Assembly (NCBI GenBank): GCA_001179505.1
Contig: CDMY01001064.1
Location: 1-64,000, forward strand
Source: Vitrella brassicaformis CCMP3155
Taxonomy: Eukaryota > Protista > Chromerida
Direction: 5' to 3'
Length of the DNA stretch: 64,000 nucleotides
Shown here: positions 1 through 64,000 of the stretch, piece after piece
How positions within the stretch are numbered: the first letter of the stretch is position 1
How the letters are laid out: each line of letters opens with the position of its first letter
Notes under the pieces: generated by a model
The model's database searches: none
Told to the model about the DNA's origin: nothing
What the model saw: the letters and a program-made list of their open reading frames with translations, nothing else
Made by a program: the position numbers and the translations under genes

Positions 1-286
1 GCCGATCAGGCGGAAAACACAAACCAGATTGCTGCGCCCATGTAAGAATAGGTGGGAGAGAGTCGGGGAGAATGGTGAAGAGAGGATCTGCCGGGCGGTC
101 AGTCCCGGATAAAGGATTAAGTCAATGCAACGTAAGGTCTGTGGATTTTGTGGAGAGTCCACGTAGGACATGTAGTATGCGTCAGTCCATCCTGTCTGAC
201 GTCCTGTCCGCCATGGCCTGTCTCATGGAACGGACAAAGACTCAACAGCCGTCCTGTCTCACAGATCAGTGGATCGTCGGTCTATG

Positions 287-307
287 AACCCTAGACCCTA
301 AACCCTG
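287..307. promoter_or_regulatory. Telo-box-like motif cluster (AACCCTA GACCCTA AACCCTG) upstream of the FBPase gene
   Basis: Three degenerate TTTAGGG-type units (reverse strand) about 60 bp before the ATG at 364. Function is inferred from plant telo-boxes. Confidence 0.3.
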
Positions 308-363
308 GACCGACTTGCACTTCTGACAAAATCGCCCTCTCCCTTTCCCGTTGTCCGGCGATC

Positions 364-2137
364 ATGGCTTTGACAGATCCGCCCAACAGGACGTTCAGCG
401 AGACGCTGCTTGGCAAGGACGGGAGCCTCATCCCCGAGCTGGGCGAGTTCATCATCGCACACAAGGATGAGGTCGAGGAGAAGGGCGGATCAGAAAATGA
501 AATGAACAAGTCAGCTCACACACACACAGCAACCACGCTTCGTGTCATGCAGATCTCTGGTAGATCTGCACGAAGAGGAAGGCCAGTCACATCTCATTCT
601 GCCGTGTGTGTCGGTTGGTGTTGTGTGCAGGTTGCTGACTGCCATCAAGTTGGCGGCCAAGGTGGTGAATCGCGAGATCAGCAAGGCGGGGCTGGCGGAC
701 ATCCTGGGTGCGGCTGGCTCGGAGAACGTGCAGGGCGAGGCACAGCAGAAGCTCGACGTATTCGCCAACACAAAGTTCATGCAGGTGTGGTCTGAGGATA
801 TATGAGGGGGGGAATCACACAAGGGCAGACAAGCAGGGCAGGCATGTGGTGCTCGGGTGACTGACTGCGTGTTCTCGGTTGTTAGGCGCTGGCGAATCGC
901 GATGTGGTGTGCGGGATATGTTCGGAGGAGGATGACGAGTTCATCCCCGTCAACCCCAACTGCCACTACGTGCTGCTCATGGACCCACTCGACGGTATAG
1001 CAGCTATAGATGCTGGCTGGGCACATACTCGACAGACAACAGATGTGTGACACGTGGTGTATCGTATCCACGTCGATTGATTCGATTCAGGTTCGTCCAA
1101 CATCGACGTGAATGTGTCTGTGGGGACCATCTTCAGCATCTACAGGAGGATCACGCCCGTCGGGTCGCTGCCAGAACTCAAAGACTTCCTGCAGCCGGGG
1201 AAGAAACAGGTCACGCAGCCGACACACAACGTTCAAACGATACTGACTGGCTGCAAACTCACTTCCCCTCTGTGTGTGTGTGACATTGATCAGATAGCGG
1301 CAGGTTATGTGTTGTACGGGTCGTCGACGATGCTGGTGGTGACGACGGGCAAGGGCGTGCACGGCTTCACTCTCGACCCCTCACTCGGCACATTCTACCT
1401 GTCCCACAGGGACATGAGGTTCCCGGTATGCCGCGGACGGAGGGACGGCTGCGTACATTTCTGCATGAGTGATCGGTGTGTGTGTGCAGGACAAGGCGCG
1501 TGTGTATTCGGTGAATGAGGGCAACTTCAAGGCCTTCCCCGAGGGCATCAAGAAGTTCCTCTCATGGTGCCAGACAGAAGAGGTGAGCTGAGTTGAGTGA
1601 GGACCACAGACAAGACGGAAGGATGGAGCCATCTCTGACATCCCTCCCTCCCTATGCTATGTGTGTGTTGTCATCAGAGCGACAGGCCGTACACGCTGCG
1701 GTACATCGGTTCGATGGTGAGCGACTTCCACCGGAACCTCCTGCAGGGCGGCATCTACCTCTACCCCCCAACCAAGAAAGGTCAGTCAGTCACCTCTCTC
1801 ACCCGGACAGCAGCAAATGTCAGTGAGAGTCCTTGTGCTTTTTTTGTGTGTGCAGACCAGAAGGGCAAGCTGCGGCTGTTGTACGAAGGCAACCCCATGG
1901 CATTCATCGCCGAACAAGCAGGTCAGCCAACAACATGGCAGCATCCTACAGCTATACGATCCGATTTTTTGTGCTTTCGTGCGTGTGTGTGCGTCAGGTG
2001 GCAAAGCGACTGACGGCTTCACCCGTGTGATGGATCTGCAGCCCACGGAGCTGCACGAGCGGACGCCCATCTACGTCGGCAACACAGGCATGGTCGAGTC
2101 ACTGGAGAAGTTCATGGAGCAATACCCCAACCCGTGA
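364..2137 (+). CDS. fbp: Fructose-1,6-bisphosphatase class I, bacterial (E. coli/Bacteroidetes-like) type, spliced
   Basis: Joined exons give [86 protein letters not shown] and [21 protein letters not shown]. First intron is 510-630 (GT-AG). Confidence 0.97.
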
Positions 2138-3700
2138 GCTGAGCTGAGCGGACCCGCCTGCTGTCGTGTCCGAGAGAAGGAGGGAGGGAGGGTCAGGGGG
2201 CAGGGAGGGACGGGGAGGGGTGGCCGAGAGGAGGGAGAAGAATGGATAGGCATCCATCTCGTCTGCACGGTTTTTTCCTTTCTGTTGGCCTTTTCGGCGT
2301 TGCCATCCGTGCAATCATGGTGCCAGTGTTTGGTCGCCTTGCTCTGCTCGATCGGTTGCTGTGTTGATGTCCTGCCTCCCTCCCTTCCTGGCTGGCCCTC
2401 TCTCATCCTTCCTATTTTTCTGCCGTCCACCCGTTCTCTGCTGTAGGTACCCTCGATGCGATTGTTGCCTATTTTTGATCCATCCAATACAGTCAGTGGA
2501 TACGGGCGGCCAACGATCCGGCGACGACTACTCTAGCTCTCAGCCTTGTCCTGTCTTGTCTTGGACCATTCACCCTGTCCGATTGTCTCGGCTTGCGTAT
2601 CTTGCCTGTGCGAGACCGTCCTTCGTTTGTCACAAATACAACAAGCGAAGGTAGGTCTGGCGCTGGACATAGACGTGGCCACAGACGGTAGGAAGGAGGA
2701 TGACATGGGAGACAGACACTCATTCCTCGTATCAAGATGCCTGCCGTGTTTCTACCTTTCCTTACCCGCTTCGTCGGTCATTCTGCACCTGCTGATCTAT
2801 CGCTATGTGGGCCGACTGGCCATGCAGAGCGATGGGTGGGCGGGGGCAGCTCTGATCGACGAAGTAGTGGCGGCGAGGAGGAGGCCATTCAACACGGGCT
2901 GCATCCATCCAGTGTCACAGATGAGCTCAGCTTGCTTGGGGGGGCTCTTTCTCTCTCTGTACTTGTGCACTGGCCTTGTCTACGTGTGTGTGTATGTGTA
3001 TGTGTGTTGGCATTCCAATTTTGCATTGCTGGCTGATGGCTGATGGTTGTGGTTGTGTGGGAGTGGGTGAATCCTTTATCCTCTGTAGAATCACCAAAAC
3101 AGACAGCGAACAAGAGAGGCGCGGACCCTATTCGTTCGACCGGCTTCTGGCTATGATGTGATGATGATTGTACACTAGTCTCATGGATGGATGGATGGAT
3201 GAGGCAGACCGAGAGAGAAGGCACATCTCCCGTTGTTTTGTTCTTCCTTTCCTTCCGTACACAGCACCTGTCCGTTAAACGGCATGCGTGGGTGCAATAT
3301 GTCTGATCGAATGAAGCTGCCTCGGTGTGTCGGCCATATGAATCGATGACGGTCTGCCTGCCTCAAGCTTGTGTGTTTCGTGGTTGATCGTGCGTTTGCT
3401 GCATGGTGCCTGTGGACAAGACGATCGATCGACGGATGTATGCTGGTCTTTTTCACCCATGGATGGATGGATGGATGTGGTGGCTGCATGACACATGAAT
3501 GGTCCTCTGGTGCACTCATTGCGGACGTGTTTGTATGGACCCGATGAAATGCTTTGATGGATCGATCGCATGTCTCCACACCGTCAGTCATATCATCAGA
3601 TGAACCAACCGTTCCTCGCCCCATCCACCCCTCTCGCTGTTTCAATCATTGTCGTCTGTCAGGCTATCTCCGCACGCAGAGGGCACCGACCGCCCCTCAG

Positions 3701-5888
3701 TCAGTTCATCATATCCTTGACCCGCTCCCTCGGCTGGCTGGTGCTGCGCTTGGGCTGGTTCGGTGGTGCTGGCTGGGGCTGGCCTGTCAGCAGGTTGAAG
3801 GGAAAGGGATACTGGTGGGCAGACGGCCGGTGTCCCTCACCGTCACCACCAACATGACCCCCATGTCTCTTGGCCGCCCCCTCCCTCTCGTGCAGCGCCA
3901 GATAGCTACCAGAGAACTCTCCACGAGTGAAGGGGCGGTCCGGGGTGTGGCTGAAATTCGGCTGGAACGACAGATATCCCTGCTGCACACCATCGCCGCC
4001 CTTCAGGTAGGATGGGCAGAAATACTCACTGCCCGAATACCGGCGACGGAGAGACATGCTATGGCTTCCGTCTGAGCTGCGGGGGACCCTCACAACGTGC
4101 TTTTCATATTGGGATGCCGGGATGGGTGGGGGCTGCGGAAGAGAAGAGGGGGAGGGGCGAGGCGGAGAGGACGTGTCGAGCCGCTTCTTGAGGAAGATGT
4201 CGCGTAGCTCACGCACCGAAGGGCTCCTGCTGTCATCGTCCATGCTGCCACCCTCATGCCGATCTGCGTGCAAAGAGAGACATCACATCAGGCCAGCAGC
4301 CAGGGGGAAATGGCCGCGTGAGCGTACAATGTACCTGTGTCCGATGCCTCCTGAGTGCCAGTCCCATCGCTCTCCTGATGCGGCAGGGCCATCACCGGCA
4401 CCACGGACACAGCCTTCCTCTCCCCCTCCACCTTCCCTGCCTGCAAGCCAACCGCCTCCTTGATCCCTTCCTCCTGCTGCTCATCCTCTCCACTACTGCT
4501 ACCCACGGGTATCATCGGATCCACAGAGCCCCTGGGCGTCTCCTCCGTATCCCTGTTGGCCTCACCACCTGATGAGCCGCTGGCATTATCCTCACGCAGC
4601 TGGAAGCTGTTGGGGGGTGCTGCGACCAGCACGATGCCCTCATTGGGTGGGGTAGGGTCGTCCTCCTGTTCGTGGTCTGGGTCCTCGTCGACGGGCGAGA
4701 GGTAGCCGTCCTCCGGCAGCATGGACACCGCCGGTGGGACGACGGGTACGGGCTTCTCGATCTGCAGGTGGGCGAGCAGGAGCTTCTCACACACCGATGC
4801 GAAGGCACGGATCCACGCCTCTGACATAGGAAGAGGACAATGGACACACGCGCCTCGCGGCTGCGTATCTTGTCCTCTTGTGTGTGTACTTCTGTCTTCC
4901 TCGGTCTTGGCCGAGAGCACCAGAATCCGCTTCTTGGTCGACACAGCCTGGTCAGACGACACACACATGCAATGCATGTGCTGTAATGGTAAAAGCAGAT
5001 GCGTGTGCCGCACACGTTGCTTACGAAGCAGTTGTAGCGATGGTAGTCGTTGAAGTCAAGCGGCCTGAATGAATGAACCGTGCGTCGACCAACAAACACA
5101 TAAATCAGAACCTTCCAATGCCTCTTTGACCTTAGGCTGCTCACCAGACACGTGAGTATTCGTTGAGTCCCAGGTCCTCAGACGGGACGACATCGTCCCC
5201 TGCTACCCCGCCCTCCCCCACCCTCTCACGCAACGGCGATGGACTCGGCGAGTTCCAAAGACTGGCCAGAAACGCAAGCGGATTATTCACCGGCGACTGG
5301 CTCCGCCCATGGTGGGAGGCCTGACGCACAGGGGTCCCCACGAGGCCGCCCGTCGGCTGCCGACCCACAGGACTCTCATCGCGGGCACGTCTGCGGCTCT
5401 CGATGAGTTTGCGGGCGTCGTTGTGGCCCCGCGAGAACCGCTGATGGGATTGCTCTGGGCGGGACGAGAGGGCCTCACGCACTGCAAATTCAGGCGGCGG
5501 CTGATGGTAAGACTTGATGGTGTCGTGGTTGAGCACCATGAACCGCTCATTCCTGTACACATGTACAAACAAATCAGCATGCTCACCGTGCCGATCGAGC
5601 CCTGTGGGTCGTATCTGAGGCTCACCATCGATTGAGAAAGGCGCTCTGCTTCACCAACCAGCCAACCTTGACAAACTGGCCCACGCCTCGAGTCCGAGGG
5701 GGACTGTTGCGTGTTTTCATGTTGGACAGACCGACAGCGGAGGGCGGCATCCATTGGGATGGAGTGCTGAGGGTGTTTCGTCCCTCGACGGGCGTCGCTG
5801 ACCGTCTCAGGTTGCATATGTCGCCTTGCTGCCCCGGAATGGAGGCCTGTGGGACTCCACCCGCCACCCGAGAGCGATTTGAGTACAT
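3701..5888 (-). CDS. PH-domain protein with a long low-complexity C-terminal region, spliced (start and 3' end approximate)
   Basis: Spliced exons read FVKVGWLVKQSAFLNRW|NERFMVLNHDTIKSYH ... EYSRVW|PLDFNDYHRYNCF|AVSTKKRILVLSAKTEEDR|xAWIRAF. This covers PH beta1-beta3 and the beta6-beta7/C-terminal helix with its conserved Trp. Confidence 0.8.
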
Positions 5889-5980
5889 CGGGCTCTTCTG
5901 GCCGCGATGCCTTCAGCGATGCCACGTGTGGCCAAAAATGAGACTGGCCCCGAAACACCGGCAGTGCCCCCATTCGGTGT

Positions 5981-6098
5981 TGCTTGCCATTGCAGATCTC
6001 CCTTTCTGCTGCGGCGTCAGCGAGATGACGACTCCGGTGCGCCTCGATGTAGGCGGGACTGAGCTCAAGATGGCGAAATCGACACTCGCCAGACACCC
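5981..6098 (+). pseudogene. Truncated copy of the 5' end of the BTB gene at 53826
   Basis: TGCTTGCCATTGCAGATCTCCC...ATGACGACTCCGGTGCG...GGCGGGACTGAG...GGCGAAATCGACACTCGC matches 53780-53899. It encodes MTTPVRLDVGGTELKMAKSTLARHP, after which homology is lost. Confidence 0.85.
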
Positions 6099-6323
6099 CG
6101 ACTGCACTGCCCGCACGGGCAATGGGTTTTCCGAGCCAAGCAGATCTGTGCTGTGGGTCCAACCCTCTGCCAACACTCGCTCGCAGACGTACTGAGGATG
6201 GGCACACCGTGAAAGCAGATGTAATCACGAGGCTTTACAGTCAACAGTCAATGACATCCGCACTCATTATCGTTGACACACCGTCCAGACACCACAACAC
6301 CGCATCACAACCAACCAAGACAC

Positions 6324-9031
6324 TCATGACTCGAACTCTTTGTAGAGCATCCCCCAATCCACATCCTCGCCCTTGGGTGCCTTGACACGCGACAATGGAC
6401 CGGCTATCGGCACAGACGGCGCCCCCGATGACCCAGGTTGATCAACACGCCCTCCCTTGCCCTTGTCCATAGTCGCTCCACCCTCTTTGGCTCGCTTGCG
6501 TGGCGGTGGGCTGCTCAGCTGTCGCTTCCTCTTGAGCGCAGCGAGTAGCCGCTGTCGCTTGGACTCGGCGCGAGCGTCGTCTGCGTCGCTGCCGTCATCT
6601 TGGTCTTGGTCGTCTGCATCGAGTGCACCATCAGCATCATCCTCTTGCTGCTCGTCTGGTGCGCCGCCCCTGGTGCCCAGGTCGCTGCTGTCAAAGTCCA
6701 TGGAGCACTTGAGCGCCTTGAACGACTGCTTGACCTGAAGCGAGATGACACACACACACACACAGACACAGAGTGCGAGAAAGAAGAGCACGTTGCTGCC
6801 GCCCTGGCCACCTTACCTTTACTGGCGGTGTCTCCTTGTCTCCCTCGTCTCCTTCTTGGCTCGACTCCGTCACAGCCGACGGCTCAGCAGCCACCACTGC
6901 CACTGTCGAATCGCTTGTGGCTCCCGAGGCAGCTGTTGCAGTTTGGTGTTTGTGTGAGGGGTCGTTGAGCATGGGTGGAGGGACGAAGTAGGGAATCCTG
7001 CCTCGTTGGAAGTCATAGATGACGGTGCGGGCGGCCGTCTGGATGTCGGGATCCCCGCCCTTGAGGAGCCGGCCGCACTTTTTGGCGAGTATGGTGAGGA
7101 AGTCCTCGTCGTCGGTCCACGTCGTGTCGGCCGGGAGATTGTACTTCTTCAATAGGTACTCCCTGACACACACATCACACATCACACATCACACACACAA
7201 ACACAAACACATGAGGGTGGTGCGGGCGCTGCAGTGCAGTGCAGTGCCATCTCATCTTTGGCTTACTTTTTGACCCGTGAGAGGACTTCGTTGACGTACT
7301 CGGCTGGCGCGCTGAGCTTCTCAGCCCTCACGATGCCCTTCAACACCTGCACACACATGCCGGGCGGCCGACACACACAAGATAGTGGAACAATTTGGCC
7401 GTCATTCGTCTGCCGTGCCGTTGCTTGCTTCTAGTTCACCTTGTCTGCCTCGACGGTGAGTGTGTCTTGTGTGCCGTCGGTGCGGTAGGAGTCGCCGGGC
7501 ACCACACCGGGGCAGTCGATGAGGTAAATGCGGTTTGTCAGACTCACATACTGCCATATCTTGGTCTCACCTACACAGACAAACAAATCATACAGATGCA
7601 TTGTGTGTGTGTGTGTGTGTGTGGCCCGTGAGTGTCCATGTGGGCGCGTACCAGGGACCGGTGCGGCTTTGCAGACCTTCTTGCGCTTGAGCGTGTTGAT
7701 GACTGACGACTTGCCCACATTGGGGTAGCCGATGAAGCCCACGGACAGGTGCCTACGGTCGGGATGCAGCCCAGCGAACTGCCTGTGTGACATTAACCAC
7801 ACACAGAGCAACCAAGGCAGGCGTTTAACCGATCCATCCGCCTGTCTGTCTGTGAGTACCTACATACCTGAGTAAGTTGATGAGAGCGTGTTTGCCGAAT
7901 GGGTTGGTGATGGAGGCGTGGAAGGCTAGAGTGGGGTACTCCCTGGCCAGCACCTTGACCCACTTGGCCGTCGCCCACGTGGGGATGAGGTCGCACTTGT
8001 TGAGCAGCAGCACCAGGTGCTTGTGCGACCTCTCCTTGCGCAAGTGATCCTCCAACGAGCGGCACCTAATCCATCCACCCATCCATCGATCTGTGCGTGA
8101 TTAATGGATGTTGGTTTGCCCACTGATTCACTCACCGAGTGCCCTGAGGGTCTCGCGCGTCGAGCACTTGGATGATCACGTCAGACGAATCGACAACCTT
8201 GTACAGCTCCTGCACACACAGCAGATGGATGATGCAGGCGGCTGGCTGGCTGGCTGGCTGTGCGTGTGTCCGCACACTCACCTGCCATATTCTCCTGGAA
8301 GTGCCTTTGTCGAAGACCTTCTCCGACGTCGCTTGGCGCACGCCATCGTCCTCGCGGCTAATAGCGCCGTCACGCTCCTCACTGTAGTCGCTGACCTTGG
8401 ACTCAGCCTGAGCATGCATATCACACACAGCCAGTGACCACACATGGTACAAATGCCTGCTGCCAACCCCACTCACGTGTGCCACGAGACCCTCCAGGTC
8501 ACCCGACACGAGCTTGGGCCTCTTCCGCAGCTGACGGCGGCCAAATGTCTGCTCGAACGGCTCCACCGTGAGCAGCTTGACCTTTCCCACATCCACAGCA
8601 CCATCCCCGTCATTGGCCCCGCCGTCGTTGGTGAGCCACTCGGAGGGCAGACCGATCTTGGGCCGCTTGAGCAGCACACTGTAGGGATCCTTGAGTGACG
8701 TCGTCATGGCCTCACGGAACTGCTCCAGCTTGCTCTGCGTCGTCACTCGCGTGTTGCCGAACCACCGCCGGTCAGGCTGGATGCGCACCGGCTTGGTGGG
8801 CTGCTCGCGGCGCTTGGCGAGGTCAGGCTTGCTGGTGTACATGTTGAGCCGCCTGATGGTGGCCTTGCTGCGGTAGAAGCCCGCCTTCTTGTCATTGGGC
8901 AGCGAGCGGTCGGGGTTTGTGGATGCTGTGCCGGTGTGGAAGGCCTGTTTGGGCTGCGCATTCGTCGACTTGGGCCTCCGCTGCTTGTTGGCGGCCTTGC
9001 CGCTTTTGCCTTTGCTCTTCGACTTCACCAT
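6324..9031 (-). CDS. NOG2: Nucleolar GTP-binding protein 2 (NOG2/GNL2, circularly permuted GTPase), spliced
   Basis: NGP1NT-type N-terminus ([24 protein letters not shown]), [54 protein letters not shown] and [10 protein letters not shown]...[10 protein letters not shown]. Confidence 0.97.
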
Positions 9032-9410
9032 CTTCTTGAATCACCCACTCGATGCGAATGCAGGACAGGGAGAGCCAAGATAGCCACAACGATGGCGAAA
9101 TCTCCAGTCCGTGCGAGCTCAGATCGTCAATTGCGAGCTTCCTGGAGAAAGGGAAAAGGCGAAGAAGACCAGGGTGGAAGCCAGCTCACAGGGAGGACTG
9201 TCAGTTCGGTCGGTTCCATCCTTTTGAAAAGACTGTCTGGGTTTTTGTCGTCTGTTGCGTTGAGTTGACTGACCACACCCTCCCTCCCGCTGCTTGCTTC
9301 ACAAGGCGTCTCTTCTCTTCTGTCCTCTGCGCCGGTGTCATTGCCAGCTCGTGCCCTCTTGGCCACCCGTCGTGACTGACCAGCAAAGAGTGTGTTGGGC
9401 ACTCACCGAG

Positions 9411-11274
9411 ATGGGTTGTTCGTGCGGTAAGCTGCAGCCCCCGGATGAGGACATCCGCGACCGGTACAAGATAGGCAAGGTGCTGGGGAGCGGCGCCTTC
9501 GGGCAGGTGCGGGAGTGCATGCTCAAGGACACCAAGGAGCTGCGGGCTGTCAAGCTCATGGAGAAGAAGGCCGGCGACAAGGGGCCCTGGTCCAACGAGA
9601 GCATGTTCAAGAGGGAGATTGCACTGCTACAGAAGATCGACCACGAGAACATCATCAAGTTCTTCGACTTCTACGAAGATAAGGTGAAGCAGACAGATAG
9701 ACAGACACGCACACACATGGCCGGCCTCCTGCACTCACCCGTTGTTGTTCTCTCTCCGTCAGGTGTTTCTGTATGCCGTGATGGAGAAGTGTGACGGCGG
9801 CGAGTTGTTCGAGCAGGTCATCAAGCGCAAGAAGTTCACGGAGCGGGACGCCAGCGTCCTGTGCCGGCAGATGCTGAGCGCCCTGCACTACATCCACAGC
9901 CTGGGCATCGTCCACCGCGACATCAAGGCAGAGAACTTCCTCTTCCTCGACAGGACAGAGACCTCGCCACTCAAGATGATCGACTTCGGCATGTCCGCCA
10001 GGCTCGAGCAGGGCCAGTACCTCAACGAGGTCTGCGGATCGCCGCACTACCTCGCGCCAGAACTCATACGCAGACAATACAACTTCCAGGCCAGTGTAGT
10101 GGCTTGTGGGTGGGTGGGCGAGTGATGCGAGCCAGTGTGGTTGTGTTGTGTTGTGTGTCACACATCGTACCGTATCTCTTTGTTTGTGTTGTGGGTGTGG
10201 TTGTGGGTGCAGGCGGACATGTGGGCGTTGGGCGTGCTGATCTATCTGATGCTGTACGGGCGGTATCCATTCGACGGCCTGGGCACCCACGCCATCGTCA
10301 AGGAGATCATGAACAAGAAGGTCGACTGGTCCCTCGACACCGTCGCCCACTCCCCCACAGCCGTCGACTTCATGAAGCGGCTGCTCGAGCGGTCGCCCGA
10401 CCGGCGGATGGACGCTGCCACGGCCCTCAAGCACCCGTGGGTCATGACGCTCGAGGAGGTGCCGGCCAGCCCCAAGACGATCCCCATGGAGGTCGTCAGG
10501 AGTGCGCACCGCAAGGTCACCATCAAGAAGACAGAGGTGCCAAAGAGCGTCGAGGACCGAAGAAACAACGCCCTCAAGAAGCTCGAGGCTGATTGGGCCA
10601 AGGGCAGGGTGGGCGGCAAGAAGATCTCCGCCAACGTCTATGGCGCGGCGTCGGGAAAGCTGCTGCCCGAGTACTCGAGGCCCGACAAGCGCCTCTCCAC
10701 CACGCCATCGCGGTTCCAGGGGGAGAACGACCAGATCAAGAAGGAGCTCGACGAGCTGCGGGCGCTGGCACTGGAGCAGATTGCCGAGGGAGACATCAAT
10801 GGGGAGGCGGAGGCGGCATCCGAGCAGCAGCCGCGCGAAAGCGACAACGGGATGAAGCCCGAGGGCACGCCCACCGGCCTGCATGCCGCCTACACACGTC
10901 CAAGCTGGAAGGACAAGGACAACAGGACGCCCAAGTCCCCCAACTTCCTGGGCGCCACTACCCAGGCGGCGTCAGGGGGCACAACCACATCAGGTGGCGG
11001 CTCATCGCCGTCGACATCGGGCGGGCCGCACTCGGGCCGCGCCAGCAGGAGGGCCATGTCGCTGCAGGTGGGTGACAGGACAGGGGGAAGGGAAGGGGAG
11101 GGGCAGACAACACTGACCCACAGGAACACGGATGACGTTCTTGGTGCGTGTCTGTCTGTCTGTGTGCAGGGCACGGAGGCCCAGGTGCCGCAGGATGAGC
11201 TGCGGGCCGCAGCGGAGGAGGCCGAGAAGCGACAAGTGCAGTCCACACTGCTGCCCTCCAGCAACGGGGGATGA
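9411..11274 (+). CDS. CAMK-group Ser/Thr protein kinase without EF-hands, N-terminal MGCSCG acylation motif, spliced
   Basis: GKVLGSGAFGQV, RAVK, HRDIKAEN, DFG, CGSPHYLAPE, DMWALG and ALKHPW, followed by a disordered tail. Confidence 0.95.
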
Positions 11275-11406
11275 GGCAGTGGCTGCTGGGTGGATGAATG
11301 CATGTCTGTGTGGATGAATGTGCACCGTCCGACCGTCCGATGGGTGGATGTAAGTAGGTAGGGCCGTGTGTCTGCTGTGCTGTATGCTCGGACGGACACA
11401 GTGAGT

Positions 11407-11437
<31 letters not shown>

Positions 11438-12820
11438 CAGGCGTGTCAGTCCAGTCCATGAGAGCCGAGCAGAGGCGGGTTGGTTTCTGGTCGTGTTTTT
11501 CTTTTGTTCGTCTCCTTTTCACCGTCGCCCAACCAATGAAATGAGCTTTTTTGCCGGTTATCTATCTATCGGCCAGGTGGTGGTGGTGGTGGCGGCGATT
11601 GGTAAATGAATCCATTGGTGCTGTCTGTGTTGGTGAGTAAGTGAGAATAAGTAGGTAAACCGTACAGCCGTCTTGTGCAGATAGATATGGACCATACCGG
11701 AGGGAGGGAGGCAGGGAGCTCTCACTCACACACACACACGTTCGTCAGTCACCCACCCATCCATCCATCCATCCATCCAACCCTCGGTGGCCGGTCTGTC
11801 TCACTGTCTTGATCTCGTGACTGACTGACAGTGACCCTCCGGTCTGAGCGCGTGATTGGCTGGCCAGCGAGAAGCAGTGAATGTATATCTACACATGGGC
11901 GGGAACTGACTGGCAGGCGGGAGGGCGCGGGGCGGGCAGATGGGTCGGGTAGGGTGGGGTCGATTCACTCACTGACTTTTTGCTCGATGGATGAGTGGAT
12001 GGGTCATTTTTCGTATGGGTGTGGGGTGGGTTGGTTTCGGGCTGTCGGCCCGCACACACTGGCTGGGTGGGTGGCTGAACGCATGGGCGTTGTGTGGCCC
12101 TGTCCATAGTCACCGAATGAATTATCAATGGACATGGAACGGCGTATGACGTGGTGGCTTTACCTTTCTCTCTCCTTCCTCCCTCCCTCCCTCCTTGCCT
12201 CCGGTGGTGTGTGCGTCCTTGCTGCCCTGCGCACTGCTTGTTTGTATTAAAGGCGTGGCGGTGATGGTACGCGTGCGTGCTCCAGTGCACCCACATACAC
12301 ACATACATTGCGATGCACCCCTGTTCCTCTCCCTCTCTTCTCTGGACAGAGATGCCACAGCGCACCACGCCATTCGTTCACCCATGCACCATTATTGACT
12401 CACTCACTACTTGCCAATTCATTCAGGTTGACTCGACTTGCTTCTGCTTCCTTGGTTGCTGGCTGGCTTGTTTGTCGGGGGGAGGTTTTGGTGACTGATG
12501 TGTGCTGTCGGCCTGCCTTACCCCTCGTGTGTGACGCGAGTGTGTGTGTGTGCGCGTACTCCAGGTCGGTTGAGTTGTGCATTCATTCATGTGTTGACAG
12601 ATTACTGAAATGCATCCATTGCCCGCTTCTCGTAAGTATGGACAATACAACTCTTGCGCCTCCCGCGCGTTTGTAAACGTCCTTGTCGATGACCCTTGTT
12701 TGGGCGGCATCACGCCATTCAGGCCTTCGTCGGTCACACATTATGGAAATATCGCCCAGATGACCAGGTAGGTCCACCATGACGCCACACACATGAGCCA
12801 GAGAACCCTCCTCTATTCCT

Positions 12821-15800
12821 GTGAACTCGATGGATGATGGGGTCCATCCTCACCCTTGTCTGTGCCCTCTCTGGCAGCTTCGTAGTCTGATCGGAGAGCT
12901 CCAGGGCTGGATGCAGCCATCGGAGTACATCCACGCGCAGATGGAGGCCTCGTTCAACCGTAGCGGCCATCAACACGGCTATCAGCACCCTCCCGCCACC
13001 CAGACGCACCATGAGAACGCCGCTGCCGCATACAGCGGCAACCAGGTGCCAATGGACCATCAGCCGGGGAGTCCGATGCCGACGAGTGTCACGCAGCCGG
13101 CTTATCGCATCGATGACGCCCACTCTCCTGACATGAGAAGACCTGCGGTCACCCAGGCCCAGGGCAGCCCAGGTCAGTTCTCGCAACAGATGGATGGTGA
13201 GTACGCGGCCGCCAATGGGAGCTACTCGTCGCCGACGCAGTCCTACCCCTACGCTCCCCACCAGCACCAGCAGCAGTATCAGCAGCAGCAGCAGACGTAC
13301 CCTCAGGTGGCGCCGCAGGGCCATGTGCTCATCACACAGATATATGACTCTCTCGTCAACCGAGGCGACCGCTCTCCCCTGGCCGGCAGCACCAACCAGG
13401 ACGCCGGCTACCAACAGCACCACCAGCAGCAGCGTGAGTCGACGACGGTGTATGGCGGCATCGCTCAGGGCCATCAATCGCCTCACTACCCTTCCCAAGA
13501 CCACACTCAAGCGGCCTCGTATGGACGACACCCCGGCACGCAGCAGCACCAGCACCAGCAGCAGCCCCAGTACGATGTCTACTCCCCTCCCGCCCAGCCC
13601 AGACACCCACAGCAGCACCCTGTGACCTATCCCCCGCCCCCGCCTGTGGACGACCAGCACCACCGATGGCAGCACGATCCCAAGGCAACCGAGCCATCCT
13701 CACCCGTGCCGCAGCAGCAGCAACAGCACCAGCACCAGCAATATCAGTATCAGGGCTATTCACCAGCGGCGGCGGCTACAGTAGGGGCCTACCAGCAGCC
13801 GAGCTCCCCTGCGCCACCGGCACACGTGCATCCTCAGCCGACGTCATCCGCCTATGAGTATGGCCACAGCCAGGGATCGTCCGTGGCGCCGCAATACGTT
13901 CACCAATACGCGCATCAGACGAGAGCAGCAGATGGTGGTGTGCCGGCCTCCCCACAGGCGCATGAGGGCCACCACGTGAGTCAGATGGGCGATGGGTACG
14001 GGAAGGTCATGTATCACACGGGGGACGGCCGTCTGGTGCCGGTGCCTGCTGCGGGTGGGGTGTCAGCCACACACGGGGAGATGGATGGTGATCGGCAGCC
14101 AGGGGTGACGGCCGGGGCGGGCGCTGGGGTGGGGGGAGGGGCGGGGAGGGAGGTCAAACAAGTAGAGGAGCAGCGGGATAGTGACATCTCCTTGATTGGG
14201 TACATTTCAGCGGCGCCGTATCGCCAGAAGGGAGAACAACAACACACCACCGGCACTGGTAAACAAAACGGGAAGCCGCCCGCCTCGTCGCTGTCTCTAT
14301 CTGTCTATGTGTTGATGTGATGTGATGTGTCTGACCCTCTGTGTTTGATTCATTCAGGTGGCGTGTCTGTTGGTCAGATGCCGGCGAGCAGCTCAGCTGA
14401 CGTCGACGGCTACAGCTATAGCACCCGCAACCACTCCCCGGCATACCCCCACGCCACCCCATCATACCCACAGCAGCCGTCCGTCACCGAGCAAGCCTAC
14501 CCACCCGAACCGCAACTCCCGCCCTTCCGGCCGGACATCCCCTCTCAACCGGTGGCGACACCGGCAGCTGCTGCTGCCACTGCTGCTGCCCCCTCCGTCA
14601 TCCCTTGCCTGTCGCAACTCGCAGCGATACCGCCAGTGGCCGTCCCAGCCACCGCAGGTGCCGACGGGCAGCCGGCCGTGGCGGCCCTGCCGTTGAGTGT
14701 GCTGCATCCACAGATGGTGGGGATGGGCGTCAACCCCCTCATCTACTACATGAACATCGCCTACCAGGCGGGCGTGGCCATTGGCTCCGGCAAGGGGGGT
14801 CCTCCGCCCCCGAGCACACTGGGCCCACGGCCACCGGCATACACCAACGGCGAGGAAGCCGGCGACGGCGACGGCGAGGGAGAGGGAGAGGGAGAGGGCA
14901 GCCGCTCGTCGGGCAGCGGCGACGACGATGACGCTGTCAAGGCCGAGGTCAGTGACGGAAGAGCCAGCCAACAAGGGCCGGCCCTTCATGCATCGCATCA
15001 TGCCCATTCGTCTCGTCCTTCTGTGTGCTTCTGTCTGTTTCGTGTTTGTTTCCACCAGGTGCGTCGTCGACTGCAGCAGGTCCATCCAACCATCCCCAGC
15101 AGCCCGTCGGTCCCAGATGGGCCTTCGGCACCACCACCACCACCCCGTTCCAGTAGCCCTGCCGCGCCACCCGTCAGAGCCCTCCCGCGCGCGTGTGCCA
15201 CGCCGAGTGACGCCAGCCGTGTGTCCAACGACCCCTTTGCCACACCCAGCAAACATAGCAGCATCAGCTCCCAGCGAAGCCCACCCAAGGGCCCAGCAGC
15301 AGCAGCAGCAGCCACCACGACGGCCGAGGCGGCGACGCAAAGCCAGCCCAACGGCGTCACAGGCCCACCCCAAGGCACCCCCCACACCCAACAGCAGCAG
15401 CCGGCGGCCGTAGTCAATAATCCGGTGGTTGACCCGGCAGTGTCGTCCCGCACGCGTACACGGAGCAGCACCGACACGGGGTCCGACATCCGTCACGTGG
15501 CTCCTCCCATCCCTCCACCTCAGGCACATCCTCATTCTCACCACCAGTCCCAGCCCCAGCCAGCGGTGGCCAGTGGAAGCTTCCCCCGCTCCAATGACAG
15601 CGGACCCCCCTCCAAGACCACCAAGGGAGCCCGTCTGAGCGGCAGGCATCAGGGCGAGGGCATCCTCGAGACACCCAGAGGGGATGACAGACGGCCCAGA
15701 TTCCGAAACGACCCACCACAAGCGCCGTCGCGCAACGAGCCGAGGGACAGACCCACTGTGCCACTGGGCCAGCGCGACGCGGCACCGACGGCAGACGCCC

Positions 15801-17150
15801 CAGCGACGTTCGACCCGACCAAGGGCCTCCTCCCTCTGCCGGACCCGCAGCCGCCGTCAATGAGCAGACACCGGGGGCCACCGGATCAGCCACAGCCACA
15901 GCCACCTCCTCCACCACCACCACGTGGGGCAGATTGGGGCAATACCAGCCCTCCATTGGTGTACGATGGCCATCCACCGCAGAGATATCCCCCCAATGTG
16001 CGTACTGGCGGTCGAGGGAGGGGGTTGCCAATGGGGCGAGGGGATCAGGCGCACGCTGCTGCGGGTGGTGGGTTGCCTGAGTGGGATGGGTCTGTTGGGA
16101 GCGACTGGAGCCGCGAGAGGGAGAGGGAGAGGGATAGGGAGAGTAGCAAGGAGCGGAAGAAGATCGAGGCTGATCGCCTGTTAGCCGAGATGCGCAAGAA
16201 GAATCGGCAGTGGGAGGAGCGATACAAGGAGGTCAGTCAGTCGAGTCAGCCGCCTGGCAAGGGGGGCCAGTTGATCGGCATGTGTGTCTTTTCTCTCATT
16301 GTGTATGCAGGTGCAGGAGGATGAGCGCAAGGCCAAGGAGGAGACCGCCACGGCCCGCCGGCTGGCCAAGGTTAGCTGTCTGGGCGTTCGGAACATCCCG
16401 ACAGTGGGACTCGACGAGACAGCCGTTCCGCCCTTCTCGCCCTCCAGCGCGGCACCTGCTCCCCCGCCCCCGCCACCCCCGTCGAAGCCACCGCCGCCGC
16501 CACCCACGGAACAGATGCCCATGGCCAAAGCAGAGAGGCGCCAAGTGGAGGCAGATACCCACGCCAGCCCGAGGGTCCCCATCGCCGAGGATTCTCCATC
16601 TGCCCAGCGAGAGCAGCTTCGCAGCGACCGTCTGAAGCAGCAGGAGCACCAGCAGCAGCATGGCGATGCGCCCAACCATGAGGGCGGATCGCATCACCAT
16701 CAGCAGCAGCAGCCCCCGCCGCCGCCACCACCTGCTGCAGCTCATGGTGGCGGTAGTCGGGACCATCTCTCCCCCCAGGATGTCGGAGAAGCTCGCCAAG
16801 CTCGCCATGAGCAGGGTGCCATTCCACCACCTCATCGAGGCGGCCGGGGCGGCTTCCACAAAAGAGGCGGCGATATGCGAGGAAGAGGCGGCCGGCATCG
16901 CACGGACCAGCAGCAGCATCAGGAATGGCAGAAGCTGCCACGGACGGAGGAGCGACAGATGAGGGGCGACGAGCGGGGGCCGGTCCATGCAGAGGAGAGG
17001 GGTCAGATTGTTGGTCGAGGTAGTGGTCGGGGCCGGGGCATTGTTGGAGAAGGGCAAGGGCGGGGTGCGATGCATAGCAGGGGGTCAGGGAGGGGAGGTA
17101 GTGGGGCTAGTGGGGGGAGGGGAAAGGCAGGGACCGATGACGACTGGTGA
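12821..17150 (+). CDS. Large low-complexity (Q/H/P-rich, coiled-coil, RGG-rich) hypothetical protein, spliced; 5' end uncertain
   Basis: Long ORFs 12821-14320, 14327-16324 and 16284-17150 join through GT-AG introns (about 14259-14357, 14947-15057, 16232-16310). Ends GRGKAGTDDDW*. Small upstream exons near 12600-12767 are possible. Confidence 0.75.
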
Positions 17151-17886
17151 GGGAGGGATCGATGGATGGCTGTAGTCATGCATGAGTGCATGAATGGATG
17201 GGAGAACTAGATTGGGTGGGGGCCTTGCCTTGCCTTGTTGGTTTGCTCCTGAGTGAGGGGTAGCATTCGTTTGTGCGGAGTGGGTGAGACCAGACGGTCG
17301 TTGCTGGCTCTGGCCGTGTATGTGTGTATGCGTGTATGCGATTGACTGACGATGATTGCGCGATGGTTGCATGTGTGTGTGATGCACAAGTACACACGAG
17401 TCACACGCACTCGCTCACTCACCCAACGTCAATAAACACACTCAGATGTCTCACACTTTCCCTCGACGCCATCCTCATGATTCATACGTGACGAACGTGT
17501 CTTGATGGCCACCAGATCTGGAACCATCAAGATCCGTTTGCCACCCTGGGATCAATGAGAATGGCACCGAACGACGGCACTGGATCAGATCACCAGACAG
17601 ACACAGACACACATACTACTATATATTTACAGACGTGCCACCCGTAGGCACGGCAGCCGTCGGGTGTGTGTACGCCCCGCTTGCGCGTACCTACGACGTA
17701 CACCTACCTCTCTACGCTCTCATTCTACAGATACATACGAGTTACGGAAAAATCCAGTTACAAGGATGCCCCCTCACTCCCCTCTCTTCACAAAGCCTAC
17801 ACCAACACCGACCGACACTCCCAGCGCTCTCATCCGTCTGTCTGTCTGTCTGTCGAGCTGCGATACATTCTTATGCACACATTGCT

Positions 17887-20041
17887 TCACGTGAGGGCCT
17901 TCCACGTGACGCCCTTGAGCTTCTCTGTGGTGCGCTCCAACACACCGATAATCGCATACTTGCGAACGCCCTTTACGAACACCTCCTGTGGCCGGCCGAG
18001 CACACACATACAGCACATGTGTACTGTATGCGGCAGCCTCTCTTGTGTGCATCTGTGTGTGCAGACGCCAACCCACTCACTCACTCACCCATGCGATGGA
18101 CATGTACTTGTCGAGGGCCAGGTTGTTGCGCCCAGTGATCAGAATCGGCTCATTCACAACTGCACACACGCTCACACGCACATATGCCATTCAGCCGGTG
18201 TATCTCTCTAGCTGGCCGTGGGTGGGTGGTGTTGGGTTGACCTACCATTCTGTTCGAAGTACATGGCGCGGCCGAACCCCTGGCCTGGATTGCATTGCAC
18301 GCACCGACGACAGAGAGCAAGAGAGACACACATACATGCGACCAATGCTGCAGCGTCATTTTGTCAGCTGTCTGTCTGCTTGTGTGTGTGTGTGTGTGTG
18401 TGTACCGCTGCCCCAGATGTGCGGGCCGTGCCTGTAACATATTACAGATAAACACGAGGACGGGAGCACATACATGAATGGAGACCCCGACCCCCTCCTT
18501 ATCCCTCCGTCGCCTCTGACCAGTAGTGTTCGAGGAGGTATCTGTGGTAGTTGTTTTCCATCTCCAGTCCGTTCCGCGGGTTCCCACTCGTCAGGAAGTC
18601 CATTGTCCCAGGGTAGCCCTCCACCGGCTCCAGCCGCACCTTCTCCATGAAGTGGTAGAAGTCGGTCGTCGGCCGCAAGTCGAGGGTCATCTTGGAGGTG
18701 CCGTATAGTGTCTGGTCGGAGCCCCAGATCTCCATTTCGCCCTCCCAGGTCTGCTCGCACGGGTCGTAGAGGAACGGCTCGCGGCCCTCGACCTCCTGCT
18801 CCTCGAGCAGCGCCTCGATGCGATCCCGAGTCTTGTTGGTCGTGTCCGAGTAGTAGTCGTCGGCACGGAAATACATACCCTGAAATACAATACATGGGTG
18901 GTGGTGGTGAGTGAGGGAGAGAGGGAGAGAGGGAGTGTGATGTGTGGTGTGGTCGTGTGTACCTACCGTGATGGCGTATTTGAGAGTGGGTCCTTCGAAC
19001 TGTAGGTTGCTGTAGGTCTGCGTCACGTTGTCGGGGAATATCTGAGTCCAGAACCGAAGATTGCCGCGCCAGTTCTGAACACACACACACACACGCACAG
19101 ACACACAGATAGGCAAATGCGTCAACACATGAGTGTGGGTGGGATGGGATGGTGAGGCTTCAGCTAGCTAGGTTGTGTTGCCTTAAGCCTTGCCTGGTTG
19201 TAGGTGTGTCCGAAGCAGATGTTGCCGAAGGGCGAGCCGAAGCCGTACACGTCCTTGCCCTGATAGATGCGGTCATCGCCGATGTTCTCCGTCATCAGCT
19301 GCAACACCTGCACACACCACACACAACACGACACAACACAAGGAGGCACTTCATCCATCCACACCGTACCGTACCCACACCCACACCCACACCCGCACAG
19401 AGAGAGGCTGGGCTGACCTCGAATTCCTGCAGTTTGCCCCTGTTAGGTACGAGGTAGAGTGTCTTGACGTTGGCTCGGTCGCCCATGCCGATCTGCACGT
19501 CCCGCCTGGCCGTGCACTTGCCCAGGTAGGTGCCGTCGTGGGCGAACACCGACGGCCTCCCCCACCACACGCCCTCACCTATCTCCTTCTGCCAACGATC
19601 GGCTGCATGCCATGCACAATGCATTGATGGATGGGATGGCAGCACACACACGCAGAGAGCACAATGGAACGAACAGATTAACTCGTGCCTCACTCCCTCA
19701 CCGAGGCCGGTGTACCCCGCCGCCCAATCGCGGACTTTAGGATTGGCTGCCGAGAGGACAGACGAGGACTCGATGCGCACCGCCACCTCATCCCCATCTC
19801 CTCTCTGTCTGGTGGGGAAGGCATTCTCGTCAGAAACACCAGACGATGGCTGGCGGGGCAGCGGAGGGATGAAGCTGCTGCCTGCGGCTGCATGCTTGGG
19901 CGGGCTGGACAAGCGGCCGTGCGGAGGGGCAGATGAGGAGTGGCGCGATGGTGAGAGAGCGCTGCATGGCCTCGGCAGATCAGGGAGCAGGAGCAGGAGA
20001 GATGCGGCGAGCAGCGCCAAGATCAAAGAGGCCGAGCCCAT
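17887..20041 (-). CDS. Secreted or plastid-targeted hypothetical protein with two tandem beta-barrel-like repeats, spliced
   Basis: Signal peptide MGSASLILALLAASLLLLL. The exon chain stays in frame to ...HYW|HGPHIWGS|GQGFGRAMYFEQN|VVNEPILITGRNNLALDKYMSIAW|EVFVKGVRKYAIIGVLERTTEKLKGVTWKALT*. An internal repeat is visible. Confidence 0.8.
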
Positions 20042-20260
20042 CGTCTGGTGATGACTTGCTCTCGCCTCTGCGGCCTTCACAAATGCCCTGCAGCCTCTCG
20101 AAGCGCGCCGGTGAGGTCCGCAATTCTGAGCGCGCATCTTATCGGCAGCGCGAAGCGAAGCAGAAGGGTGCAGATCTGCCTCCAAACCGCCGTCCGACGG
20201 AGACCAGGCCTCAGGCTGAGCCGAAGGAGTGAGCCTGGAAGCTCACTCAGCTCGAGGCGC

Positions 20261-23200
20261 ATGCGCATCAGCACAATGCGGGTCCTCCTGCTGCTGCTGA
20301 GCATCGGCGTGCTGTGTCTGATCCAGCTTGTCCGCTGCGACGATGAGTGCAGCGGCGCAGACGGCAAGTGCGATGCGGCCGGCGGGTCGGACGCGCTGTG
20401 TGATGCCACGCAGGGAGGGCCCAAGGAGCTGCCGCTGGGCAAGGACACCGTGCACTTTGGCTACTATGACAAGGTGAGTCACCTGTGCCGCACACATATA
20501 CATTTCATGCACGGGTGTCCATCTTGTCTGTCTGTCTGTCTGACTGTCTGTGTGTGTGTGTGTGTGTGCAGTCGATGACACCGAGTCTGCGTGTGTTGTC
20601 TGGCGACGAAGTGTCCGTCGACCTAGTGGCCCCTCACGCATGCGACGACTATGATAAACTCATCGGTCGGCAATCACACACACACAGATAGACAGATAGA
20701 CGTGCAATCCGTCTTTATCTGTCTGTGTCTGTGACTGTGACTGTACATGAATGACGTCAGGCGATGATGCGGCTCTGCAGGGCATCTTCAACGTCACGAG
20801 CGGCGTGCCGCCCTCGATGCGTGTGGGCCACGACATCATGTCCGGCCCCATCGAGATATGCGGCAGCCAACCAGGGGATATCATCAAGGTGGGTGCACAC
20901 GCAAGCCAGCCGCTCCACACGCCCACGCCCATTCACACACATAAGTGGATGGTGGGTGCTTCATGCTGTCTGTGTTGTGTGTTGTGTCTGTCAGGTTGAG
21001 GTGCTATCGCTGGCCCCTCGTGTGAAAGGCCGGAAGGGCTATGGCGTGCAGCGGCTCAGTGCCGACGGCTACCATCAGTACGTCAGCGAAATCAGCAGTG
21101 ACGCGCCTGCCGCTGACAAGAAGGAACACCTCGCCGTCTGGTGAGCGGAGGGAGCCACAGCAGAGCACTCGATGGTGGATGTGTGGGCACCATGTGTGTC
21201 TGTGCTGTGCTTGTGGTCAGGGATTTGCACGAGAGGTGGGGTGAGTGGTCCGCCAACCTGGCGTACTACATGAACCTGCCGACCTTGGAGGGGCCCGACG
21301 GCAAGGAGGCGTCATACCCCGGCACGTGCATCCCACACACATACAAGGGCTTCAAACACACGGTATACACATGAATGAGATGCACCCACACCAGGTGTGT
21401 ATCCATGCTGACTGAAGTGGTTCTGTGCGTCTTGATTGAGACACAGCCTGATTCTCTCGGGTACACTTCTCGAGACCACCTTCACTACACAGTGAGCCTG
21501 CGGCCTCTCAAAGTCAAACTCAGCCCACATATTGGTCGGTCAGCCATGCACAGACACACACACACAGGAAGGGAAGCACACACAACACGCACGGACGCAC
21601 CCACCCCGCCCATATCATATCGTTCCTCCTTCCTTCCTTGACGACGTACAGGCAACATGGGGGTGGCGTCAGCCCGCAGGGGCAAGATCACTGCAGACAT
21701 ACCCAGACCTGGGTACACTGCACAGAGACACACACGTGCACCCTCAGACACACACCAATCTTCTCTCTCTTTCTCTCTCTGACAGTGGTGGTCATTTGGG
21801 ACAGCGTCGGTTGGGTGTGGGCATGACGATGTATTACCAGGTGGAGGTCAAGGGCGGCTTGCTCTCGCTCGGCGCGCCGCACGCCGTGCAGGGCGACGGA
21901 CAGCTCGGCGGCACCGGTAGGTAGCTCGGTCAGACAGACAAGCCAGACAGAGATGTGTTGACCCACACGTACTGCAGGTCTTGAGACGAATCTCCGCGCC
22001 AAGCTGCGGGTATCGCTGCTCAAAAAAAGTGAGTCGGCGGTGGACCAGCGACACATGTGGGGGGTGTCTGTCGTGTGACCTGTGTGCGCCGCGCCCTTGA
22101 TTGTTCAGAGGATCTGCCTGTGTGGCTGTCGGGCCTGTCCTACCCGCTGGGAGAGACCTCGAGTGACTACGTGCTGCACGCATTCACGCGGAAGGACCCC
22201 ATGGCAGCCGCTGACATCAACAAGTGAGAAGTCTACACAAAGGGCAAAAAAGAGCGCCTCCATTCCATGTGTGTGGTGGGGATGATGTCCGTGCAGGGTG
22301 TCCAACTTCGACGACGCCATGGCCAACATCGTCATGACGACGCGAGACTTCCTCATGGACAGGCAAGCCAGGCAGCACACACATCACCACACAACCGACG
22401 TATGTGTCCATCCGTCCGTCCGTCCATCCATCCATCCATGTGTTTAGGTATGGGGTGACGGAGCCCGAGGTGCCCGACATCATCAGCCTGGCCATCGGGT
22501 TCGGCGTCACCCAGGCCACACACGGCAATTGGGGCGCATATGCCACCGTCCCCAAGGCCATCTTCCCGCCCTATGAGGGACTCATCCCGTACCACATCAA
22601 ACACAAGGAGCCATATGGTGAGACCACAACACGAACACAGCGACGATACTTAAAACACACCCGAAGGACCGTTCTTTGCTGTCTTGTTTGGTCATTCATT
22701 GAGTTCAGCCGGCTCTCGCCCCATCGCCACGGCAAGTGGGGCGAAGGCCGTCGAGGAGACCGCCTGCCCGAGTGTGAAGAAGGGCTACAAGCAGGCGCCC
22801 GTGAGTCTGGCCAACGTGCACTGGGGGTACTGGAGCGACGCCCTCCCGCCCATCATGCACATCAAGAGCGGCGACGTCCTACGAGTCGAGACGGCCGGCG
22901 TCCTCAGCGGACTCGATTGGGACCATGTAAGCCACGCCTGCAGGGGCCCTCCACACACAGATGCAGAAGCGTGTGTGTTGTGTTGTGTTGGTGTGTGTGC
23001 TGGATGACATGGCCACCGCAGTTGTGCAGAGGTGACAGCCCGATGGAGGCCATCTTTGGTCGAAAGGGTGACGGCAGCTTCCCTCTGGTGCATGAGGGCC
23101 GGCAGGATCCGGCGATCCTGGGCCATGTCATGACGGGACCCTTCTACGTGTGCGACGCAGACCCTGGGGACATCCTGCAGGTAGGTCAATACAGGGGGGC

Positions 23201-24599
23201 TGTGTGTTTGCGTGCGTGTGGTGATTGATGCACTCATGTCATGTCATGTGTGTCTCACATACAGGTAGACCTGGTGGACCTGCGGCCGCGGAAGAACCCC
23301 CAGGGTGAGATGTACGGCCGGTCCGACAGTGTGGGTATGGGCTACCACCGGCGACTCCCCATGAGGGACGGCACACCTTTCACACAAGACTACGGCAGCC
23401 TATGGTCGGCACGCCAACCACACACACACACACACACACGCACATTCACACGTATGGATGGATGCAGGCAGATCCACACCGACGGTAAGGAGGGCTACTG
23501 GAGCGAGCCGGTGCATTTCTACCCCTACCAGCCCATCACCACCCCAGCAAATGACACCATCGCCGGATTCGACTTCGTCAATGTCCCCCACACCTATGAG
23601 GGCGAGTCGGGCGACGTCCGCAGCTGGGGATGGCGCACAGAAAAGCCCTATGAGTACCGAACACACAGCCAACAGGTGCGTCGGTGCGTGGCGGGGTGGG
23701 TGTGAGGATGGTCTATGTGTGTCTGCCGTGTGTGGTGTGGTTGTGCATCTAATAGATGCGTGTGCCGCTGTTCCCGCATTTCGGTTGTCTGGGTGTGGCG
23801 TCTTCTGTGTACCCCGAGGGAGACAACCGCATCAGCACCATCCCCCCTATCGGCCAAGTGGGCAGCAACGTCGACGAGCGACTCTTCACACGAGACACCA
23901 GCCTGTTCTTCAGGTGGGAACCCATGGATCTATGGACGGATGGATGGATGGATGTGTGTGTGTGTGCGTATCCACAGAGTGGAGGTGCCGGGTGCGCTGT
24001 TCTCTGTGGGCGATGGTCACTGTGTGCAAGGCGTGGGCGAGCTGGACGGCACCGGGCTGGAGTGCAGCCTCGACGGCACTCTCCGATTCAACCTCATCAA
24101 ACAAGGTAGGTAGGTACCTACACACATAATGCACAACACCATCCCACCACTGCACACTTGTCTGTCTGTGTGTATGTGTGCAGGCAGCCGCGGTTACGAC
24201 GGCGGTTTTGCCACGTTGGAGGCGCCCATGGCTGAGAGCAAGGAGTACTACCTCATAACGGGCCTCTCCATCGACAACTTCCTCACATACTTTGCCCAAC
24301 ACGGCCAGGGCAAAGACCCCGTCGGAGCCCTCGCAAAGTAGCCACACCCACGATTCCCCTGTAGCTATAGCTGCACTGTCTGTGTGTGTGTGTCTGTGTG
24401 TTGGTGTGTGTGGTGCAGGCTGACGGACCACCGTGCGGGTGTGTCTGATGGTGCGCTGGATGGGGGCAGGGCAGTGAAGGGCAGGAGCGGCGCCATGAGG
24501 AACACTTACATCAACGCCAAGAAGTTCCTCATGGTGAGTGGCGGGTGGCGGGGCGACACTCAGCCCACGAAACACACACACAGAGCCACACACACACTC

Positions 24600-24647
<48 letters not shown>

Positions 24648-24912
24648 TGTGTTATAGGGCAAGTATGGTTTGAGTGAGGTTGAGGCGGTGATAGCGCTGA
24701 GTGTGGGGGCCGACCTCGGCATCTCACAAGTCGTCGACACTAACCACGGTATATATGCCGGCAGCCTCTCTCCAAAATGTGTGTGTGTGGGCGGTGTGTG
24801 TGTTTGTCTGCTTCCTTAAGGCATGCACTACAAGATCTCCAAGTTCATGCTGAGTGACCTCAAGACCAAGTCGGCCGCAGAGGCAGAGACCAAACTCAAG
24901 GAAGAACTTTGA
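20261..24912 (+). CDS. Secreted tandem two-domain acetamidase/formamidase (FmdA/AmdA) family protein, spliced
   Basis: Signal peptide followed by two copies of the family pattern: VH[FW]GY[YW], SGD.V.V, GH.[MI]..GP..[IV]C..[QD]PGDI, P..G..GVA, VEV.G.L.S.G..H.VQG.G[QE]L.GTGLE and YG[VL][TS]E.E....[IL]S....[FL]G[VI][TS]Q....N.G. Confidence 0.92.
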
Positions 24913-26274
24913 TCGATCCCTCGTCTGGGCGAGAGTGTCTGTCTCATTTGAGACGTATCCATGCGGTTTGTTTGTGTCCGCGAGGGAGGGAGGACTGGGG
25001 GATGAGTGAGTCAGTGAGCTTGGTGTTCTTTGTGTGATTGAAATGTGCCTCCAGGCCAGGGTGTAGCTCTCTCTGTATATGAGCACTTATAAGACACAAA
25101 GACAGACAGAGACGTATTTTTTTCGGGGGGGATGGGGATCGTCCTCCGTCCCGTTTTTTCTGTGGGTTTTGTCTCCATGTGCGTGTGCGTGTGCGTTCCG
25201 AAAAGAGAGAGGGTATTTATCGGCGAGTGTCCATGTGTGTGTGGGGGAAGGGTGTGGGTGTTTTCGTGTGTGTGCGAGTTTTGACCCTGCATGTACATGT
25301 CCGTGTGCATGAGAGCTCCGAAGAGAGAGGGTATTGATCGTATTGCGAGTGGGTGTGTCCCCGTGTGTGTCCGTGCACTGCTTCAGTGACCAAGGCCCGG
25401 GCCGGTTGTTGTACTTTTTTCTGTTCCATCTATGTATGCATCGCTCATCGCAACGCATGAGTGCCCGTGCATCTACCTGTGTTGTCTACAGACCTTTATT
25501 GCACCTCAAACAGGCTCTGGTTCAAAAAGAGGTTTTCCTGCCATGTCTCGTAGATCGGCGATCCACCAGCTTTTCCCTCGGGACGTTTTCCGTAGCGAGC
25601 GCCCTCACGGACCCTCCGGAGAGCCTCAGGCGTCCCCCGTGTCAAGATCTCGGCGTTTACTGGCGTCCCGTCGGCTTGTGACCTGTCGCCGTCCAGCGTG
25701 TGTGTTCGATGAGGAATGGAGCCTCCCCGGGGAAGTGAGAGCCACAGCGGGATTCCCAAGAAGCACAGCCACCACTGGCTGACTTGGTACGGGCCACAGT
25801 GCCGAGCAAGACGCCACACAGGGAGATCAGAACAGACAGACAGACGCGCCCTTTTCGCTGAGTGTGTTCGCGCGTCGAGATCACTGACTGTGTCAGGGGC
25901 GCCACGTGTCATTCATTAGGCTCTTTTTCCGTGTGTCGACATACACTGCCTGTCGGGACGGGTGACTGACTGACTGAGCAACTGAGTGAGTGAGTGAGTG
26001 TCGGGTATATATTTGTGTGTACAGCCAGAGCGGGGGGTCCCCTTCCCTTCCCGCCTGTCTTTTCCCTTCTCTCTTCCCTCTCCCCGCCCCTCTCTATCTG
26101 AGCAGCTCCTCCGCTGCTGTTGGGACGAAGCGAGTGAAGGAGGGAGGGAGGTTCCTACTACTGTACGCTCTTGTTCTGTTTGTTGATATCGGTCTCTCTC
26201 TGCTTGCCGTGCCGTGACGTGCCTGTCTGTCTGTCTGAGTGAGGCTTGCTTGCTTTACTTCTTCCTTCCTAGCC

Positions 26275-26699
26275 ATGTCGTTTCTTCCCTTGCCTCGTTC
26301 TGCCTACGGCCTGAGCGAGTGGGGCGGCTTCCTCCCACCTGACGAGCCACTCCCACGCCTCTCTGACCCATACTTCGACCCGTGGGAAACCCTTGCTGCC
26401 AACCTGCCCGAGCGCCTGACAGCCATCGACGAGTACCGGCGTGATGTGCAGCAGATGCCCGTCCTGGAGACGAGCAGCCTGACGGGTGGTGGTGAGGGTG
26501 GGGTTGAGGGTAGTGATGATATTGCGGAGGTGCGTCGCGCTCATGTGGTGTTGGGGATGCTGAGCATGGGGTACGTGTGGGGAGGGGGGGAGAAGGAACC
26601 GGCTAAGGCGCTGCCCAGGAGCCTCGCTGTGCCATGGTGAGTGTGAGTGTGAGGGAATGGATGCAGGAAGGGTTGGCAGGTGCTTGCAGACACAGACAC

Positions 26700-26731
<32 letters not shown>

Positions 26732-27996
26732 ATATGTGTGCGCTTGTCAGGACATGTGTGAGCCGTCGGTTGGGCCTGCCGCCCATCGTGACCCACGTCG
26801 ACATGGACCTGTGGAACTGGGCCAAGATCGACAAGGACGAACCATTCACGCCAGAGAACCTCAAGTGAGTAGCCACAGCCCCCACACCCCCACACAAAAC
26901 ACACAAGCGGCATCTATCCATGTATGTCTGTGTGTTGGTTGTCAGGTGTCACTCGCACTTCACGGGCAGCCGCAGCGAGGAGTGGTTCCACCTGGTGCCC
27001 TGCGCCATAGAGCACGCCGGCACCCCTCTCGTCAACAAGACATTCGACCTCGCCACACACCTTAACCAGCTCTTCCCAAACGGCCCTCCCTCAACCCCCA
27101 AACCCACACCAGACACCGAGCGCATCACGGCAGAGTACCTCTCGTGTGTGTCAACCACCCTCACCGAGATGACGGCCTTGATCAGGCGCATGCGCGAGGG
27201 GTGCGACCCACGGGAGTTCTACCTCAAGCAAAGGCCCTTCCTCGCCGGTTTTGGGTCCAGCGAGGCGCTGCCGGACGGTCTGGTGTACGAGGGCGTCTCC
27301 ACCGAGCCCCTCAAATTCAACGGTGCGAGCGCGGGGCAGAGTAGCCTGGTGCAGATGTTTGACGTGCTCCTGGGGGTCAGGCACCGCGACCCCTTCCTCG
27401 CTAAGATGCGCCAGTACATGCCCGCAGACCACCGGATGTTTCTCGAGGCACTGGAGCCGCTGGGCGAGGCGCTGCGGGGCATCGTGGGGGCTAGTGGCAG
27501 TGGCAGTGGCAGCGGCGACCACACACTCGCGAGGCGGTTCGACGAGTGTCTCGACAAGCTGGCTGCATTCCGCTCGGCACACATGGGTCTGGTGCACACC
27601 TACATCATCCAGATGAAGCGCGAGCAGGCTGCGGCCGAGCACGACCACGACCAAGACCACCACGAGGCGCACCACGCGGCGAGCAAGGCCAAGGGCACCG
27701 GCGGCACCGAGCTGATCCCCTTCCTCAAGCAGTGCAAGGAGGAGACCACCGAGGCCAAGCTCAACCACACTATCCCCCACAGCCACAGCCTCCCCCAGCC
27801 GCACCACCAGCAGCACCTGAGGAAGGATGGCCCGTTGCTGCAGCTGGCCAGCAGTGTCCGGGCGCGGAGTGCTGGCTCGTTGTGTGACAGCAGTGGGAGT
27901 CCGGTAGTAGCGGCCGACACCCCCACGTGTGTGCCTGCCGAGTTGGTGCATGGGCTGGCGGAAGCGTTGCCGGAGCCCGACACGGGCGACGTGTAG
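26275..27996 (+). CDS. IDO: Indoleamine 2,3-dioxygenase (heme), 3 exons
   Basis: GFLP, RRAHVVLGMLSMGYVWG, LGLPPIVTH.D..LWNW, FTGSRSEEWF, RPFLAG, GASAGQSSLVQMFD.LLG, MRQYMP, FRSAH (proximal His) and the KGTGGT loop. Confidence 0.96.
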
Positions 27997-29103
27997 TCGA
28001 TGTTCGTGTGTGTGTGTGTGTGTGTGCGTGTGTGTGAGGGTGAGAGTGGATGAGCGATGGAGAGAAAGTGGATCGATGGGTTTTTGTATGCGGACCTTCC
28101 TCACCTCACCGAGTGGCTTCATGTCGTTGTGTCGGAGCAGCCTCTCCGCGAACCGCCCGTGCCTGGGGACAGCCAGGGGCGGTTCGCTGAGCTGATGCGG
28201 TGACACAACAGCAGGAAGCTACGGGCGCAGTGTGCTGTGCATGGATGAAACACACGGACGGACAGTGGCGAGAGAGAGCAGATCGTGCCTGGAGAGGAAT
28301 GACGGACACAAGGACCGATGGATGGATGGATGAGTCATTCTTGTCCTTTTCAGTGTGTGTGGGGCGGGAGAGGGGTGGGGGCGGGTTGCTGTTTATGAAT
28401 GCGTAAAGGCCTGTTTGCGTCCGTTTATGCGCCCATTTGCGCACACACACGATCACGGGGGAGGGAGGGACCTGATGGATGTATCTATCGCACTCGCTTT
28501 TTGTGACCGATCAGTTTGCTTACGTTTAACACAGGGCTCTCACAGACCAACACGCACTCACAGGGTGTTTTGACACCCGCTTCTGGCATTCATACCAACT
28601 GGACTCTCTCTGTACCCTAGCATTTGTCTCTTCATGGCCATGGCCGGCTGCTTGAGGTGAAGTGAGGTGCGATCATCGCAACCCTGGCCGGAGACACATG
28701 CCTCTATCGTGACACTGTGGATCCATCCATGTGTGTGTTGTGTGAGGGAGGGGTGTGGTGGGGTGGGGTGGGTGTATTGATAGCAGAGAGCACACTAATC
28801 GAGAGCACATTGACATGAGAGGGCTGAGGTGAGAGCGGACTTTGCTCGTTTATCTGGCTGGGCTGAAAGAGGAAGAGTGCCATGTCTGTCATGGCTGCAG
28901 CCGGCCATCCGTCCCGTCACACAGTCGCTCCATCCATGTGGCTCTCTATGACTCACAAAATGGCTGTCGGTCTGCACCGCAGCCACCAACACATACACAC
29001 ACAACGAGAGAGAGACAAATACTGTGCGCCCAACCACAACAGCGACCTACTGCCCAAAGACACACACATTTACCCGACCACATAAGCCAGCCACACAAGC
29101 TTG

Positions 29104-29762
29104 CTACACTGAACGCCGACTCATGTCCGGACCCCCCTCCTCTCCCTCTCCCCGACCCCCTCCCTCATGTGCCCTCCTGCTGCTCGCAAGGGCTGCTTTC
29201 TTCTGCGGCCTGGACAGATAGTATGGGAGGACCAGCGTCACGACGCTGATAGCAAGGAAAGCGATGCTGAGGGGGGAGAAGTCGCCACCATCGTCGAGCT
29301 GCACACACAGAGAGACAAGGGAGAGAGATGGGCGACAGAGTGCCGAGTGGACAGGGGGGGGGGATTGCCCACCACAGCGCTGACGATTGGCGTGATGAAG
29401 AGGAGGGGTATACCCATAACGAGAACACCAAAACCAGCGAGAGTGCAATAGTCCTCAAAGCCAAAAGAGTCTCCTGTGTATGCACACACGAGCCCATGAG
29501 ATGCGAATGTCTGGCGCATTCATTTATCGCTTTCGTCTCCCTTACCCCATAGTGCCATACATAAAGCATAGGTAGCCTCCTGGCTGAACGTATAAAAGAT
29601 GAATGTCTGAACGATAATCACAACGCCACAAACACGGGTGAAACAGACCGAAACTATCACTTCACACCCCTAAAACCCCACCAGCGGCTGCAGCGCCAAC
29701 ACCCGAATCAGACCACATATCAAATGACCCCACCCAACCTGACAAACACAGAGAGCGATACA

Positions 29763-29797
<35 letters not shown>

Positions 29798-31515
29798 GGA
29801 AAGCGCTGCGGTGGTCCTCGCGGTGTGTGCCAACCCACCCACCGACCACAATCTGCGCGATCAGCGAGACGGTCCAGCCATATCGGTCCGCTATCGCCCC
29901 CACCCCCAGTGCACTCATCCACCCCATAGGCGCCACCCACGAGAAGACCTGTGTCCACAGCGTCGTGGTGCCCTCCACGTCGCTGATGCCCTCACTCTTG
30001 ACGATCTCGCGCAGCTGAAGGGTCACCGATCCCAGATAAAACTGCGCACACACAAAAAGGATGTACGTGGATGGGGGGGATGGATGGATGGATGGATGGA
30101 GCGGCCCACATGCATGGGGTGTCTTTGATATACCTGAAAGATGAAGTACCAAATGGTGAGGTATATCGTGATGAGCATAAAGTCGAGGGTGCACATCTGC
30201 CGTACCACCTTGCCCAGCCTCGTCTTCGGGTGCCCCAGACACTTGATCACCGCATCATAGTCCTTTGCACCCTTGCCATGCTGCTGATGCTGCTGCGCCT
30301 GCGCCGTCACAGCCTTCGGCACGGTCCCCACCACAGCATTTACGGCCGCCCTCACCTCGGATGTCTCGCTGTCCATGGCGAGGTCGACCGGAGGGTCACT
30401 CATCGTCTTTCGCGGATCCATGACCGGCGTGTCTTCTTCCTCATCTGGCGGCGGCTTCAGCTGCTCGGCGCTGAGATGTCTCAAGTCAAAATGGAGGGTG
30501 GTCTGTGAGAGGTGGGGGGCGTGCTTGCGCGGGGCCGTAGTTGGGGGGATGCGGTAGAAGCCGCCCTTGGCGATGCTGAAGGCGACCTTGTCGCCTCTGT
30601 CAAAGTGGCGCATCGGCTGCATGGCGAGGAAGGGCAGGAAGAGGGTGAGGACGATGGCGTAGTAGAGGAACATGTCATCAAAGGTCACAGGGGTCTCTGA
30701 GATGATCAGCTGGAAGGCAGCGAAGACAATGCTGATCCCACACACGCACACACACAGATGGACAGACACAGATGGGTCTGTCTACGCATTCATTGTGACA
30801 CTCGTGTACCTGGAAGTGCCGAATACGGTCGAGAAGAATGCTGTGACGAGGCCGTAGTTGTTGGGGTATAGATTGGCGCAGTGAGTCGCATAGAGAGCCA
30901 CACCCGTCCCCGGTGCGATGAGGCAGAAGAAGCCCAGGAAGGTGTAGTCGAACTCACCCTCTCCCTTCGGACCCAGGCCGACAAGATAAGCGCCTACTGT
31001 GAGAGTGAGATGCATCCAGAACACCATCCTACAGTGAGTGCACATCCATCCATCCATCCATCCATCCATCCACAATGCACAGATCACCCACCACACGGCA
31101 GCCTGGCTGTGTTGTGATCTTGCTGAGTGACTCACTTGGGTCCGATTCTGTCGAGAATGATTCCCAGAGGCAGCCCCAGCACCATTTGAAAGGCCACGCA
31201 CACAGTGAAGATCAGGTTCAAATGGACCGCCTCCTCCTCGCAGCTGCCGGTCTCTGGGTCAAAGCTCTCCTCCGTGCACATGTGGCTGTACACATTCGCC
31301 TCGAGCACTGCAGACCAGACAGAGGGGAGGGAAGCCATGATGTGGACGGCTCACTCTTTCATGCACGCACGCATAATGGTGGTGGCGCCCCAGCCCATGC
31401 CCAAGCCGCTTGAGATCAACAGGTGGAAGAGGCTGATGGACACCACCCAGAATCTGGCCTCACGATAGAAGGGCAATGCAGCGGGCGGCTTCTGAAGGGT
31501 CTCTTCTGATGCCAT
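29104..31515 (-). CDS. MFS amino-acid transporter, SLC43/LAT3- or ApiAT-like, spliced (3' end uncertain)
   Basis: ISSGLGMGWG in TM1, a Cys-containing loop (VYSHMC...SC), LNLIFTV, LGIILDRIGPK, multiple TM helices, and GALGVGAIADRYG in the C-terminal half. Confidence 0.85.
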
Positions 31516-31683
31516 CTCTGACGGATGAATGAGTCGTTCTCGGCAGCGCTTCACGCGTACAGCGACTTTGGTCCTGTGGCCTTTTCCAAGCTCGCCATTT
31601 CCAAGCTCGCAAATCGGAAGGGTGGAGATAGAGGTGGCAACTGCAGGGCATTGCGTTGTGTAGCTGTGGTGTCATTTGCGAAG

Positions 31684-32880
31684 ATGCGGCATTCTACATC
31701 TTTGTCATTTCCGGCGTGGTGCCTCCTTGCCTGTTTGTCTTTCATCGCGCCGTCGCTGGGCATTCCCGCAGTGACCACCAGGACAGCATTCCAGCCATGC
31801 GTTTCCCTCAGCAGCATCGACGCGCCAAGATCCGCAGTGCTGGCGAGGCGGCGGCCACGTGTCGGTGATTCATGGGCTCTTTCCTCAACAGTGAAGGGTC
31901 CGGAGCCTCGGACAATGGCTGCAGTTGACGAGAAGCCGCGTGCCGCTGCTGCCGGTGCTTCGGCAGTGAATGTGGATGATCCCGTGGCGATGCGGGCGAG
32001 GGAGGAGAACAAGAGAGCCAAGGAGAAGATCGAGGCCGACCTGAGGGATGAGGAGCAGAAGCTCAGGAAGCTCGAGGTCAGTCAGTGAGGTGCACACGAA
32101 CCTGCCTGGGGTGGGGCGAATGTGATGTGCAGTTGGACGTGACTGACTTTTCAAAATGTGTGTGTGTGTGTGTGAATGTGTGCAGCGTCTGATGAATGAG
32201 TTTGAGCAGCAGGGTCGGGATAGATGGACAGGCGCAGACAAGCTCGGGGAATGCATCAGGGACATCCGCGCACAGAGAAGGTCAGACAGTCACACACAGG
32301 CATAGCACACACCCCTTCCAATGGTTGGGTGTGTTCCGCCTGTTCAGGATATCTGAGAAGCTTCGGTGGAAGCTTCAGTTCCTGGACCTCAACATGGACA
32401 GACCCAACGCTGTCGAGGAGGCGGAGAGGTGCGTAGTGACACACAGGGACACGTAGCCAGCCACGCATCCATCCATCCATCCGTCTGTCTGTCTGTCTGT
32501 CTGGCGGCATCATGGTTGTAGGTATTACGAGGACAAGAGGATGGCTCAGAAGGAGCGGGAGCTCATCGATAAGTACCCCAACTGGCAGTACGAACTGGAA
32601 GAGAAGCTGAATCCTCTCTTCGGTGAGTGCGGTGCCAACCCGCCCCTCTCTCCCACCAAGACATCACACGCCATGTCATGACACGCCTCCTTTCCCACGT
32701 GGTGTGGCAGATACGCCCGTGTACAAGTGGGTGGCTGACGACGAGAAGTGGTCTGACGTCAAGCTGGCGCTGCTGGCCCTTCCCCTGGCGCTGGCCATCT
32801 GCTGGTACTCATACTATGTCAAGCAGGATGTCAACATGATACCACCGGGGGCCACGCCGGGCGGCATTCCGCCGTCCTAG
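31684..32880 (+). CDS. Probable plastid-targeted membrane protein of unknown function, spliced
   Basis: Signal peptide (WCLLACLSFIAPSLG), an S/R-rich transit-like segment containing AF, a coiled-coil, and one C-terminal TM helix (VKLALLALPLALAICWYSYYV). Confidence 0.7.
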
Positions 32881-33347
32881 GGAGTGGGCTGTGGGCGTGT
32901 GGTCGGACAATGAAGCTAAGGTGAGAGGTGTGAATCATCATTTTTTGGCCTGACTGCCTGCCTGCCTCATAGAGGCGTGTGCATGTTTGTGTGGAGTGGA
33001 GTTGGGTCATTGGTCTCACATCGGCTTTTCTGTCGCGGTGTGTGTGTGTGTGTGTGTGCATATGAGACGATGCAACTGACTTGTCTGTACAGAGAGCATA
33101 GCATCCCCTCACTCAATAACTGACTTATGTTTTTCGGTACTCGTGGCCAATGAGTGAATTCATGACAGCATTGGGGAGCAGGAAAATCCGAGAAGGGCAC
33201 AAAAGTCCTCACACCACATGCACTGCTGACACGTACGTAAACTCTATCAGTCCCCCGGCTTCCCCACTGATCAACTCAACTCACGTGCCTTGCACGCACC
33301 GAAAACGCACGACCCACCACCGATATATCAGGGCATCACTCTATTTG

Positions 33348-34406
33348 TCAGTCTTTGTGGTCGTCCTTCATCTCCTTCTCCCACTCCTGCGCATACACAC
33401 ACGCGTAAACAGATGGGTCCGATCTGATGTGATGTGTGCATTGGGTGGGTGAATGGGTGAATGGGCGACACACCTTGAGTGCCTCGTGGTATTCGCTCCA
33501 CTCTTTCCACATCGTAGCGGGGATCTCAGCCTCGACCTTGACGATCTGCATCAAACCCACACATACGCAGACAACCAAGCATCAGAGTTGTGTGTCTGTG
33601 TGCACCGCTCGAGCGCCTTACCCGCGTGACGAGCTTGAACTCAGACGTCGTAAACTGAACAACGAACACACCACACATGTAGAACAACGAACACACCACA
33701 CATGTATAGGCGGCCACGTGTGTGTGTGTGTTTGACCTTGACTTTGACTGGGCAGTCGTAGCCATTCGCACAGAAGGGCACGTGGGCCTCGCCCACGAAC
33801 ACGTGGCAGTCGTCCTTGGCCTGCTCATCAAACGACCTGCACACATGTGGATGGATGAGACCCCTCGGACGACAATCAATCCCACAACGACCTGCCTACT
33901 TCTTGGCGCTGATGGTCTTGAGGGCACAGATCAGGCGGTTGTGTCCGCTGCCCTTGCTATCCACGTGGCCGGCCTGCCAGCGAGCCTGATACACACACAC
34001 ACGCGCCACACAGAGAGAGAGTGTGTCCGTCCACGATCTTTTGTGTGTTGCAGATAGCGGCGGCTCACCGTGACATAGTCATCGTCGGATCCCGTGAGAT
34101 GGACCAATCGTATCGGATCTGCTCGCGGGAAATCAGATGTTAGAGTGACCATACCGCCTGACTCCTGAACGCACGTGTGACAAGCAACAATGCTCAGTCT
34201 GACATGAAAGCACAAGGAAATGCTACCTTGATGTGGATAGGCGCCGTCATAGCCATCCCTGCATGCCACAACAGGCGCATACTCGACGCACCGTGTCGTC
34301 GTGCCCCTAAACCTCTTCCTACCTCACCTTTGACCCGCTTTTCCAGTCCATCTGAGTCGACGATTTGGACTGTCGTCCAGCCCACAAACTTCCGGTTGCC
34401 CGCCAT
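33348..34406 (-). CDS. Small hypothetical protein (about 165 aa, 7 exons)
   Basis: In-frame GT-AG exon chain MAGNRKFVGWTTVQIV...|GGMVTL...|ARWQAGH...|SFDEQAKDDCHVFVGEAHVPF...|FTTSEFKLVTR|IVKVEAEIPATMWKEWSEYHEALK|EWEKEMKDDHKD*. Confidence 0.75.
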
Positions 34407-34437
34407 TTGCAGCTGTATTTCTGAAGACAAGAACGAC

Positions 34438-34652
34438 AGGGTTTAGGGTTCGCGGCGGGGTTTGGAATTCTCGCCGCGAATTCTCGCCGCGACGAGACGA
34501 AGGGGACTTTTATTCCTCTACACATTTTCCCGTTCTCCTGACGTCAACACTTCCCTCCAACCCTCCTTCTCCACTTGTGTTTGTTTCCCTCGCCCGGCGA
34601 TGTGAAAAACTCACCGTGGTTTTCTGTTTCCCTCGCCCGGCGATGTGAAAAA
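34438..34652. repeat. Cluster of short duplications in an intergenic/promoter region
   Basis: AGGGTTTAGGGTT (34438-34450), GAATTCTCGCCGC x2 (34465-34490), and a 28-bp direct repeat TGTTTCCCTCGCCCGGCGATGTGAAAAA at 34582-34609 and 34625-34652. Confidence 0.9.
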
Positions 34653-34658
34653 TTCGCC

Positions 34659-35976
34659 ATGAGGGCACGGAAGGGGGAGGGGAGACGGCAGGTGACCTCT
34701 CGCTTCCTCTCTCTCTGTGACTGTGTGTGCTGCAGCTGCACCACCCGGACAAGGGCGGGGAAACGGCGGCCTTTCAGCAGCTGGGGAGGGCGTACGAGGT
34801 GCTCTCAGACGAGCAGGCACGGGCCAGGTACGACGCCATAGCCATGGTAAGAGAAAGAGAGCTATCGGAGGTGCACTCACAGAATTTTTGGATACATCCG
34901 GCGGTTGTTTCCGTGTCTGCCACCGCGCAGGCCCACCACGGCCGCAGTTGGGAGGCCGCCCGTTTGTGGGAGCAGACGCCAGAAGCGGTGAGGATGTGGG
35001 TCGCATGGATGTGCGTCTGATGAATGCCGGTGTGTTGGCCAATGATGTACTTCTGCAGAGGGAGGCATTCAAGAGGGCCGAGGAGAAGCTGAGTGAAGAA
35101 GCGATAAAGAAGACCGACGCTGTGAGTGATATGTGTACCAGTCATTCAGGATGTGTCTTTACTGTTGTCCTTGTGCGGGCAGGTTCTCGCCAAGTGGGTT
35201 TTTTTTAACAGGGGGGATCAGCGCACCCTGCTGCCGATGGTGGGTTGCCTGAGTGGGATGCGCCCAATCCTGAGGGGGGATCGCACGACCACCACCAACA
35301 GCAGCACCATCAGCAGCAGCAGCCCCCGCCGCCGCCACCACCTGCAGCTCATGAGCAGGGTGGTGCCATTCCACCACCTCATGGAGGCGACCGGGGCGGC
35401 TTCCCTCATCACAACAGAGGCGGCGATTTGCGAGGAAGGGGCGGCCGGCATCGCACGGACCAGCAGCGGCATCAGGAATGGCAGAAGCTGCCGCGGACGG
35501 TGTATGGCGGCATCGCTCAGGGCCATCAATCGCCTCACTACCCTTCCCAAGACCACACTCAAGCGGCCTCGTATGGACGACATCCAAGCACGCAGCAGCA
35601 GCAGCACCAGCAGCAGACCCAGTACGATGTCTACTCCCCTCCCGCCGAGCCCAGACATCCACAGCAGCACCCCGTGACCTATCCCCCGCCCCCGCCTGTG
35701 GACGACCAGCACCACCGATGGCAGCACGATCCCAAGGCAACAGAGCCAGCCCCACCCGTGCAGCAGCAGCAGCAACAGCACCAGCACCACCAGCGGTACC
35801 CTTACAAGGTACCTGTACATGTGGCGGGGGAGGGGGAGGAGGGCTGGTATGGGGATTTAGCGAGCGGGAGGGTAGAGTATTGGAGGCGGGAGGGGCAGAT
35901 GTGGGAGGTTCACTGGGAACATGAGTCGTGGTGGTGGTGGTGGGCGTCGGTGGCGGCGGATTTTTGTTGTGTGTAG
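34659..35976 (+). CDS. Chimeric gene: truncated DnaJ J-domain fused to a scrambled copy of the 12.8-17.1 kb gene
   Basis: Exons 34736-34846 (LHHPDKGGETAAFQQLGRAYEVLSDEQARARYD) and 35059-35121 are phase 0 and splice to the TTTTTTTTAACAG acceptor at 35211, in frame with ORF 35245-35976. Start and end are tentative. Confidence 0.6.
35212..35790 (+). repeat. Mosaic segmental duplicate of 16040-16088, 16665-16947 (63-bp deletion) and 13444-13740
   Basis: Near-identical nucleotide blocks in non-colinear order, with junctions at GATG, CATG and GACGG microhomologies. Confidence 0.93.
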
Positions 35977-37291
35977 ACGGGAATGGCAGGGGACTATTTT
36001 TCCATGCTGCCGTCGCTAACCTGCCTGTCTGCCTGTCTGTCTGTCTGCCTGATTGCCTGTCTGTCTGTCTGCCTGTCTGTCTGACTGCCTGCTCGCTTGT
36101 CTGTCTGTCTATAGGTGTGAGCACAAAGGTGCAAGGCAGATACAGGCATGTCATGCAGCCAATTATGTTGTGTGTCGTTGTCTCTCTGTGCAGATTGCTG
36201 CCTCCATTTGATATCTGTGGATCTGTTTCCTCTCCTCGGAATGCGCAGCACGACCATGGCCACAAACCTCACTGACGCCGTAAGTGAGCCGATTCTCTAG
36301 ACATGTCCGTCTCTCTTACCTTTGTTGCCTCTCTGCTGCTACAATGGGAGATCAGGAGGCGAGGAGGGCCAAAGAGGTCAGCAAGTGGGCCGTCACACAA
36401 TGCACTGTCGCCATCTTTATAGACCTGCTGTCAGGAGACTGAAGTGTCTGTTTGTGTCTCTCTGTGCAGATTGCTGCCTTCATTTTATATTTGCCGATCC
36501 ATCTTCTCCTTGGCCTACGCACCTCATCCATTTGAGGAGGGCAGAGGAGAGACACACCCGCGTGGCGCAGGAGAGAACAGACAGGGTGAGGTGACGGCCA
36601 TTCATCACATTCTGATCAGTGCCACTGTGTTCTGTGCGTCTGCAGATGCTGCGGAGGTGGGGGTTGCTCCCTCCTTGAGAGCCAACGGCCGGTGACGACG
36701 ACCTCAGACCCCCACACATAAAGGCGGCTGCAGGAGCACGGGCAACAGAGGAGCGGCAGCGCGACGCCCGCCCTGGGAAGTTACGGTCAGACGACTTACG
36801 GTGGTGGTGGTGCTGCTGCTGCTGGGCGTGTCGGTTGGTGTGTAGCTACTATTGGTGTGTCAGTGAGTGAGCGAGCAAGGGCCTGGAGCGAGAGAGCGAG
36901 CGACTTCTACTCTTCTAGTCTATCTGGCTGTTCCATCTATCTACCTTGGTGGCTGCATGGCGGACGACCACACGCGATTGATTGCACTCATGCATTCATC
37001 CTAGGGTCTCTCGCTGTGTCTGTCCATCCATCCATCCATCAAGTGACAAAACTCCGCCACTCATCCAACCGCTCTACACAGCACTCACACACGCACTACT
37101 ACAGCCTTCAGAGGGTCATCTCTGCTGCCGGCACCTGGCCCACCGGCACCGTCGCGACGCCGATGTAGCCTTCTCCGTGATGCAGACGCGCCGACGACAC
37201 TGGCAGAGGCGACACACAACTGACAGACAACAAGACAGACACCACACACAAGACACACACACACACAAGCTGTCTCTTTCAGCTTCCTTTT

Positions 37292-40200
37292 TTACGTGCG
37301 ACGTTCCACCGACCGCATTTGGTTCTGAGCCATGTGTATCTGAGCATGGCCTGGCCGGTGGCCGGCGAAGCGCGTGATGGACCGGGGCAGAGCCTGTGGG
37401 CCGATCTGACCTACAGATGCAGTGGCTGCTGGTGCTGCCGCTGCCGGAGCCGGGGAGCTGCCTCGGTATGCACCACCTGCAGCACCGACAGGAAAGGAGG
37501 GCGGCATGGGCAGTAAGTTGGTCGTGCGGAGGACGTTCCACGTCGCATACGACCCACCCTGGCAAAGCACACATAAAGCGACAGTGCAGAGTATTCATTC
37601 GTTCTCGTGCCGTCTCACGTGTTGTTGCTGCATCGAAGCCTGGCCCCCTTGCCCGCCCTGCGACCCCTGAGACATCCACCACGCCGTAGGCGGCAGACCC
37701 TCACTCTGCTGCTGCTGCTGATGGCGCTGGTGGTGATGATGCTGATGGTGGGGAAGGTGCCCGCTCAAAGGCGGTGGCGAGAGCACTGCGCCCCGACCCC
37801 CGCCAATCCCGCCAACCTTGGGCGCCACGACGAGCGGCCCCTGGATCTTCATCTGCTCGGCAAATCGCCCCATGAGGCCTGCATCGGCATGCGAGGCGCC
37901 TTTCGGTGCTTTTGGTGTGGGGGCGAGTATGGCGCCTGACGGTTTGTCCATGCGGCAGAGGTCGTGCATGTACTGCTTGTACTTCTCGGGGATCAGCGGC
38001 ACCTTCTGCAGTGCAGTGCAGTGGGAAGGGGTGGATGGGATGCAAGGAACCAAATCGCATCAGCGCTGTGTGGGTGTGGGTGTCGTTCCCGCAGCTCCCC
38101 GACTTACCTGCAGCAGCCGCCTCGCCCGGCGCCTCTTCTCTTGCTCGTCGCTCGTCCCTCTCCTGCGATCCTCACGACCACTGACACACACATACCCAGA
38201 CAGCAAACCGAAGAGGAGACACAGACTCTCCAATGCAGTATAGCCTCCTTTTCCCGCTCGTGGCGCGCACCTCTCCTCTTCAGCATCGTCCTCCCTGTCG
38301 CTAGGTCCGGCCGACCCGCTCGAGTGGCTGCCGACCTTCAGGTGCTCCGGGATGGCGTCCATCGTCTCGAGCGATGCGTCACGAAGCCACGGATGGTTCA
38401 GGGCAGCTTGCACACTCCTGCAAGGCAGCCACACACACACACACACACACACACAGACTGCCCGCCTCCCAGTGGAATTGTGTGCTGGTGTTTACATCCT
38501 CTGTTGGGGCTGCACTTGAAGTAGCCGCATGATGAAGTCTGGCCCAAAAAGAGGAAGAAGGAGAACAGGACGGCGCAGAGAGTGGTGGCGGCCCACTGGG
38601 TGCGGTTGGGGTGGTGGGCGTTGCTGTGTGTGTGTGTGTGTGTGTACCCTTCGCGGCCGGGCTGAGACGGTCTTGCACGCCCAGAGCCTCAAACACGCGC
38701 TCATGGCGGCCTGCAGCCATACACACAGACACGCGCACACACACACAGTCCATCTCAACTACTTCCGATCTCTCCCGTGTCTGTGTATGTGACCTCTGCA
38801 GAGCTCGAACCACCTCCAGTCATCCTCGGGATGATCAGTGGGATGAGCGTTCTGACAGGGGAGAGAAGAAGACAAGAAACATCGGTACACGTGTTGTCTT
38901 ATGCTTTACGTGTATGCGCCAGTGTGTGTGGTCTCTTTGTCTGTCTGTCTGTCTTTGTGTACATCGAGGAGTTCGGTTCCGAAGAGGAGGTAGAAGGCCG
39001 ACCAGCCGAGACACCAGCTGTCCACACGACTGGCGAAGTACGGACGCCCCTGCACACCACCACACACACAGACATGCATGACGCACACGTGCTTGGTGTG
39101 GGGATGGCAAGACCGACCTCGTAGTGCACTTCGGGCGGTCTGAACTTCTTGCCGATGTAGCCCCGGTAGTCGACAGGCACCTCAACGCCGTTCGGAGCCA
39201 TCAAAAAGACCACAGCCTGACCCACACACCGCATCCATTACACACAGCACACAGCACGCCAATAGCACCGTGCTTGATCAGGCGTACCTGTCCGGGGTCG
39301 CAGATGCGCACGTGGTACTTGCCATCGGGCGTGAGGAATAGCAGACAGTTCTCCAGGCTAAAATCTTGCATCGCCAAACCTGATGCAGCAGTGCAGGACC
39401 AACAGACAGACACATGGTGAGTGAATGCAGTGTGTGGAGGAGCGAGCGTGTGTGCGCGTTGCGTTGTGCGTGCCCTGTGAGTGCAGGAAAGCGAGCCCCT
39501 CAGCGGCCTGTCGGAGGAACGTGCGGGCGTGCTCCTCCCGCAGATCGCCCCGATGCTTCCTCAACTGCACCATCAGTGGCAGCCACACACACACACACAC
39601 ACACAGAGTCAGTTCGTCTTTGTGGGTTCGTTCGTTCGTACGGCTGACCAGTTCGACAAGGTCCTCTCCCGTGGCAAGGTCACTCACCACGAAATGGCAC
39701 TTCTCGTCCTCAAACACCTCGCTGACGGCACGTATGACATGACAGAGACATACACGCCGTGTACCACCCCGTTTATTATGTGTCGTGTGGCTGCTGGTCT
39801 GATCCACCCCTCCCCAACCCCCTCCCCGACCCCCTCATCGACGCACCGGATGGACATGACGTGTGGGTGTCCCTGGAGCAGGTGCGCGAAGAACACCTCG
39901 GCCAAGGGGGTCTCGGGCAGCTGCCGGTTCTTCTCCTGCCTGCCTATCAGGTCCTGCACACCACACACAGCCATGACATGACCACGATCTGGTGCCTGCT
40001 ACGGTGGTGCCTTTGGTGGTCAGACTTGCCGACCTTGTGGAGGACTTTGATGGCCACATCGTCGCTCGTGACGTTGCCGACGCCCTGACACACCTTCCCA
40101 TACAAAGACGACTGCACGCACACACACACTCCGCCGGTAAGACGCATCAATCGCAGAAACACATGCCATCGGCCGCACCACACACTGCAAACGCCGTTTC

Positions 40201-40465
40201 TGGCAGACCCACCTGGAGGATCTTCTTGATGGTGTATTCCTCTATCTGGCCACGGATCACCCTCTCAAGCAGATTCTTCTCCTTGAGCTCCTCAGGCTCC
40301 TCCTCCTCAATAGCCACCAACTCTGACAAGAATTTATGAGTCAGTCACAAAATGCAGTGGCCGCATAGCGTCCGCCATTCCTGCGAGGTTCTCTGCCTTA
40401 CCAGGCATTGGCACGTTGCCGCCATGGGCATGGTAACCATCAAACGGGGGGCCGCCTATCATCAT
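37292..40465 (-). CDS. Atypical CAMK-like Ser/Thr kinase (QDFSLEN catalytic loop, DPG for DFG), spliced
   Basis: LQSSLYGKV, VAIKVL, HPHV, RQAAEGLAFLHSQG|LAMQDFSLENCLL, RICDPGQ, GKKFRPPE, DSWCLG and ALNHPWL, followed by a P/Q/H-rich tail. Confidence 0.88.
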
Positions 40466-40693
40466 GCTGTCACTGCGGCATGCGATGATGAGTCCGGCCT
40501 ATGCAAGTTTCCCCGGGGAGCCTTGTCCGAGATCGGCGAGCTCAGAAAGTTCACGATCCATTGTGTAAACGGAATGCCCGACGACCAATGGATGCAAAAA
40601 ACGTTGAAACGCACGGATGTCCATTCACACAATCGCCAATGGCATCCATTCGTTGATGCACTCACTCAATCCAACCAATAACATCCAACTCCC

Positions 40694-40758
40694 CTCCCTT
40701 ATCCAGCCCCCACTCCCTTAGCCAGTTCCCTTATCCAGCCCCAGCTCCCTTATCCAGT
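40694..40758. repeat. Degenerate minisatellite, about 4 units of (C)TCCCTTA(T/G)CCAG
   Basis: Visible directly, about 230-290 bp upstream of the atypical kinase ATG. Confidence 0.8.
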
Positions 40759-41476
40759 CTAAAGTTTCTACACCTCGCCTCCGTCACCGACTGTCGGCTG
40801 CCTATCGCCGGCAGGGTGCAAGGCTGGTCTTGAGTGGAGTGCAACCGACGGATTCACTATCCACCGAGCGAGCCGTAATTGAGCATCAGTGCATACCCTC
40901 ACCGGGCCTCAATTAGACGAGGCCACGCCATTCCATTGCACGTGTCACTCACCTGCTGTGCTGCCGTTGAGTGTGAAGGCGCAACAGGTATCGTTGCCTG
41001 CATTTTATATCTCGATGTTGGTTTCCCTATCTCTGTGTGTCTCCATTGATGACGGGGAGATGTGTCTGAGCGGGCAGACGGACGAGACACGCTCTGCGCA
41101 TGTGTGCATGGTATTGCCTGATTCAAGCCAGGGAGCAAAGCACTTGTGTCGAACATACAACCACGCAGCTCATGGACCGCTTAATGTGACACGACACAAC
41201 ACACCGGCGCACCCACCCACCCACACGCACATACACCCACACAGACTGGGGCACACACACTCATGGCATGGATGCATCCACGAATATGGACAGACAGACA
41301 GACAACGTTTAACAATACAACACCAAGCAGGCAGCCAAGCAAACACACACACAAATACCTACCGCACAAATGCCGATAGATAAAGTGCTACAAATACATA
41401 CACAAAATGCTGCCCTGCCTACCTATACCCACCTACTGGAGAGAGGCAGTACAGAAGCGATAGACATGATCAGCCA

Positions 41477-44400
41477 CTAGTGACTACGGTCGTCCCTCAG
41501 ATGTGCAGCACCATTGCCTCCCCCTCCCTCTCCCTCTACCACGCTCTTATTGCTCTTTTCCTCCGCAATCGCCATCAGGTAGTCAGGTAATGTCACGGTC
41601 ACATTGGTGGTCGCCGTCGCGTTGGTGGTGGCATGGGAAGGAGGCGGCAGCATCTTGCCTGCGGGCGGCATTGGCACAAAAATGGTGTCCCCTTCCTCCT
41701 CCTGCTGCTGCTGCTCGTGACAGGCGGGGCTTCTGACGCGCCGCGACCTGGTCATCTGCTTGCCGTTCCTGTCGAAGGGCACGGCCGAGTAGTCGATGCA
41801 CTGATAAATAGGGTGCCACTTCCACCTGGTGAGGCTCATGGCATGCTCGAAGCGCACGGCCAGGTGCCGCCTCATCTCCACACGCTTGCCGCCCTGGGGG
41901 TGCGCATACAGCCGCCATGAGTGCACCCCCGTCGCACCGTTCCACCTTCATGTGCCACATACAGGATTGCATCTCTGTCCTCTGTGTGTGTGGTCGGCGC
42001 ACTCACGAGTATCTGAGTTTGGGCGTGAGTGTCGCGTCATAAGGGTGCACTCCTGTGAGCACGAGGATGGGTCTGTGTGCGGGCCTGCCGACCCACTGGC
42101 CCTTGGTGACGCGATAGGAGGTCAGCTCGTCCCACATGTAGCTCATCTCCAGTACCCGCTCTGAGCCATTTGCCGTCTCAGTGTAGAGGGGGTTCTGAGG
42201 GCCGATCAGCCCTGACCACGCCACGCCCCAGCGGCCTCTCCCACCTGGCAACATCTGACACGCCACCACCATCCATAGACAACGCACCACACACACATGT
42301 GTTCCCTTCCCTGTCTCTGTGCGTGTGTGTGTGTGTACGTCGCTCGTCATTCGTTCGCTCACCTGCACACTGCCCATCTCAGAGCTGAAGACCTTCTGCC
42401 CTCTGGGGTGAGAGAACTCCCACACCTTCGTGGCGGTGCGTGCCTCGGCGTCGATCCTGTAGGCGACGCCCCTCGAGTACTGCCTGTCCTTGACCACATG
42501 GCCCGTCCTGATGTCCTCCATCCCACCGTTGTCGTACACCGTCAGCACATCGGGCTCAGCGACGGATATGCGGGCGTCATGCTGCCACCTGAAGCCTGGG
42601 TCGTCCTTGATGCTGATGGTACCGCCTCTGCCGCCGATGGACCAGAGAACCTCTCCCGTGCGGCGGCTGATCTTGAGCACCTTGTGCAGGTGACGCAGGG
42701 ACACCAAAATGTGACCGTCGGGCGTCCAGCTCACATGGTTGCCCTGGTGGGAAGGAAACTCACAGAGAGAGGATGAGATGGATGGGGGGAACGTGTGTGT
42801 GGTTGGCGAGGGCAGGGGATGCCTCACGTGTAGGTGGTCGATGTTTGCGTTCGGTCCCCTGAGGATGCTTGTGGCCGTGAACTGCATGGGCAAGTGCTCC
42901 CACGAGCTCCAAATGAAGACAGGCTTGCCCATGGGAGTCAACTCTGCAGAGACACCGCACAGCGTACATTTCAGCAGCGCGTGCGTGCCAGTGCCCAACC
43001 CAGCCAGCCACCTGCATACAGCCCACCCACCTTGTATCTGCACGCCGAGCACGAGAGTCTCCTCGCCGCCCCAGGGGCCGTGCAGGGCCCTGACCTTGCG
43101 CATATCGTTGGCCAGCAGGAGCACCCTGCCGTCCGCTGCTATCTGCATGCAGTGGCCGTTGCTGCGGGCGTGCTCCACCGGCCGGATGAACCTGACCTCC
43201 TCGTAGCGATTGTTCAGCACGTGCCAACCATTCCTTCCACATAGATAGAGGGAAGGAGAGGAGCGTAATGCATTTGAAGGGGCCAGTGGTGTGTTGCGTG
43301 AATGCATTACTTGTAGGTGTCATGGTAGGTGAGCCATTTGCCGTGGTGTGGTTTGAAGTCCCTGACGGTCCATCCCATGCGGCCGTGGTTCTGCTGGCCC
43401 AGCCGCCGGTACCACACGGGGTCACCCTCGTCGTTGACTATCAGCAGATAGTTCTGAACCGACTTTTTGTAGTGCGCAATGCTGACATCAACACATACAT
43501 ACACACGCATACAGACAGGCAGAAGTGACCATTGTGTGCGTGTTTGTGGGATGCTTATAGCAAAAGTTGCTCACCTGGATAGGAAGAGGTACCCCGGTGC
43601 GGGGCTGGGCTCCTTGGCCCTAAGTGTGACTCTGATGTGGGGGAAGTCGTCGGGCAGCAGCTGGTAGTGCTCCGTGATGGAAGAAGACGAATTCCCCTTT
43701 CCCTCCCTCCTCCTCTTCCTGCCGCCCTTGCCGTCACTTTGATCGAACTCGGCGAACTGGTCACTGTAAATGTCAGGGCCGGTGTACCACTTGTCAGCCT
43801 CCGCTCCCTCCCCCTCTCCCTCTCCATGGACATCAGCCGAGCCGCTGCCGGCTTCCTCCGATCCAGTCGTCTCATTGGCTGCGGTCGGCCCGTAGGCCTC
43901 GTCCCGCTCGGCACTGCCGACTTGATCAGGTGTCCCCTCTCCCTCATCCTCTCCCTCTGGCTGCATCTCTGGCGGGCCGGTTGTCGCTTCTGAGCGGTCA
44001 AAGGGGACGAACAGATCGGAGGTGTCGTCGCCACTTGAGCTATCGTCTTGATATTCCAGTTTGGTGGCCGCCTTCGGTCGGATTTTGTGACCGCCATGGG
44101 GCGACGATTTCAATGAGGCCGCAGCGGGCTGCTCGGTGGCCTCATAATCCTTGCTCGCCTGATCCGTCTGGTAACTCTTGTCGCTATGCTCTTCGTTCTC
44201 GTGGGTCTTGTTCCCATGCTCGTCGCCCCCGTAGGGCTCGACATCGGTGCTGACATTGAAGGACCACTGGAAGCCATCCAGCCATCGCACAGACCTCTTC
44301 CCGTCGTCTGCGTAGGAGCTGTCGTCTGCCGCACCCACATGGACATCTGCCCTGATCGTGACCGTGACGGTCTCGCCCTTGTAGAAAGGAGAGCTGGCCT

Positions 44401-44866
44401 CAAACAGGACCGTCTTGTGGTCGTCCGCCACCTCCACACTCCCCTCGATAGCCCCGCTGAGCGACCCCTCCACAATGAACTTGTTTCTGACGCTCTCAGC
44501 ATCGACAAGGCCGCCCTCCCTCACTGCAATGGTGGCCGTGGGGTGGACGTGGGAGCGTCCTGGGCGGGGGTAGACGTACTCAAAGGACGCGAAGGGGCCC
44601 CTCCTCGGCTTGGCGAACGGGAACATCGACCACACGATGGCATCATCGTCCACATCCGACGGGCCGTCCTCCCCGAACATCGCCTGAAGTGACGCTTCGT
44701 TTTCTGCAAACGTGTCTGCCGGCTCCTTGTTTCTTGAGGGGTCGTCCGCCGTCGTGAAAGGGTCTTCTGCTGGGGGCGGCGTGGCGCCCTCCTGCGCTGA
44801 TGATGCTGATGATGGCAGGACGCTGAAGACAACTAGTAGGAAGAGGGAGAGGCCACACAGAAGCAT
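41477..44866 (-). CDS. Secreted aryl sulfotransferase (ASST/Arylsulfotran_2-like) with an N-terminal bacterial Ig-like domain, spliced
   Basis: Signal peptide; Ig-like segment (YVYPRPG...V.P...I.V...S.AIEG.V.VADDHKTVLF....PF..GETVTVTI); PGYLFL; DHLH|GNHV...DGHILVSLRH; W.IGG; QHDAR; TVYDNG; SRG; GSVQ.LP; SYRV.K.QWVGRP; WNGATGV..W. Confidence 0.88.
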
Positions 44867-45128
44867 CAGGACGCCGTGCACGAGGTCAGCAGTAAAGGGG
44901 GGCTCCGAACATGTTCACCCAGGACAGGAGAGAGTCTCTTGACGCTGGTTGCGTCGTGCGCTATTAATACCTACAATTTCGAGAGCTACCATCTGGGGTA
45001 GAGCGCCCTCCGCGGAAGAGTTTGAGAGAAATAACCGAGAAGGAGGGGCACACGCGCGCCAATCATGGCGAGGGTGACCGCTTGTGGGGGGATGCGTCTT
45101 CATCTCTGTCGTGTCGTTCAGGAATCAG

Positions 45129-46120
45129 ATGGGTTGTGCTCCCTCCTCCTTCCTCCCGCAACCAAAGTCCTTCAAGTATGTCCAGGTGTTCGTCAATAGC
45201 ATGTCTGGAGCCGTACACCAGATCAGCTACGACTGCAGCACACAGCTTGTGGAGTTCGCCGAGTGTGTCAGCAAGGTCAGAGGAGAGAGATGGGATGGGA
45301 TGGGATGCCACGCACATGCGCTCTTGCGTGCGTCGTGGGTGTCAATGTGTGTGTAGGTCTCCGGTACCAGGGTCTCTGAAGAGGATCTACTATTAAGCGG
45401 CTACAGGATGATGGCACTGGACCGCAGCGTGGAGGTCATGCTTCAGGACAGAGGGGACAGCAAGGAATCCCCTATTGTCGTCATACTTTACGACGACAGC
45501 GACTATTACACTGCACGCCGATGCAAGGTCCCCAGCTGCAGGGCGAGCCACACAACACACCGCTGTCACCTGTGGTGGGAAATGAGACGGGCAGACTGAC
45601 GTCGTCCCACCTGCTTGTGACTGTGTGTGTTTCTATCTTTCGTGTTTGCAGCGGCGACGAGGACAGCGATCACCTTCCAGATCATTGCCCGAGGAGTACG
45701 GTGCTGTACCACCAAACCGGCCACACAGCCGCAATGGCCATCAAGGCATCCGGCAAGATGCGCCGTGGCCTGTCTGGAATGGCGGGGCCTGGCATCTACT
45801 TCGCCGAGACTCCACAACACACGAACGAGAAGGCACGAGGGGGCTCTGGGTACATGGTCACGGCGCGCGTCTATCTCGGCAACAGCAAACACGTGTACGA
45901 TCCGTGCCATGAGACATACACGTCCCTCAAAGCTGTAGGCTACGACAGCGTCACCATTCAGGGGCGGCGGACGGGCACCGAGTATGTGGTATACAACTGG
46001 GATCAGGTGAGTCAATGAGAACCGAAGGGGAAAGGGGAATGATCGTTCCATGTCGGTCATCCTGCGCCCGCTATGCTTGCATTCACACAGGTAAAGGTGC
46101 TTGATGTGTCAACCGCATGA
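45129..46120 (+). CDS. MGC-acylated ubiquitin-like domain plus minimal PARP-type (Gig2-like) ADP-ribosyltransferase domain, spliced
   Basis: N-terminal MGC; Ubl-like VQVFVNSMSGAVHQISYD...L.L.G..M..D.SV; ART triad motifs LYHQT, GPGIYFAE and GYDSV...EYVVY. Confidence 0.8.
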
Positions 46121-46625
46121 TGAGAGACAAGTTTTAGCGAGTCAGGAGGATGGTATTCATGTGCCTCGTGTATATTTGTGTGTATATGAGGACAGGAGCT
46201 GTCTGTGGCTGTAGCTTTAGCTGTAGGTGTACGTAGAGGGAATGATGCACGTATCCATCGAGTGCTGGCGTCGGCTGCTCTCGAGTAACAGAGGGACGGG
46301 GGGAGATAGGGTGGAAGAGCGGGTCTTATTGCTCACGTTGTATTGTGACCTATCGTGATGTGTGATTTCCAGAGGTCATTTAGCGAGGCATGCATGGCAC
46401 GCAGCGCCATCTGACAAGAGATGCTACATGATGGATGTGTCAGGCGCGTGTTTGTGACAGCTTTATGCACGTCTGAAGTGAACTTGCACTTCGAAACGAA
46501 AGGGTTCGATTTGAACTCCTTGCGAGCTTTGATGCTGCCGAGAGAGGAAAAATGCGCGAAGCCATCCGTGTTCAGACGCCTGTTCCCTGATCACCTTGTT
46601 CCCTTCCTCGCGTGGGGCCATCGAG

Positions 46626-49600
46626 ATGAGCGGCGGTGGGGTGACAGGGGTTCCCTCTCCCCTGTCCGACAGCCAGCTGCTCGAGATATCAGGAACAGCC
46701 TTCCGCAGTGTGTGCGTCGGCGACTGCGTCGACAGGGAGCGCAACAGGCGAGCACTCAGCTTCGTCTTCGAGCGCATCCCTTTCGTGCCCAGACCCGGTG
46801 ACAGGTGTGTTTGTTGTAGGGAGAGAGGGAAGGAGGGAGGGAGATGCCAAGCACACACAATGAGCGACGCTTGACGTGTGGCTGTGATCTCATTCTTGCG
46901 TCGTCCGTATGCCGGCGGGTGTGTGGCAGGTGGTACGAGAGCGTGTTCCAGAACTATGACACCGAGCAGCGCGGACACATCACGTTCAACTCCTTCTTCG
47001 ATATCATCAAACAGGTGTGTGGTTGATGACTGACACACAGCCAGCAACACACCGCCATGCAGCTTGCGGTCGGTCGGTGTCTGTGTCTTTGTGTGATCAG
47101 TATCACGACTTCCACTACAACAAACTCCTACGGACGTACCAGTCCCGCCAGCACCAGCATCAGCATCAGCACCAGCATGCCTCCCGTCAGCACAGCCAGC
47201 CGCGCCGCTCTCCCACCCCGCCGACGGACTGTTCGTCCATCCCCACAACCCCCAACCTCCCTCCCCCTCCCTATGACCAGGATCACCCCCACCACCAGCA
47301 GCAGCAGCAGCACCAGCAGCCAGAGAGCGACAGCACGAGCCCCTCGACCAGCGCGGCGGCAGCTGATCCGCTAGCAGAGGATGAGAAGCCGCCGGGCGAT
47401 CCGTCGGTGGAGAACGGTCATGTTGGTGAGGCCGGTGTCATGGTGAATGGCGACCCACGGCTGCCCGGTGCCGTCCCGTCGTACCCCGCGACTCCGCTCA
47501 TGCCGCCAGGGCCCATACAATACCACCCTGTGGTGAGTCACTCACACACGAGAAGATAAAGGCCCAAAGGGATCGTTCGTCATTGTCTCTCTGTGCGTCC
47601 CCTTCATCCACGCAGGCGCCTTACGCGTGCACGACATTTCACCCGTATGCCTACGACCCCCACCAGCAGCAACAGCAGCAGCAGTACCAGGCACCATACA
47701 TCGACCCTCGGCTGTACGGCGCCTATGCGCAGATGGGCGTGCGTGACGCGGCAGGGGTGTGGCACGAGCACCGTCGGCCGGCGACGACCAACCGGCTGCT
47801 GACGCCTGAGCAGGAGAGGGAGAGGGCGGAGAGGCGCGCCAACTCTCTGGACCAGCGGAATGGGGCACGGCCCGACACCGCACCGCTGAGGGTATGCAAG
47901 CAGACACATGTACGAGGGCTGAGAGGTCACTGCACGCTCTCTCTCTCTCTGTCTCTGTGTGTGTGTGTGTGTGTGGTTCAGATCAAGGAGCATTTACTGT
48001 ATCCGGACTATGACGACAAGGGCAGGAAGCAGCTTGACAAGGTGTGTACGCAGACAGACAGACAGACACACTCCTTCTCTCCCCACCGGTCTGTCTGTCT
48101 GTGTGCCATGCAGCACTACGAGTTCTTCCGCACGGGCAACCAGCTGGGCAAGGGCAGCTTCGGCAGCGTGGAGGTGGTGCGGCACCGGGCCACTGGCAGA
48201 TGGCGCGCATGCAAAACCATCGCTATCGGCGCGCCGGAGGAGTTTGAGCTGGTCAAGACAGAGATCGAGCTCCTCAAGAAACTCGACCATCCAAACATCA
48301 TGCGGGTACGATCTACATATAAGGACACATTCACGGGATCGGCGGGCCACATGGAGGGATGGGTATTGGTGTGTGTGTGCAGATGTACGAGACGTATCAC
48401 GTGGGCTGCACGGTGTTTCTGATTATCGAGTTGTGTGAGGGGGGTCCGCTGTTCGACAAGATCGTCGAGTACCACCAGCACAAGCGCCAGTTCATCACTG
48501 AGCAGCAGGTCCAGCAGTGGATGAGACAGGTGAGGGCAAAAGGAAGAGGACGGAGGGGAGGGGGGACGAGCACCCAGTGCAGGAATGCATGTGATGATTG
48601 TGGTGTGTCTGCAGATCCTGAGTGCAACGTCGTATTGCCATCAGCGGCGCATCTGCCACAGGGACCTCAAGCCCGAAAAGTACACAACAAACACCACACC
48701 ATGGCCACTGACTGCACCTCCCCGTGTGTGTGTGTATGTGCAGCATACTCTTCCGCACCAAGGACGAGAACAGCGACCTGAAGGTCATCGACTTCGGCCT
48801 GTCGAGCACCCTGTCCAGGATCCAGATGTCAGCCAAGGAGGTCAAGGAAGTCAGAAAGGGCACACTCGGCACTCTCGCCAGACTCGTAAATACGACTCAC
48901 TCACTACTCACCCACCTCACCACCAAACGAGACAACCTGTGCACTCATGTGGCTGTTTCTTTGTGTGTGTGCGTCGGTCGGTCGGTCAGCTGCCGACGTT
49001 GCCTAGCGGCAAGCATCTGATCCCGTGGCACGTGCGTCGCGTCAAGATGCAGCGTGCGGGGACCCCCCACTACATGTCCCCAGAGATGATCCGCGGCCAG
49101 TACGACGAGAAATGCGACTGCTTCAGCATCGGCATCATCTTCTACCAGGTCAGTCAGTCAGCCCAGTCAGCTTAGCCGCACACCGCACCAGCCAGGCTAT
49201 GCCATGCCCCAACACGTGACTGACGTGTTTGGTGTGTTGGGTTGGGCGTGGCGTGCAGTTGTTATCGGGGAAGCATCCGTTTTACAACCCCGGCATCGAC
49301 AACGAGGAGACGGTCAAGGCGCGGATACTCAACGAGGAGCCACTCATGACGCCCGACGCACTCGGAAGCGTGTCGCTGCAGGCCAAGGACCTACTCAGTA
49401 AACCACCGGACGCACCCACATGCGTGATTGATTGCAACACTCACTCATGTGTGCATTCGTGCTGTGCTGTGCTGTGCCATGCTATGCCATGCAGAGCGTC
49501 TGCTGGACAAGAACCATCGGCGGCGCATCTCTGCCTGCCAGGCCCTCTCCCACGACTGGTCAGTCCACACACCACACCACACCACGACACACATTCCCTC

Positions 49601-50471
49601 TCTCACTGCACTGCGTGTGCGTCACTCCCCCTGTCCGTCCGTCCGTCCGTCCGTCCGTCCGTCGTCTATCTGTCTGTCTGTCTGCCCCTGCCTGCCAGGT
49701 TTCGTCTGAGCGCCAACCACGTGCATCTGTCCAAGCTGACCCCATCGGTGTTTGAGGGTCTGCGCGACTACCAGCACCACAACAAGATCAAGCAGGCTGT
49801 CCTCAACTACCTGGCCAAGGAGCTCGACGAGCGGGTCATCGAGGACCTGCGCAAGAAGTTCAAGGCCCTCGACAAGGGCGGGGACGGCACCATCTCCCTC
49901 GAGGACGTCAAGACCGGCATGCGGCTCGTGGGCTACCCCCTGCCGCCCAGCAGCGAGCTCTCGCGCATCTTCGAGTCGTTCGACCCCACCGGCAGCAACC
50001 GCATCGGATACAACGACTTCCTCAGCGCACTCCTCGCAAAGAGGTGAGGGGAACCCGACAAACGGACGGCAGACAAGAGGCAAATGAGAGGCTGATGGTG
50101 TGGTACGGTGTGGTGTGGTGTGGTGCGCTGTGTGTCATGTGGTCTGTCTCCCAGGATCAAGTATGAGGACGCGGTGAGGGAGCAGCAGCTGCGCGCGGCG
50201 TTTGAGCGGTTGGACGTGCACAAGGAGGGCCGCATCTCGGCTGCAGCGCTGCGCGAGGCGCTGACGTCCAAAGGGATGGGCTCACACCTGACCGAGGAGC
50301 AAGTGCAGCAGTGCATCGACGAAATCGACAAAAACAGAGACGGGTCAGTCAGCCCGCAGTGGCGACACAGATAGTGGAAGGATGGATGGAATCACTGTGT
50401 GTGTGTGGTGGTTATGATGCAGGTACATCGATTGGGACGAGTTCTATGCCTGCATGCTGACGTATCTGTAA
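46626..50471 (+). CDS. Calcium-dependent protein kinase with an extra N-terminal EF-hand (CDPK6-like architecture), spliced
   Basis: N-terminal FQNYDTEQRGHITFNSF; kinase motifs LGKGSFG, ACK, HRDLKPEN, DFG and GTPHYMSPE; junction KIKQAVLNYLAK; four C-terminal EF-hands (DKGGDGTIS, DPTGSNRIG, DVHKEGRIS, DKNRDGYID). Confidence 0.95.
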
Positions 50472-51094
50472 CTAGTCAAGGGGCAGGCAGGCAGGCCGAT
50501 AGTCAGACATGATGGCATGCATGGCATGGCATGCGGGGTGTCTGCTGGTCCTTCCCTTCTTGTCTCGCAGGCCATCACTCCGTCCACTGAGACCGAGTGA
50601 TGGACTTGCCGACTGACTGAGTGGGGTCGGAAGACGTGGCGCCTCGCCTGTGCGTGTTGACACATTGAAGGGCTGGAGAGGGGTCGGGAGGACGACCGCC
50701 AGATGGATGGATGGAGGTAGCTCGCGTGTGGCTATGTGGCTTGTACAGTCGACTGCTTCATTGATGTGTGGCTGCATGCGATGCCATGCGATGGGAGCAG
50801 CGCAGCGCAGCGGCCGGTGCGGTGTAGTGTTGGTCAATGATGGATGCCCGATGACCAGATAGCATAGCAGACAGAGGTCGAATGACATACATCGACACAT
50901 ATATTATATACCCCTACCTCTTTTCACGTGTCTAGTTTTCCTTCCTGCCTGCCTGCCTGCCTGCCTGTGGGGCGCCGGCAACTTTTCTCTCACCGAGTGC
51001 CGGCTTTTTGCTCGCCCGTCTCCACGACCCTCCATCCACCCACCTCTCTACCACTCAGGTCTTTTCGTACTGGGGGGGGGGGGGGGGGGGGGGG

Positions 51095-51394
51095 NNNNNN
51101 NNNNNNNNNNNNNNNNNNNNNNNNNNNNNNNNNNNNNNNNNNNNNNNNNNNNNNNNNNNNNNNNNNNNNNNNNNNNNNNNNNNNNNNNNNNNNNNNNNNN
51201 NNNNNNNNNNNNNNNNNNNNNNNNNNNNNNNNNNNNNNNNNNNNNNNNNNNNNNNNNNNNNNNNNNNNNNNNNNNNNNNNNNNNNNNNNNNNNNNNNNNN
51301 NNNNNNNNNNNNNNNNNNNNNNNNNNNNNNNNNNNNNNNNNNNNNNNNNNNNNNNNNNNNNNNNNNNNNNNNNNNNNNNNNNNNNNNNNNNNNN
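51095..51394. other. Assembly gap (300 N) flanked by poly-G runs
   Basis: An N run with 20 or more G on each side. Confidence 0.99.
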
Positions 51395-52011
51395 GGGGGG
51401 GGGGGGGGGGGGGGTGGGCTACTGGGCGGGAGTATTTGTTGTTTTGTCTACCTCTCTCTCCGTGTCTGTGGCGACCTATCTATCTCTTTATCCATCCATA
51501 CATCCACCCACGGCCGCCCGCGACGTATACACGGTTCGTTCTGTTTTTGTTCAAGCAAGGCAGACAGCAAGGATGGAAGGAAGGAAGGCTTTATGGTGTG
51601 CGGTCCGGTGCGTACGTCCCTCCCTCCCTCCCTCCCTCCCTCTCTCTTTCCCTCCCTCGCTCCGTCGGCGCATGCATGCGCATGCATGTATTGGTGCATG
51701 TGATGTGTGTACCCTGACCTACCATAATTCTACTCTATCCGATGTTGCCATCCATCCCTTCCCTTTCATGAAGACGACAAGACATACGTGTGTGTGTGTA
51801 CGTGAGTGACTTCTCGTCCACACAGACAGACAGACAGACAGACATGTTCGTTCCTTCATGACAGGTTGGTTGCAGAATAAGTAAGGTTCCCTGCAGCCAC
51901 TCACTATACAGAACACGCACCGGACGCAGCACATGTCTGTTTCCATCCAGACGCGGCGCAAACACAGGACACACACACAAGACACATGGCATGGAGCAGT
52001 CGCCGAACGGT

Positions 52012-53573
52012 TCACAGAGTCAGCACGATCTTGCCCGCATTGAGATTGCTTTCCATCCTCATGTGTGCCTCCTGCACATGCTCTAGCGGCAGCGTGCTGT
52101 CGTGCACCACCTACCTCCACACACACCATCCACGCCAAGCAAGGAGTCAATGAGTGAGTCAGTGTACTCTACTTGTCCGTCCCCCCTGTCAGGTGCCGAC
52201 TGACTGACCTGGAGAGCTTCGCTGCTCAGATGCGGCAGTATCTCGTTCCGAAACCGCGCCACAAGCCGAGAGCGGTACGCCAGGTCGCGGGAGCGCAGCG
52301 TTGTGGCCGTCAGCTGCACCTGCACAGACAGAATCAAATACCAGCAGCAGCATCTAGCGTCATGTGTGATGTGTGGCGTATCGGGATCTCTCAGCCATGT
52401 GTCTCACGTGTGTGCGTAGAGTAGCCTACCCTACCCTCTTAGCGAGTAGCGTGGCGAGGTTTGCTTCAGGCACCTTTGGCCCCCCCATGAGGCCATACAG
52501 GACCCACCTGGCGTCCCTCGCACACGCCTTGGCGTTCTCGTCGAAGTAGGAGGCACCGATGCAGTCCAGGATGATGTCACAGCCCCTGACGAGAAGGAAG
52601 AGGATGCGTTAAGCAGGACTCTCTCTCTGTACGTATGTATGTGTGCATGCCGATCCCCCCACCCACCTGTTGTCTGTCATCTGCATGACTTGGTCCGAGA
52701 AGCGGCCCTCACAAGCCTTGTAGTTGATCAACCCAGTCGCCCCTGACAGACAAAGACGCAATCGACCAAGGCCTGCCTGCACTTTAGCTGTGGTGTCGTG
52801 CTCATGGGCCTGGCTTACCCTACCTACCCATCCTCTTGCAGAGGTCCAGCTTCTCCTCCTTGGACACAGTAGCGATGACAGACGAAGCGCCGCCCAATCT
52901 GGCCAACTGGATGGCCGCCGTGCCCACCCCAGACGCACCCGCATGGACCAACACGGAATCGCCTTCACCAAGGTCTGCACACACATACAGCAGCACCACA
53001 GGCAGTTGTTCACAGGGTCCGCTGTGCAGTGTTTAGTGGTCAGCACCTGCAGTACTGACTTGCAATCACGTGCAGGTGCTGGAAGGCCGTCAGCCATACT
53101 TCCGGCACACAGGCAGCCTTGACATAGTCCCAGCCATTGGGAATGGGCATGACGGTCGTATGGGGCACAGCGGCAAACTCCGCATAGCCTCCCCCCTGCA
53201 ACAGGGCCATGACCCGGTCGTTGACATTGAATGTAGTGACGTCATCCGCCTTGTCGACCACGACGCCAGCCGCCTCCAGACCCAAGATCTCGCTCTCGCC
53301 CTTGGGCACTGGGTATCTGCCTGATGATTACATGACGGGCGCATGGGACAAACGCACAGAGCAGACGAAGGGCATTCACGATTGGGCGCAAAGGATGAGT
53401 GCGTGGTGAGCTCACTGACCTTGTCGCTGCAGCGTGTCAGCTCTGTTGACTGCTGTGGCCTTGACCGCCATCAAGATCTCTCCAGCCTTGAGCACAGGCT
53501 TCGGCGCCTCGCCGATGAACAACTGCTCCACACCACCGAAGGATTTTTGCAGGACAGCCCTCATCTTTGCCAT
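52012..53573 (-). CDS. NAD(P)H:quinone oxidoreductase, PIG3/zeta-crystallin (MDR) family, spliced
   Basis: VKATAVNRADTLQRQ|GRYPVPKGESEILGLEAAG, GGGYAEF, PEVWLTAFQ, VLVHAGASGVGTAAIQL, DIILDCIG, WVLYGLMGG and AH.RMESNLNAGKIVL*. Confidence 0.95.
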
Positions 53574-53825
53574 TGATGGCCTCCTTGGTTGGTTGGTTAT
53601 TGTGCCTCCTTGGCAACAACCCGGGACAATTCGCGGGATCGTGGAGGGCCACTGGCTGCATGCGATCTCAGCACCTTCTCAACCGCTGGATTGGTGTTCG
53701 TGGAGCTGTATCTTGGCAAGTCAGGTACGAGAGCAAAAGACGTCGGTCACTTGAAAGGCCTTGCATCACCATTTCCTTGTGCTTGCCATTGCAGATCTCC
53801 CATTGTCCTGCTGTGCGTCGGCGCG

Positions 53826-54583
53826 ATGACGACTCCGGTGCGGCTGAATGTGGGCGGGACTGAGTTCCAGGTGGCGAAATCGACACTCGCACGGCACCCA
53901 CAGACGCTGCTGGGGCAGTTCGTGACCAACGAGTCGACTGCCGAGTATCAGCTCATCCAGCAGGGCCAGCCGGTCTTCATCGACGCCGACCCTTCGCTCT
54001 TCCCCTATGTGCTGCGGTTCTACCGCCACGGCACGCCCATCCTTGTGGACAAGTCAGTGGACGCCCGGCAGCTGCAGCAGGAGCTGGGATTCTTCGGCAT
54101 CTCGCTGGCCATGCTACACCTGCAGCTGCCCCCCGAGCCGGAGAAGCCTCCTGAGCCGGTCAAGAAGCCTCACAAGCTGGACGTCTATCAGCGGCTGGCC
54201 AAGGTGCTGAAAGCATGCAGAGTCCCTTGCCTTGTGTGCGAATGGGGTGTGCAAATGGGGTGTGTGTGTGTGGTGGCATTGTGAAGGTATTCGCGCAGAT
54301 GCTGCTGCGGCGCGATTTCGACGAGATATTCCCTGACCACCCTCCCTATGAAGAGACGTGCTACAGTACTGTGCTTGGTGAGGCCATTGCCGAGGTGGAC
54401 GATGCCAAGGAGTATCGGCAGCAGCTAGATGATGACGTCCGCTACCCCGAGCGTCAGCTGCTTTTGGTCATGGTTGAGGAGGAGCTCAGGAAGATGATCC
54501 CGACGCGACACGTGGAGCTCAAGGCATGGTGGCAGGACATGCCCGGTGAAGTCGAGCTCAGGGTAAAAGTAGAGAGGCCCTGA
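53826..54583 (+). CDS. BTB/POZ (KCTD tetramerisation-type) domain protein, 2 exons
   Basis: VRLNVGGTEF...STL..HPQTLLG...VFIDADPSLFPYVLRFYR.G...L..EL.FFGI. Confidence 0.9.
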
Positions 54584-56014
54584 CTGACCGAGATGACCTG
54601 CCTCTTTTTTCTGTACCGCCACTCGCTGAATCTGATGTCTGTGAAGGGCAGTCAGTGGTGCGTTTCACCTGACCGGTTCGTGAAAGCGTGTTAGGTACTG
54701 GTACTGAGCCTTTATTGTCACATGAATCCGACCGACACACACTCATACATATGGTCTCCATGTGAAGTCTCCCTGCGCGGTCAGTCGTGGCCATCCATAC
54801 AGACATACAGACAGACAGACACGGGAAAAGTGTCTCTAGCTAGTGAATGAAGTCTTCGTCCCCCCATCACCACACACACACACACACACACATCCACACA
54901 CACACGCGCGATTAATTCACCATCCATCCATTCATCCAGTCCGTCGGTCAGTCAGTCCGTCAGTCAGTTGAAAACCTACCTACCCGACCGACGAAGCCAT
55001 CCACTCCAGGAATGACCAACAGGGAGGCTCGGCCACCTCACCTGGTCGGTCAATCATTCACACACATCACATCACATCATATGGCCTGTGGCTGTACACA
55101 CATAAGGCAGGCGCACACATCGAGGGATGGGTGGGTGTGAGGGAGGAGGAAGGTCGGCAGGCAGGCAGGCAGGCAGGCAGGCAAGCAGGCAGGGCAGGGA
55201 AGTAAGAAGGAATGCCACGCCAAAAGGGAGTGAGTCGCCAAGCTGCACTCGTGTAACTGAGCGGTAAGCGTTTAGCGCTCTCTCTCTCTCTATACTCGTT
55301 GGTTCGAAAAGGCGTCTCTCTCTCTCTTCCTTCCCTTTGTCCGCCGCGGCTCACCATGCAACGGCCATCTCAGCACAAGAGGACCTTACGCTGAGGTGAG
55401 CCTCGCATGGCAGCTCTCCACGGGCAAGAGGGAGGGAGAAAGGGGCACACGACGGCCAGCCACGCAGCACCACAGACACAACTGCACTCACGCACACGGG
55501 CATGGGCGCATCTTTCCCTCCCTTCGTCCCTCAGTTCCTCCCTCCTCCCTTTATCCACCACAGACGAGACGTCTCTTGTCAGTCAGTCACTACAGCTACC
55601 GGCGGCCTGGCCCCTCTCATGGCTGGCATGGCATGGCATAGCAGTACACTCACTCACTCACTCACACAAGCCCACACGCATGCACACATGCCCGCAGCGC
55701 AGCACGATATGTGTGTGTGATAAAAGCAGAGCAAGCAGCCATAGAAGAGGCGGCAGCGACACAGACATGACGTACACACACATGTACTGCAGGTCGGCGA
55801 GTGAGTGAGTGGTGGTGGGGTGGGTGGGGGCTTAATTGCCATCACATCCATCATGTGTGCACACGTGGATCGGATCACATGGGTGCCATCGTCGAGTCGA
55901 TGCGTCTCCAGCCAGCCAGTCATCTGTCTAGCTACGTTGGTGGGTGGGGGAGGGGTGGGATGCTATGCTACAGGCTGCCTGCCTGCCGGCTGGCCAATCA
56001 AGGGCGGGCGGCAA

Positions 56015-58584
56015 TTACTCGTCCTCATCGTCCAAGTCTGACACACACACAGACAGACAGACAGACGGACACGGGATGGATGAATGGATGGGCCACAGGC
56101 ATGCTATGCTGCACCTGTGTGTGTGTGTGTCGTGTGTGTGTCTTACTGTCGAGTCCGTAGACGCGGTATCGTTTGATGGCGCGGGTGGTCTTGAGGGTGT
56201 TCAGAATCGCACTCTTGAAACACTGCAGGCACCAAACAAAGACACATGAATGGCCACACACACGGATAGGATAGGATACAAAGTGGGCGGATGTGTGTGA
56301 TGCCGTGTGTCTGGTGTGTGTGTCGCTGACCTTACCTTCTCCTTGCTCTTCTTGAAGAGGGGCTTTAAGGTCTCGTCAACCTTGAAGTACTGACCCCTGC
56401 AGTATACATGACAGCACACCACGTGTCATGTATGTCAGGTGGACGTTCATTCATCTCACCCCTCCCTCCCTCCCTCCCTTTTCCCTCCCTGCCTGTTCTT
56501 TCGGCTCACTTTTTGGCGAGTGCTTTGCTAAGGTCTGTGTGTTCGCCCTGCCCCTCCTCAGCGGCCATGGCCTTGTCAGCCTCCCCCTCGGCGGCCTCCC
56601 CAGCCGTCCCGGAGCTGCCGCCGCCCTTCTTCTTCTCGGTCGGGATCAGCAGGTTGTTATCCGTCACATACTCGAGGATCTTGTCAACTATCTGCACACA
56701 CACACACACACACACACAGCGACACAGTGATGTCAAGATTGTGTGTGTGTGTGTGTTGACCTCCTGCTCGGTGAAGCGTGCGGTTTTGTCGGGCGACATG
56801 AAGTTCTGCAACGCGTCTGACAGATAGTTCATCATCCGACCTGCACACATACACACATGCCATCGCACGCCATGCCATGCCACACACACACAAGGGCTCC
56901 TGTGTCCATCCATTCCCCTCCCTCACCCCAATCCCATGTGTGTGCGCCTCCCTCCCTCCCTCCCTCCGTGTCCGTCCAATAGCCTCATGGCCTGCCTACC
57001 TCGTCCCTGGTACATGGAGTTGTCCTTCTTGGATTTGCCCTTGCTGCTCTTATTGCGACTCGAACCACTGGCGTATCGACTCGAACCCAACTACACACAG
57101 ATACACAGCAGAGAAAGAAAAAGTAAAGAAGGAAGGTACGAAACACCACACCCACACACGGCACCGTACCGCACCGCCCCCAGCCGCGTACCTTACGGCG
57201 CTTCCCACCCTCCCCATCATCCTCCTGCACAGCACACACAACGTGGACAAAGCAGATGGATGACACACATGGACACGACACATGCCATGCATGCCATGCC
57301 CCCCGCCCCGCCCCGCTCCTGACACCGACGCACTCCACTGCACTGCACTGACCACTGACCTCTTCCTCTTCCTCGTCTTCGGCGTCGGCCTTGGCCTTGG
57401 CTCGTTTTTTCTTTTGAGTCCTTTTGCCGCCGGCCTTGCCGCCGCTTTTCTTCTTGGGCTGGTCCTCGTCGCCCTCCATCTCATCGTCCTCGGGCTCGTC
57501 CTCCGCCTTCTCGTTGTCCGTCTCACCGCGACCGCGATTCTTCTTGCCTGACAGACAGACAGACAGACAGACAGACAGATAGACAGACAGATGATTGGAT
57601 GGATGTCGAGGGATGGGTGGCAGCTTAGCTACGAGTGTGCTACTCTACCCACCTTTGCCGCCCTTGGGTCGTGACTTGCCGTTGGGTTTCTTGGCCCCCT
57701 CGTCCTTGGAGGTCTCGTCGTTGGCACCGCCGTCCTCTTGGTCGCTGAATGAATGATCCAACCAACGATGGACGGACGGACACCACGCACACACACACAT
57801 CTGTGCTGTGCGCAGGGTGTCACAAGCCATGGCATGCGTCACTCACGCACTCGTTTTCGTCGTCGTCTTCAGCCATTTCCTCGAGGACGCGGTCGACGGT
57901 GGTCTTGATCCAGGCCTTCTTGGCCGTCATGTCCACGTGGAAGAAATCGCCCAACTGCTCACTGGCCGTCCACACACCACACCACACCACACACAAACAC
58001 ATTAACACAAAACGGTGACCGACCTCTGTCTGCGATTCGGTACTACGGGATAGCGGTTGCGCACCAACCGTATTTTCTTGATGCTGAGTTGCTCGAGTGA
58101 GGTGCCCTTCATGATCTCGCGAATCTTGTCAGCTATGGTGTCGTCAGAGGGCATCTCGCCAGTGCCTAAACCACACCACGTACGGAGCGGAGAGCGGCGC
58201 ATCTTTCACAAATCTCCCTTCGGCGGCCATCCCCCTTCCATCCCCCCCACCGTTCACAGCACCATTGACAGCCGCCGCACCTGAGAAACGCACAGCGAAT
58301 GTCATCACTGGCCGAATAAAAGGCGAGCATCGCTTCCTCTGACCTGGCGCGCCCTCTGCGGCGGGTTCGGCTGGTGCGGCCTCGCCGTTGCTCTGCACGT
58401 TGGGCTGCTCCTCCCGCTTGACTGCATGACACACACGAGACACAAACCGCACACAGCGACGCACCAGGGACGCGATGAAAGGCATCGCACGCCAAAGGGG
58501 CAGATGCGTGCAGCCCTGTCCGTGTGAGTGAGATGGTGACAAGTTCGGGATGGGTTCGGTCTCACCTTCGGCAGAGGCCTCCAT
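56015..58584 (-). CDS. DEK-C + SWIB/MDM2 domain protein (UAF30/spp27-like), spliced
   Basis: DEK-C: PSDDTIADKIREIMKGTSLEQLSIKKIR|EQLGDFFHVDMTAKKAWIKTTVD. SWIB: LSDALQNFM...EIVDKILEYVTDNNL...FKVDETLKPLF. Joined by an acidic/basic linker. Confidence 0.8.
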
Positions 58585-58948
58585 GGCGCCGGTATGAGAT
58601 AGATGCCGCTGGGCTACTTGGGTCGGCAGGAAGCGATAAGTAAAAGGATAAAAATCTACACCTCCCCAAAACACGTCTTTCTCCCCCCGTCAAGAGAGAG
58701 AGCAGTTTTACGGAATATCCTAGGCGACCTGACGGCCAAGTCCCATGTCTTTCACCACAATCAAACGAACGACAGCAACAGGAGTCACCCACGCACGCTC
58801 CACATCAACCACTGCGAGCTTAAGGGGATTTTTCCTTTGCAGAACGGGTGTTTGGACATCGTCTGTGGTGCGCATGACTGTCCATTGCAAAGATCTAGGG
58901 AGTCAGACGGAATGGACAACACGACAGCCACCCGCCTCTGCATACGTG

Positions 58949-61900
58949 TCACTCATCCTCAGCCGCTGTTCCTTGCCGATCTCCTCCTTGCACCAAGGCA
59001 GCGAGGTACGATCGGCTGATGGTCACGCGTTTCCGGGAGGTGATGACGACCGGCAGGGAGGCATCTTTTGCTCGGCACTTCTGAAGCAGCAGCCTGCGGA
59101 CCTGACCCACACAAGCATAGCCCACTGTGGATGAAAGCTCTTGGCGAGTGCATCCATACAGCCGGGAGTGGAGTAAGTGCAGTGCAGTGCATGGGCTGAC
59201 CGCGTATCGATGGGAGCCGAAGAAGTCGAGCGAGTAGTCCTTACTCCGGCCGCCTCCAAGGCGAACGCGGATCTTCGCCCGCGACGCCTTGCGGTCCACA
59301 GCCACCACCTCGCCCAACATTTCTCGGCCCTCACCTTCAGCATCATCTGCTGTGTCACCGCTGGTGTCCATTGCCAGCAGCAGGCGATACTGCAGCTGTG
59401 TCCTGTCGAGCTGGTCTGGGGGAGTGGTCAGCCACAGCTTCAGCGAGGAGGGGGCGATGGACAGCACGCGGAAGGTGGCCTTCTCCTTGCTCTTGCACAG
59501 GGACTCCAGCGCAGCCTGGACCTGCCACACACATACACACACCACAAGCAATAGGGGCCTGGCCTGTCTGAACGACCGACCGACAGCCCATGCATGCAGC
59601 TGGCGGACCGACCTCGTCCCTTTTGGCGCTCCCAGACCCTCGTGGGACGATGCACCAGCCCACCCCAGTCAGCCCATTCATCTCGACGTGCGCGCGTGTG
59701 CGATCGGCAGAGATGGAAGACACCAGGCCCGTCACGTAGTCGCCCGTCTGAGGACAGCCGTCGTCCAGGGGACCGACATAGGGCGTGCGGTAGTTGTGCT
59801 CGAGGAGGTATGACGGGCTGAGGCACACGTGTCTCGGGGAGGCGACGACGATCGGCAAGGAGGCGTCTTGGCTTTCCTGCTTCTCGATCAGCATCCCGGT
59901 GACCTGCCCGGCCAGATGTAAGGATGGATGAGTGACAAGGATGTCGCAGAGACACACGACACGAATGTGGCTGGTTGAAGGGGGGGAATGCGTGAGCTGA
60001 CCTTGGCTTCCTCGTCTCGGGAGAAGTGGGCGACGTCGAGCCAGTACTCCTTGCTACTGCCGTTGTTGTGCTCAACACGGATCCTCGCGCGCCTCATCTC
60101 TCGCTCCACAGCTACCACCTCCCCCAGCACCTCACCATCAGCCTTCCGCATGTACTTGGCCTTCTCGTCACGGCTCCCTTCCACCGTCCCTGCCTGTGTG
60201 AAGCCGCGATTGACCTGCTGAAGGAACCGCTTTCGCCCCCTTTCTGTGATTTCGTCTGCGGGGTTGGGCTCGCTGCTTTGAGCGTAGCTTTGCAGGGCCT
60301 CCAGCTGTGCCGCCAGCCAGGGCAGCTCCGATTCTAGCTGCGCGGCCCGGGCGATGTCGGGGCGGGTGGGGCGATCACCTGAACAAACGGGAGGAGGACA
60401 TTACACACACAGCCGAAGAGAGACTGACTCATGGCAGTCATAGTACTTACCACCGTCTGGCGGAAGGGCTATGTGCCGCACATTCACGCTTTGCGGGTCA
60501 CACGCATCCTTGACAAGGCCTTCAATCGCCTTCAGGCCCATGTACCTCCCAACAAGCCGCCCCTTCAACGCCGCTATTTCTTCCTTTGCTTCAGGCAACC
60601 CCTCTCGCTCCTCCCCTCGGTCCTCAAGCACCTTCCTCACAGCCTCACGCCACTTCTGCCACACAAGCGCCACGCATACACCTTCCGTCAAGTATGCTTG
60701 AGCCAGGTGTTGCAGCAGGGCCAAGGACTCGTCATCGAGTGACTGTTTGATAAGAAGCGGCCAGAAGGTTGACTGGAGGTGGGTGAGGGGCCGTGAGAGC
60801 TCGTGACTGAACGGCTCGAGGGCCGTGAAAAGGGGGTCTGCCAGGTGGTGCTGGATGGCCTCCATGCCTGCGATCGACAGACCCACGGCGCGGACAGCGT
60901 CTTTCTTGAGCGACAAATCACCTGAAGGCCATCCCATCATACGTATACTCAAGTTGAGTGAAATGAATGTTCCCCGCGTACTCAGACATACAGCATACAC
61001 ACACCTGACCTGTGCTCATGACGTCGGCAGCCTGCGCCAGCCATGTCCGGAAATGGGTGAAGACCTGCGCCAGCTGGACCGACTGCCGATCACTCAAGGC
61101 AGCTGGTGGGGGTGCTGGCTCTGTGTTTGGGTCTGAGGGTGGGGGTGAGGTCGGTTGCGTAACCGCCAGCCTCTTCTCCGTGATGCATGACACGGGCCAC
61201 ACTATGGCCAGCTGCGGGCAGAGGCGCGATAGACGGGGGGCTTGGTTTCCAGACGATGCGGATGATGCTGTCCACGACACAGCCAGACAGACAGACAGCA
61301 CGTGCCGGACACACATTCAAGCCGGCAGGTCCCATACCCTCACATACCACATAGGTGTGTGCAGGTGCTCACCTCACCTTGCAACAACATTGCCATTGCC
61401 TGGGGTGCCGCATCAGCCAGCAGCCCGACCGCCTGTCCTTGAAGCCCTACAACATCCACCCTCCTCTCATCCAGCACCACAGCCGCACTCAACACACTCA
61501 AGAGGTCCGAGAACGTCATCTTCCCGCCGTTGCCACTCCTACTGCCGCCCTCGCCCGACTCGGCCGCGATATACCGCGCTAGTGCCCCCTCCCAGAGAGC
61601 CAGCAGCGGACCAGACGAGTGATTCAAAAGCGCAAAGTCGCGCAGCACGCGGCTGGCGGACACCAGAGCGTCTCTCTTCGTCGGCGGAGAAGAGTCGGCT
61701 TCGCCCTCGCTGTCGAGGTCCACGAGGCGGCGGGCGAGCACGTCGAAGAAAGATGCGTCGAGGACGTTGGCGTGAGTGCAGAGGCGGATGAGCCGTTCGG
61801 CCGACGGGCGAGGGAAGAGGTCGGCGCACTTCTGGGCATTGAAGCTGAAGCGGGCCCAATCCTCACTGTCCACTGGAACCCGATCTACATCCGTCAGCAC

Positions 61901-62211
61901 ACACAATACACCGAAACTCGCATACAGTACATGCCTTCCCTCCCCTTTCTTTCATTACCTCTGACGAGCCTCTGTGCGGTCCGCATGAGGCTCAAGACAC
62001 TTGGCGGCGTCCGCAAGGGGTCATCCATGCCAACAGGTGCATCAGCAGAAGCTTCATCAGCAGCCGGTGCAGGGGCACTATCGGCCTGCGTTCTCCTGAT
62101 CTTCCTCGGCCGCCGCCGCCTTCTGACATGTTGGGTGCGAGCTGCTGCCACTGCAGAGGCAGACTCAGCGCTGGCGGCGCTCAGAAGGTAGGCGAAGCGA
62201 CGAATGGACAT
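58949..62211 (-). CDS. Large probably organelle-targeted protein with a helical N-terminal region and C-terminal S1/OB-like repeats, spliced
   Basis: R/S/A-rich presequence MSIRRFAYLLSAAS; repeated (V/M)LGEVVAV(E/D)R...RA(R/K)IRV...G.SK(E/D)Y.LD...DASLP(I/V)V..S...V.(L/I)S.SYL; plus GDYVTGLVSSISADRTRAHVEM. Confidence 0.7.
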
Positions 62212-62726
62212 CTTCTCACTCGGGATGATTGATTGGCATGCCTGGCGTGTGCACACACCTGCCACACGCACAGAAGACCTGTGCTGCCTGTCCGTCTTTG
62301 TTCCAGCTCTTTTACTTACGGTATCGCTTCTTCTCTTCGATGGACTCCCACAGATCACATTGCCTTTCCCTTCAGCATTTCACCTCCCATCGCGTCGCTG
62401 TGCGAGCTTCCAGTGGGCGAGCTTGGCTCGCGAGGGGGGAAGAAGGACAGGAGGACGCGATATATCGCGCATCGAGGGAGCGCAGCATAGCAAGCTTCCA
62501 AAGATCTCTTTGAGGATCTTCAAGTGGCACACGTGGAGCAGTCAGTTGCGGCTGAGACGAAGGTGTTCCATTGACGCCAGGCCAGGTGAGTGAGGGGATG
62601 GGCAGCAGGGGGGGTAGCGCAGAGCAGACAGATCGACCACCGTCCTCGCCCAGTCCTTTTCCCGCGCCTGTGCGTCTATGCTGTTCGGTTGTGGTCAGAC
62701 CAGGCGGTCTTAATCCATCTGTCCCG

Positions 62727-64000
62727 ATGAGTGATCCCCAAGCGCCAGCGGACTTCCATCCCCCCAAGGCCGCCCCTCTGCGCGATGACCTCTTCGGTCC
62801 AGCTGACGACGACTCATTCATGAGGGCCCTCGCACAGCCCCAGCAACAACAACAGCAGCAGCAACAGCAGCAGCAGCAGGCACCATCAGCGGGGAGCACG
62901 TTTCCATCTTCCACAGCCCCGCCGTCGGCAGGCGGTCCGGCAGGGGCAGTGCCGCAGCCATATGTGGGTGTGCAGGGCGGCGTCAAGACCAACACGGCAC
63001 AGCTGTTCGGTGATGACGATGCCACCGACAGTGTGTTCGCCACTGATCCATGCAGACCGGGATTCCATGGTGAGAGAGGAGGGAGGGTGCGAAGGAAAGG
63101 GACAAAGGAGGAGCTTCGGTTGACCGTTCGTGGTATGTGTTTCTGACATCAGATTCTTCATCGGCTGCCTCTCCGGCTCTGGGTTTGTCATCCCTGACGG
63201 CGCCATCGAGTGAGCGTCCGTCGCTGTTCCCCCACTCCCCTGCCCCCGTCCACCCCTCACCCGCCCAACACCAACAACAACACCAACAGCAACAACAGCA
63301 GCAGCCCTTCTCGTTCCAGTCACCCCCACCACCGCAACAGCGGCAACAGCACCGACACCAGACATCCCCCGTGCCATCCCCCATACAGCTGCATAACGGT
63401 CCCGGTATTGCCGTGAGGGGCGCACACGAGGAGGGTGCAGCGCCAGCGCCTTCTGTGGCCGTGCAGCCACCGGTCAACCCCTTCGTGACATCCCCGCCGA
63501 CGTCCAACACGTCTCTCGACACGGCCCCATCGAGCACCACCACCACCACCACCACAACATCGGCCTTCTCACGGTCCATCTCGCCACCGGCCTTCGCGCA
63601 GCAGGCGCCATCCACCGCCGGAGCGTCCACACCGGGGAGGCCCGCACCCATCGTGAGTCCGTTCCGGCCGTCGACAGGGGCGTCTCCCGTTGCCTCGCCG
63701 GGTGTGGCGCCCGTCCCGGCCAGCACCACCACGCCCCCGCCTCGCCCGAGCCCCCACACACCCATCCCGGCGGCCACTCAGGGACCATTCGCGCCACAGG
63801 CACCATCCCAGCCGGTGGCCCCACCACAAGTGCCGGTCAGTCTGGCCGTTGGCCCTGGGCCGGCGTCGACAGCAGCTGGGGGAGGTTTGTCGCCGTCGCA
63901 GAGGGTGTCGGGTCGACCCAACTGTGCGGTGTTTGCGTTTGGGTTTGGCGGCAAGGTGGTGACGATCATCCCCACGAAGCCGACCCACAAGTTCCAGACC
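62727..64000 (+). CDS. 5' part of a Pro/Ser/Ala-rich protein with LFG-acidic motifs (runs off the window)
   Basis: MSDPQAP...DDLFGPADDDSF...QLFGDDDATDSVF. An intron about 63069-63153 is followed by an open P/S-rich frame to the window end. Confidence 0.6.

What the first reader, a model, noticed from the sequence alone, without database searches (positions are those of the whole stretch)
34659..35976. Young chimeric gene: scrambled pieces of a neighbour joined at microhomologies and fused in frame to a half J-domain
Seen: 35212-35790 is a mosaic of three blocks from the gene at 12.8-17.1 kb, in the order A (16040-16088), B (16665-16947, with a 63-bp in-frame deletion) and C (13444-13740). C lies about 3.5 kb upstream of B in the parent, so the order is permuted. 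Each junction sits on a shared microhomology (A/B GATG, B-internal CATG, B/C GACGG), none is at a parental splice site, and all keep the parental reading frame. Upstream phase-0 exons encode an HPD-containing J-domain that lacks helices I-II, and they can splice in frame using the TTTTTTTTAACAG acceptor at 35211. Established: serial microhomology junctions are the signature of template switching (FoSTeS/MMBIR). Inference: this is a recently born chaperone-fragment/IDR fusion gene.
Basis: partly seen in the sequence, partly recalled or inferred. Interest (0 to 1): 0.8.

Follow-up and report, generated by a model that had tools for sequence, protein, structure and literature searches.

The report
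Patchwork gene copy beside broken chaperone gene
In the alga Vitrella brassicaformis, three out-of-order pieces of a nearby gene were stitched together at tiny shared sequences next to the back half of a chaperone-helper (J-domain) gene, but no RNA from it was seen in two transcriptomes, so it looks like a repair scar rather than a working new gene.

Summary
Window 35213-35792 is a three-block mosaic of the Q/P/H-rich gene at 12.8-17.15 kb, in the permuted order A-B-C. The junctions sit on GATG and GACGG, and a 63-bp gap lies between two CATG. Random breakpoints give such overlaps with p about 2.5e-4 (6e-6 with the gap). All blocks are about 5% diverged, so this is a real second locus and not very young.

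The J-domain piece (34736-34846) covers only Pfam DnaJ positions 26-63. No N-terminal half exists anywhere in the 64 kb. An expressed minus-strand gene starts only about 300 bp upstream, so there is no room for the missing exon.

The "newly born fusion gene" reading is not supported:
- Two spliced transcriptome assemblies cover both upstream neighbours deeply but give zero depth over 34601-35200, and only low-complexity scraps over the mosaic.
- The public model (CEM40061.1, 252 aa) uses the 35182 acceptor and reads the mosaic out of the parental frame.
- Four of six frames are nearly stop-free, so an open frame proves little.

Best reading: a microhomology-mediated templated patch (MMBIR/FoSTeS-like, or a tandem-duplication or circle junction plus deletion) next to a 5'-truncated J-gene remnant, probably non-functional. 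This is a known kind of event, and a tidy example of it.

The parts
33348..34431 (-). Expressed neighbouring gene (178-aa product, start codon near 34405). Its 5' end leaves only about 300 bp before the J exon.
   Evidence: Spliced RNA contigs with CT..AC introns in X12 and X13. Called gene in L001 8690-9748. Exon translations.
34582..34661 (.). Two copies of a 37-nt direct repeat (92% alike) in the divergent intergenic region. The ATG of the annotated model (34659) lies at the end of the second copy.
   Evidence: the repeat finder family D5; sequence.
34659..34691 (+). Annotated first exon (11 codons) followed by a 44-nt intron. Doubtful: it has no J-domain content, and the intron is shorter than the nine RNA-supported introns nearby (62-88 nt).
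   Evidence: Mapping of P0001 onto the window; intron sizes from the joints table.
34736..34846 (+). J-domain exon: end of helix II, HPD, helices III-IV. Phase 0, preceded by a pyrimidine tract plus CAG and followed by GTAAGA.
   Evidence: Pfam DnaJ positions 26-63 of 63, E 2e-9. Own HMM: 60.6 bits, model 31-67 of 70. Sequence.
34931..34987 (+). Exon of the public model (19 codons, phase 0).
35059..35121 (+). Charged 21-codon exon, phase 0, followed by GTGAGT. No family match. A marine-sediment relative differs at 6 places within 35061-35079 and then departs from the reference.
35183..35212 (+). Two competing acceptors. The AG at 35181-35182 is used by the public model (exon starts at 35183, out of the parental frame, stop at 35675-35677). 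The T8-AACAG ending at 35211 gives an exon start at 35212 in the parental frame.
   Evidence: No RNA joint at either acceptor.
35213..35260 (+). Block A, a copy of 16040-16088 (3 mismatches in 48, 1-nt indel).
35257..35500 (+). Block B, a copy of 16665-16947 (11 mismatches in 217; indels +18, -63, -3, +3, +6). Overlaps A by GATG.
35496..35792 (+). Block C, a copy of 13444-13740 (13 mismatches in 297, no gaps). Overlaps B by GACGG.
35793..35976 (+). Tail of the in-frame ORF. It has no template in the window and a GT donor-like site at 35809. The stop is at 35974-35976.
12821..17150 (+). Template ('parent') gene: three long same-strand ORFs, Q/P/H-rich with an RGG-rich end. No Pfam family and no word-search relatives in the length ranges searched.

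Best explanation
The locus is a structural scar in the nuclear genome of Vitrella brassicaformis CCMP3155 (contig CDMY01001064.1), not an established gene.

A J-protein gene survives only from the 3' end of an intron onwards: the HPD loop, helices III-IV and one or two small exons.

Right behind it lies a 580-bp patch copied from three stretches of a low-complexity gene 18-22 kb upstream on the same strand. The stretches were joined at 4-5 nt microhomologies in the order A-B-C, where C is the most upstream in the template.

The most likely origin (inferred) is repair of a break or collapsed fork by microhomology-primed copying with repeated template switches. That would be MMBIR/FoSTeS or polymerase-theta-like synthesis-dependent end joining.

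The patch and the J remnant are probably not expressed at a meaningful level. A J-domain without helix I and most of helix II should not form the helix II-III hairpin that contacts Hsp70.

Shown: the mosaic, the microhomologies, the truncation, and the lack of RNA contigs. Inferred: a single-event origin, the repair pathway, and non-function.
For: - Mosaic and junctions. Microhomology beyond chance: p about 2.5e-4 for the two junctions, 6e-6 with the internal gap.
- Uniform divergence of the blocks (6.3, 5.1 and 4.4%) fits one event.
- The diverged sequence, plus an independent DNA contig over 33831-35334, shows a real second locus.
- J-domain limited to profile positions 26-63. No N-terminal half in the 64 kb. 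The expressed minus-strand gene reaches 34431.
- RNA contigs: depth 0 over 34601-35200 in X12 and X13 against 150-670 and 20-60 for the neighbours. Pieces on 35200-36000 all end in unlike CAG-type sequence.
- The public model reads the patch out of frame.
- Stop-poor in four of six frames.
- C block: 5 synonymous and 8 non-synonymous differences. Codon-position bias is weak overall, 8/5/14, p 0.10.
- No TIRs or target-site duplication.
- No relatives of the in-frame ORF among proteins of 110-348 aa.
Against: - Both junctions and all indels in B keep the parental frame.
- The J exon is perfectly intact (60.6 bits, HPD present).
- A strong pyrimidine-rich acceptor lies exactly one base before block A, and all upstream exons are phase 0, so an in-frame product is possible on paper.
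- The locus sits next to an active divergent promoter.
- Logan contigs show presence, not absence, and only two RNA data sets were laid.
- The B/C junction was not seen in a listed piece.
- An unexplained X3 joint (35182 to 35551) and a metagenome contig that leaves the reference after about 35060 hint at structural variants I could not read.
Confidence: 0.62

Rival explanations
1. A nascent chimeric gene. It would be transcribed from the divergent promoter at about 34.5 kb and spliced 34846>35059 and 35121>35212. The product would be a half J-domain fused to a Q/H/P-rich disordered tail copied from the neighbour, expressed only weakly or under conditions not sampled.
For: - In-frame junctions and indels.
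- Phase-0 exons and good splice signals.
- Intact HPD exon.
- The ORF is open from 35212 to 35976.
- The public annotation calls a gene here.
Against: - No RNA contig over the J exons or unique to the mosaic in two transcriptomes.
- The J-domain lacks positions 1-25.
- The chance of two in-frame junctions is 1 in 9, and the indels may be the parent's.
- Four of six frames are open anyway.
- Substitutions are near neutral.
Confidence: 0.12
2. The public 252-aa model is right. The gene would be expressed using the 35182 acceptor, and the copied blocks would be read in a new frame, giving a novel S/T/R-rich tail behind the half J-domain.
For: The model exists as CEM40061.1 / A0A0G4H844. Its introns of 84, 71 and 61 nt fit the local range of 62-88 nt.
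Against: - No RNA support for any of its introns.
- Its first intron is only 44 nt, and its ATG lies in a repeated promoter-like element.
- The tail is an out-of-frame reading that is also open in the parent.
- The protein is the sole member of its 90%-identity cluster, and only J-domain relatives at 71% identity or less turned up.
Confidence: 0.1
3. The same non-functional patch, but a different route. A tandem duplication or an excised circle of parent segment 13444-16947 made the single head-to-tail junction (16947 joined to 13444 on GACGG). A fragment spanning that junction was then inserted at 35.2 kb, with one or two microhomology deletions (16089-16664 and the 63 bp) at that time or later. 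No serial replicative template switching is needed.
For: The permuted order is exactly what one head-to-tail junction gives. All blocks share the parent's orientation. The deletions are flanked by 4-nt repeats, as in end joining.
Against: - No tandem duplicate is left at the parent.
- The insertion still needs two more joints at 35213 and 35792.
- Uniform divergence fits either route, so nothing here separates them.
Confidence: 0.3
4. Assembly artefact: the short-read assembler chained low-complexity CAG-rich pieces of the parent into a false mosaic.
For: - The region is CAG-rich.
- The Logan contig of the DNA run breaks at 35334.
- The B/C junction was not among the listed pieces.
- One odd joint runs from 35182 to 35551.
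Against: - The copy differs from the parent at 27 of 562 aligned bases plus six indels, which a chimeric join of parental reads cannot produce.
- A contig from an independent study spans the J exon through the A/B junction with no difference.
- Runs from three studies hold 0.88-0.89 of the sampled words of 33800-36800.
Confidence: 0.03

Closest known systems
Complex rearrangements by microhomology-mediated break-induced replication / fork stalling and template switching (Hastings et al. 2009, PMC2621351; yeast segmental duplications from broken forks, PMC2518615)
   Same: Several discontinuous stretches copied from nearby DNA, joined at 4-5 nt microhomologies, order not collinear with the template, and no long homology at the joints.
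   Different: The scale is very small (48-297 bp blocks, 580 bp in all), closer to templated insertions at repaired breaks than to the kb-Mb events for which the models were made. All blocks are in direct orientation. A single-event origin is inferred, not shown.
Chimeric new genes made by chromosomal rearrangement (for example Drosophila yakuba, PMC6776367)
   Same: Fragments of two unrelated genes are brought together so that an open reading frame runs across them.
   Different: Those cases are defined by transcription of the new arrangement. Here no transcript was found in two transcriptomes, and one partner is a non-viable half domain.
Gene-fragment capture by Pack-MULEs or Helitrons (from my own knowledge of plant genomes)
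   Same: A patchwork of fragments of host genes at a new site, sometimes annotated as a gene.
   Different: No terminal inverted repeats, target-site duplication or Helitron ends lie around the patch. The flanks are single-copy within the window.
J-domain proteins (Pfam PF00226)
   Same: HPD tripeptide and helices III-IV, 57-71% identical to ordinary J-domains, mostly in small proteins of about 80-375 aa.
   Different: It lacks helix I and most of helix II (profile positions 1-25), so it is a fragment and not a member with a complete domain.

Membership tests
J-domain (DnaJ, PF00226) | HPD tripeptide between helices II and III | tested here: met
   HPD at 34742-34750. Pfam hit of 37.7 bits, above the 27.8 cut-off.
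J-domain (DnaJ, PF00226) | Complete four-helix domain, including helix I and the basic helix II that contacts Hsp70 | tested here: not met
   Only profile positions 26-63 of 63 are matched. My own HMM with --max finds no match to model positions 1-30 in any of six frames of the 64 kb. An expressed minus-strand gene occupies the DNA from 34431 downwards.
MMBIR/FoSTeS-type complex rearrangement | Two or more breakpoint junctions with short microhomology and no long homology | tested here: met
   GATG, GACGG and CATG overlaps. Chance is 0.026 for a microhomology of 4 or more and 0.0095 for 5 or more.
MMBIR/FoSTeS-type complex rearrangement | Templates close by, copied discontinuously and out of order | tested here: met
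   The blocks come from 16040-16088, 16665-16947 and 13444-13740, which lie 18-22 kb upstream on the same strand, in the order A-B-C.
MMBIR/FoSTeS-type complex rearrangement | All junctions made in one replicative event | not testable with these tools
   Uniform block divergence of 4.4-6.3% is compatible with this but does not prove it. A tandem or circle junction plus deletions fits equally well.
Processed retrocopy | Junctions at parental exon borders, loss of introns, poly(A) tail | tested here: not met
   No GT or AG lies flush with any block end within the microhomology range. The B-to-C step goes backwards. There is no A-run after 35792.
Transposon-mediated gene-fragment capture (Pack-MULE, Helitron) | Terminal repeats or ends and a target-site duplication around the captured fragments | tested here: not met
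   Only CAG/CTG low-complexity inverted matches occur in 34300-37600. There is no duplication at 35213 or 35792.
New (chimeric) gene | A transcript that spans the fusion | tested here: not met
   Depth is 0 over 34601-35200, with no joint at 34846, 35121, 35182 or 35211 in RNA contig sets X12 and X13. Contigs cannot prove absence of rare RNA.
New (chimeric) gene | Selective constraint on the new reading frame | tested here: inconclusive
   C block has 5 synonymous and 8 non-synonymous differences. Codon positions are 8/5/14, p 0.10. Without an outgroup the changes cannot be assigned to the copy or the parent.

The most novel reading that the evidence does not exclude
The patch is a gene in the making. 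The active divergent promoter at about 34.5 kb would occasionally drive a transcript that joins a half J-domain (HPD loop plus helices III-IV) in frame to a Q/H/P-rich disordered segment borrowed from the neighbour, and the frame-preserving junctions would reflect early selection. It would be a dated, mechanistically transparent birth of a chimeric gene by serial template switching in a free-living relative of apicomplexans.
Probability: 0.1. Interest if true: 0.55.

Novelty: new member of a known kind. Interest (0 to 1): 0.3.

Why it matters
The locus is a clean, base-resolved example of a microhomology-joined, out-of-order templated patch in a chromerid alga. Nothing on such repair scars in this lineage turned up in my one literature search on Vitrella. 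It also shows how automatic annotation can turn such a scar into a "J domain-containing protein". If transcripts were found, it would be a datable case of chimeric gene birth. As it stands, it is mainly useful as a marker of the repair pathways active in this lineage and as a caution about the annotation.

Tried and rejected
- **Missing J-domain exon.** I looked for it with a regular-expression scan of six frames and with a J-domain HMM built from 50 hits. Nothing was found.
- **Intact parental J gene.** An exhaustive profile search with the 40-aa exon returned the locus's own public model at 100%. The best other hits were 57-71% identical, and none of the ten I looked up was from Vitrella. 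Clustering at 50% could still hide a paralogue.
- **Relatives by word search.** Searches with the in-frame mosaic ORF and with parent ORF2 and ORF1 gave no hits. The length filter (0.55-1.75x) means the parent's own annotated protein, probably longer than 1164 aa, could not be seen. I therefore could not obtain the parent's public gene model.
- **Transposon capture.** No TIRs or TSD were found.
- **Other templates in the window for the flanks 34432-35212 and 35793-37100.** Only microsatellite matches turned up.
- **Different ages for the blocks.** Divergences do not differ.
- **Earlier notes of this scan.** Word searches found nothing on similar mosaics.
- **Joined spliced models.** Exons were searched one by one by reference, so the joined in-frame model itself was never searched or folded.

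Full report
**What the window is.** An exact look-up of the top hit of a protein search placed the finding on contig CDMY01001064.1 of Vitrella brassicaformis CCMP3155, with contig coordinates equal to window coordinates. Earlier notes of this scan had already called the genome chromerid or Vitrella-type. The genome is about 59% G+C and rich in CAG runs.

**The observation.** blastn of 34401-36200 against the rest of the window gives four strong hits and otherwise only low-complexity noise. Local alignment and a junction print-out resolve them:
- Block A: 35213-35260 = 16040-16088.
- Block B: 35257-35500 = 16665-16947.
- Block C: 35496-35792 = 13444-13740.

A and B overlap on GATG, and B and C overlap on GACGG. 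The 63-bp gap inside B lies between two CATG. C lies 3.5 kb upstream of B in the template, so the order is permuted. All blocks keep the template's orientation.

The two junctions together therefore have p about 2.5e-4, or 6e-6 with the internal gap. None of the block ends, within the slack the microhomology allows, abuts a GT or AG in the parent, and one step goes backwards. The joins were therefore made on DNA, not by splicing.

**Real or artefact.** The copy differs from the parent at 27 of 562 aligned bases (A 3/48, B 11/217, C 13/297). A false join of parental reads cannot create that. Runs from three studies hold 0.88-0.89 of the sampled words of 33800-36800. A contig of a DNA run from a study other than the 2012-13 one spans 33831-35334 with no difference, which covers the J exon, both candidate acceptors and the A/B junction. 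De Bruijn contigs break further on, where the copy and the parent share long identical runs, and the B/C junction was not among the listed pieces. One joint in that run (35182 to 35551, letters in between unknown) remains unexplained.

**The J-domain.** Translation of 34727-34846 hits Pfam DnaJ above its cut-off, but only profile positions 26-63 of 63. A J-domain HMM that I built from 50 hits and ran without filters over all six frames of the 64 kb finds only 34736-34846 (model positions 31-67 of 70). Nothing resembles the first 30 positions, and a motif scan agrees.

The match starts exactly after a pyrimidine tract plus CAG, so the remnant begins at an old intron's 3' end. There is no room for the missing exon. 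Spliced RNA contigs define a minus-strand gene whose first exon reaches 34431, with its start codon near 34405.

From established knowledge of J-domains, helix II and the HPD loop form the Hsp70-contacting face, and helices II-III form the core hairpin. A fragment without helix I and most of helix II is not expected to work as a J-domain. That is inference.

The exhaustive search with the exon found the locus's own public model at 100%. The best other J-domain hits were 57-71% identical, and none of the ten I looked up was from Vitrella. I therefore saw no recent intact parental J gene. That favours a resident gene broken in place, although clustering at 50% could hide a paralogue.

**Is it a gene?** The public annotation has a 252-aa protein here: CEM40061.1, UniProt A0A0G4H844, "J domain-containing protein", the sole member of its cluster. 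Mapped back, its exons are 34659-34691, 34736-34846, 34931-34987, 35059-35121 and 35183-35677.

Its first intron is 44 nt, against 62-88 nt for nine RNA-supported introns nearby. Its ATG sits in the second copy of a 37-nt repeat.

Neither model has RNA support. In the two runs that proved to be transcriptomes (spliced contigs, X12 and X13), the neighbours at 32.0-34.4 kb have word depths of 150-670 and 20-60. The bins from 34601 to 35200 have depth 0, there is no joint at any proposed splice site, and the few pieces on 35200-36000 all run on into unlike CAG-type sequence. Contigs show presence and not absence, so very weak or conditional expression is not excluded.

**Frame preservation.** It is weaker evidence than it looks:
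- Two in-frame junctions happen by chance 1 time in 9.
- The multiple-of-three indels may have arisen in the parent, which is under selection, or by triplet slippage.
- Across 35212-35792 four of six frames have at most one stop.
- In block C there are 5 synonymous and 8 non-synonymous codon differences.
- Over all blocks the codon positions are hit 8, 5 and 14 times (p 0.10). That fits constraint on the parent alone.

**Origin.** No terminal repeats or target-site duplication flank the patch, and the flanks have no other template in the window. Equal divergence of the three blocks fits a single event about 5% divergence ago.

The commonest reading of serial microhomology junctions with nearby templates is replicative template switching: MMBIR/FoSTeS (PMC2621351), with broken-fork segmental duplications in yeast as a related case (PMC2518615). 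At this small scale, synthesis-dependent microhomology end joining is also possible. A single head-to-tail junction (tandem duplication or excised circle, 16947 joined to 13444) plus a microhomology deletion would give the same order. My data cannot separate these routes.

**A hint from the field.** A marine-sediment metagenome holds near-identical DNA. One contig covers 34426-34713 and another covers 34797-35110. The second accumulates six differences within 35061-35079 and then continues for 77 letters unlike the reference. The 5' truncation thus seems to be shared with wild relatives, whereas the sequence just upstream of the patch may differ. I could not read that contig.

**Limits.**
- The parent's public gene model could not be fetched because of the length filter of the word search.
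- Its ORFs have no Pfam family.
- Only two RNA data sets were laid, and as contigs.
- Exons were searched singly by reference. The joined spliced model was not searched or folded.

**Verdict.** The mechanism signature is supported, though template switching is not the only route. The claim of gene birth is not supported. The locus is best read as a microhomology-mediated templated patch next to a 5'-truncated J-gene remnant, and it is probably non-functional.

Noticed in passing
window 34582-34661: Two copies of a 37-nt motif, 43 nt apart and 92% alike, lie in the roughly 250-bp divergent intergenic region between the expressed minus-strand gene and the annotated J model. They may be a promoter element. 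The ATG of the annotated model is created in the second copy only.
   Followed up: partly
window 32001-34431: Two well-expressed small genes converge: a plus-strand gene with exons up to about 33382 and a minus-strand gene with exons 33473-34431. One RNA contig (X13, 1937 nt) runs through both, so their 3' ends overlap or abut.
   Followed up: no
window 35182-35551: One contig of DNA run X3 (depth 41, close to the single-copy level) joins 35182 to 35551, with unknown letters in between. It could be a structural variant, a second related locus, or an effect of repeat masking.
   Followed up: no
window 34797-35110: A 2025 marine-sediment metagenome (X9) carries near-identical Vitrella-like DNA at 3-5x depth. 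Its contig leaves the reference after about 35060-35110, so it may be a different allele just upstream of the patch.
   Followed up: no
window 36169-36232 and 36445-36508: A 64-nt direct repeat (80% alike), each copy starting with a pyrimidine tract plus CAG. The X3 contig over 36113-36526 shows 7 differences from the window, which suggests another copy elsewhere or strain variation. No RNA contigs lie here.
   Followed up: no
window 36013-36116: A (CTGT/CTGC)n microsatellite of about 100 bp lies downstream of the ORF. Similar tracts occur at 20.5, 26.2, 49.7, 51.8 and 57.6 kb.
   Followed up: no
window 12821-17150: The template gene is a long Q/P/H-rich ORF chain with an RGG-rich C-terminal end. 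It has no Pfam family and no relatives in three word searches (length-limited). It also has long open frames on the opposite strand, as expected for this base composition.
   Followed up: partly
window 51095-51394: A run of 300 N, which is an assembly gap.
   Followed up: no
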